A stretch of 64,000 nucleotides of DNA from Blasia pusilla (GCA_050084515.1 CM114271.1:5518001-5582000), one strand, 5' to 3'; shown: positions 1 through 64,000, counted from the stretch's first letter. Program-made: numbers and translations. Notes: generated by a model not told the origin, from the letters alone.

Positions 1-2120
1 TAAGAAGATTAGAAAATAGTATGTGAGGATTTGGATGGTCTTTCTGTTGAACTTCTCAAGTGGGGAGGAGATTCTATCAGACCGATCCTCACCAAAGTAT
101 TGGGTGATGTTGCTATTGATGGTTTTCCTTCTACTTGGTCGCTACGATAGATTATTCCTATCCACAAATCAGGAAGGAAGGATTTGGTGAAAAACTACCG
201 CACTGTCATGGAGGGTAGTGTTTTTGCCAAGTTATTTGGCAAAAATACTAAATTATTTTTCTATTAATAGAACATAAGGAAAATAGGTTAAAAACCCTAG
301 TTTCTCTAGTAGTGAAATAGTCGGGAGTTGCAGTGGTAGGGCATTCTCTCGTATGTCGAGTTATCTCCATGTTCAGGTTCCATCGAAGCTCTTCTGTGAA
401 CGCACGAACGGACTACATCACTTTGTATCTCCAAGTTTTATAAAAGATTTCAGTGATTTTTTCACTTTCTTTTTTTTCTCAGATTTCGTCCAACACACAA
501 CACCATCGACCATATCCTGGCCTTACCTATTTTATCGGAGAAATCTAATGGCAATGGGAAAGCTTTGTTTTGCGGTTTCATTGATTTCGAAAAAATATTT
601 TGATACAGTATCTCGTAAGCTATTATGGGATAAGTTGCAAGCCATTGGAGTACCACAAAATCTCCTAGCTGCCGTGGCTACTTGTACCATTCTGTTTGGG
701 CCAAGATCAAAGGTTCACAAGTTCAAGAGATCTTGAGTACTATGGGAGTCATTCATGGTTGCCCTTTCTTCCCTACTTTATTTGTAGTTTTCATAGATGA
801 TATCGAAAAGTGGTTGGAGGAATGTGACAGTGAAGGTGTCAAATTGGGAGACTTTGTCATCAAAGTTTTATTGTATCTAGATGATATCATATTACTAGCA
901 CATGATGGCATTAGTTTATAAATGCACCTCGACACTTTGGTGGCAAGTTTTTGTACCAAAAAATCATATGGAGCTTAATATGGATAAGTCTAAAGTCATT
1001 CTAGTCGGTACTAGATCCAAGTTCTCTTTCTTTTACAAAGGTCTACAATTAGAACAAGTGAAGAGTTACAAATATCTAGCCATTGATTTCTCTCATGATT
1101 ATAGTTGGGTATTTTGCTTGAAAAAAAATAATAGAAGCTAGCTACAAAGCTCTATATTCATTTTTAGATCGGTATATAAATGCTCATCTTGTATCGTGGG
1201 GTCTTAGGAAGTTCTTATTTAGGAGCTTAGTGATGTCTGTGGTCTTATATGGAACCCAAGTTTGGAGCCCTAGTTGTAAAAAGACAGGTTGGGAGCGCGT
1301 GGTGAGGGTGCAAAAGATCTTTCTACAAGAAGAATTGGGTGTAAGAAACCAAACTCCTTATGTTATTCTTCTTGCAGAAACAAGTTGTATTCTTCTAGAA
1401 GGTGAAGCTCTCTACTTGACCATCACTTATATTGCAAGGATGAGATCTATTGATATTTCTCGTCTCCCTCATCAAGTTTTACGAGCCACACGTTCCATAG
1501 GGTGGATTGCACATGTGGTGACTTGGTCTTCAAAGTGGAATGTGGCGGAACGGGATTGGAATCTGAAACCGATGGCACTCGGCGAGCATCTACAGAAGTA
1601 ATTTCCCAACATTATTTGAAGCAACGGGGGCACAAAAATAGAGTATTATCAACTTCATGTTAATCCTATGCTTGTATATTATGAACAAGGATAGCTACTT
1701 GTGGGGATCTCCTTGTTCTTACGTCATATTATCGCATGACATAGAACTGGGTCTCATAGACTAGGAATTGAGGAAGGACGTTGGCTCAACATTGATAGAA
1801 AAGAACGAATTTATAAATTATGTGACAGAGAAAGTATTGAAGATGAAGAGCATGTGTTTGTTACATGTCCAAGGTATGAACAAATTAGACTAGTTCATAA
1901 AATAGATGTGGAGAATTTATATTCTTTACTACAGCTTATGACTTATGATTTAGGTTGTTATATTAGAGATATCATCATTCTTTGTTCAAAAGCTTTAGGC
2001 ATTAGCTAGAAGAAGACCTTTAGGATATTTTTCTGAGTCGGTGTATAACTTGTAAAATGTTTTTTTTAACTGTTTGTCCCTTTGGGTCCCACACGCTTAT
2101 CATTTACCATTTACCATTAT
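1..2120 (+). mobile_element. Degenerate non-LTR retrotransposon (LINE) ORF2: RT, C-terminal Cys/His domain and short tandem-repeat tail
   Basis: Frame-broken RT motifs: IIPIHKSG..NYRT (~150-205), FRPTHNTIDH (~484-513), GVIHGCPFFPTLF, LLYLDDIILL (~868-897), YKYLAIDF. C-terminal RTGSHRLGIEEGRW...LC....EDEEHVFVTC (~1743-1868). The 3' end has CATTTACCATTTACCATT (~2101-2118). The element runs off the left edge of the window. Confidence 0.85.
241..481 (+). repeat. Truncated Copia-family LTR fragment interrupting the LINE RT
   Basis: Clearly similar to the LTRs at 24022-24207 and 35030-35254 (CTAGTTT..GTAGTGAAATAG...GTATGTCGAGTTATCTCCATGTTCA...GATTTCAGTGATTT). Ends in CA at 481. LINE coding sequence stops at AKLFG before it and resumes at FRP after it. 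Confidence 0.85.
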
Positions 2121-2129
2121 CTACTCCAT

Positions 2130-3710
2130 TATATCTTATGTCATGTAATTGATGAATTTCTTTATATCTTCCATCCAAAGCTTCACTCATCTCAATTGAT
2201 AGAATGTTTCTTTTTTTCATTTATCTTAACCAAGAACTAGCTAACTTGTGGGAGTTGATAATTTCTTATGGTTTGTTGTTAATATCGTAACTATCATTAC
2301 ACGATGTTATTTGATCATTCCTTCCTAGATTCTATATCCGCTCATTAAATATATTAAAATTTTAATGGAATATGGTTTCTCATAGCACGACTTTATTTCA
2401 CCAAATATCTTATCTCTATAAATATCAAAATATTTAGTGGAACAATTATTAAATCTATAACCCTTAGAATCCATATAATAGCCCAAGAAGAGACATTTTT
2501 ATATTTGATTTCTAACTTCTTATGCTTCTAATTTCGTATGTGAACAAAGCATATAGACCCAAAGAGATCCAATATATAGTAGAAACAACTGGGGTTACGT
2601 TAAATAAGAAAATTATGCTTAAGATATAAGCTTTAATATTTCCACATTGATGAGTGATAGAAATATTTTCTTCACGAGCACTCATATGATTTGATGTTTC
2701 TTAATTACTGTGGCAACTTCACTAGTGATATTTGGGCTCTATAAATTAATGTGATTCATGGTCAATACTTGATCGTCATTGTAGTAATACTACACATAAT
2801 TTTTTTTAGTAAAACTCCAAATGTCATTCTACTTCTTGAAAAAATCCTTTGGAATAATGACCTTTGATCTCGAAGTAGTTGGTCGATACTCTTCAATGTG
2901 GAGATTTCCTCTATCTTTGAAGTTGCCCCTTCCCTCAGAACAAACTATTAGTGCCCACACTCTTGTGCTTATTGTTGTTCTTGTTATTGTTTATAACCTT
3001 GGTAGCCTTGATTTTGTTGACCCTAAACATAGAAGCTAAATTTTCCACCATAGTTTTGGTTTCCATGATTGACCAAAAAATCTATATTTGCCTCTTCTTG
3101 CATAATAGGTATATTCTTAAAATTTGCGTTAAGAAATAGTTAATCCTAATCTTACTCTTCACCGATGATAAACTTTTTTTTTTTTGAAAATATTAGGAAT
3201 ACATCCCTAGTAGAGATGGATATTTTGTTTTTTTTCCCTTAATCCTTGGAGTGTGATCATAATGAGTTACCATCATCTTCGACTACTCTAATATTACCTA
3301 ATTGATCAACAATAGTGTTAATGTTAATGATGTAATTATATCTTTTCTCAAATTATTTTCTTATCTTATTAAATTTTCACAACAAATATTACTTTCCAAT
3401 ATTAGTACATAATTCATATGCCTTAGCTAATACATCCCATGATTCAATTTTTTTCTATCCATAATGAATATGATATATCATACATGCATTGATGATAATC
3501 AATATATAATATCTGATTTATCTGCCCTTTTGTTCTATGCTCTTACATCTTGGTCGGTGAAGTCTTCTCTAGGCTTGGGTTAGTCACATATGATCAAATC
3601 CCATACTTCATGACCAAGAAATAAATTCTTTATCTTTGAGTTCAGTGCGGAATTCTTTTTCTAATCAAATTCCTCTCCCATTTTTATTGACATTAATTTA
3701 GGCATTGTGA
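2130..3710 (-). mobile_element. Highly degenerate Ty1/Copia gag-pol remnant
   Basis: Minus-strand translation near 3600-3660 gives KIKNLFLGHEVWDLI, resembling the Copia Gag N-terminus. Further down there are faint Zn-knuckle and protease-like traces (SNHMS). Many stops. Confidence 0.4.
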
Positions 3711-6700
3711 AAATTATAAAATAGATTCAATCTTAAGGATACATAATTGACACTATAATTACTCTATGGCACAAGTAGTTAATTTATGACCGAAAATTCA
3801 ATAATTTATGCCGCGTTACTATAATCTCAAATTTATTTTTTTATATAGTTGAAATTCAACTATTATGGAAAAAATAATATTATCATTTATTAATACTAGT
3901 GGGCAGCATGTGCCATGCATGGGAGTGAAAGGACTTGTCATGTTGCACACAATATCTTATTCTTGTTGCTCGTAGAGCGGGAAATATTTTTCATGTTGCC
4001 CGTAGAATCGAAACAACATTTTTGTCTCTCTAAGTGACCTTCGCCTCAATGGGTCAAATTCACCTATCCTAGAATATTGTGTTAGTGTTTTTCAACATCT
4101 TATATTTTCAACAATATTCATCACACTTGTGAAATGTTTATCACGTTACCTATAGTCAATCAAGAGTATGTAATGTGCCTTGATAGAGAGGCTTTGTGTA
4201 TAGCTAGGTGTGGATAGGTCAAGTGTCACTTATTGGCCTCCCTTGGTAACCTTTGTGCACAAACCATCTTTTGGGAGATTTCTTTGAACCTTTAGTGTTA
4301 GTGGTGTGCATTGGGTCATGGTTGTGACTATTATAACATACTCTTCAGGAACGAATGAGGTTGTGACCTATGGGAGGATAAGCCTATGGTAGGTGATATG
4401 TTGCTTGGTGAGAGTCATAGTCGAGCAAGTGTTACTTTGGCGCTAGTTGGCTTGACACCATTCATAGATTGAGGGCCAATAGTGAGCCAAGGTAAGTTAG
4501 TACAACATAGTGTGGAGCGGTAAGTCCATCAAGTCTAAAGTGAAACCTTCATGGAAAGATGTCACAAAGTTTTCATGGGGCCGTTGACCTTGATGACCTT
4601 TCATGAGCGAAAGTCACATGTGCATATTCAAGAGATTGATATAGGCACGGTGATGTTGTTGTAGCAACAACATGAGTGATATTGTCGGATCGTGTGATTG
4701 GGGTTGGATTATCTTAATTTAGTCCGTGGAACACTTTGAAAAATAACTAGTCTCATTTTCAATACAAAGGGTTTACCACTATATAAATACACTTATATTC
4801 ACTTCTATCCCTACCAATTCAAAGGCTCTCATTGATTTCCTTACATTTTTAGAAATATTTTAAATTTAATATCTATGATATAAATTTCCAATTTAAATAA
4901 TTTTCTAATTAGCCTAAAATATATATTTCAATAATATTTATTTATTTTTAATATTTAATTTGTAACATTAAAATTTTAGTGGCACTAGTAAAATACACAT
5001 AAGATGCATGGTTTTGCGAAGGATAAACAAGCGCATCAGTCTGAAACATGGGGACTTGAAGAGTATAGGAAAAATATAACGTTAAAAGTCTTAAAAATTT
5101 GTTGGAATGATTGATATAAAACCATGACAAGATAGAACTGAGAACCATTGAGTTGTATATAGCTGGATGATTGAGATGCAAATTTACATTAATAGTATAC
5201 ATTGGATTCCCTTCATTTCATTTACATAAGGCTAATTGTTCTTATTATCTTAAAGTATATAAGAAAAAATAGTGAATAATAAAACTCATCAATTCATAAT
5301 GATATGATTTTAAGATCAAACAAAAGGAAAAATTGTTCCGTATCTTTTAATGTTTGTTATCTTTTTTTGAATTCTGAGTAATTTATAGCTATACCATTTT
5401 TTGGCATTAAATATTGGATCATGAAGCTATTTTAGAGAAAAAAAATTATGTGAAATGTAATTTATTTTTCTATATTTTGATATTCTTCTATTGAGTGAAT
5501 TATTTTCCTTAAAATGAAAATAAAACCATAATATATTTATCTTTTGAAGGTTTTTTATCCCTTCCATAAATTTTCCAATATTTGTTCTTGCCTAAATAAG
5601 AAAGAAGAGGAAATTATATCTTATGAGAAATTTTCTTGAAATGATGTTGGATAGGTTTTTGATAGAATCCTAGATTTTATTTTTGAGTAAAGAAGGTAAG
5701 ATTCTTTCATAATAAATAGTCTTGGAAAGTATAGAAGAATGATAAGTTTAGGATATAGCATGTGACCATGATAGTGACATACAAGTAGTCAAACAATATG
5801 TCATGACACAATAAAAGAAAAAACTTCTCATTCAATCATAAGAATGCAAATAAACAAAATTATAAAGTGAGGCTTTCAAGATTATATGAGGAATGACGCT
5901 TCTATCAATGAGTAAAAAGGAGTGTCATTTTTTTCCTACATTGTGGCAATGACATCGTAATATAGAGATCATATTTTAAGGTAATTAAGAGTGATGTCCT
6001 TATGAGAGATAATCCAATCATGGGAATGACATACAATTGTAACAAAAAGATGAAATATGACTAATGTATGGAATGGATGATTCTTGCCACAATCATAATT
6101 GACTCTTCATTTTTTTGGATGACACGCCAATGAACAATATCACTCATATAATAAGAAACACATATGTTTAATTTATCCAAATGTTAGAATGGCTAATATA
6201 ACACAAACACGAGACATGAGTTTACACCCATTTTGTTGCATATCATGCAAAATAGCTCAACTCAAGGCTTTCGTAATCTACATAAACTAGAGATATCTTG
6301 AATTCAATCCAAGGCCAATAGAAATGAGAATACATAGAAGATTAAAAGTAACTTTATTTGGGGTGCAATCATGCTTACATATTTTTGTCACATGTCTTGG
6401 ATTGGAGACATTTAATAACGATTGAATTCTTGAAGATCATATATATTGGACAAAGATTGATCCAAGTGACAGGATGGATTTTAGATGACTTGATAAGAGT
6501 AAGAGTTCTTTTCAAAGGGAATTTTTTTTCTTCTAAATATAGGTCTTTGGCATCATAGAGCCATTTACTTTCAGTGATGCACAAGCGAATCCACATTCTA
6601 CTATGCTCATTCCCCATTAAAGAACATGTAAATGAAGGGGAACTATTGGTGGAGACAAGGAGAGTGACTCGTACATAATACATGCACATGTCTTATAGTC

Positions 6701-7193
6701 AAAGCATAGAAGACAAAAAAAGTGACGACAATAAAAAAAAAAAAGACAAGATGAAATGAACTTCATAAACACATAAGGAAAGTCCAACAAGTATGGATGT
6801 TAAGGTGAGAAGAAGAACAAATAAAAATATGCAATGGAAATTTATTTATTTTGTTTTGACCACATATCAATATTTCTTTCATTCCCAATAAAAAATCATG
6901 AAAGCTAACAAAGTTTGTCATCCCGAGGAACTTCGGGGCATACTTATATGCTATTATTTCGAGGGAAAGGGATATGTCGATATTTTCCCCACAATTTTAT
7001 TAAAACACTCACTAGTATGGCCCCTCGCAATGTAAAATAAAGGTGAGATAACCAAGGGGAGTGGAGTAGAACAACAATAAAATCTTACGGTGTAAGGAAA
7101 TTAAGATGGCACATGTCACAATTTCATGTACGCCGCGGAGATAAAACAAGGGGAGAATTATAAATATATTAAAAACATATAACCAGCGTGGGA

Positions 7194-7678
7194 CCCTCTG
7201 AGAGGGTTGGGAGGAGGCAAAAATTAATAAACACGTTTGGAGGACACGTGGATAGCCTAATGTTGAGGAAAAAGAAACGACGAGAACATGTAGGGGCTGT
7301 AATCAAAACACCGATCCCAACATTCACGACCTCGAGACATTCAATCATTCTCCTGCTCCTCACATGAGAACCGACCTCATTCTTACAAATCCGGCCGACT
7401 TCAAGCTGCCTCACTGAGGACCCGGTCCCGTGAGAGTCCAAGGATTTTAGTATGAGTCGCGAATGACGAAAGGGAGATGACATGTTTCCTAGCAGTCGCC
7501 CAACAATGCCTGCCACTGCCGAGGGCCTCGAAGCTCGAACATCACCAACTAGTGTGCGGCCCTCTGAGAGGGGTGGGAGGAGACATAAATTTTAGTCGTG
7601 TGGGGAGGACAAGAGGATAGCCTAAATGGTGAGGAGAAAAAAAAGGACAAGAATCAGCAAGGGCCGTAAATAAAAACA
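7194..7678. repeat. Two diverged ~118-bp direct repeats (7194-7310 and 7560-7678); a partial third copy lies near 46054-46115
   Basis: Both copies read CCCTCTGAGAGGG.TGGGAGGAG...GGAGGACA...GGATAGCCTAA..G.TGAGGA.AAA...AAAACA. Confidence 0.7.
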
Positions 7679-10495
7679 TGAATAAAAATAATAAATCGGA
7701 TTATTGTTGTTTTATTCCGCGCTATTTGTGGCCACGTACACCTGCCTTCCTAGAAGGAAGGGACTGCACCGAGTTAGACCCTCCTACTTTCCTCATGTGC
7801 GTAGGAAGAGAGTCACAGTATGGGGTTAGGTAGAGCGAATAAGAAAAGGGGGAAATCCAGGAAATATAATTTAGGATTTATCATTTGTATGCAAACATAA
7901 ATAAGTAAATTGCGTGAAATTGCGTGCGAGCGCATAACTGGAAAGTTCCCGGTCAACGTCAAGTCTCTCGAATTAACGACCATAGCAAGCATCGCGGCGA
8001 GGTCGGGTACGTGGAGGGCGTACTGGAGAAGGGCCGCGGGACCGCGGCCCTGCTAAGGATGGTGGGAAACGCGTGTCCTATTTTGCAGGTCGTAGCCAGG
8101 GCGGGGAAGGCGACATCCACTGTTTAAGCGCGGGCGCGCTTCGGGAGGGTCCAGACGGCGTTGTGGGAAGAGAGAAGAGGCGGGCCGCGGTCAGAGCGGG
8201 AGAGGAGGAGGAGGAAGGAGAGGAGAGAAGGTCTGGCAGCGGGGGATTTGAAGGTGGCCGTGCACCTCATTGGAAGATTGTGCCTGAGACGAGGAGGAGA
8301 TCGTGAATCAGGGAGAAGCCTGCGCCAGCTGATCCCTACCCCGGCAGGTCGTCCCTTCTCAGAGTGGTATGCACGCGTTCGCTCGATCGATCGTTCGTTC
8401 GCTCGCTCGCTCGTTCGATCGTTTGTTGGTTGGTTGTCTCTCGAGGGAGGGAGGGAGGGAGGGATGGATGGATGAAGAAGTCGTCGTCCGTATTATAACG
8501 AGTGGGATATGCACTCGTTCGGTACGTATGGCCCGGGTCGATCTCTGCGCGTGTGAGTCTGTGCGAGCGAGGTTGGAATGACTGAATGAATATGCTTTTC
8601 CGTAGATTTCGAGTAATTGACATTTCCTTTTCTTGTCGTTAGAAAGCGGACGCCACCTGTACCATTGCGAGCTTTGAATTTTGCTATATTCATCCCCGGG
8701 GAATTTGTGCTTCTGAGTCTATTACTGCGTGCGGGAGTTTTGTGGTTTTGGTGTGCGTGATTTAGTCTTTAGAGAGGCTACTTGGCGTTGCACGCCAAAG
8801 TAAAGAAGTCTTCTTCAACCGGATAGACTTCGAGGTTCACTTTTTGCCCGGGGCTCGATGAGATTTTCAGTTCATTTTACGAATGAGTGGTTTCGTGTGC
8901 ACGGGGGACCGGAGAGAGAGAGAGAGAGAGAGAGGGGAGGGGGGAGAGACTCTCGTCAGAGAGTTTGCCAGAGAGATGAGTCAGATGACCAAGAGAACGA
9001 TACAGGACGCGTGGAATTCTTGGTGGCTGTCGCCACGGACCCATCATGCCTGTACGATTGGTTTGTGTAAGATACAGTCTGGGAGGGAATGTGAGAGGCA
9101 GTGGCTCCCTCGGGTCAGGCATGACGGTTTTCCGAAGCAGTGCTTTGGTCTGTTCCGTAATATCCGAATTCGAGGATCTGTTGGCAAGGGTCACGGTTCC
9201 CAGACACATTGGACTTGGTGCCATTTGGAGCGGAGTTTGTGGTTCTGCATTTTTTCGATACATAAGAGAGCTGTGTGTCCACTCGGAAACCATGATCGAG
9301 TCCCGGTCGAAAGAAAAGCCTTTCATGGTTTGGAGGTTGTAACTATCTTTGGATTTATCATTTGCACCTAGTGTACTGAACAAGTGCGCAATGCGACGGT
9401 CGCGCCCTTCATGTCAGCGCTGCTCGTGAGGTGCCTCGGGTATGGCATAAGCCGACTTGGATTTTCCAAATCGAGCTGCAGCCCGACCCAAGCGTACATG
9501 TTCGTTGACCTTTCGTTCCCGCGCGCGTCCATCATGATACGAGTTTATTTGATCACCAAAAAGGCACCACTTGTACTGGGCCTGTTGCTCCAACCCGCTT
9601 CACGACGTTACTTCTTGGAACATCTCCAATGTAAAAGAACATCGGCCTCCCTCTCCTGTTGGACCCTATCTCACTTATCCTCTCTTCAACTATCTCCCGA
9701 CGTGGTCTCAAACTTGCTGCGATGTTATTTACGGACGACGCTTCAGCACCACCGACGTTGCACCACCTACCTTTAGTGTTGAAACGGCTGCTCATTTTCC
9801 AACACAGGGAGGAGTGTGAACCATCCCAGAGATCAACTTTGACAAGTTAATGAGCCCTATTCGTGAGCAACTTTGTGAAGGCGTGAATACGCTTACGGCT
9901 GTCTTTCACTGGTGAAAACGTTCCCCCTCCATAGAAAGACGCGCACGAAACCATGCCACTTTGCCCTCTTCTTACCAGTGGTTGACAACGTTGTATGTGC
10001 ATTGATCCGACTGTGTGGTTTCCGCCTAAACTTTTTCCCTCTTCACTTGTTCGTACGGCTGCGTGAGTGAATCGGCAGTCGCTTTTCTTTATCGACTTTT
10101 CCCGTAAGGTTAATACTTCGTCAACCTCGGTCGCCTCGAAATTGGGGCTCGTTCATTACTTGAAGGAAGTTTGAAAATTTTGGAAAGCGCCATTGATCTT
10201 TTCGGGTTCATATTCTCCTAGAAGTCGTGAGTTTAATTGGATAAATGGCAGTCGTGGGTCCTTTTCTTGAATCACAGTTGGTTCTGATGCACGTTTTTGA
10301 GTCGTGCAGCGGAGCGCATATGCTCGGATGATCACTAGACAGAATTTTAGTGAGGAGTGTTACACGGAGGTTGAAGTAACTTTTGTCTGCGCAGGACGAA
10401 CGAAAGATGTGAAACGGAATTCCAACGTCTTCTGAGATCGTTGTTTGCTCGAGAACTGGAAGTTCGATCGGAGAAGGGTTTTATTCGTTGACAAG

Positions 10496-13117
10496 ATGGA
10501 GAGAGGGCTGGATGATCCTAGACTTTTTCGGGAGGCCAAAATACAAGAAGAATTGGATTACAGACGATCTGGGTCCTCAATTCGCAATTCGCTCTCTCTT
10601 TCTTCAGCTAAATCGCTGTCGGTGGAGGAAGAAGACGAACTAGAAGGGAGATCAGGAGATGCTGGATCAGCTCACAGACTTTCTGACACTGCGGTGACAG
10701 CTTGGAGCGATGAGCTACGTCCTGGAAGACTCTCAATTGGAAGCCAATCAGGAGCGTTAGAGGCGGGGGAGAAGGATGTTGGGTACGGGGAAGCCGTAAC
10801 ACTCCCGGCGATTGTATCACCGCCCTCTACTAAACAACGCGCAGTAGGTTTCTCTTGGCACATAATTTTGAAGCCAGATTTTTTGGTGGGACCCTACTTT
10901 GTCCAGAGTATCAATGAATTTGATGAAGTATTGACCATTCTTCTTGAAGCAAAAAATATTTCCCATGTCATATTCTGAACATGAGGATGGGCTTAAGCCC
11001 GGGAGCACTCTAGACTGGTCTCGTGCTTAGTCGAGGTCTGTCCCATTATTCCTGCGTGAGATTAATGATCCCCGTCATATGGCATTTGTTTGACAGGTGG
11101 TTTCAGACAAACTGTGTGGCACTCTCGAGTTCGTGTCTGTGCTGGCTCACCTTACCACTTTCGGAATTATCGGGGTAGGATTTATCTCGTTCTGCGATTC
11201 ATGCGTGTAGCGATGCTGCGTTTCGGAACTGAAGTCATCGAATAAATGCTTTCATCATGGTTTCACGGGTTGTCTTTCGTTGAATACTATCACCTGGAGT
11301 TCTCCTTTGTCCAACTTTATCGTGGCATACTGCTCTCTCCAAAGCTTGTGTCTCTCTTGCCTCACATTCTCATCTTTTATCGATGAGAGAAATCTTCTGT
11401 GCACTCTATAGACCCAGGTCGTTTGCCCTTCACTGCCGCTCTGGTGTAGTTTTTACTGATGGTATGGTCATTTTCTTTGAAAGTCCGAATTAAACTCATG
11501 GAAAATCTGTGTCTGTCAGGTGCTCATAAGATACGGTATGGGGCTTCTATTCAAACCTCCACTTGCAGGGGTGACTTCAAACAACAGCCCACTCTTTTCT
11601 GATCTTCCTTCAAACATGGTATAAGCCTGTTTTGTTGATTTTGTTCTCTTTACCCCTGATTTTTTTCCTGGTATTCTAAAGTGAGACTGCGAAATGTTTG
11701 CTCTTCACTTATTCTCTTTGTGTGTGGTATTCTTGTCGCTGGATGTGAAGCTTGGATCCTTTTTCATGGGATGGGTGGGAGTAGTGTTCAAGAAGGACAT
11801 CGCGATGTTTTCAGATCATCTGGCAATTGGCCTTTCTACTGGTCTTATGGGAAGCATAACTACGTATGCGGCCATGATCTTATGGATGATGGTGAATATG
11901 GTGGAAAATCGCTGGCCGATTGGGATTGTTGGACTGTTAATTGGTGGGTTTGCATTGCTTCTGGTGAACCACCTCTTTCTAAATCTCACTCACAAACATA
12001 GAATAGGAACACATGTACAGTGGAAGTCTGCGTAGGATGAAACTGAAGGTATTATTGAGAAGTTATCTCGAGGAAGATATGAGAAGGCTACTTGTTTTGT
12101 TGGAAGTTTTGTGTCTCGAGAATGTGCGAAAGGAGACTTCAATGTAAAAGCTCGGGTAAGTAGGGTATGCATACCTACCACACGGACTGAAATTTAGAAC
12201 CCTTGGATCACTACAGGTATGGAGCTTAGCCAAGTGTCTCTGACGGTGGGTGTAGATTCGGCAAAACTCTTGAACAAAATAATTGAGCATGTAAACCATG
12301 AGAGGGCTTGTAAAGGACTGGAGAAGCTACGAACGCCTGCTCCTGACAATCTTCGGCGACGGCAAGCAAGCCTTCTCTTCTTCACTCTTGTCGGTGGTGG
12401 CTTGTGGATCGGATCAGGGATTCTGACCGTCTTTGACAACAACTCAACCTCAAGGAGAACTCTGTGGCTGGCTTGCTTGGTAGCTCCTCCTGGTGTTTGG
12501 ACACGGTGGTATTTTGCGCGACTAAATGGACAAGGCATTGGACCCAAGCACCACCTCAGGTGGCTACCTGTAGGAACATTCTTAGTGAACGTTACTGCTT
12601 CCTCAATAGAAGCCGCCCTCCAATGCGTAGAAGTTGTGGTATGTGGAGCCTTCTTCATCTTCCTGTGTCTATTTACGGCCTCTACATGCAACTCCTGTTT
12701 TTTTTTTCTCTTCATAGAGGTTATCCACGTGGACGCTATTTTCCATTCATTGTCTCTTTCCACATGTCATCTTCATCCCAGACTCTTAAAAGGCCACACT
12801 GGTTGAACTCTTGTTTCTCTACCGATTTTCTTTAGAAGTGCCAAAAACTCTAAATACATCTTCCTGTTCTGCAGGTGGGAAATTACAACTCTAGATTGCT
12901 CGTGGGAGGTCTAAACTTGGGATTCTTGGGTTGCATGAGCACCGTCTCCACTTTCGTTGCCGAAATACAAATCATGCACCAAGGGAAGAATCGCTGGCGT
13001 GCTTATGTCTATCTTATCGTCACTATCATTTCCTCCCTTGTGATAGGGTTTCTCGTGTATGGAGTGCCCGTCTGGGTTGAGGATTTTGGAGAGAGGTTAA
13101 GACCGTTGGAGACGTAG
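10496..13117 (+). CDS. FEX: Fluoride export protein (FEX; two CrcB/Fluc domains). Exons 10496-10843, 11097-11174, 11520-11618, 11751-11943, 12217-12638, 12875-13117
   Basis: GT-AG splicing joins one open frame: HLTTFGIIGVLIRYG...DLPSNMLGSFFMGW...GLSTGLMGSITTY...APPGVWTRWYFARLNG...LPVGTFLVN...GFLGCMSTVSTFVAE. It carries two Fluc G-x-x-G-x-x-(T/S)T signature motifs, as in plant FEX. A long intron-containing 5' leader from ~8.2 kb to the acceptor at ~10394 is likely. Confidence 0.93.
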
Positions 13118-14261
13118 AAGTAAATGATAGTTGCTGGAATGGAACTTGCAGATAAGGAATTCCCCATCCCAGCGTGTATCCATACATGCTCTTTAGCCTA
13201 AATCTGAGATTTGTACATATTGTAGCATGTCAGATACTTTTCAGATTAAAATCAATGATGTAAGTTGTGATGTCTTTGGTGATGGATCTAGATAACTTTG
13301 GCGACGGCTAGGATAAGATGGAGCTAGAGAGTCACAGGGGATGGAGGTCGGAGAGAGCAGATTGGGTGTGTCCTGTGACCGGATGGTCAAAAGGAAAGTT
13401 TATTGAGACCGACGAAACGAGTGTCCAGACTGCAAGGAAAATGTCGTGTGGCAGGTTTGAGGAAGAGGGTTGAGCACTATTCAAGCCTTTGGACTTGAGA
13501 GTAGTAGACCTTGGGTGAATTCATGAACATCACTCCCCCTTGCACAAACTGCAGGAGATTGCGGAAAAGCTCTAATCTGGTTATCTAGAAGTAACAAGGA
13601 GGTAATCACTAACCGTGTAGGCCAGATGTAAACTACAATTGAAGGTGAAGTGAAGTGCCGTGAGCGACTTCTTTCACAAGTGGACGACTTTCAACATTTT
13701 TGTTTCTGGAACGTGAGCGGTAAAAGCCAGCTCCCTCTGTTCCATCACCCAGGAATTCTTCTGTGATATTCATACGAATTTGAACTTATGGCGAAAGGAG
13801 ACACAAGGAGTGATTTCTCGTGTGATAACTGATTAAGGCGGAGTTCAGGGCACGGTATCCGCAGACCTGTCAGAGCTTACTCCTGCCTATGTGACTCGTT
13901 GTCTGTGTCACATAGTGCTAACCCGCGCGATTGTGAGTTAAAAGACGAAGGTTTCTAAATTTTAGATATCGAATATGCTGGATCGGGAGTCGTAATCATC
14001 TGTTTACTCTGGTACATTTACCTACTCTGGTACGTCTGCGGGTTGGAGAGCAAGGTATTCTTGATAGCGGAGTGCAGCTGTTGTGTCCTGGCGTTGAGTA
14101 GTTACTCCAATTATTTTTCCTCGGAGAATCAGGCTGGCAGGCCGTACTTAGGAAGTATTCGCGCCGGAATGTATCCAGCGCCGAGAGCACAGATGTAATT
14201 CTTATTTCTTCCCTTTCCATATTTGAACATGGGAAAGTAAGATTGGTTTAAATTTTGTCCG

Positions 14262-14550
14262 TGGGAGGAACCTAGGGCTAAAGCGAGCTGTCGAAGTCAC
14301 TCTTGCATTCTGACGAAGGACTGCTTGCGCTTTGCAAAAGTGTTCATTTAAGCCCGGATTCACTGTATTATGAACTGTCTATGTCTGGATCTTTCTTTTT
14401 GTCTTTGGGGAGGGCGACCTAGGTGTAAAGCAGTGGCCACTGCCGGGGTCATTTTTGAGTCCTTTCGAAGGGTTTATTGCGCTTTGCAAGTGTGTTCATT
14501 TACGCCCTTGTCCCGACTCACTGTGTTATGACTTGTGTCTGGATTTTTCT
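14262..14550. repeat. Diverged ~145-bp tandem duplication
   Basis: ACCTAGG..TAAAGC...TTGCGCTTTGCAA..GTGTTCATTTA.GCCC...TCACTGT.TTATGA...TGTCTGGAT.TTTCT occurs twice in a row. Confidence 0.7.
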
Positions 14551-16066
14551 TGGTTGTGTCTGGTAAAGGTGTAATAGTACAGAAGTTCCCTATATCGGGA
14601 GTGGCAATTGTTGGGAAAGACTATGAAAGCTGTGGTTTAACATACTTAGCAGTTTTTTCCATGTCTTTCTCTAAACTGAAAGAGAGGAGGGGAGCTGTCT
14701 CAGTTTAATCTAGGCTGGAAATGACATTGTCGGCGTCACGAGTGGCTAGAAAGCCCCATGAATGTTTATTAGGGGATGTCAATTTACTGGCTATCCGGAA
14801 TTGCCCAAGTTAGGGCCCAAGTTAGCCTGGAAATCTATTAGGCTATTCCCAAAAGAGAAGCGGGCGGGAGTCTTGCATAGGCTTGTGTATGTTGGTTGCC
14901 GGCCTTAATTCCACGAGAGACTCGAGAAGAACTGCAAATGAATGGGAATGATCTTCTCAGGAGAGGTCCAAAACGGGTAGTTTGGGAGCTATTCGCTTGG
15001 AATCCGGCCACACTAAAATCCCGGATATGGGTACTATGACACCCTTAGTGTCGATGAAAATGCTAGATGGATTTTTTCATCTACACTATTAATAGAGGAT
15101 GGGATTAGAATTCTTCCTATCCTATTCCTGGGAGATTTCTTGGTGGTGATATATGGCAAGACTGAATTATTCATAATGAATGAAGGGGTGGAAGATTTTA
15201 GATTTAGTGTTCTTCGGTATTTTTTTTCTACTTCCGGGCAACCCTCTAGTGAATCAAAACTCCCATTCCGTGCCTGTGAAGCTTCCGCTAGGGAAATATG
15301 CAGGGCAAGCTTTATTACTCCATTCGTTACTGAAAATTGCGTTCCAGGAGAAGCTGAGACCCACCGAAGAATCGTGGCTGGGTGCTCTGACATCGTGCTG
15401 CCTAGGTCGGGCTCCCTGTCCCACAATCTCTGGGCCACCATTCTAAAGCCTGCGGGGAAATGTTAAATGCTCGACGAAAGTGGCAACGTCCATGAAAGCG
15501 TTTTTTACGAAGTGGAAACCTCTAACGGGAAGTTGACGTGGACAAGTTTAGGGCGAAGCCAAGGAACGCGGGAGAAACGGATGAAAATCATCCAAGAACC
15601 ATCCCGGTCCAGCCAGACTGACGTGAGTAAAAGGTTTGGGGTTGTAACCGGGAGAATTTGGAGCACGTCAATCGCTTACGTGGGTCACGGAATATATTGT
15701 CCACCTGAACCTTGAGGGATAAACTGAAGTATATGGCGGAATGATCTTGTCTTGTACATGCTAGGCCTCTGCTGCTGAGACCTGATTTGAAAAAAGAAAT
15801 CCTACGTACCCTTTTTCATTTTGTTTCTTTAGTCCCTGTCTACTCCTAACAGCACCAACAAATCTCCTCTTTTGTTATTATAAGAATTTTAGTCTCTTAA
15901 CGGCTGGTATTTACTTGATCGGTCAGTATCAACGTGTCACCTTCTCCAACAGAATGAATATGACGGGAAATTTTTCATTGTAAGTAACGTCTGACTGGGT
16001 AGGTAGAGGGAGTGTGCTTCGAGTGGCAAAAAGGATCGTTATTGCGCCCTTTTACATTGTAGCCCA

Positions 16067-16234
16067 CTAAGGTAATGTGCGGATGAAAGACCGCACTCCT
16101 CCTTAACCTTTGGTTAAAGAATTAATTAGTTTTTGGTTTAAATACTCTTGTACACATGTCAACACGGGAAGGTTTTAAGAAGCCTACATGGTAGGAGGGG
16201 TTGTTCAAGTCCTGTCCTCTTTTAATAATATAGA
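16067..16234 (-). mobile_element. Short non-autonomous Helitron-like element
   Basis: The minus strand starts A|TCTATATTATTAAAAGAGGA, identical to the element at 41511, and shares CTTCCCG..TTGACA.GTGTA.AAGAG.ATTTAA with it. It ends with the hairpin GTGCGG-N8-CCGCAC followed by TTAG|T (degenerate CTAG). Confidence 0.6.
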
Positions 16235-16449
16235 TATGTAGGATAGAAGATAATTAAAAAATGATATTCAATATACTCATCAAATAGAGTTGGAAATTCT
16301 TATTGTGGAAACCCGAGTGCAGGTAGGAAGAGTTTACTTTTGTAGAAGGAGAGTATAAATTGTTCATTAAGTAAAGCGAAGCCAACCAAAGATCCATGCA
16401 TGTATTCACATCTACATCTTCTCAATGTATGTTAAAGCACTAGAATAAC

Positions 16450-16780
16450 ATGTACACAAAATTGATGTGGTTAATGGATATCGTCCCTTATAATTGAATA
16501 TGACAACACAACTCATCTTCATGTTGCAAGTATGCCCAAGCATACAAGATCAATCTCCGATATTAGTGTCCAACCTTCGGATCTATATGTGCTCTTTAGT
16601 AGTTCTTGCTGCTACTCAGGGGAATTGGACTATGGTGGTTGTACTAAATCAAGGAGAATGCAAATGAGCAAATTGTGAGATGAGCTTTACAAAACCATCA
16701 GCTTGAAACTAACCAGTACCTTTGTTGAAGTTTACAAACATGCAAGCCCATTAAAAATAGGACAAAGTTGATGACGATGA
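16450..16780 (-). pseudogene. Possible PIF1-type (Helitron) helicase C-terminal remnant
   Basis: Frame-broken minus translation VQFP*VAART ... YRSEGWTLISEIDL resembles PIF1 motif V (QFPL.LA.A.TIHKSQGLTL...IDL). Very decayed. Confidence 0.35.
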
Positions 16781-18499
16781 GGGAGCATTCTAAGGATATG
16801 TTATTAGGTTTGGTGGAGTAAATAATATGTGAGTAATACTCCGAGAGAGCTCAAACAAAACATTTCAAAAATTTGCAAGAGCTACATGATAACATGCACA
16901 TATTAAAGGATTATGCAATTGTGAAGGAGAGCAGGATATACACGAGCAACAATGCTACAATTAACTAAAATATCCAATGATCTTGAACTACCTAGGTGAT
17001 GTAGATTTGTGCATATTTTTGTATGTTTCTATATCTCCCTTTCTCCATAATATTGATTGCTCCTGAGACACTTATAAGTTTGAGAATACTCATGGAAGCT
17101 AAATTTTGAAAGTTGAGATAAAAACTTCACATTGTTGTTGAGATGTTGATACAACACAGGGATATAAAGACTTCGCAAGTACTAAAGCACAAGTTTTGTT
17201 GTGAAAAGAAGATAGAATGGACAAAGATGACATGTTGTTAGGACCATAAAATTTTCTTGTACCAAAGCATAAATAACACTTTGCATAGACTTTTTTAGAG
17301 ATAGAAAGTCAATAAGATGCCATGTCACATACTAGTTGTCATCAAGCAAGAATATCTAGAACACACCATCTCATCAATATTGGTCTCTCAACATGAAAAT
17401 GTATATGTCTAAAAACGTAATTTTGGCCTAACCGATTTCCACTCTATTATTAAGCCTAGTGAAACATTACCACAAATTAGTAGAAATGGGTGAAACATTT
17501 GAATTATTGAAATAGTATGAGAATATCTTCATTGTTAAGAAGACCAAGGATCAACTGAAGGGCAAGACATTGCACCAAGGTATATTTTGTTGTTTAGGTT
17601 TTCTCAAAGATTAATTTATTTTGTTTTCTTTGTGTCTTCATAGGATATGTTGATAGAGGACGTATTTTATTAATTCGTTATGGTTGCCCAGTGAATAAAT
17701 TTGGATCTAGATGTTGTACCTTTGTTGACTTGGATTTCACACTCTAGAATTGGAGTGCTTCTATTCTATGGAGTACATCTAGCTTACTTGAGAATCCACA
17801 CAACCCATCACTTTTGTATAGGGGTGTGTATTTGATGAAGGCTCATAAAAAAAAGATAATCAATAATATTCAATACATGCTTGGATGTGTCAAAGGGCAA
17901 GGGGATGAAGTCATATGGTAAGGAGAATAATGTCAAAAGTGGAAATGTATCACAAAATGACCCCTTAAAGAAAATACCAATTTTTAAAGTTATGTAAGGC
18001 TAGAAAGGTATGGCACTCCATAAATTGAATTCCAATATCTTGATTGATTCTACAGTTGTAGAAGATATCAAAATTTAAAAATAAAATTAAGGGGAAGCAA
18101 AAGGTTTGATAGGATATCACATTTTTTTGTGCAAATATTTATACCAATACATGGGTGACTTCCCATCATAAGTCACAAAGCATCAAAAATCTGAATGCAA
18201 ATAAATTCCAAGGGAATGGAGAAGAAAGCAGTAGTTCAAGAGTGCAAAAGGGAATGTGTAATGGCTTATTCTATGTTGTTGAAGCACATGCATGGTTTCC
18301 CTCTTGGAAACAACATAAAAGTAGTAGTGAAGATTATCGCTTTAGGGGACATGGTTGGTGAGATGATAAGAAGAAGGAAATGGGAGTCACATAGATACAC
18401 CTACAAGGAATAGTAGCGTACATGAACATCCTTTGGTAATAGATGCCTAAATGGCAAGGCTAATAGTGAATAAATCAAAACCTCAAAGAAGTCATCAGA

Positions 18500-19100
18500 G
18501 AGCTTGATATCAATGAGTAAAGGAGACGATGGATATCATCATCACTAGTGAACATTATCCATAATTTCCCTAGCCAAATTTATAATTGGTGTGGTCCAAA
18601 AGAATAAATCCATATAAGTGGTTAGCTAATATCCTTGCCAAAAACATATATGTTGACAAGAACATCCCTACTAGTAGATATTTTTCCACTTATATGGAAA
18701 GCATGGGAAATATAAGCTATCATGGAGTAGAGAGCATTGCCTTGATCGAATGCTTGGAAACCAATCAAACTCATTTTTTATGATATCAAAGTTGTTGGAA
18801 TGTATGGCAATCATGGATAATAGTTGAATCACTAAGCGGCGTACCCATGATGGAACTCTTCAAGAAAACTTTTTTTGTCCATCAACATGTTAAGAAATTG
18901 TGGATTATGTGAAGTCTGTTGTGTCCCTCAAAGCTTGCCACACATTTTTTTTATAAAGCATCCAACCCAATTATTTTTTTGCGTGGTTTTGGATGGTGGA
19001 GGTAAAAATTATTATCCATTTTTATTCACTTGCTCATATTGAGAACACGGAAACGTGGAAGTAATTTTGTAAGAATTTTGAATAATGCCGTCTTAGAAAT
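18500..19100 (+). mobile_element. Degenerate Mutator-like (MULE) transposase fragment
   Basis: Frame-broken KACHTFF...LFFCVVLDGGGK...LAHIENTETWK*FCKNF resembles the MULE core (D..H....LL.AV..DG.....P.AFA....E..E.W.WF). Confidence 0.5.
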
Positions 19101-19699
19101 AGTATCATCTTGCAAAGTGTGCATGTCGTGTAAACTCAAGGACATGGTGGGAAACATGATTTGTTATGTTTAGTTCTTGGCTTACGTTGTCGTGTCGAGA
19201 GCCTTTCTTCGAGTAAGGACGGATCTTCTAGCTACAGCAGACGTGGCTGATGCAAATCGAACTCTAAAAATTTTTCCTTTTTCAGTACAGAATTATTATG
19301 TAAACTCTCCATTATCTCACAATAGGAATCACGAATGGTAGTGCCAAGGCGATCATTTCTTCCTAACATAAAATCCCAAAATTCCTAACTATGAAATCCC
19401 TGTAAACTATTTTATATTTGTACACAAGGAAAATAGTACAACTAGTGTTAAACCCTACTCGAGCACGCCTATTGACGTCCATAGATAGCTATATAATGAC
19501 ATACAAAGTGCAATCCCATGTCCTTCCGTACGTGACAATAGGGAGAATCATCGGAGTTGGAGATTGCATGACTTGGTTCATAAACGCGTCCCCAAAGTGA
19601 TGAACTAGATAGCAAGTGAACAAGTGCCTATCTACAAAGAGAATCTTAACATGATACGGGTTAAGGAAAGGAAAATCCGGCACAACTTGTGCTCCACCC

Positions 19700-20900
19700 C
19701 TATCCATTCTTGACAAACATCCTCTACTCTCTTCTAGAATGAGATTTGGCGGAATTGCTTTCCCAAGAGGGATAATCCACTCTCATTGGGAAAATAACAA
19801 GCCACACCGTCGTCTATTTCTAGTATGACGAAACTCGTCTAAGGTGATAAGTCTCTCATCTCCACACATACCACACTCTAGAAAACTCTCGAAGAATAGA
19901 TCAAGGTCAAGTTACTCTCCGAAGAGGGATAATCCACTCTCATTGGAAGAGCAAGCAATCCCAAAGCCATACACTCAAGAGTGACACGAGAGACTCAAGA
20001 TGTAAAGTAGAAGGTGATGAATCCTTGAAGGTCCCTCCTCTTTATATACTCACAAGGGATCCACAAGAGTATGAAATATGACTAATCTTATCTTGTGCCA
20101 CATGGCTTCCTCTCAAGGCTTAGCCAATCACATTTTGACACAAGTAGATTACCTCTTATCTCTTCCACAATATCCTTTTTTACTCACTTCATATCTTCCA
20201 AACTACCCCACCAACCCTAGCCACCAACCAAGACTACTTTTGCTTTTGTTTTATTAAAGCACCAACCCCACTATTTTACATTTCTAATCCCATCTTTTAT
20301 TTATTATCTTTTTTCCTAAAGTTGGGCCCGTGCAAATGAGTCACCCTAAAGAGGTTTAAACATGGGAATTTCATTTTTCTAGGCTAATTTATTTAATACT
20401 AATAAAACTCTCTCTAACACTTAATGATAGATGAGTTTATAGAGCGGATGATTTTACTATACAACAACGTGTACATAGACGATAATGCTATAAATTTTAT
20501 ACGAATGTGTACGAGCACAATCATGTCGCAAGCATAACAACATCCTTGTTTAGAGTTTCTCATTGTGAATTCCATGTGTATAAGGTTAGGTTAGTCTTGA
20601 TTGTACCCTATTCAATATCATTACACTCATATAAGACATTTAATATTGCATTTAGTCCATCTTGATCACCTCCAATACGAGTGGAGGGATGTAATCATAT
20701 TATGGTAAAATGTTGAGAAAGGTTCTTCATAACATTGTTCTCCCAAAATTATTTACATTTTTCAAATATTTATATGTATAGATTTTTTAAATATTCGTAT
20801 GATTCTACAATGTTCTCATCATTCTAAGCAAATTTTCCAATCTCCTTGAACTTAGTTGCTAGCTATTTTAGGCTTATGGGATACTCTTATATTTAATAGG
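19700..20900 (-). mobile_element. Putative LTR (minus strand starts TGTTAG at 20418) next to a faint Copia RNase H remnant
   Basis: LTR-like composition with a TATA-like tract (~20040-20048) and an internal ~27-bp direct repeat GGGATAATCCACTCTCATTGG (~19768 and ~19926). Minus translation near 20600-20670 weakly resembles RTKHI.IK.H. Confidence 0.35.
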
Positions 20901-21036
20901 GATCTATTGGCAAAATTACTAGTGTGAGTAAACTATTTCAAACATTCTTATATATTAGAGCTCTTTCTTTTTCACTATATATTTTTCACCTTGAAACCAA
21001 AGAAAATTGGTCAGCATTCAAACTATATTATAGTGA

Positions 21037-21281
<245 letters not shown>

Positions 21282-24021
21282 GTAGTCAACTATACTAAAA
21301 ATTATAACTTTCCCAAAATATTGAGTTTCTATATATGGCCCCAAATGAGCCGAAACGAAGGAGAAACCTGCTCTTTCAGATTATCCATTGCCTTAGAAGG
21401 CCATCCTTAACCTCTTGAGGCTGTCCTTCCGTATCAAAGGCACTCTACTAGATGTCGTTGATCTATCCTAAAAGATGTAACATTATTGACAACATCCACA
21501 CTCTACACATTTTTTTCCATCCACATTAATAACATCCAACTTTGGAGATACTAGCTATTACCCTCTATATTATCGAAACACATACTTTCAATGAGATACT
21601 ACGAATCTAGAGTTTCTCTCCTATAAACAAGTCCCAGTCCTAGCCATTTTATATATCCACACCTCCCTCTAAGACACAATCTCTAGATTTTTGCACCATA
21701 CCACACACAACTACACAATATTTTTTAGAACATTGATCCATGTCCATTTAGAGTGTTAATTTTTTTAGTCATAATGAATATTTTTTGATAACGAGATTGA
21801 TTTTTGCAACCCTCATAGCCACACGCACGCCAATGCAAAACATCATAACTCTAGTGGGCTCACACTTGGATAGAAGTGCATCAGACTCTCACAAATGAGA
21901 TATGAGTTGCAGAAGCAAGACGCGAGCCTTTAGGGGGTATCTCAAATGATGAAGGTCATAACCTAGAAGAACAAGACTAGAAGTTGAGTTGGACTTAAGA
22001 AGAGCTCAAGGCCCACAAGGGTTGGGCACCAAGGGGACTCCAACCAGACTAAGCGTTTGGGGATTCTTGATGTTTGAGGTCATAATGATTAGACCCAATG
22101 TGTACTTGGGATGAATAAGGTGGTATTGGAAATTTTGTAAGGAGATAATTCCAAAACACTAAAGATCTAGACAAACCCATGAGCATAGATCTTGAAACCA
22201 TCCCAAGATACTAGAATGATAGTTAGGTTGAGGGCCACAAGGAATGGCCCAGAAGGACTTTCCTTAAGGTAGAGAGGGAGTGGGATCTCTAAAACTATAT
22301 ATAAGGGGAAGGATCTATGAGGGTATTTGAAACCTAAATCTGACCTTGGAAAACCATGGGCGTGAACCAAGGATACAGCATGGATCAAGAGATTGGCTTC
22401 GAGGTTGAACACCCCAACCAAGTCTAGGACCCTAAGTGGGCCAATTATGGACACCAACCGAACCATATGGATTTTTCTACTTGGAGCAATCTTCTACAAA
22501 TACTGTTTACACCATCTTATTTGAATCATCAAAATGTTTCATTATAACGTTAACCAACTTAGATGATGTGGATAAGCCCATTATAGTGTAGTTAGTCACT
22601 CGAGTCTTCAAGGCTCAAAGAAAGGGATCTTCAACGCCAAAAGCAAGTTCAACAAGCATAACTACAACTAAATAGGCTTCTTGATGGCTTTCTCTATAAG
22701 TGCATTTGATTTGGAGAATTTTGGTGGTTATAAAAGAAAGTTCAAGATCCACCATACATCAGGAAATAAGATAGAGATCCTTGTTGTACCAACCTTACAT
22801 GGTTATGAATATCAAAACATTTAGTTTAATTTGTTCTCATGTATGAATTTTTGCCTTGAATTTCCAACCATGAATCCTTACTTCTTTCAATATGTGCTTG
22901 TGAAGGTTCAAGCTTAGAAACTTATGTTCCACTTAAATTATATGTTTGGATATAGTGATTGATCTGTTTTGGTCCTATCTTTACGACTCTACATTTTCAA
23001 GGAGCGATTAGCATCAAGCGCCCCTATGGTATTCTAGAAGTCTCATTTGGAGGAAAGGTAAATTTCGTGCATCTCTTTGGATCTATAAAGGTTTATCATT
23101 TATAATCCATGGGAGATTCACTCTTGTTCAAATCCACATCTTTGTATGATATTGATAGTGTTATTTTTATGAATGTTTTTACATGATGTTGCATGGAATG
23201 CAATGAATTTTGTCTCAACTTAGGCCACTAGGTTAATACTTCAAAATGCATCAAACAATTGTAGTTCTTTCTCTTATTGTGTATTTGCATACATGTGCAA
23301 AATACCTTGCTATCAAATCAAGTATTATGGCTATTTTCAATATGTGAATCATGTAAATTTCATAAGCAGTAGTCTTAATAATGGTTGTAGAGTTTCAACT
23401 TGAAAGATGATCAACATAAGTGAAACTCGAACTTTTAATTCCAAGTGAAGTTCCTATGAGATGTTTGGTTTGCCACCAACATGTGTAGAATATGAATCTG
23501 CATGATGGACAATATTATCTCTTATAATCTCAATAGTGATTTAACTACTCTATGTAGGGAGGTCTTTCTTCAATTCTAATCCCCACCGAAGACGTATTTG
23601 ACATTTCATATTTCATACTAACCAAGACCTCACTTACAGAAGGGCCTGACTCACAATATTTTAAATTATCCAAAACCTAGAGTATGAAGGTAATTTCCTT
23701 TTTGTGTCACAGTTTCTCTATTTGAATATGATGGAAATTAATTTTGACTACTATTAGGGAGGCGAAACTCATTAAATTGAGGTGAAATCCAATTACCAAA
23801 ATAAGTTCTTTGGTGTTATTTTTAATTTTAATTTTAAACTTACAAAAACTTCAGACCTCAATGTGGTTTGTATAAGCAATTCAAGAATTAGAACAAATCA
23901 CGATTAATGACAATGGTTCCATATTAGAGAATAGTATCTCTACAAATCAAAGCATCAATACTAAATTTAACCTTAAAGAACAAGTTCGAGTAAAGCTTTC
24001 ATACAAAATCACTTAACCCTG

Positions 24022-24207
24022 AACCCTAGTTTCCCGAGTAGTGAAATAGTCGGGAGCCGCAGCGGTAGCGCATTCTCGTATGTCGAGTTATCTCCATGTT
24101 CAAGTTCCATTGAAGCTCTTATGTGAGCGCACGGACAGACTAGGCAACTTTTTATCTCTAAGTTTTGTTAAGATTTCAGTGATTTCGTCACTTTCTGTTT
24201 TCGCACA
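24022..24207 (+). repeat. Copia 5' LTR (5'-truncated)
   Basis: About 90% identical by eye to 35074-35254. Ends in CA immediately before the PBS. Confidence 0.88.
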
Positions 24208-24219
24208 TGGTATCAGAGC
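24208..24219 (+). promoter_or_regulatory. Primer-binding site complementary to initiator tRNA-Met
   Basis: TGGTATCAGAGC directly after the LTR terminal CA. Confidence 0.92.
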
Positions 24220-25567
24220 AGTAGGTTTTCGAGTATTTTGTATGTGGCGATCTAATGTGTTTACACAAAATTTTGAGAGATGGCTACTTCTTCGTCAGTT
24301 CGTGCTCGCCCTCCTATACTGCGTGAAGGGAAGTTAGATGGGACTAACTTTACATTGTGGAAGTTCAAAATGAAATCTGTCCTCGAATCATTTGAGATCT
24401 AGGAGACCGCCACAGGGGCCGATTCGAATCCACAAACTACTTTGAGTTTTTCATGTTCATCTTCATCTGGTGATATCGATCCTGTTGTATTGCTGACATG
24501 GAAACGTTGATGCTCTATATACGATTGTCATGAATGTAATTGATTCTGTCATGACTCTCATTCAACATACGACCACTGCTGCTGAGGCTTGGAACATGTT
24601 GAAGAATTAGTATGAGACGAGCAATGAGACTCGGATTTGGAATCTGGAGAATCAGCTTACGTCCGAGAAATTTTCAGAAGGAGAAAGCGCGGAGTAATTT
24701 TTGACAAGGATCAAGAATCTTCAAGATTAGTTGGTGTCCATAGTAATTTAAAAGTCTAGCAAAGATTTGGCACGTCGGTGCATAAGGATTTTGCCTCCAA
24801 GGTATGACGGTTTGGTCACTACATTGAATACTCAAGTAAGACCCACCCCGCTTATTTTTGAACAATTTAGTGCAATGTTGGTAGAAGAGGAAATGCGCTT
24901 CAAAGCAAGATAGGGAAGTGAAGCAGCATTTACTGCCAACGTACAAAGAGGTATAAATCAAGATTACAGTTCAAATGTCAAGAAGAAATTTCCAAGGAAA
25001 GCCTTCAAATGCTTTTATTGTGGTAAGCTAGGTCATCTTATCAAATATTGTAGAAAGAGGAGTCTGGATGAGAAGAACAGTTGTTTAAGACTAAGAAGGA
25101 GTATGGAAATTCTGTAGAACTAGGAAAACATGAAGTAGATGCTTAGTAGCAATCGAAGAGTTTTGCACATAGGAAGAACATTCCACTAAGTCAAAGAGTG
25201 AAGATGCATGGGTGCTCGATAGTGGAGCATCTACGCATATGACCAATCATAAGGATTGGTATAGCTCCTTATAGCCTCTACAGAAACCCATCGTTTTTAC
25301 TGTTGGGAATAATGCAAAATCCCCTGTAGAAGGTAAAGGCACAAATTCTTTAGTCTCACAAAAAAGAGATGAAAAGAAGTTAATTGATGTACTGTACGTA
25401 CCAGAGTTGAAGCGCAATTTAATTTCAGTAGCTGTCGTGCGCATACATATCGCTACACAACATACATCGCTGGTCACATCTACACCACACAACACCGATC
25501 TTCCCCACACACAGGTCGATCCACACATGTACAAAAATCAACTTATACATATACATGGAGATCACAC

Positions 25568-26860
25568 AACCAACCCATCCGCCTCAGGATAATCTCTGGA
25601 CGTGGTGCGGTGATCTATCAGCGCCTGATCACAGAAGGCCTGAAACTCTCCCCTGAACTCGGTACCCTTGTCAGTCAACACCTCCGCCGGTGCACCAAAG
25701 TGACTAAGCACACGATCTAGAAACGCATAAAGTGTTCCTCGCCGCTTTGTCCGGTAGTGCCACCAACTCTATCCACTTGGAGAAATGCTCCACCATGACC
25801 AACACGCACCTATGATGACGCCTGTCAATGGCAAAGGTCCCCAAAGTCTAAACTCCACCGATAACCTAAACCCATAATCGGCAAAGGATGTAATCGCGAG
25901 TGGGAGCATTGAAGGATGCTCGCACTCTGTCACATACCATACATTTGGCCACAAAATATCTGCACTTCAAAGATGCATGCCGCGCCACCAATACTGAACC
26001 TGGAGTAAGCTGTAAGTACGCTTTACTCCGAAATGTCCCAACTCCTCATGGGCATGTCGCACTACACGTGCTCGCTGGGAAGGATGAGATACCACTCGTA
26101 TCCTACCATCTCCCCATACCCGCAAAATGTGAGTTTCCTCCCACCTGAACCTCTTGGCTCTCTGTAGGATCCGATCACGCTCCCTAGCACTCACTGTACT
26201 CGCAATGACGCCAGTGCGCAAGAACTCCACAACCTCCACGTCGTCATGGATATCACGACCACCTGTCGCCTCCTCAGTGACATCCGGATCCAAAGACTCA
26301 TCATCCAATCCCACCACTGGAGTCATCACCTGTGGCTTACCTACCATAGTCAACCAACAAAGATAGGCAGATGCATGCCAACCGGGCACCATCTCCTCAT
26401 CACTCTCTCCGTGCCATCGAGCTCTTGTGTCGTCTCTCTGACTCGGACATGGGTTATGACTCAACCCATCCGCATCCAGGTTTAGCCGACCTGGTGTATG
26501 AACCACCTCAAACTCATACTCCTGTAGTAATAGAGCCCACCTGGCAAGCTTTCCCATAAGCTTGTCGGACTCCATCAACCACCTCAACGGCTGATGATCA
26601 GTGATAAGTATGAAAGGGTTGCCGAATAAATAGCACCTAAAATGTGCCACGGCCCACACTGCAGCCAAGCACTCTCCTCGTAGGGAGCTGACTTTACTTT
26701 GCCTCGCAATGTTGTTCGATCGGCTCACGTAAGCCACAACGAACTCCTCTCTCCTCGCATCTCTCCGAGTAAGCACGCTCCTAGACCCAACATGCTCCAA
26801 TCCGTATGTAACTGGAATGGGCGACCCCTAACCGGTCTCTGTAAAATGGGTGAGGACGTC
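25568..26860 (-). pseudogene. Gypsy RNase H and integrase, truncated inside the catalytic core
   Basis: RH: VVAYVSRS, GECLAAVWAVAHFRCYLFG, LITDHQPL, KLARWALLLQEYEF, ADGLS. Integrase Zn domain: HEELGHFG...YWWRGM...C..C. Core: WSLDF, VLTDKGTEF, HRTTSRDYPEADGL, then an abrupt loss before the catalytic Glu. Confidence 0.9.
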
Positions 26861-26886
26861 AACCTGTCCTTGAGCTCCTGAAAGCC

Positions 26887-27891
26887 TCACTCTTGATCAT
26901 CTCCCCACAAGCAAACATGATCAAGTCTCGTCAACAAGGTCAAAGACTTTGCGATCGCACTAAAACCCTTGACATACCGTCGATAGAAGTTCGCCAATCC
27001 AAGAAATGCTCGGACTCGACTCACATCTATAGGGCGTGGAATCTGCGCAATAGCCTCTACCTTCGTCTGTTGAATGCCTAACCCACTCGGGTATATGGTG
27101 TGTCCCAAGTACTCAATCTGCTCCTGAAAGAATCTACACTTGCCTCAATGTAACTTCAGTCCATGTAACTGCAATCGCCGAAACACCTCCTCCAAGTGTC
27201 GCTCATGCTCCTCAACCATGGAACCGAAGATAAGAATATCATCTATGTAACATCGTACAAAATCCAAGCCAGCCAGAATCCTATCCATCACTCTCTGAAA
27301 CTCCGCAGGCGCGTTCTTCAACCCAAATGGTATGAACCGCCACTGATACAAGCAATCTCTCTCGAACCGATCTATCCCCCAGAATGTTGTCTTCTACCTT
27401 TCCTCCAACCTGATAGGAAGCTGATGATAGCCAGCATGGAGATCTAAAGTACTAAAGATCTTTGCATGCCCTACCGCATCAAAGATCTCCTCAGGAGTAG
27501 GCATGGCATACCGATCTGACCTCGTATGTCGGTTGATAGGACGGTAATCTCCACACATCCGCCTATCCGTCCAATTGCCATACATATCCTTCTTTGCCGG
27601 CATGACTGTGGCAGATGGATACTCCCCATGTGATAACTCCACAAGTCCTGCCTCCAACAAGTCCTGACTCGTGCTCTGAATCAAGGCTCGCTCCATATCA
27701 GAATACCTGTAGGATCGACGAAAGATCGGCGTATCACTAGCCAACTCAATCCGTATCCCGGGACCCTTCAGCGTACCCAAGTCTCTCATACTGAAGGCAA
27801 AACAACTGACATGCCCTCTCAAAAACCTATGAACTTTCCGTCGCTCTCCTCCTATCAACTTGAGACGTATCACAGGCTCCCAAGTCTCCAT
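26887..27891 (-). pseudogene. Gypsy reverse transcriptase
   Basis: RMCGDYRPIN, DRYAMPTPEEIFD, FSTLDLHAGYHQL, PFGLKNAPAEFQR, YIDD (27238-27249), VRAFLGLANFYRRYV. The three ORF pieces share one frame, separated by point stops. Confidence 0.95.
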
Positions 27892-28206
27892 CGTGACCTC
27901 ACTCGGAGAGGACCCAACCTCCGGCTTTGGTTGCTATGTAGAAACCCTAGCCACCTCCGCAACAGCCACTCCACTCTGACCTCCTACACCATGCTTCACA
28001 TCCGAAAAATGAACATGTGCTACTCTAGCCGCCGTTGCACTCTCTGCTCAAACGACGTCCCAAGAAGTCCATGGGTGCCTATCTCTCCTCGTCTCGCCCC
28101 CAGCCAATGCTTGTACAGATCCTGTAGGCAATGGTCCAACTCGTGGACGTGACGGCTTGGATGACACTCGCATCCGTCTCTATTCAGCCATACCTAGGCT
28201 GACTAT

Positions 28207-28927
28207 TCATGTGAGACAGTTGAGGTCCATCGCCTGCCCCCACACCTGTCTCCGTGATGCCTCAGTCATCCCTGGCACCGCCGTAGTACCGGTGGTGAAT
28301 CCCATGGCGCGCTCGTGCTCATCTGGTGTAGGCTCCTCCAATGCTACGGTCGCCTCATCCCAAATCATGTCTGGCCCTCCTTGACGAAAGGCATGGGATG
28401 CTGGGAAGCTCACCAACGTAGGTAAGGCTGCCCTCAACTCCCCCACCCTATTGGCCATGGCCAACGGTGGTCTATCATCCCGTGTCACCACCTGAGATCG
28501 ACACCCTGAGCCCAAAATAGCATCCACTGTGAGATGTGGTGCTCTCTGGACTCCACTGTATGCTCGACTGAGTAACTCTAATGGTATCAGGCTCGTCCAC
28601 CACAGTCGTGGACGATGGGCACGTGACCCAACTCTCGCTGCATCTAACAACACAGCAGGTCCCAACCAGGACCTCACCTGATGTACACTCGTCATCACAC
28701 GTGCACGAGTGTCTCCCAACAATGGCACGTTCTCCAAAATGTACGTTGGAGAACATATCTGACTCTCCTGCAAGTGTTGTACTACTCGCAGCATCTCCCA
28801 AAATATCCCTGACCTCGGATCCTGCAATCCAAATCCTCGGCCACTTGATGAATGACCCTGACACGGCCTGCAATAGTGCAGCCAATCCGGTGCTAATCCC
28901 TCCGAAGAGATCTAACACCCTAACACC
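28207..28927 (-). pseudogene. C5 cytosine DNA methyltransferase domain (DNMT3-like) inside the Gypsy pol
   Basis: Motif I RVLDLFGGISTG (FGG 28898-28906). Motif IV PCQGHS (Cys codon 28861-28863). Motif VI YILENV (ENV 28726-28734). Motif VIII LDAARVGSRAHRPRLWW (RPR 28606-28614). Motif IX EHERAMGF. Motif X RRQVWGQAM. Motifs II-III are missing at a frameshifting junction near 28866. Confidence 0.9.
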
Positions 28928-29257
28928 CTAACACACAACAGGTGTGGTATCTAGTGGGGTCATCGTCTCCACTCCAAGAGCCCGATCGCCACGTGACTCT
29001 CGCGGCTGTGGGATAAAAACATGACTCCACGCCTGCCTCACGAGGTCGTCGGCACTTCTCTGTAGCTCCCGAGTCGTACCCCACAATCGTGAAGAGGCCT
29101 TGCCAACATGGGAAGAGACACTCGCCATGGCATGTCTCTCCGTGGGACTATCCGCTACTGGGACATCCTCCGCATGTGCGTTCCCCTCCAACAACTCTCC
29201 TGGCCAGCTAACACTACCTGTGAAAGCCGCCGACGTGGTCACAGACTCGCCTCGTGA

Positions 29258-29731
29258 TCAACCACCTCGTCCCGCAAACTGCATGGGTAACTGACTCATC
29301 CGGCCGTCACCTGACCGCCATCCTGGCCGATAAGCATCGGTCTCCTCCCATAAGTCAAGGATGAATCCTAGGGGATATAACACGGTACTCCCCACCAACA
29401 CATCGTACGACTCAGCTGGTGTCGTAATCGCATGTGTGCGCACCATAGCACTATCCGTCGCATGCTCTGGCTGGACTCTGACAACAATCTCCTGTCGAGT
29501 CATATACTGAGTGGGTGATACGCCCCCAATCGAGGTCTGTATTTGGAAGGGACAAGGCTCAATGTCGACCTTCCGTAACCCCAACGCTAAACACGCCGTC
29601 TTCCCTAACATCAAGGGTTGCGCTCCCGAATCAAGTAGGACGCGCTGCGGGTGGTATACTGTCCCCGTTGGACTAACCAAGCGAAATACTCCAGCTCGGT
29701 TATCCAGTAACACTACTCCAGGTGTCACCAC
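29258..29731 (-). pseudogene. Gypsy aspartic protease
   Basis: RVLLDSGAQ active-site motif and YDVLVGSTVL (retropepsin D-x-x-x-G-like motif). Confidence 0.85.
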
Positions 29732-30298
29732 TGCTCGCTCTATGGCCGGTCAGGCTAGAATATCTACCAACTTTGCCGCCGCCGCATGCCATGACTCTGT
29801 GGGGAACGTCCCAAGCACCGGCTCTGAGGGCAAGTCCACCACCTCCTCAACTACCTCTGAACAAGAAGCAGTCATCTCTCCACGCTCACACAATATGGCG
29901 ACCAACCGGAACACCTCAACTGGTCCAACTCCCAATGTCGCCAACTCTTTGGCGGAAAATAGCGGAGTTTGACTCACTCTGGTGGCCACCTCCAACACTA
30001 TAGTCGACACAAACTCCACTCGAGCCGGCATAGGAGTTGTCACTCCAACTCCTCGTGACGTCGACGTAGGTGCCTGAATTGTAGGCACCACTGGTCGTCG
30101 AGGCACCATCGATGGTGTGTGTAGTGCCTCCGACAATGTGAACGACTGTGGAACCCTGGACTGCCGCCCATCAGTCCCCTCTGGTGGGTCAATCTCAACT
30201 CCACCTCTCGATGGCTCGGCCTCTCCAAAGACCCGAGTCACCATTGCACCGCCTCAACCTGGCCGCACTACACATGAATCCCATATCGGGCGAGATCC

Positions 30299-31800
30299 TC
30301 ACCCGGTCGGGTAAGAGGTAGAAGCCGAGTCACGAGCCGCCGCAGCCTCCGTGCCTTCCCTAAGCTGCATCATCGTCATGGCAGCAATCCTCTGCTCCAA
30401 CTGATCGATGCGTGAGAGAAGTGTCGGCTCTGGTGCTCCTGCTCCATCTCCTCTGGCTGGTGGTGGTCCTCTTCCACCCCGTCCAGGAAGAACTCCCCGA
30501 CCTCCTCTAGGACGACCGCCCCCAGGCCCTCGGCCTACCTCTGGACGTGCCCCTCGGCGAAGGTCAAAATATCTATCCCTAGTGTGACCATATCTGTGGC
30601 AATGGTCACACTGGTGTTGTGGTGGGACCATCCTCTGTGGCTCCTGAGCAATCGGAGGCGCTGGTTGTCCTCTCCCATGTTCTGGGCAGTCTCTCTGCCT
30701 ATGGGCCCCTCCACACGTCCAACAAGACCACATCGGCCCCTGCTGGGCAACATATATAGGTGCGGGTCGTTGCCTCATAGGCTCACGGTACCCGCCTTGC
30801 TCTCTAGGCACACTGGCCCGCTCCTGTGGTACTGGTGCTCATTGTGCCACCTGTGGGGTAATCGTCGCTCATGGATCCGTCGACTCTCGAGAAAACCCAG
30901 CGGTCACTACCTGCTCCTCACTCATGTGGAGCTCAATACGCTCAGACAACTCAAAGACCACCTTCAATGTGGGCTTTGCTGTGTGAATCAGCACCGCATC
31001 TCGGACTCTCCTCCATAGTTCTCGGTCCGTAACCCGCACCAACATCGACTAATCTGCGCCTCAATCACTCCAAACGTAGCAATGATCAGCCTCCTCATGC
31101 GTGTGAATGCCTCTCTCAGACTCTCACCCGATCGTCGCTGAAAATCTTGTAGATTCTTCAGCTTGTCGATGCGTACGCCGTGGTAGCTCTTCCCCAACTG
31201 TCGGAAGAACTCCACTGTGGGGCTGAAGCTGGGTGGCCCTCTATCACCCGAGGTCTCTGCCACATCGCCTGTCTCACTGCCCTCCTCTCCATCTAGTCTC
31301 CGCGTTGATGGTGTGTGTCTCTCTCCTCTCACAATCCTATCATATGCCTCGCGACCAGTAGTGGACACATACCCTGGAGCCCAATACATCCTCGAGGCAT
31401 CGATCTCTATTGAATATAGTGATTGAAACTCCATGTAGTCATCCATCGGAGGACCCTCCAAGTGCTAGAACAACCCCTTCCATGACATGAAAGGTTTGAA
31501 CCGTGTCGGGGTCCGTATGTCCTGGAAGTCGCACCATATGTCGAACTCCTGGATGAAATCATCTAAGTCGATGGTGCCCACTGCACCCGAGAAACGACGC
31601 ATGCCCCAATGGCCCATGTCGTCCATCTCGTGCCAAGTAATATTGTCTCTGTCGGTGATCTCGTCACCAGACCCAGTGTCTAGTGATGACGATCCAGTCA
31701 CAGATGGATGTCGAGGGAGCTCCTCACTGGTAACCCCTCGGTATCTCACTCCACTCTGTGTCACACCACTACCACTGCTTGCACTACCCCGTTCTTCCGA
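30299..31800 (-). pseudogene. Gypsy Gag with two CCHC zinc knuckles
   Basis: Capsid-like FSGAVGTIDLDDFIQEF and LQDFQRRSGESLREAFTRM. Knuckles CWTCGGAHRQRDC and CDHCHRYGHTRDRY (last Cys mutated). RGG-rich stretch follows. Confidence 0.85.
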
Positions 31801-34800
31801 ACCCTGGAAGAATGCCGTGATGACGAACCCTGTCTCACCCGCTCAAGCACTCAGACTCACCGAGAGTCTCCCACGCGCCTCACTAGCTCACCTATGCTAA
31901 CGTCAATCCCGTGATGACATACCTGGCCTCACGCACGCTAAACACTCGGGCTCACCATGAGCCTCCCAACTGACTCACCTAACCTAGCGACACTCTCTCG
32001 GGTCATACACGCGACCCCTACTCGACAACCGCCGTATATCCACCAACATGCTACACATGAAAAGAATCTACACTCGTCACCATCACTGCACCCATCTAGC
32101 ACCAGCTACTACCCGATACCCAGCACTCTCAATCACACACGACAAGTGCGGGAAAAGGGACTCGAATGGGTAACTGATCACGCCTCCAACTCTTTGCACC
32201 GTCAACATGCACTCCTCCAAATGATATGACAATCTCCGCAACACAACACTCCCCTCGACCAACACGTCGATCCTCCCGTCAACAGATGCGGACAACCCGT
32301 CGGCATCATGCACACTGCCCCTCCATCGTCAACTCTCGCAACGCCCTGTCGCGCCCCAAAAACATCATGTCACGCCCGCTGTCCAACTTGTCGGTCACTC
32401 GGCACGTCGACGTCCTCCTTGCCATCACGTTGCCCATGCACCACCGCCTTCGCGTGACCGACCTCGTCCGTGCTACCAACCACGTTTGCTACAACTGCCC
32501 GACCAACTATGGTCCGTGCTACCACGTTGGAGGGGGGGGGAAACTTGGCCCGCGGCCCTATGCGGGCCCCGTGGGCCCAAAATGCACCAGGGGGGGGCCT
32601 GGCCCGCACCCCTATGGGCCCTTGGGCCTCCCCAACTTGTGGGGAGAGAAATAATGAGAGGGGGGGTGGGGCGATCCGGCCCGTGGCCTCCTGTGCGCCC
32701 GCCGAGGGGAAGGGCGCCAAGCACCTATGCGCGCCTCCCGCCTGGGGGGGGGGAGTACTAAAGAGTAGTAAAAACAGCACACCCGGCCTAAAACTCCACT
32801 CCTCAATCTACATCGGCATATTGAGCCTCGTCCACCCTGTGCTATCAAGGAATCCGGACGCTAGCACCCTAGTCCTAGCTCACACATATACAAGGTAGGT
32901 GCTCTAACGGCCCAACATGAGAAAGATGGCTTAGGAAAGCCATCTTCCTCTCTTATATAGGGTTGGGAAGAGCCAAAAGGCTCTTCCTCTAAAAATAGCC
33001 CTTCCCTTGGTAACCTGCGCGCACAGGTTAACATGGGCGGGTGACCTGGTCAACAAGTCATCCTGCTGTAAAAGACCTCAACATGAAAGTTGTCAAAAAC
33101 GACGTTCTTGACACAATGGACCTATCCTCAACCTCATCCGACACCGTGGGACAAAGTTACACTCAAGATAGTCCGCTGGCTCCTGCGCCCTATCCACGAT
33201 ATATCTCGACCTATCGGCTACTCAGATGTGATATAGCAGTATTATGTGATCGTGACGTAGACGTTTGTTTCAAGAAAACTAGAGCCGTCATTGAGGATGC
33301 CAATGGGAAATTAGTGGGTGAAGATATACGACGTGGAAATATCTACGAGCTGTATGCTTTCAAGACAAGTGTATGTACAGATCTTAGTAGCAATAAGTTG
33401 TGGCATAAAAGATTTGGTCACCCAAGCTTTCCCTTACTAAGTCAGATGCAGAAATCTGGCATGGTTGATTTACCAACAATTTGTGGAGTGTCGGATACAT
33501 GTGAAGCTTGTATGATGGGCAAGCAACACCGACAACCATTCCCTCAAGAGTCCAACAATAGAGCAAAGGTCCTCTAGAGTTCTTGCTGACGTTTGTGGTA
33601 AAATGAGAATAGTGGCATTAGGTGGTTCTTCCTACTTCTTTTTAGTTGTCGACGATTATAGTAGGAAAATGTGGGTGTATTTCCTTCGTGATAAGGCAAG
33701 TGCTTTTTGAAAATTTAAAGTATGGCACAAACAAGTTGAGAATGAGACAGGAAAGAAGATAGAGAAGCTTTGCACCGATCGAGGAGGAGAATTCTTATCA
33801 ACAGAATTCAACAAATATTTGGGGGAGTATGGAATCAAGCGACAATTAACCACGGCACATACATCACAACAAAATGGAGTTGTTGAGCGTCGAAATACAG
33901 TGGTGGAGATGGCAAGATGTATGATGAAAGCAAAAGGTTTGACAAAAGGATTTTGGGCTGAAGCTGTTAATATCGCCGTTTAGATTCTAAATAGGAGTGC
34001 TACCAAGTCTGTGCAAGGCATGACTCCTCATCAATCATACTCAGGTAAGGTACCATCATTACAACATTTCAGGACTTTTTTGATACTAAGTGCTTTGTAC
34101 ATATTCGTGAAGCATCCATGACCAAGCTAGAGTCCAAGAGCAGGAAGTGCATCATTATGGGATACAATGATGAGTCTAATGCTTATCGCCTATGGTATCG
34201 TGAGGCAAAGAAGATGGTTGTGAGTCATGATGTGGTGTTCCAAGAATAGCCTCGTCAAGTGGCGGATATCAATGGTATGTCCACATTATCATCAAACGAA
34301 GATATAATCCACTAGAGCACACCACCAATGTTTACATCAGATCAGAAGAAGAATTTGGTGATGATTACAAAGAGATTCCTGCTCTTCCACTACGGTCGTC
34401 ATACCCTAAGTGGATAAAGCAGCTCTTGGATGGTAAGGATCCACCAGCAACTGATGAAGTTTTTACACATCCAAGGAGATCCAAGAGACTAGAGGAGTTG
34501 AATAGAGCTTCCGCACATCTCGTTAACATGGCCTTGATGACATAGGTCTTGAAGGTGGACGAGCAATCTTGCTTGGATGAGGCCCTTGCTCATCCTCAAT
34601 GGAGAGAGGCCATGTAGATAGAGATGGACGCTATTCAGATAAATGAATATTTGGACTTTGGTTGAGAAGCCAAAGGACAGGAAGAAAATACGCACCAAGT
34701 GGGTATATAAGACCAAGTACAAGTCGGATGGTACATTGGATAAATTCAAAGCGAGGTTGGTTGCACAAGGATGCTAAAAAATATAAGGTTTTGACTATTA

Positions 34801-35029
34801 TGAGACTTTTTCTCCTACTGCAAGGATGACAACCATTCAAATTGTTCTAGCGGTTGCAAGAACAAGACGTTGGCATGTATACCAACACGATGTGAAGTAT
34901 GCCTTTCTGAATGAGAGTCTCAAAGAGGAGGTATATGTATCTTAACCACCAGGTTTTGAGACACCCGGATACGAACAGAAATTGTGTTTACTTCATCGAG
35001 CATTGTATGTGTATTTACTTCATCGAGCA

Positions 35030-35254
35030 AAAAAATTCTATTAATAAAAACGAAGAAAAATAGATAAAAAATCTAGTTTTCCGAGTAGTGAAATAGTTGG
35101 GAGTCGTAGTGGTAGTGCATTCTCGTATGTCGAGTTATCTCCATGTTCAGGTTCCATCAAAGCTCTTTTGTGAGCGCACGGACGGACTAGACCACTTTGT
35201 ATCTCTAAGTTTTGTAAAGATTTCAGTGATTTCGTCACTTTTTGTTTACTCACA
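35030..35254 (+). repeat. Copia 3' LTR (5'-truncated)
   Basis: Matches 24022-24207 and 241-481. Ends in CTCACA. Confidence 0.88.
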
Positions 35255-37599
35255 CTCTATCCCTCCACTAGCATGAAAAAAGGAATGCTGAACTAGAGCA
35301 ATCCTATATCACCTTGCAAAAGAAAGCACCAAGGATGTAAATCTAAATTCAAAAAAGTTCAAAAGATATTTTTGGAGTTACACTGTCTTATATGAGATGC
35401 GCGAATGTCATATTTTTGTCAAAGACGCGAGTCAAATTTCAAATGAGGGTTTCATTATGATATCCATCATTATAGTATCCAAATAACTTAGAGTGACAAG
35501 GATGTTTTGAAGCGGGTTCATCCACTTTTAGGGGAGTGGTTATGCTTGAAAATTTTGGAAAAAGGGTATAAATATGGTAAAATGGAAGCATTGGGGAGTA
35601 TTCTATCGTATCAGAAAAGGGGACAATCTAGTAAAATGGAGGTATGGTGAGGTGGTCAGGTTAAATAATTCGTAAAAGACGCGATTGAGCTGTAATTTTG
35701 TCTTATCCCATGATAAGAAGGTTATTGTTCAAAAATTAATAAAAGTTAGCTTAATATGAGAGTCCAGAGATGTCTAGTGCATTTCATCATTTTTCAAGAC
35801 GTCTCTGACTCTTGTTGTCGTGACCCTTATAACCAAACGAGCACCAAGCGGAACATCTGAACTCTAGCGAGCTCACGCTACGATGGTTTCCGCTCTAGAG
35901 TTAGAGAAACACAAGTATGAGACGCAAGCACGGCGAGCGTTTCAAGTGTTTCATGCATTTATAGTCTCAACTAAGGAAACCGAAACCAAACGCAGAACCC
36001 AGACTTAAAGAAGATGAGTCTTGGAAAGAGACGCGGCCAAGGGTGAGAACCAGACTTGGGACGTGCCTAGTGTTTGGAGTTTCCAACTGTTCTTTTGACC
36101 ATAATGTTTAGTCCCATCATGAGTTTGGGACAAGTTAGGTATCATTGTAAAGCTTATGCAGAGACGGTCCCAACGCACCAAAGATATTGGAAAACGCTTC
36201 AACAAAAGCCAAGATATGGGCTAAAACCAATTGTACGGGGAGTAGTGTTGAGGACCAAAAAGAGGGGGCTCGGGTGCTCTTTCCCAAAGATAGGGGGCCA
36301 CGGACATCCACTCAAATACTAGTAAGGGGGAAGGTATCCAAGGGTGCTTGGGACTCAAACTCCACTTTGGGCACGGCGGGGCGACTCAAGGGTATGGAAC
36401 GGATTGGGAGTTTGGCGTTGGGATTCGAAACCCAAACCAAGTCCAATAGAGTAGATTTTGGAGGTCCCTTTTGGATTCCAACTCGAGACTTATGTTGTTA
36501 AGTCTCGCTTGGAGACTCATGTGAGGTTGTTGGACAATTGGGACCGCTAGGCGCGCAAACGCCATTTTAGGTGTGTGGGCTAACCATAAAGTCTGTCCCA
36601 AGTCTCAAAAGATTTGCATGTGGTGGGAACTTAGGAAAGAGGGAAGGTTGAGCTTGATAAGGTATCGAGTCGAGGACTCGGTGAGTTGGAAGGCTGCTTG
36701 ACCCAAGCCAGACTAACGTGAGTGTGTTTAGGTGCAGGTTGGTGACGAGAGCGTGTCTTATTGAACGTATGCTTCCGCAACACTAAGATTGACGCTCGAG
36801 GAGAGTAGGCGTACGACCCTTGTCCTCTTATGTCAGACATCAACGGACTTAAATCTTAAATCCTCAATCTTTCATAATGCCTACGTACTTTAATTTATCA
36901 TTTCTTTCCTTATTGGAGCCATAGTTTGTCATTTTTGGGTTTTAACCGCCTCTCTTCTCCCCTACATCCACCTTTCACCGGACGTGGTGAAGGTAAATAT
37001 TGTACTTTTCACTCGTGGCGAAGCTTTTTCCATCTCTTCCTTACGTCGTCACACTGAACTTTGCAATGTCAGATCTGTTGCGTTTTGCCATCTAGCTCAG
37101 GATGGCAGATTATGGGTGACCCGCACTTTGAATTCAAAATCCCTTGGATAGAAATATTATTTTGAATTATCTCCCTTTTTCACTATATCGTATATGAACA
37201 GTTGGGTTTTTTTTTAATCTATTTTACTCCTAAAACAACCGTTCACGACAATAATTTTGTAGATGGGTTAGAAGAAGATATTATTAAAGATGCTCTCCAA
37301 AGACAAATATATTTCATTACTAGCATAATCCATTGGTAAAGATTTTTTTACCAATGTCCACATAAGGAGGGTTATATTATGAGTTGGTTTCGTGTCCAGC
37401 TAGCCAAAAGAAAATCACAGGTCTGAAACCGACCGTATAGGCAGGTTCTTTTTGTATTTATATCTAATTAGCCCATCGGAATGGGGAAATTTTCAAATTT
37501 AACTGCTCGGTTTTGTATATACCGATTCTTACGGGAGAACTACCCGAACCCTGTTTATGATTGTTCTAATGTGGTGAGGGAAAAGGTATCCATTAAATA

Positions 37600-37724
37600 T
37601 TTGGCTTGTTGATTTAGTTACTCTTTTAAATATGACACATGTCAACATGGGAGGAGGACTGAAATGACATGTGTCAACAACGGAGGAGGGTTTCTCTAAC
37701 TCCATCCTATTTTACTTATATAGA
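37600..37724 (-). mobile_element. Helitron-like 5' terminus
   Basis: Minus strand A|TCTATATAAGTAAAATAGGATGGAG...GAAACCCTCCTC...TTGACACATGTC resembles the termini at 16234, 41511 and 42211. Confidence 0.5.
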
Positions 37725-40700
37725 TTTGAGTTGTTTCTTCCCTTCAGTTTCAAAAATTTCCATATGTAGAAATTATGAATTATTTGAATTTACCCTTCCG
37801 TTCTCACGAGGGCAAAGCGAATCAAGATATGTTTAATTCAGAGATAAAGATACTATAAAATTATAAAGAAACTTACTTTTCTAATTAATTAATTATACAT
37901 ATTTTTCATCGATAGAAAAGGGAATTTAGACAAGGAATCAATTCCGAACATGAAGAAGGAATGTATATATAGGGAATGAAGTTTCAACGTGGGAGGGAAT
38001 ATGAGCTAGGGGAGTATGACACCGTTAGAGAGGAGGAATGGAACAACCTCCTTACTACTATTTCAAGAGAATTCTCCTTGTTTTCCTAAAATTATTGGGA
38101 TTGATCCTCTCCATCTTTCGCCATAGGAACGAAAAATAAGAGCATATCCCCATGGAGCAATTCCATGGTCACGAGATCCTTCATATGTTAAATCCACGAT
38201 TCTTATTTCACAAACCAGAGGTGGGTTGCCGATCCTTGTGCGCCGTGAAATTTACGGCATAGACATTTTAGGACCAATCCTTGGAATTGAAAGGCTTGCA
38301 ACCGATTATTTTCTTAATTCCTTCGTAATTGAGAGTTCGGAACCGTTTTAGATCTACTTGGAGACTAGTAGGACTGTAGGATCCGGGCCGGGAGGACCTT
38401 CCGTTGTGACTCCATGGGGACAGGCTCTAAAGGAAAAAAATAGCTCAATCCAATCTCAACTCTCTCAGACTTCTTTGTTGTATTCCAAATGGGTTCTCCA
38501 TCACCCACTTTTTATTGAGGTTGTCTTCCTCTAGCTCAATCCAAATCTCTATCTTTGTCCCTCTATATTATATATTTTTGGAGGGGCAGGGATAGATAAG
38601 AGGGGATGGGAGGAAAGAAGATTGAAGATCTCAAATAAAGAGGGTCAAGATATCATCTCTCTATTCACTTTGAATAACATAGGTATATAGAGGATAGAGA
38701 ATAAGAATGAGGCGAATAGGACGGGGAGAAAAACAGAGGCATATGGAAGACCTTCATTAGGTCAAGAGGGGAGGGATCAACCTTTGCTTCTCCAAAGAGG
38801 AATGAAGAGGCTAGGTATGAATTTGGATTAGATTTCTCTCTCTCCAAATAGATGAAAACGAACTGGCCTTAGAAAATGTCTATAAAGTTTCCCCTTTACG
38901 CAGTGAATTGTATATGGAAAGCTACTAATATATGATACTTTTGCAAGTTGTTATTCGATGCCAAAATCTTTTGACTTATTCCAATTAGATTGTTGAAAGG
39001 ACCATCACATGCACTGCAAAACAAAAAAAAATTGCGATTCATATTAAGGTTATGGAAGGTTTGATTGAATTAGGGGGTTGCCTATTTAATTTTTCCACTA
39101 AGTTTATATAATCATGTCTTGATCTTATAACAATAGTAATATTTACATATCCCAATCTTATGATCTAGGCAATAATCCATCGTCTTATCTAGTAGCCATA
39201 TTTTGAGACTATTAATTATCATTTGTATCTATAAAATAGATGGATAAATGCAATCATTCAACATGGGAACTTATTCAATAGCTAGTTGGAGATATTTTGG
39301 TTTTTTTAATAGTTGTATAATGGGATTTTATTTTAACGATGAAATAATTATACTAAATATTTTGTTTCAATTAATTGAATACCTTATGGATCTTCCAATA
39401 CACCTAGCATGTTTACTAGGAAATTTTAATGAAGATAAATAAACAAGAAATAGTCTAAAGAAACCACTTCATGGCTTACAACCACATACATTCTAGTTGG
39501 GATATAATGAACAAAATATCATAATTCTTTTATTTTCTAGGTCCCTACTTTTGAAAGTTTTATTTTCTTGTTCTCCACGTATATACTCCAACATAATTGG
39601 AATTTTCCTTCTAGAAGACTAGTGGGTAAAATTTTTTTAGTATGGATCCACCTCCACCTAATTTTATTCTTTTAAGTCATTCCCATTTTGTATCTCCTTT
39701 ACGTTCTCCTACTCAATCACTCATGTATGCACAATTTGAATATTTCTTACAATTAAGGTGTATCCATACCATGATCAGATGACCCTCAACCATTAGGAAG
39801 CATGTTATAACACTAGTATTGTGAATGCACATGTAAATATTCACCAATAATTTATAACATGCTGAAAATTTTATAAAAAGGAAGAAAAAGATATAGGAAT
39901 CCTCTTTAGGCAAAGAATGTTTTAACCCAATAGAGAAGATAACTATTTCCCTTTACAAGAAGAACCATAAATAGTATCAAGTAGTATATAAAATTTCAAT
40001 ACAATAAAAGCTCCTCCTTTCATGTTCCGTCCTTAAAAGACATAATTTCCATTAGATTCTATATTTACATTTTCTCTCAAGTTGAAAAATCTACATTATA
40101 AAATTACCCATAAACTTTTGTATGCTTGCTTAAAATGAAATAGTCCTCCATGATTAAAGTTTCCTTTTTATGAAATTTGACTTTCAATTCCCAAATCTTC
40201 ATAACAAGGGATGATTGGATACATGGGAGATAGGGATGAAAATGATTGGTGACCCAAGAAGGTTATGGATGCTAGCAGAGTAGTTAGTTAGAGAGTCAAA
40301 CTACAAAATATTATTTCTTTAATACAAAAATCCATATCCTTGGATGACACTAAAATAGATGGAGATAAAAAAACTCTTCCTAAAAGAGGAAGTAGGTGAA
40401 AGAAAATAGAATAACTAGTTTTAATGGATGGGATTGGGTACTAAAGTATATAGATACTAAAGTATCTTGTCTTTTCTAAACCCACTTCATTTGATGACAA
40501 TGATAGATTATTCTATAAGAAATATTTTGTCTTTTCTAAACCCTACTTCCACTCTTGAAAATGATTCTTTTGGTTTGAATACTTTAAAAATTATATTTTT
40601 CATTTCAACCCGTTTATGGTCCTTTCATAGGGACGGGGAGAAAGTAATTATCAAACACATATTTAGCACGCGTGGATCAACTAAATGGAGAAGAATGAAT

Positions 40701-41510
40701 CAGGGAGAACTTATAAGGATTGTAATTCACTTCATTGAAATGTTTGTCTTTACTTCATGGTCATACCACACCATGAGTATGATCATTTTCATGCAATGCA
40801 TTTGAATTTGGGTAATACACTCCATGGCCACATATAGTTGTTTTTGTATGCTTTCCCCCGAAATAGAATATGTGACAATCCAATTGTATCACATTTACAA
40901 TGAAGCCTTTGGCTATATCATGTCCCAAAATGAATGTCCCCACAAAATTCATGCTTCGTCCACCAAGGAAGTTATACTTTCAAGAGGATCCTTCTAGTCT
41001 TCCTAGTATATATGATTCCTAGTTGAGAGCTATGAAGTGGTAAAACTTTGACCGAATCTACTAATAATTTCACTGAATTATTAATTATGATCTTACTTTA
41101 AAACATCTAAATTTGGGAGAAGACCCTAAGGCTTGAGCATGAGGGTGTACATGACACAACCAAATAAATTTTTTGGTGGTTTGATTCAAGGCTTGGGTAG
41201 TTATTTTATGTTCACATAACAAATTCCATGAAAATATTTGGAATATTCATTTTTTAATGTCTAACGTAAATTTCAAGATCTTATAGGGAAACCTTATTTT
41301 CCTCACGAAAAATTTCCCAAAATTTTTGAGTCTCAATTGAAATCTCTAAAAACTTCCAATTGGTTTTTTTAAGGAACAATAACACTTACTAAATATTTGC
41401 CTCGTCTCCTCGTAAGAAACAAATTTATGTTGGTTATTTTATAAATTAACAAATAAAACTATATTTAACTTTATTTTTTTTGTATTTATTAAGTTTGTAT
41501 ACTTTGTTTA

Positions 41511-41687
41511 TCTATATTATTAAAAGAGGATAGGGTTTAGGAAGCCATCCTCTTGTTTTGACACGTAAACTTTTGTAAGCCTTCCCGGATTGACACGTGT
41601 ATAAGAGCATTTAATCAAGTGCTAATAAGAAGAAATAAATGTACTAAAGGATTTTTTCACCCATGCATTGCGCGGGCAAGATGCTAG
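41511..41687 (+). mobile_element. Complete 177-bp non-autonomous Helitron
   Basis: 5' A|TC start (TCTATATTATTAAAAGAGG). 3' imperfect GC hairpin CCCATGCATTGCGCGGG, then CTAG|T. Inserted between A and T with no TSD. Confidence 0.8.
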
Positions 41688-42210
41688 TAAGCAATATAAT
41701 ATAAATTCAACCGTAGGATAAGTATTTGTACATCACAACTCACAAGAGCTAAACATCATTTGAGGGCCTTTACCAAAGGATGACGACTAAGAAAATATTA
41801 AATTGGCGATCAAAATATTTGGCCAATACACCAAAGTATAATTTTATGCCAATTCCCACACATCTCGTAATGTATTACATTTAGTATTTTAAAGAGTATT
41901 TCTTAAATTTTTAAACAACTACGTTTCCCTCCTCACACTCTCTCTCTTATAATATTTTCCCTCCCCAATTTAGATGCTCATCTCAACGTTTATTGGATGA
42001 AAGTTGAGCAAAATAGTTGTTTTCAACCACTCTACTTGTAATTTTGAGCGAAAAAGCCACAAGGAGCTTAGCATGTGAGGTTGAATGCTCCGAGTAGAAT
42101 AACCATACCCATTAAAACTATAGGAACAAGGAAATATGTTAACCTTGGAAAAGTTACTCAAGTCAATATATTATATTGACATGAAATCTCATACATCCTT
42201 TCTTCCCCCA

Positions 42211-42310
42211 TCTATATAATTAAAGAGAATGAAGTGTGAGGAAACCCTCCTCAAGTGTTGGCATCTGGCCTCTAAGGGCTCCTATGGTATCGACACGTCT
42301 CAAAATTAAT
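42211..42310 (+). mobile_element. Helitron-like 5' terminus; possible matching degenerate 3' end at ~45941-45965
   Basis: A|TCTATATAATTAAAGAGAATGAAG...GAAACCCTCCTC...TTGGCA. Candidate 3' end TCCATGCATAGACGGGCATCTTTAG|T. Confidence 0.45.
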
Positions 42311-43649
42311 ATTGGAGATCAATTCAATAAGTAGGCAAATCAATTAGACAGCGATGGATAATTTAAATTACCCATGCATCTCATAGGAATCAATCTGTAT
42401 TCCATTTAATCATCAATTGTAATTTAGATGATTTGTGCTTTCTAATGCAACAATATGTTGATCTACTTGTTCTCTTAATGCTAATGTTGGAATGTACATC
42501 CCACCTTAGGGAATAGCTCATCCTTGTCCCTTATTTCAAATGGCATAAAAGTTATGGATGGCAAAATGTAAATGTGTGATAAATATATATAATAGGAATT
42601 CTATCTCGAGCAATATTGACAAAGTCAAGAAGAAACATACAAGCACTGTTAATCCATCATACAATAGCATGTGACGGTGAGAAGATGAATAGGCATGCTC
42701 CAACTTCTTTCTTATATTCTTTATAACTCACTAACTCAATCTTGCCAAACAAGATTAAGAACTCTATTGGAACACAATATAATATGAACGAGACGCAGTC
42801 TTCTATACAAAATTGGAGATATTCAAAAATGATAGAGGAGGATATTAAATTCTGAATTGATAAAAAAAACCCTTGAAAACTTATAGATAGTTCTTATTAC
42901 TTATATTAATCCCAAATAAATATTTCAAATATATCATATATATTAAAATTAATTTTTATAAAATAAACAATACTATCACCTATAAGTTTGGAAGTTGGTG
43001 CATGTAGCGAATAGTGCAAGATAGATCATTCTATAATTACAATAAATCTAGAAATCCAAATGAAACCAATATGTAATTAATTAACCATTTGTTAACACAA
43101 CTACAAACTGATACTGTTTTGTTGTTATTGCAAAAAGACTCTTTACATAGAAAGGGTATCTCTATATTCCTCCCTTCCCAACCCCATCCACTTTATTTTG
43201 AATATAGTCTCTAGAGGAACGGAAGGTTGTTCCATCGTTCCCTCGACTTTTTCCACCAAGGCTCGTGATCAAACATGCTAAACATCAAGGCATTAGTCTC
43301 CTTTACCAAGTCAACGTCCTTGCGCTTGTTGACAACTCTCGCTCTAGCGGTCCAACCTTCCATGTATATACCCCTTTCACCTTGGAGCATTCCCGCTTGA
43401 AATGACTAGGATCACTTCATACCTAACACCCTCTAGCGTTGGTTTCACTTGAGATCAACCCTTGCTTGGAATTCGGTGATTGCTAAGGTTTTAAAATTTT
43501 GGATTATGGACCCATGTGTGGCCTTGTCTTATCGGGTTTCCTCTTGTTCACTCTGCCAAACGATGCCTCTTAATTCGTAACAAGAACCATCTTGTCTCAC
43601 TTCTCAAGACTCAGATTGACCGCCATAAGTTGGGTAGCTATGTCAATGG

Positions 43650-44440
43650 ACACCTTTAGCTTTCCAAATTGGTTGCCAACATTGTAGCACTTTGCTTCCT
43701 TAGTTTTCCTCACTTATTTTCTATAAGGTTGAAGATTTAGCCATTTTTTGACATATCATCAATGACCACCAACATCTCTTGGAATAAAGTAATAAAACTC
43801 TTAATCGAGCCTCCCAACTGCATTTTCTGCAACCAAATCGTGGCTTGGGTCACTTTATCCTTGGGTGCCAAACACCTCCTCATCTTTAAGGTGAGCATCT
43901 CCAAATTTGACTCCATGGTGTTCTAGTGCTTGCAAAATTCCCCATACCACATAAGCGCACATGCCTCTGATTTCAAAGAGTCCTCGACTCCCCACCAGAC
44001 CCTCAAAACTTGATAATATAAGTCCCAAAAACACGCTCTGCCTTTATCACGCATTGATTGAGGCCCTTGATATCCATCTTGCCCCTATATATATGTAACT
44101 TCTTCCTCATGGCTCCTAATTGATACTTTGGGGATGAGATTGAAGATGAGCTATATGCCTTCATGGTCTTTCCAATCACATAATCCACGTGGACTTGCAA
44201 TTGTTCCTTCGATGCCTCGAACATGGTGAGTAGAATCTCATCAAAATTCGCTGGAAGTAGAATCCCCATGAGTTTTTTCCGAGTATGCTTTCTAACCTTC
44301 CTCTTCACCAACAATGATTGCTTGGGTTCACCCATTCGGGTGTTGCATCCCTCAAGGTTTAGTTCCTTCCAATGAGTCGCCAAGAGTCTTGGGTAGGAAT
44401 TTTTTGCCGATTGGCATTTCATCCCCAAAACCCTCATCAA
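43650..44440 (-). mobile_element. Degenerate Ty3/Gypsy gag remnant
   Basis: Minus translation MQLGGSIKSFITLFQEMLVVIDDMSK (~43740-43825) resembles retrotransposon Gag (L.Q.GSV.EY...F..L...I.DMSE). Confidence 0.45.
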
Positions 44441-47400
44441 TCATGATAGGACAACTTGTTGAATTTATTTATATCCTTGAAGTCTTGTGGAAGATTGGGT
44501 TGTTTGAGGTCCATGACCTTTTTCCTAGTTCTATGGAGGTTGTCCCCTAACACAAACAATAACATAACTTTATAAAATTGTTGAAGTGTTACTTAATGAT
44601 TAACTTTATTTCCAACCAAAAAAAGTAAACATCCCTTTTATTTGTAGATTCTAGTGATTTTTTGATGCATATGTTTTCCCAAGGAGTATCATGTTTATAA
44701 TTAAAGTTTTCTCGAATACTAGGCAGTAAAGCCAAGATATTCTCAAATATTTTCCAATCTTCATAGTTCCGATCCTTTTTGGTTTTACACAAAGATTTTC
44801 GTATGGAAGTGCAACGAAGAAGAAGATCTAGCTTCATAATCAAATACTCGAGGAATATAATTTCCCATATCCTCCCTTTCCAAGGGGATCTACCCATTCA
44901 CAAAATAAGTATTTGGTTTTTTAAATACTAATAACCATGTTCCTTGCGTAAGATGAATATATTTACTCACTCCACCATTTAGTCTTTCATTTATAATATA
45001 TTCATCTTATTTTTATGATACATAAGTAAGATTAGAGGCTTGATTGTATTATGAAATATGCCACTTAACTATATTTCTCCTAGTATGAAGTGAATTAATC
45101 CAAACAAATATATTTAGTTGCAATAGTAAAACTCCATGCTTAATTATAATTTCGTGTTATATATCTAAAGGTTTCATGCCGATTGTGTCCTTATTGGATT
45201 ACTGGGAAGTGATTATTGGCTTTGATGGGGAGTAGTTGGAATTTCTTGTGTTAGATTTGACGTCATCCATTTTTTGTTGCCAAAATTGTACATAAATGTT
45301 TTTTTGTGTAGAAATTTGCATTCTTTTTTAACCTCCAAAATGTTTTTTTCTATCTTATCTTTTCAGAATTTCACTTTGAAAACTTTCTATCATGTTATTT
45401 CTACTATAATTCTTATGTATAATTTTCCTTGTGATTTTTTTAATACTAGAAATTTTCTACAAAAATGCAAACCAAAACATAAAAGACTTTTCATGTGTAA
45501 TGTGATGGGAAGTGATGTTTCTCCCCATAAACAAGGTATATTCATAAATACTATATCTATATACTTGTTATGTTGGGAGAATGCTTTATGAATATCATGC
45601 ATCTTTCAAGAAAGTAAAGCTAGTTTTGCTAGTTTTTTTCATTTAGATGTCAAAATTTTGTCATAATAGCGCACTTACAGGCTTTTGTATCAACTTTGGA
45701 ATTATCTAATAAGTAAACCAAAACAGGAGAAAAATTGATTTTAAACTTGTATAGCGTGTAAATGATTATTTATATCATTATAATTGGAGAGTTCCATTTT
45801 GATTTTTGAATATCTCTCATCTTGACCAGTAGTATTGCATGCCCTTGTAACCAATAACATAATTTGAAGCTGAATTCAGATTTTTGAGGGTTAGTTAAGT
45901 CATTGGTCATTGGTAATTACATGTCTTTAATTTCAAAATTTCCATGCATAGACGGGCATCTTTAGTGTGTATGGGATAGGCGCATCACTTCCCCATAACA
46001 ACTTCCCACATTAATTGGAGATGAGAATTTATTATTACATTCGTGTGAAGGTTACGTGGATAGGCTAGATATTGAGGAAAAAAAATAACGAATGCATATG
46101 TAGAGGTCGTAAATAATTGAAGTTTTAATATAATTAAAATTAATAAAATCATATATAAGTAAATAGTAAAAAACAGTTTAATATGTATATTTTAAAATAA
46201 AAATCTTATAAATACGAAATTAAACGTTGATTAGTTTTAATTAAATTTTCAATGCCTCACAAGAGATAACGACGAACCTAAAAAAAATGCATGATAAAAA
46301 AACCTTCAGAAAACAAAAATGCCTTATAATAGAGTTTCCTAGTTATAGAGCCTATAAGTAGGAAAACTCATTTTATTTGATTTGAAAGAAGTATTTGAAA
46401 TGTGGACTTGCTAGATTATCTTGCGAAATTACGCCACCACCACAAGAGAATTGCGCCGGGCAGTCCGTCCAGGGTAGCTCCGCCGAACGTCACTCTCCCT
46501 GCCCCTGCCCCTGCCCCGCAAACCGCTGTCTCGGGGACCCGTGAAGGAGGCTCACTCGGCGGAGCGGTGACCGGGAGTAGGCGGTGAGCGGCGCGCTTTT
46601 TGATTCAAACTCATGCGAACCGGCCGTCGACCGAGGTTAAAGTGAACTGCGGAAGTTACCAGGGATGGAAACGAAGGAGGTTCTAACCTTTCCGCGCGGG
46701 CAAGAGTCCGAACAATGTTCCCAATCCGTTTCGCGCCTTCTCCGCCCTTCTTTCCCCCTCGCGCAGCTTCTATTGCGGCAGTGAGCGCTCTAGCTGCAGC
46801 TCTTTGATACCATCGATCTGTGGCCATGGCGACTTGTGGATCTTGCCGTATCTGCCATTACGTGCTGTAGCCCGCGCTGCGTGTGCAGGTTGTTTTTGCG
46901 CCTCATTTGGTGCACATTTGTTATTTTGGAGGTGCTTTCCATGTCTTTGTGCTGAAAAGAAGTAGGTGCAGTGCGTGCGACTGTAGTGAGTGCTGTGCAT
47001 CGAGGCTGGATGCGATCCGTTCCCCGTTGGAGTGAGTGTCTTCATTTCGTACATTGCTAGCGCTAATCGCTGCTCGGTACAGGGAAGATGGACGTTGTTG
47101 GTTGGTGCGTTGAGCTGTAGGATCAGGCCGGGTTCTTGCATTCTGATCTTTCACGGGAGTCGGAGAAGGTTGTTTGTGTGTGGGCATAGTTCTTGCTTGG
47201 TTCATCCCGCACCTCGTAGCACTGTGTTGGTTGATCCTCAGGGATGGTCTTTGCAGTATTGGCGTAGGGCAGCACTCTGAGCGTGTCGTTGTGGTTTGCA
47301 TTCCATCCTGTAGGGAAGAGGTTTGTGTAGGAGCTGACGAAAGCAGTAAAGTTCTATCACTTGGGAGGAGCTCGAGGAAAAGTGAGGAGGGACCTTTGGT

Positions 47401-47623
47401 GGCGCGAAGGCCTTCCGGGCAAGGTCAGAGAGTTTACTCGTGAAGGAGCCGGGGATATTGAAGGATTGGGGCTTGATTGCCTCGACTTGGCGTTTTCTTC
47501 TCGGAAAGAAGGGTTTTAGACTAGTCTTGGTGGCGCATTGCTTCTAGAAACAGGGAGTTTCGTCACCGAAAGGATTATCTCGGGGCACTCGCATACCGGC
47601 TGTTTTAAAACTGCAAGTGAGCA

Positions 47624-50600
47624 ATGCCTGTTGAAAATAGTCCCGCCAGTACCGCGAGGAGGGGCACCACTCCACCGGGTGGGCCGTCCACATTTGATCT
47701 CTTCAGTTGGTCGGAAGGCCCTGACACAAGCCAACGTACTGTGGTAAGGCACTCGGCCACCAATGACAGCGCTGCTTTCGCTGCTGCAAGCGATCAGAGT
47801 TGCACCAGCCCTCCGGGCAGGTCGACCATCCGTATGCATCAGGTAATCTGCACCTGGGTCTTGAACATCAGCCAGTAGGCATTTCAGCGATTGAACTGTT
47901 ATCTCGTCGACGGACGTATCAGTGTCCTAGTGTCGTTGCCAAATGTGAAGTAATGTGGCTGTAGTTCAGTTAGATACTGACAGGACGCGAACGATCTTGC
48001 GCGTAGAGACACAGCTGTACGGGGGTCGATCGTGGCCGGGATCACGCGAAATGGCTTGTACTTCTCAAGAAGAGATGGTTGTATGTTTGTCTTGCTTAGC
48101 TAAGACCGTCTTCCGAAATCATCGTCTGTCCAAGTAATTTGGCGAGCTGCTTTGGACCCTACGAGGCATCACCTGCTGGAGGATATAACGAACCCTCTTC
48201 ACGACCTACACTCAGTAGGTCAGCTGGTTCTGCCTTAGTTCCGCATATTTGAAGACCGTAATGTACACTTACAAGTGATGGTTCGAGCTTGTAGCCTGCA
48301 GGAGGAATGAGTTCATTGAAGTTTGGAGAGCATCTAACGCCTGATGAAGCTGAGGCTCTAGTCAAAAGGTAATTGACACCTCAGCCTGTGGGCTTTCGAG
48401 TTGCAATCCCCTCCGTGTTCTTGAAGCCTGGTTTACCCTTTAGAGATCTTTCCGCTGTGTGAACGGCACTCCCACTCCCGCTGTGGAGGACGTTGTGTGA
48501 GCAACCCCACATTATGTACTTTTGGTGTATAGGAAGAACGAGTCATATCTCTGTTTCATACAGGCAGGGAATTGCACCTCTGTAACCGCTCAGGTTTCTT
48601 CCAACCTCACTTTCCTAAAATGAGAACACTTTACACTCTCAGGGCTTCTTCTGCGAACAGTAGCGGAAGAGACCCTTTACCAGTTTTACCCTTTAGTGCA
48701 GGAGGCATACTTCTGAAGGAAAAAAGAGAGAAATGTGTGGGAATGCGATATTTGGTGAAGGAGCCCCAGAGACCGACACAATGTTAGCAGACTTACCCTC
48801 AAGCTCCCCAGGATAAGGACAAAGCTTCTCATGCTGTTATTGGGCTTGATGGATAAACAACAATCCATTTTGTTAAGTGTCCTTAAGTACATGTAGCTTT
48901 AACCGATTTGGGTTGCCACTGCTTTGATCATGCAGGCGTCCCGGATCCGAGGTGAAGAGGAAAGAGATGTTCGGCAGTGGAATCTTTGCTGAAGGAGTTG
49001 GTGACGGCAGCGAACTCGGAATTGGGATAACTTCAGCAGATAGAACCTGTGTTCGGCTTCATCAGGTGAGGCTTAGTGACTGTACCTGTGTACTGATGCG
49101 CGGTGACATGCCGACTACGATAGAAAGTGCTGCGTGGAGCACTCACCGCATGACACATTTGGTTTGTGGTACCCTGACAAGAAAATTTATTGACATAGGC
49201 TGCCAACCTTTACGCTGCTTATAACGTCCATGATTGAGCTTGATGGGGCATTCATCGGTAGATACCCCGATCTCAGGCTCTCTTGGTTCTGAAGTTCCAT
49301 TTGTAAACTTGTTGTCAGTACTAACAGTTCCAAAGACACGAATTAAGCTTCATCGTGCACTTGATCTGATAGGAAGTTGCCATCGTGCCCATAGGACTTT
49401 CCGCGGTTTAATGTAGGTTCCCATTTTGTGTGAGTTGGAAGCCTCTTAGAAGCCTACTCTAATCCTGAAGGAATGACGGTGATCTAACCAAGAGAAGACC
49501 TTAAGGTTTCCTTGATGTACAGCGGTTTGTGTCTGATGCCAAAGCAAAGGAATTGTTGGGCAACGAAATTTTTGCTGTCGATGATCCTGCATTCCCTGAC
49601 CCAAGACGGAATCAAGATGCACTTCGGCGAAATGTCCGTATCTCCGTAGTATAGTAGAAGCCCAAGGCCATAGGTATCCCTGCATTATTTGACTTCTTAA
49701 GTAACGTCATGCTTTTCAGAACTGTAGCTATAGCAATCCTGAAGCCAAAGCCTTAAGAGTGATTTTTAATAACAGAAATTGGGAGATTCTTGAATCAGTG
49801 TGAGAGTACGTGGATTCGTTTGTCCTGTGTCCCATCACACTAGATTTGAGAAGTTTTCAAACCACCTTTCCTTTCCAGCTGCCTAAGTCATGAATCTCTC
49901 AAGGGTCTCAGTTGCAGTCCGAGTCTACCTGCACGTCCTGAAGTACTCCTGTTCTTCAATCTCAGCCTGCAGGTGGAGTCAGTCAAATCCAGTTTGGTGG
50001 TGAGGAGCTAACTTCTCCAAAGAAGCCTACGTCAATTCCAGAAGTTGCGAAGCAAAGAGAGCTGAGTGGGAGCACTGAGACCACTCTAGACCTGAAGCAC
50101 CGAAACTTCTCGAATGCCAAGGCCAAGGAGCTGGTTGGCAGCAACATATTTGGGCCTGCTCCGCCTGATGTACCACCTCGGCGCACAGCTATGGAGGTGA
50201 GGGACGTGCAACAGGATGTCGGTTCTGCTGAGACTCCACCTCGCAATCTCCGTACCTCTGTCAAGGTCTCCAATGTAAGTCCGGTGTGTAAATTTTTCTT
50301 TCTATAATTTGAAGCTGAACTGGAGCAGCCTCAAGCTCGCCCTGTCTAGAGTGGTGTGTCCCTGATCCTGTGTTTCAGATGATTGGTACAGTTCTTGCCA
50401 GGTTGAGTTTCTCAGAGTTTCCTTTCAGGAATTTAAGAAGCATTGAGTGACCCCTTTCTTCTGGAATTGCAGCCTGCAGGTGGGCGAAGTCAGATAGCTT
50501 TTGGGCATGAGGACAATCAAAACTCTGCTAGGAAGGTGGATCCGCACAAAATAGCTGAGCTCGGTGGCAACAACATATTCAGCGATGATCCTCAGACCCC

Positions 50601-50748
50601 AGTTGTGGATGCTCATCATCTCAGTGCAGCTAAACTTCGAGAGATGAGTGGTAGTGATATCTTCGCAGATGACAAACCTGTAGGTAGGGACTCCATTGGT
50701 GGAATTCGTAAGCCTCCAGGTGGTGACAGCACCATTGCCCTGGTTTAG
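47624..50748 (+). CDS. DUF4057 family plant protein (At4g39860-like). Exons 47624-47842, 48295-48368, 48936-49065, 49966-50274, 50473-50748
   Basis: GT-AG splicing gives STFDLFSWSE...KEMFGSGIF...SPKKPTSIPEVAKQRELSG...RNLRTSVKVSNPAGG...LSAAKLREMSGSDIFAD...GGIRKPPGGDSTIALV*, the hallmark DUF4057 motifs. Confidence 0.92.
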
Positions 50749-53700
50749 ATGATCGCCTTTCAGAATATCGTGGCACATGTATAGTTAAAAATGTGCCAGG
50801 CTCTGTCTCTTAGCTCCTTCCATTATCCTGACTTCTTGTCAGACTCTGGCATAGCCTCTAAGCTTCTGGAGCTCTTCAGCCTGCAACCTTTTAAAGTGTC
50901 AGCCTAATTGCGGTAACTCACCAGATATGTAGGGGAGATGAGGGCATGGTCAAAGAATTTCGTCTGCACCGAGCTTTTTCAACTTGGTATGGTGATGTTA
51001 CTCGCTAGTTCTTTTTGGAACTTTTAGTGTAATAACTTATATCGCACCCCTTTTAACCACGAATGTGCCAATGGGTCCATGCCACATCTGCCACTTCCAG
51101 CAGTCATCCATCTTGCCACAAGGTGGGCTTTTGTAGAAAAGGGGGACTGTAGAAATACACGCCCTCAGTTCGAATGAAAGAACTGAGGAGCTTTGCACCC
51201 ATGCTAGCCTAGTCACTTCTAGGAAAGGTTTTCAAACCATGTAATATCCCAGTTTGATCCACTTCGACGTTAACGCCAGTCTAAGGGATTTTCCGTTCAA
51301 TATTTGTGTCCAAAATGAGTCTGTTTCGTGCATTGACGTGTAGGTGTTTTTCCATCGCGCTTGCCTGATATCTTTAAAAGCGTGTACTCTAGAGCTGTAG
51401 TCTTTCGCACCTTCAATGATGGTTATATTCGGTCATTGTGAAGAATTGGGCCTCTCAAATGTACTCCCCCACATACTGGTATATGACCCAACTTTCTCGT
51501 CATGAAAGAAAAGGAAAGTCTCACGATAAGACACCTCAACCTATTCCCGGGCCTCCCCAAACATCCCTGAATTTCGAAGGACGCCAACCGAGTAACATCT
51601 CCTCCAAGGCATCTACGAACGTCGATTTCAAGTCACGTCTGTGAATCCATTGTCACAGGGTAAGTGAGCGGGATTGGGGGATGAGAGAACACACCAGGTC
51701 GAGAGTTATTGTATGTACCGTCTGGTACTCTTTTGGGTGGTAACCATTAATACCATACAGAAAAGTACAGTCGGTTTTCATTCGTTTGTACCATGTGTCC
51801 AATGATCACACGTCGGGAAATACTCCACACCCATCACTTTCTCTTCCAAGTATGGAAAGCACTCGTTCACTACCGACCCGTACGTGGGCATGCCGAAAAT
51901 ATGTCCTCGCGAGTGGTAGGACTGGCATGTAGAAGCTAAACCTTCTACATGTACGTATCACTTTCAGTGAACAGCTCTCCAAAAGCCACCGGTTTCCTCT
52001 CACGAGACCGATGGCATCTTCAAGTTAATGCAAACGCTTCTCTCCACTTCTTAGCGTCCTTGCTTACATTGAGCGATTCCTTGCTTACATAACAAGCCGG
52101 AGAACTATGCGACGGATGAATCGTTGGCATGGCCAGTGGATGCACCGCCTCATCCAGATGCCCGAACGTATTTCCTAGTATTTATGAACCACATGAGTTC
52201 TGTACTACCTCGGACGATGATCATATACGATCTCCCGGACAATACCGTAGGCCCTCACAACGCAAATGCGGACACCTGTGAAATCCTCCCTCCACTTCGC
52301 AGATGCGAGCGCAGGCGAAGTTACCGACAAGTATCCCACTCCCTCTCTTCGCTCTTCACGGGCAAGTCCGAATGATATATCCACTGTATTATAAAAGAAA
52401 CCTCAGAAGAGGACAAAGAAAGTCCGAATGGGATCCTCCTTCTCAAAACAAGCGACTCCTTCTGGATGCCTCCACGTAGAGCGGAGGGCGAAGGTTACGT
52501 GGTGAAGTCGGGCAGGGCAAGGGCAGCCCTGGGTGGGTCGAGGAGGGAGTTTGGACCCAACCCGAGGTCTGGTATGTGTATTAACCAGAGGACGTATACG
52601 CGCGGAGCGAAACGCCTAATTTATCCAACCTTTTTGACATGCGGTGTAGAACAGCATGGATGATTTGACATCTATCCAACTTTTCCAAATATACTCGCCC
52701 CCACATGTGCAACGTTTGACCCGAAGGACCACATGCATTCGCTCATGGTGACCACATGAATGAACGCTTGTGCATGTCGCTAAGCCCAGACAGGCTAACC
52801 GAGAGATCTATCGGGGATTCGAGGTACGAAGGAAAAGCCACGCAGACGCCGCCCAAAAACACCATCTCTGCTCGCACGTGGAAAGACGGGTGTTTCGGAC
52901 TACTGAAAAGATTCCAAGGTAGACGAGATTTGTTACATGCACCATACTTACACACAAACATGCACGGATTCGCTCTCCTCGCGCAATGCTCGTGTTGCTT
53001 GTGGCGAGACATAAGAAGTCAGCAACTGTACGAGCACGCTGGTGAGATCCATGTTTCACCTCCAGATCTTGGTCTGGTCTGGTCTGGTCTGGTCTCGTCT
53101 TGAGGTACAGTCGAGCGCTCCCGAGAGCACATCGAGTAGTGCTCGAAAGCCATTGTCGAGCAACACCTTCGGCTCTTTCGGTTGTCGGGGCCCGCCCCAC
53201 TGCGGATGCCCTGCAATAGCACCAGATGAGCAAGGTCGGCGACAGCTGCGTTGTTGATAGCATAGATAGACATTACGGGTAGGAATGTCACCGGCAGACA
53301 GAGGGCAGAGAGGGATTCAGATGTCTGAATCCTCGCCACACCATGTAGTTAGGTAGATGAAAAGTGAATTCTCGGAGTAGCGTAAGATCACGGAAAGATT
53401 ATTCATCAGATGGAAATGCACACCTCTACGACACTCAAGGATAGTAAAGACTTTTGACTACTGCAGGAATGGGGTGAGGAAGATCAAATGCTCTTTCTAC
53501 ATGACTCGTAAGTCTGTAAAGCCTGTTCGTTACCTCCGAGTCGCTGCAGAAGTTGTGGGCCCAGTAATGGCCCTCATCATCCACCACCGATTGGAACTAG
53601 TCGTCGTCGGAAGCAACGCATAGTGCGGGCCAGGGAAGTGGGTTCTGCCACCCGTTTAGGGTTATACAATGGACCTCATAAAATTATGATGGTCTACGGC

Positions 53701-53922
53701 TTCCACTCGATAGAGGGAGGGTATGCTCCCGGTGGTGTCAGAAAAGAAACTCCTGGCATCATAAATCACACGGTCGACAACCCTTTGTGTAGCAGTTGAG
53801 TTGCAGCCATGTGACTGAGAATTTGAATGTGCATTTCCGAACTGTGGCATTCTGATGGTTTCTGTGGATCTCGTTGACTTCCGGAATTCTCACATCAACC
53901 AGCTAATGGAGTTAGGCTGAGC

Positions 53923-54720
53923 GAGAGAGACTGTACTCATTAAGTAGTGCCTGTCGTAGCCTTGCGACCATAGACAAGCAAGTCTCAACCACCGCCCTGG
54001 TTGGACGGTGCTTGAGACTGGGATGGGTGTAGAGAGAGGAGCAAGTGAAGAAGGTACCATATGAGAGGAGGGAGAGAGAGAGTACTCATTAAGCCTGTCG
54101 GGTTTGCCAGTGCTTGAGACTGGGATGGGTGTAGAGAGAGGAAGAAGTGAAGAAGGTACTCTCAAATAGCGAAAGGTGGTCCTCCTCTCAAATATGAGAG
54201 GAGGAGGAGGAGGAGGAGCACTCTCAAATAGTGTGAGTGCTGAGCTAACCATACGAAGCGTTGGTGCGGAGCTTCCCAGTGTCAATCGGGAAGCTCTTAC
54301 CTGATTGGGATCCCCAATAAACATTGCTTACGAGTGCAGTAGCTTTGGGCTGTGAATCTAGGCTAACAATTCTGGTGTTACCAGCTTAGCAATGTCATCG
54401 TATGCTCTATGAATTTGTTGCAGGAGACCAAGCAGTGACTAGAGGTTTCATCGCCATCATCACACAAGGCGCAAGAGTTTAATTGTGCTCCCATCCTGCT
54501 TTTCTTATGGTTCAAGGAGATATCCCCCGTCCTAAACTTGAACTTAAGCCGGGTTCCCACGCAAGGGATTCCCCGCAAATAGTTCTGCTTGTTCAGGGAG
54601 GAGGGAGAGACACTCGTCCAGGGGCCGATAATACTCCAAAGCTCCGACGAGAGCGCTACCTGCCCTTTGTTCAGCCATTGATCCATCATCAATTACGGAA
54701 ATTGTCACAACCACTGATTT
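53923..54720 (-). mobile_element. 5'-truncated LINE: ORF2 C-terminal Cys/His domain plus a tandemly duplicated 3' end
   Basis: ORF 54378-54692 has LKFKFRTG...CALCDDGDETSSHCLVSC (LINE CCHC-like). Two successive 3'-end units each finish in TTAATGAGTAC followed by a short CT run. Confidence 0.75.
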
Positions 54721-55257
54721 GTGAGACACCAGGCATACATGAATTTGAACATATCTTTCAAGGAACGTATCAAGACAAGTAAGAGTTCAAGCTTGACAAC
54801 ATGCCCGTCACAAAAGCGATCGCTTCGAGCTTTTCCTCGTCACTGCCGATATTTCAATCTTCGAGTTTTGGTACCGCGGTAAAAGAGGAAAATGGGGGCC
54901 AACATCTTGAAGGCGGAACTTCCTTTAAACAGGCGTACAATTTGACTCAAATTTGCAAATCGCCACTTCAAAGCTTAGTTGAATTCAAAGAATGGTGGCT
55001 CAATGTCGTTTCCCACTCACGTTGCGAAGGGATAGTGAAGTTAAGCAACTGAAACGAGCAAACCAGACGTCTTGCTGTTTAGAAAGTACATCCGACTGTC
55101 TGCTCTCTTTGAAGCTTCAAAGACTGACTTCAACATATTCTGTACAGACCACATGCTCTTCCGCACGTGGATGAAGAGAGGGGACAGAATTTCTGGAAGA
55201 AAATAGGAGACGTGTGCAGAGAAGACTGTAAACGAGAATGGAGGCCTGAGGTGAGGA

Positions 55258-57910
55258 TCATTTAATGCGGAAGCGGAAGGTGAACTTGACGGACTTGGGA
55301 TCGCCGGCTTTGCGCTTGGCGGTGAGTTTAACTGTCGCACCATGGGCCAGCAAGCGTTGTAAGATACGGGCGATATTGTGGGAATCGTCTAGACCTACAT
55401 GGTGTGTTCCCTCCATAGGCATCTTCAAGCCTTTCATCATCGCCAGCATGCCTCCAGCCTGCACACACATGGAAAGGGACCACCAGTGCTCACAATCTTC
55501 TACTTTGCAGTATTTGCACCAGCTTACCATCATGAGATGCAGAGGCACCAATATATCGCACGCTTCTCATATACCGTACGTACGTACAACACATGATCGT
55601 TCTGAGGAGGTCACTTTCGAGAAAACGACAAGGATTTTGCACCTGTCAGCTACATTACGATCACGTTTCAAAGCAAACAGATATTGCAGTGGTTTGTAAA
55701 GGGAAAGGTTCACTTACCCTGAATTTGTAGAAGTTGAAGAATATATCTTTCAGGTTGATCCATTCATTGAAGTATGGCGGTAACTCGATCTCGGAAGTTA
55801 CGCACTGCTCTGGAATCTTGGTCTTCACGTCCCAATTGCCGCTGAAGTGAAGAAACAAGATGAGTAACGTGTCATTGTCAGCCGATGCTGAATAGCCACG
55901 GTGTATCGAAATATCCAGAATATCATGACTGTGCGGGAACTCTTTTGTAAGGTATTACAGAGTTCTGCCGAATTCAAACAAGCGGAAATGGAAGATGTTT
56001 GAGACGCTAAATTCAATTGACTCAGAAAAAATAATTCCACTTCTGCTATTGAAGGTCTGGACCGAGCTTGAGTCGGAAGGTTGGGGTTGAAGTCATCATA
56101 CCATGTGACAAACGCAGCACTCTTCATCTTTCCTGAACTTTGAGGGTCCCAGACGCCATGGGCATTCAACCATTTTTCAAATCCTAGAAGCACATCCGTG
56201 AACGGAATTGCCGTATCATGCCAAACCCTGAGATAGTCACGCACAGCCCCCTTTGAGACCAATGATTCCCTCGCAATGCACTGACGCAAAAACGCAGGGA
56301 AGCTGATGTGACACTAAAATTGACGGGAGAAAAAGCTGGCTTCATCCACCTTGCAAGTAACAGATTGCTACATATGATATCACAGCGCGGGGGAAGAGCG
56401 GAAAAGATACGAAATTCAAGCTCAAGCTCGGTACAGCCAATAAGCCGAAGGAAGAAAGAGTGAACGGACCTCACCTATCTAAGCCCCATCTACCGTATTT
56501 ATTTTTTATGTAGTCTTCAATTCGTTCCTCACTCATCTTTGCAGGTCTCACAAACCTGCGACACAGATACAACCGCAGATGCCCTTTCCGTCAATACAAA
56601 GACACAGCATCAAAACGAAAAAGATCACGCACCTGGCTCCGCAGAAAGCAATTGACTGAACTGAGTCGACGTAAGCATAATTATTCGAGCGCTGTTTGGA
56701 TCAGATGCGAAAGGGAAAAGGTGACATTGTTTGGTGATGTGTATGAATATTCCATCAAGGATTTAAATTTCCGTTTACGACTGGAGATCCATTCCGACTT
56801 TGCTCTGTGATCACAGTAGATCTTACTGGACGAGGAATTGTATATGAGTGATAGCTGGTACGAATTTAGTGACAAGAGTAGAAAAGTCAAATACATACCG
56901 ATGGAACCGATCCACAACTCGCAACGATTTAGCGTCGACCATCAAAACTGGGAACTCCAATATCTCCACCATGCCCTCCAAGTCCAGCACCAAGAAATAA
57001 TCGAAGGGCTGAGATTTCACCTTCTTCAAGTCTTCTGATCTCACAGACATGTCTGGCCACTCGTGAGTGAATTTCGCCATATGCTCCGTATCATCCCCCT
57101 GAATTTCACAGAAAATCATTCAATCTGCCGATAACTCCATTTGTTTCCACAACCGTCTTTTGGATTCAATATCGAGCGCTAAGATAACGAACGCAAAGCT
57201 CCGGGACCAATGATTGAAAGATTCAGGAGAACAAAATCCTTCTGAGAAGCGGTAGTAAAATCGCTTTCTGCTCGGGCTGACCAAAGAACGAATCGGATTC
57301 CCTTCTTTCGTTCTGACTTGAGAATCATTTCCAAGATAACAGCAATACGTACCATGGTGCACAGACCTTGAGAGAAGTAGTAGCAGAATCGCTTTCTACT
57401 AATCTTGCGTCTTCCGACAGGAAGTTGTGTTTCAGCGACTCTCGGCAATTCCTTTATTGTTGCTTCTGGAACTACCAGTGATCCAAGCGCAGCGGTAGGG
57501 GACACCGCTCCGATCTCGTTTTCCAACTCCACCACTGACGTCGAAATGCGCGCCTCATCAAAATGTGACGTACAAAACCTGGTGACTTTCACCAGGTTTT
57601 CGCCTTTGCTCCGAAATCTAACTCGGTCGAAATCCAAGACTGAAACTCTCCGCAGCTGTTGGATTCCAAGAGAATTTGTTTGACAGGACGAATCGAACTC
57701 CGGCAGTAGGAAGCCAGCATGCCAACCTTTTGAAGCAGAGAGGTATCCCATCTCTCCCATGGCGGAGAAGCTCCATCTTCGAGAGAGAAACGTGCATTTA
57801 ATTGAAGAACTCCCCGGACGAGAGCTGGCGCAAGAAATCGGTGAGAATCGTGAGAAGCAGGGGCCCAAGAGCACAGGAAGCATCAGAGCCGACCGCGCTG
57901 TGGCCGCCAT
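55258..57910 (-). CDS. ERL1: ERI-1-like DEDDh 3'-5' exoribonuclease (At3g15140/ERL1-like), probable organellar transit peptide. Exons 57910-57353, 57098-56899, 56555-56475, 56227-56102, 55841-55718, 55458-55258
   Basis: Spliced frame: YFLVLDLEG..EILEFPV (ExoI), FHRFVRP, FVTCGNWDVKTKIP (ExoII), WINLKD, GTHHVGLDDSHNI (ExoIII). Ser/Arg-rich N-terminus. Cys/His motif CYYFSQGLCTMGDDTEH. Confidence 0.9.
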
Positions 57911-58123
57911 GAGCTCCGCAGTATGGAAAGGGCAACGATACCCTCTACCATCCCATCCAGTATACCATGTCGTATTATTTTAGGTCTGAGCAATACTGCC
58001 GGATATTGAGGTGTCGGGGACTTCCTCCATCTCTCCACATTTCGATCGGGCAAGCAGAGAACGTTGCGGAGTGCTACTAGTTGCGTTTCTTTCTGCCTCA
58101 CCATCGCAAAGCTAGACACAAAA

Positions 58124-58561
58124 ATGGTGGTAGTGTGGCTGCTGTTGATAGGAAGCGTGTGGGGAACGACGAATGCTTTCATCAAGCGCGGGGCTTTCAT
58201 AGCGCAAGAGAAGGAGAAGCGGCGCAAGGAGAAGCGGAAGGCTGGGGAGAACACAAGAACCAACGCTTTCCGGCTCGTGCCTTTCGTCGAGGACTGGATT
58301 CATCTTCTCTGCGTGTGGGAGTATTCGATCCCATTCTTGGTGAATTTATCAGCGTCGATTTTGTTTTTTAAGAAGTTGGGAGACAGTCCAATTAACATCG
58401 CGGTGCCCGTGACAAACGCTACAACCTTCGCCGTGACGGCGATCGCGGGTGCGGCGCTGGGAGAGCGCATAGAAGTTCCCAAGGCAATGTTGGGCATTGC
58501 GTTGATTGTGGTAGGAATTGTGTTGTGCATCGCTCCTGGTATCATGACCAAAGACGGTTGA
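58124..58561 (+). CDS. TMEM234: TMEM234-family small membrane protein (DMT superfamily), intronless
   Basis: LLIGSVWGTTNAFIKRG...YSIPFLVNLSASILFF..LGDSPINIAVPVTNATTFAVTAIAG..LGE are TMEM234 signatures. ATG in a good AAAATGG context. Confidence 0.9.
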   Translation: MVVVWLLLIGSVWGTTNAFIKRGAFIAQEKEKRRKEKRKAGENTRTNAFRLVPFVEDWIHLLCVWEYSIPFLVNLSASILFFKKLGDSPINIAVPVTNATTFAVTAIAGAALGERIEVPKAMLGIALIVVGIVLCIAPGIMTKDG

Positions 58562-58946
58562 TGTACTGCTCATGTCATCAATAATTCTGAGAAGTCTCTC
58601 TTAATCTTTGATTCTCTCTCTCTCTCTCTCCAAATCGAAATTCCGCACCCTTCGTGATGGTGGGCATGAAATTTCCAGTCACTCTATGTGCACTTGTGTG
58701 CGAAATGTACAACACAAAGAGCAACAACCTAAGCTCTGATTGCGAATCTGATATCACCAGAGCTGTTCGTCACGTTCGGTAGCCTACGTTAATTTCCAGA
58801 AACTGCTGCCGCGCTTAGTATTTGTAATTCTAATCAGGTAAGGTGAATCTGGTTGTGAAGAGTTTTCCTTGCCTAATACCTCGAAGCTCCGCACCAACTC
58901 TGCATTGTGAGCACACAATATATGAAGTGTCGAGGGAACTGGTAAG

Positions 58947-59018
58947 CATTGCGCCGATTGTGGTGGGAATTGTGTTGTTCATCGCTCCTAGTGTCCGACC
59001 GAAGACGTTTGATGCACT
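58947..59018 (+). pseudogene. Short duplicated fragment of the TMEM234 3' end
   Basis: GCATTGCG..GATTGTGGT.GGAATTGTGTTGT.CATCGCTCCT.GT.TC..GACC.AAGACG.TTGATG.ACTG repeats ~58494-58568. Confidence 0.8.
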
Positions 59019-60854
59019 GACAGTCCATGCCTTCCTGCTCCTGGCGCACCCGTTCTAGTCTCAGCACCGTCCGACCCCCTCAGGGCTTAGGGCCTACGGT
59101 CTCTCTCATGCATCCGCAGAGGTGGTCGTTAGGACTGAAGACGAGTTTGCTCATTCTGAAGTCGTGGTTGGAGCGGCTTTGGCTAGTCCACCAGTCGGAA
59201 AAAGCTTGGGCTACATTTGTGTGCCACAACGCGAACGGAGCGAGAGTTCACGAAAGATAAATCGAATCCGAACCGAAGAGAGCTGTGTAGAGACAGCTGT
59301 AGTGATAGAGTAGATGCTACATGGATTCGCCAACTGTAATGGAGGAACGATGAGCGGAGGCTCTGGTTTGTGCTCATTCGTGAAATCCCGTGCTTTATCT
59401 TTTCATTCCGTTGTCCGACTTCATGGAACGAAATCGTCACCGGCGATCTGAAGATCGCATAATATGGTCCGAGAAACCGAACCGAATCGAGGCCCCTTTG
59501 GGCATCAGAGACTTGAGAAATACGTAGAGTCCCCCCTTCTCGCATTTCTAGGATTTTCAGCGACACATGACTTCTTCAAACATCTTTCAGAAATTCCGCA
59601 ATTGCGAGAAGCTCGTGCAGTTGGCAACACACGGGTTCTTGGAGCATCCATCAGGAGTTTCGCATTTGCGATCAAGCTCATATAGACCCAAACTACACAC
59701 ATCGACATACGTCACAGTGCAGCATGTCGCACAAGTCCTATTGAGCACCAACCGAACAGGCAGCTGTGACTAATATTCTACCTCAAAGTGTAGACGGGCG
59801 TCCCTTTCAGCTCGGTCAGAGAATCATTCGTAAGGCAACCCAATCAGTAGAACCACTGGTGATATTTCTCAGGTTGATTTTCAGACTGCCTCGAGATCCA
59901 CCGTAACTTACATTCAAACCACTCCAGAGAGAAAACTCCCAAGGATTACTCAACACGAGCACTATAATTTAATCATTTGGAAACCCTCTCCAGATTTGCT
60001 GACAACTTCCCCATGCTAGGTTGTATGCGTGGCATGACACTTTTTTGAAGTATCCTTTGAACAAACTGGAATGTCAACAACTCCAGTTCGAATTCTCTTC
60101 AGTTGCTCGAACTGAAGAGAATTCAGTTCCAGCATTCAGACGTCGAATGTGAGGACAATAGTGCTTGGTCATTATCTGAAACATTGACGATATTAGTCCA
60201 TAAAGTGGAGGGGTCGGTGTATGATCTTCGACTCAAGGACAGGCCCTGCAAGTGTTTCTCTGCTTCATTTCAAAGGTCTGTGTATGATATTCATTTCAAA
60301 GACTTCTCTAAAGTAGGAATCACACATATTACTACTCCTGAGTAGTAATATGTGTAGATTCCTACTCAGCTTCAATTCAAACCTTTTGGAATACTCCACA
60401 ATCGAGGTGTGAGGCTTCATACAATAAACAGGAGGGGTTGCTCTAGACCCATGGCGTCCAGAGCTTCTTTCCAAGATGAACGCTGGGCCTTGAGGACCCC
60501 AGGATCGTGCTTCGATTACTTCCAACTCTGGAACGATGTCATTCGTATGTCGGGCCGATAATTTTCACGTTATCTGGGATAGGTATGCGTGGCCCCAAAA
60601 CTTCCAAATGATTTTCACGTCTAAGCAGGCCAAATCACGGGTGCATCGGTTTCGTTTCCTTTTATGACTTCTGAGCATTTGGTGTGAAACAAGTTTTACT
60701 ACTTATCCAAATTTTTGAACTGAGGATTGCATGTCAAAACCAGGAATAGATCCATACGTCTGAAATTCAATCAAGAGAGAAACATGCGCGCACATCACTC
60801 ATCCATGAATTGAGAGGGTAGAACATGTAATTTTTCATTTCCAGAATGCAGTCT

Positions 60855-61186
60855 CTAACTCATGAGGTGGAATCCACTCACGAGGTTGAATTTCGCGTGG
60901 ATTATACAGCTCATCATGGGATCCACACCGGGAGGCCAATCATGCATCTATTCCTGTGACAAACCGGCGTGAGCCTCTCCAAAAATGTCTATGAGGTGGA
61001 ATCCACTCACTCATGAGGTGGAATCCACTCACTCATGAGGTGGAATCCACTAACTCATGAGGTGGAATCCACTCACGAGGTTGAATTTCGCGTGGATTAT
61101 ACAGCTCATCATGGGATCCACACCGGGAGGCCAATCATGCATCTATTCCTGTGACAAACCGGCGTGAGCCTCTCCAAAAATGTCTA
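60855..61186. repeat. Two identical 137-bp direct repeats (60855-60991 and 61050-61186) separated by tandem 22-bp units
   Basis: The core TGAGGTGGAATCCACT occurs 5 times in total. The long copies appear identical by eye. Confidence 0.92.
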
Positions 61187-61280
61187 AAGTGTTGCAGGGT
61201 GACTAATTTCTTCTTTCGAAAACAATGGACTGTCAGATACAATATGTACAGATTGTGTCGCAGACTGGGCATCATGACGA

Positions 61281-64000
<2,720 letters not shown>

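Follow-up and report, generated by a model that had tools for sequence, protein, structure and literature searches.

A decayed Gypsy-type retrotransposon in Blasia pusilla belongs to an element family with an inherited DNMT3-type methyltransferase domain

The window analysed here is a stretch of 64,000 nucleotides from the liverwort Blasia pusilla. Its minus strand, from 33230 to 25433, carries a single decayed element of Ty3/Gypsy type, which sits inside a Copia element on the plus strand. ORFs identify the left part of the host Copia (24914..25430, plus strand), with a Gag knuckle and a protease running to ...NLISV, and the right part (33231..34950, plus strand), with gag_pre-integrs (Pfam, on 33032-33577), integrase and reverse transcriptase. 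Contigs of other Copia copies, from runs X4 and X6, represent the empty site: they join 25430 to 33231 with the Copia frame NLISVDIAVL intact across the joint. Together with collinear tblastn matches to the related proteins P0003, P0005, P0050 and P0056, these joints define the whole insert as 25431..33230, with limits at about 25431/25433 and 33230.

Read along the minus strand, on which all features below lie, the element has the domain order Gag(CCHC)-protease-C5-methyltransferase (MTase)-reverse transcriptase (RT)-RNase H-integrase. It opens with a 5′ terminal repeat of A type (32759..33230), followed by a leader rich in C/G runs (31606..32758) that fills the interval between the A repeat and the first Gag similarity, at 31605; in relatives a leader of ~1.2 kb occupies the equivalent position. 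The Gag region with its CCHC zinc knuckle(s) (29750..31605; tblastn to P0003 residues 10-900) is interrupted by several stops and changes frame once, near 31037, and CWTCGGAHRQRDC lies in its ORF at 30299-30838. The aspartic protease (29258..29749), defined by its ORF and an alignment with relatives (A1), has the active site LLDSGAQ, the D being encoded at 29630-29632. In a Pfam scan that covered 10 minus-strand ORFs, the protease, the linker and two Gag ORFs gave no match. We recognised the window's protease and Gag by the motifs LLDSGAQ and CX2CX4HX4C and by tblastn collinearity with relatives whose homologous parts match Asp_protease_2 (P0034, P0044) and zf-CCHC (P0034).

The same scan matched DNA_methylase (PF00145) on the ORF at 28207-28911 (E 2e-8, 34.5 bits, cut-off 22), in agreement with an earlier note that had placed a C5-MTase between protease and RT and had proposed this search. 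Supported also by A1 and by profile comparison with the PDB, MTase motifs IV to X span 28210..28866, with PCQ at 28858-28866 and ENV at 28726-28734, then HRPRLWW, ERAMGF and GQAMD. A remnant of motif I (LDLFGGISTGLAALLQA; 28867..28927, from A1) lies immediately upstream. Downstream, an in-frame TAG in the context TAG CAA CCA (27934..27936), found at the same place and in the same context in relatives, precedes the RT (26828..27933; Pfam, tblastn and stop count), which has YIDD at 27238-27249, three stops and an RVT_1 match on the ORF at 27145-27393 (E 1.6e-16). RNase H, the integrase zinc finger and the integrase core occupy 25571..26827: RT_RNaseH (1.1e-22) and Integrase_H2C2 (5.9e-10) match the ORF at 25967-26827, and rve scores 29.1 bits on the ORF at 25562-25768, under its own cut-off of 32.6. 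The window integrase breaks off after ...EADGLV – the tblastn match to P0050 stops at residue 1236 of 1494, and ~930 nt are absent relative to locus L074. The order protease-RT-RNase H-integrase with a DDE integrase, seen both in Pfam and in collinear tblastn, identifies the element as Gypsy-type, as first proposed.

The insert ends with a 3′ terminal repeat of B type (25433..25570, ending ...GCGCACGACA), identified by its similarity to the B-repeat ends of relatives; over its final 44 nt it shares 83-90% identity with the B end of L018, L057, L067 and L074. The window copy thus has A...B only, with no LTR pair, no second A and no clear target site duplication (TSD). In other copies a B repeat directly follows the A repeat: joints from 25570 to 32759 occur in X1, in X6 and in RNA reads of X19, the summed depth of the A repeat in X1 is about 3 to 25x that of most internal bins, and in an X6 loose end from another copy a polypurine tract immediately precedes B. 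Full relatives have the arrangement A-coding-polypurine tract-B-2 nt-A-B, with TG..CA ends and 4-bp TSDs. We found A1...B1-A2-B2 in five loci at four distinct sites (L018, L040, L057, L067/L074), with TSDs AAGG, CATA, TCTC and AACA/AATA. These relatives do not have two identical flanking LTRs; their repeats are split and no B lies beside A1. Assignment to the DIRS order was rejected: a DDE integrase (rve, Integrase_H2C2) and 4-bp TSDs are present, and none of the Pfam scans returned a tyrosine recombinase.

The window copy is a dead fossil without function: it has 16 premature stops (three of them between motif X and the conserved TAG), a cut integrase and a loss of 72 codons that removed motifs II-III. 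In tblastn, residues 901-972 of P0003 have no counterpart in the window and the reading frame shifts there from -1 to -2, which places the breakpoint at 28865..28866. Because of this deletion, the window's motif I nearly adjoins motif IV (PCQ); the two are 88 residues apart in 39 of the 43 relatives in which both were found. Contigs of X4 and X6 have loose ends at 28866 that run on into the undeleted segment, and further copies, 95-99% alike and drawn from runs of two organisms, retain that segment and have a sense codon where the window's 234-aa ORF stops. Motifs I, IV, VI, VIII, IX and X remain recognisable in A1; the window copy has no complete set from I to X in one open frame, and relatives are complete. 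The frame arithmetic of the earlier note holds on both sides of the breakpoint, with the Gag knuckle, protease, linker and motif I in one frame and the C-terminal MTase part and RT in another.

To the window ORF alone, PDB matches were weak (E 0.14 or worse), comprising the bacterial M.HaeIII and M.HhaI and no DNMT3. The MTase domains of intact relatives score 35-45 bits against PF00145. Their profile (A1) matched DNMT3A first (5.7e-20), then DNMT3C/3B (1e-18 to 1e-15), DRM (1.3e-10 to 3e-9, over its C-terminal part only), M.HaeIII (8.4e-7) and DNMT2 (6e-4). Motifs I-VIII and IX-X of the relatives are collinear with DNMT3A. An AlphaFold model of the relative P0026 has a pLDDT of 85.4; in Foldseek against the PDB all 33 matches listed (to rank 48) are DNMT3A/B/C, with TM of about 0.8 by target length. 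Profile and predicted fold thus bear out the suggestion of a DNMT3-like, unpermuted MTase, and by these comparisons the domain is of DNMT3 type, closer to DNMT3 than to DRM, DNMT2 or bacterial enzymes. Like cellular DNMT3A/3B/3C, its best profile and fold matches, it has motif order I to X, with PC(Q/N), ENV, RxR and the region of motifs IX/X in alignment. Unlike them, it lacks PWWP and ADD, is about 20% identical, lies within a Gag-protease polyprotein and has about 89 residues in the motif VIII-IX stretch, versus 64 in cellular DNMT3. Plant DRM shares a DNMT3-related catalytic domain but is circularly permuted, its matched C-terminal part comprising motifs I-VI, whereas the element domain is unpermuted.

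The window MTase ORF matches 61 longer proteins, Sphagnum proteins among them; the best matches are those of Calypogeia fissa (69% identity) and Marchantia polymorpha (66%). Marchantia, Calypogeia, Sphagnum and Closterium, as well as many metagenome proteins, have the same domain order in open frames. By tblastn the window matches its relatives collinearly from Gag through integrase. By Pfam, P0034 and P0044 combine zf-CCHC, Asp_protease_2 and DNA_methylase, and P0050 carries DNA_methylase-RVT_1-RNaseH-H2C2-rve in a single ORF. Protease-DNMT and/or DNMT-RT order was found in 88 of the 322 MTase-bearing proteins retrieved. In an MTase tree the window falls with liverwort proteins within a clade of 12 (SH-aLRT 100). 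The MTase clade as a whole comprises 483 representatives at E ≤1e-30, its named members coming from Closterium, Scenedesmus, liverworts and mosses; in a sister clade, which includes a Scenedesmus protein, the MTase domain lies between RNase H and integrase. The earlier note knew of no such standard Gypsy lineage in land plants. The precedent it cited was right, but given the named Marchantia, Calypogeia and Sphagnum matches the lineage is less exotic than its author thought, recurring in bryophytes.

The conserved in-frame UAG, in a CAR-YYN context, divides Gag-protease-DNMT from RT-RNase H-integrase. A stop followed by CAR-YYN is found at the homologous place in 42 of 68 loci (TAG in 31, TAA in 11); in the other 26 this stop was not seen in frame, and most of these look frame-shifted. 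L001 and L003 each have two long ORFs in one frame with a single TAG between them, and Marchantia, Calypogeia and metagenome proteins terminate at this stop. The context is TAG CAA CCA in the window, TAG CAG TTA in L001 and L002, and TAG CAA TCA in L003; a large subfamily has TAG or TAA followed by CAA CCC, the last base not being A. The more distant relatives P0050, P0051, P0057 and P0323 have no stop at that place. In the plant-virus literature, UAG-CAR-YYA is the consensus for programmed readthrough, and here a UAG followed by CAR-YYA lies between same-frame ORFs and is conserved in diverged relatives. The stop at 27936-27934 is therefore a family feature rather than a point stop of decay, and the single uninterrupted Gag-PR-DNMT-RT-RH-INT polyprotein envisaged for the ancestor does not hold. 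Since the UAG precedes RT-RNase H-integrase, these proteins would be made by readthrough only – a mode of expression that we infer from conservation.

The MTase domain is under purifying selection, with dN/dS of about 0.1 (0.095-0.117 in the three pairs among L001, L002 and L003). One near-identical copy pair gave 0.94, as expected from post-insertion decay. Across 31 sequences sharing 30-44% identity, no change is seen in the catalytic Cys, the Glu of ENV or the Arg of RxR. CpG observed/expected is 0.77 in the element and 0.71 in the whole window, and the element thus gives no indication of special CpG loss.

Could the MTase be a passenger of this one copy, through chance capture, a nested fragment of host DNMT3 or misassembly? 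The copy is heavily decayed and has no LTR pair, and the two halves of its domain lie in different frames. However, one private deletion explains the frame change, the MTase-RT junction (27552-28456) is spanned by independent contigs of X6, another organism's run, and further contigs span the Gag-to-protease junction. Sister copies already refute this reading, to which we give almost no credence: many proteins of several species show the same order with their frames open. The published precedent cited in the earlier note is the source for KnitGypsy-Dnmt3 of Klebsormidium nitens (de Mendoza et al. 2018, PMC5890265). As described in that source, KnitGypsy-Dnmt3 likewise has a Gypsy-type pol whose polyprotein includes an unrearranged, DNMT3-related MTase, is intronless and multi-copy, and shows purifying selection on the MTase (Ka/Ks <0.2, versus about 0.1 here). 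The figure legends give it Gypsy domains with the repeat structure of a DIRS element, A-coding-B-A-B, as in our relatives (PMC5890265). Our hosts differ, being liverworts, mosses and other green algae, and sections 9 and 10 and further passages of PMC5890265 make no mention of the UAG, TG..CA ends or 4-bp TSDs found here. We regard the two as the same kind of element, a kinship drawn from shared features rather than from a tree or sequence comparison. Bryophyte elements might instead have gained a host DNMT3 independently of the Klebsormidium element, rather than descending with it from one old streptophyte lineage. PMC5890265 documents recurrent, independent captures; the domain occupies two different polyprotein places within the clade that we found, and our word-indexed protein searches returned no Klebsormidium protein, though the word index or transposon-masked gene sets may account for that absence. 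Against convergence, the two share a pair of unusual features, A-coding-B-A-B repeats and a Gypsy pol that contains a DNMT3-type domain, and the MTase clade is old and wide; we consider convergence unlikely.

Very probably, then, the window holds a dead copy of a Ty3/Gypsy-type family, with a DDE integrase, that has an unpermuted DNMT3-type domain between protease and RT as an inherited part of its coding region. In intact relatives ORF1 encodes Gag(CCHC), protease and DNMT; after the UAG in its CAR-YYN context, the same frame continues into RT, RNase H and integrase. With expression by readthrough, the MTase would accompany Gag and protease and outnumber RT and integrase. The domain is presumably an active DNA methyltransferase needed by the element, its most likely target being the element's own new or integrated DNA. 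The earlier note had suggested that the protease may free the MTase within the particle, where it would act on new cDNA. The domain may alternatively be kept for another use – on host DNA near insertions, in copy-number limitation, in interference with host silencing, or on RNA. Purifying selection shows use and not target, a purely catalytic low-copy enzyme would not need placement in the abundant Gag-protease ORF, the element has no special CpG depletion, and the authors of PMC5890265 call the role of retrotransposon DNMTs unclear. Fold and motifs are nevertheless those of DNMT3-type DNA methyltransferases rather than DNMT2 (6e-4, against 5.7e-20 for DNMT3A), and no observation favours any particular alternative target; we rate such uses as a minority possibility. 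More tentatively than methylation of the element's own DNA, and in a form that we think improbable, that reading can be extended to a whole clade. A green plant and algal integrase-bearing clade would keep a selected DNMT3 and a DIRS-like A-coding-B-A-B layout, the inner B-nn-A joint imitating a junction of two element ends. Bryophyte members, in which the enzyme's coding region lies ahead of a leaky UAG, would produce it at levels like those of Gag and package it into the particle; it would then methylate new cDNA before or at integration, so that the element writes its own epigenetic state independently of the host de novo pathway.

Retrotransposons encoding an enzyme that usually serves to silence them are relevant to the interplay of transposons and the host epigenome. 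The only Gypsy case known to have been published is from one alga and its enzyme activity was not demonstrated: in the only published assay, done in yeast, the Klebsormidium Gypsy MTase domain produced no methylation, a result that the authors deem inconclusive (PMC5890265). Such elements occur commonly in mosses and in liverworts, among them the laboratory model Marchantia polymorpha, and are diverse in metagenomes and green algae; this occurrence offers amenable hosts and a wide supply of natural intact enzymes for tests of activity and target. How the elements are expressed and inserted can likewise be tested through two concrete features, the leaky stop conserved among them and their split-repeat ends with TSDs. 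The streptophyte Gypsy-DNMT3 kind was known; the present analysis adds the in-frame UAG, the split repeats with TG..CA ends and 4-bp TSDs in full relatives, purifying selection on the MTase domain, and the sister clade with the MTase between RNase H and integrase.

Among other known elements, canonical Ty3/Gypsy retrotransposons share the order Gag(CCHC)-PR-RT-RH-IN, the DDE integrase, the polypurine tract, TG..CA ends and a short TSD. Unlike them, the present family adds the MTase, has split repeats in place of identical LTRs and carries an in-frame UAG between Gag-PR(-DNMT) and RT-RH-IN. SymbioDIRS-Dnmt3 of Symbiodinium, as presented in PMC5890265, also has a DNMT3-type domain in pol and A-coding-B-A-B repeats, but it is a DIRS element with a tyrosine recombinase, whereas our elements have a DDE integrase (rve, H2C2) and TSDs. 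EpiLTRs and DAM-LTRs (bioRxiv 10.64898/2026.05.21.726589) are likewise LTR-type retrotransposons with acquired DNA methyltransferase domains; their cytosine MTase, however, is sister to DNMT4, lies at the 3′ end of pol and is accompanied by an adenine MTase and a chromodomain. The same paper treats the streptophyte Gypsy-DNMT3 as a separate acquisition.

The window contains a single retroelement on the minus strand, running from ~33230 to 25433 and interrupting a plus-strand Copia element between its protease and integrase parts. Public-run contigs from other Copia copies set the limits of the insert: in these, 25430 is joined to 33231 and the Copia frame NLISV-DIAVLCDRD is restored. A Pfam scan of ten minus-strand ORFs identified DNA_methylase at 28207-28911 (E 2e-8), RVT_1 at 27145-27393, RT_RNaseH plus Integrase_H2C2 at 25967-26827 and – under its cut-off – rve at 25562-25768. 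The protease (LLDSGAQ) and Gag CCHC knuckle were recognised by motif and are also supported by collinear tblastn matches to relatives whose matching parts score Asp_protease_2 and zf-CCHC. Together, these Pfam, motif and tblastn analyses bear out the coordinates, motifs and frame arithmetic of an earlier note on this DNA, which had read a cytosine methyltransferase (MTase) between protease and RT; the MTase is recognised as a PF00145-family DNA_methylase with 34.5 bits against a cut-off of 22. The window holds one copy of the family.

When the window ORF alone was compared with PDB using phmmer, we obtained only weak matches to bacterial enzymes. We repeated the search with a profile built from the window ORF and intact relatives, and found DNMT3A at the top (5.7e-20), followed by DNMT3C and DNMT3B (1e-18 to 1e-15), DRM (1e-10 to 3e-9, the match confined to its C-terminal part), M.HaeIII (8e-7) and DNMT2 (6e-4). 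In the profile alignment, motifs I-VIII and IX-X are collinear with DNMT3A. An AlphaFold model of a relative, P0026, has a mean pLDDT of 85.4 and exceeds 90 across most of the domain, and all 33 of the Foldseek matches listed for it in PDB (to rank 48) are DNMT3A, 3B or 3C, with a TM of ~0.8 by target length against DNMT3 structures. An ESM Atlas search with the same protein returned generic DNA_methylase clusters only, mostly labelled viral. Profile search and predicted fold thus indicate that the MTase is DNMT3-like with an unpermuted motif order, as the earlier note had proposed.

We observed that the window ORF recovers 61 longer proteins. The best match is to Calypogeia fissa at 69% identity, with Marchantia polymorpha at 66% and represented by many paralogues; Sphagnum and many unnamed metagenome proteins follow. 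Among these relatives, P0034 and P0044 combine zf-CCHC, Asp_protease_2 and DNA_methylase, and P0050 carries DNA_methylase-RVT_1-RNaseH-H2C2-rve within one 1494-aa ORF (Pfam). Such open-frame relatives with the same domain order indicate that the MTase is a family trait and no passenger. In an exhaustive profile search, counted over 50%-identity representatives, 9580 proteins passed an E-value of 1e-3, 1876 of them 1e-10 and 483 of them 1e-30; many of the matches sit in polyproteins of 1000-3456 residues. One of ten representative clusters looked up carried a name, and named members outside bryophytes are a Closterium protein (DNMT-RT-IN) and a Scenedesmus ‘pol’. At the level of loci, P0050 alone as query found none and an alignment as query found the loci described below. 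Many of these loci belong to a handful of families in related samples and cannot count as independent.

The 322 MTase-bearing proteins fetched fall into two architectures and a remainder. In type I (88 proteins) the MTase lies after the protease and/or before RT; in type II (90) it lies after RT/RNaseH and/or before the integrase; the rest are 143 MTase-only fragments and one odd protein. An unrooted MTase-domain tree without cellular DNMT3 (86 rows, 57 dropped by random thinning, quick IQ-TREE search) has one branch parting type I from type II (SH-aLRT 98) and places the window MTase within a clade of 12 that includes liverwort proteins (SH-aLRT 100). Liverworts are the nearest named relatives of the window element. 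Pfam scans of three type II proteins (P0215, P0204, P0182) each show a PHD finger C-terminal of the integrase – a second chromatin-related module in a type II polyprotein; the Scenedesmus ‘pol’ is one type II member. One member of the eukaryotic retroelement MTase clade, P0024 (455 aa), lies on a 2.4-kb contig assigned to a Candidatus Obscuribacterales MAG, where it is annotated as a DNA cytosine methyltransferase; the bacterial assignment is probably a binning error. Parts of the stretch also occur in runs X7 and X10-X12, labelled air metagenome, at shares of 0.09-0.23.

The earlier note had further proposed that the ancestor encoded a single polyprotein. Comparison of loci upholds this in part: both halves are in one frame, and a conserved in-frame stop separates Gag-PR-DNMT from RT-RH-IN. 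Locus L001 has a 1369-aa Gag-PR-DNMT ORF and a 1047-aa RT-RH-IN ORF in the same frame with one TAG between them, and L003 has the same arrangement with a first ORF of 728 aa. The stop reads TAG CAG TTA in L001 and L002, TAG CAA TCA in L003, TAG CAA CCA at the homologous place in the window (27936-27934, minus strand) and TAG or TAA CAA CCC in a large metagenome subfamily. An in-frame stop is present in 42 of the 68 loci having the region (31 TAG, 11 TAA); most of the remaining 26, which were not checked singly, have shifted frames. The conserved stop is exactly where annotated proteins of Marchantia and Calypogeia, along with several from metagenomes, terminate; the Marchantia gene model P0005 skips its position, and the more distant relatives P0051, P0057 and P0323 have no stop at this place. 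We take the TAG-CAR context to resemble the leaky stop UAG-CAR-YYA of plant viruses. Judging from its conservation, RT-RH-IN would come from readthrough of the conserved UAG, in which case the MTase belongs with the abundant Gag-PR product and not with the rarer RT-IN product.

For the MTase domain, pairwise comparison of L001, L002 and L003 gives dN/dS values of 0.095-0.117 (three pairs), and a pair of near-identical copies in decay gives 0.94. Across 31 sequences with 30-44% identity, no substitution occurs at the catalytic Cys, the Glu of ENV or the Arg of RxR. The low dN/dS and invariant catalytic residues suggest that the elements need the domain. CpG observed/expected is 0.77 for the element and 0.71 for the whole window, which we do not take as a difference. 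In the article text on KnitGypsy-Dnmt3 of Klebsormidium nitens, the Gypsy MTase domain gave no methylation in a yeast assay, an outcome that the authors call inconclusive (PMC5890265). Our best guess is that the MTase would methylate the element’s own new DNA; the full self-marking scenario is, taken whole, rather unlikely.

The window copy itself is dead. Its homologous frames contain 16 premature stops in addition to the conserved one, and at least three frame changes. The MTase lacks 72 codons separating motif I from motif IV, equivalent to residues 901-972 of the Marchantia protein P0003; the spacing is 88 residues in 39 of the 43 related proteins where both motifs were found. The integrase core is truncated, and comparison with locus L074 shows a loss of ~930 nt reaching to the polypurine tract. 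Contigs from runs of two organisms extend at 28866 into the segment deleted in the window and have a sense codon where the window’s 234-aa ORF terminates, so these defects are private to the window copy or to few copies. Consistent with an old, mutated copy, 79 of the 147 differing places in run X1 have T/A in the window and C/G elsewhere, and 22 the reverse; the deamination context among 26 listed places (CG 9, CHG 8, CHH 9) shows no clear preference. Raw RNA reads of run X19 placed at 95-99% likeness are from other copies and lie mostly from RT to IN. The leader at 32462-32748 has long C/G runs, and no contigs or reads were placed there across four runs – perhaps owing to filtering or low complexity.

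Five loci at four distinct sites (L018, L040, L057, L067, L074) have terminal repeats in an A1...B1-A2-B2 layout. A1 (~340 bp) begins TGTCATG; leader and coding region then extend over ~8.3 kb to a polypurine tract, after which come B1 (115 bp, ending CACGACA), 2 nt, A2 and B2, for a full length of ~9.2 kb flanked by 4-bp target-site duplications (AAGG, CATA, TCTC, AACA/AATA). In each locus B1 (..ACA) and A2 (TGTC or TATC) are exactly two nucleotides apart (gc, at, gc, tc and gc, respectively); this joint looks like the element’s two ends head to tail and may bear on the origin of the split repeats. In the window copy, the 5' end is formed by an A-type repeat (33230-32759) and the 3' end by a B-type repeat (25570-25433), both on the minus strand. 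The last 44 nt of this B-type repeat are 83-90% identical to the B repeats of the loci; a second A repeat is absent. In reads, other copies run from A into B and from the polypurine tract into B. An LTR search in the window found no pair, which is explained by the split repeats together with the deletion at the 3' end. Inspection by eye downstream of the A repeat recognised no tRNA-type primer-binding site, and the window copy shows no clear target-site duplication.

The closest known system, as judged by shared features, is KnitGypsy-Dnmt3. The A-coding-B-A-B layout is given for DIRS elements, and the Fig. 4 legend extends it to KnitGypsy-Dnmt3 (PMC5890265); the elements described here share this layout, encode a DDE integrase and show target duplications. 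Passages in later papers treat ‘streptophyte Gypsy-DNMT3’ as a known class (PMC12344493; bioRxiv 10.64898/2026.05.21.726589). The word Marchantia is absent from the main text of PMC5890265, and a literature survey of incomplete coverage, supplements excluded, found no paper that reports these elements from Marchantia or any other bryophyte. The bryophyte family belongs to the already described Gypsy-DNMT3 kind, to which we add hosts and details. Several of these details may be new: the putatively leaky stop, the placement of the enzyme in the Gag-PR ORF, the TG..CA ends with 4-bp target-site duplications and the sister architecture in green algae.

The insert sits in a decayed Copia element that spans 24000-35300 on the plus strand and is split at 25431-33230. 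This Copia element has its Gag knuckle at 24914-25117 and gag_pre-integrs at 33032-33577; the protease (...NLISV) lies upstream of the insert, and integrase and RT beyond. The Copia family, too, is present at high copy number in the public runs compared. Short repeats at 24026-24207 and 35073-35254 are 90% alike, and both also match 259-481. Elsewhere in the window, a 183-aa open frame at 58010-58561 on the plus strand matches Pfam TMEM234 (E 2.5e-27) – the sole non-transposon family match among ten long window ORFs in that scan. This frame may be a host gene, either whole or as a single exon.
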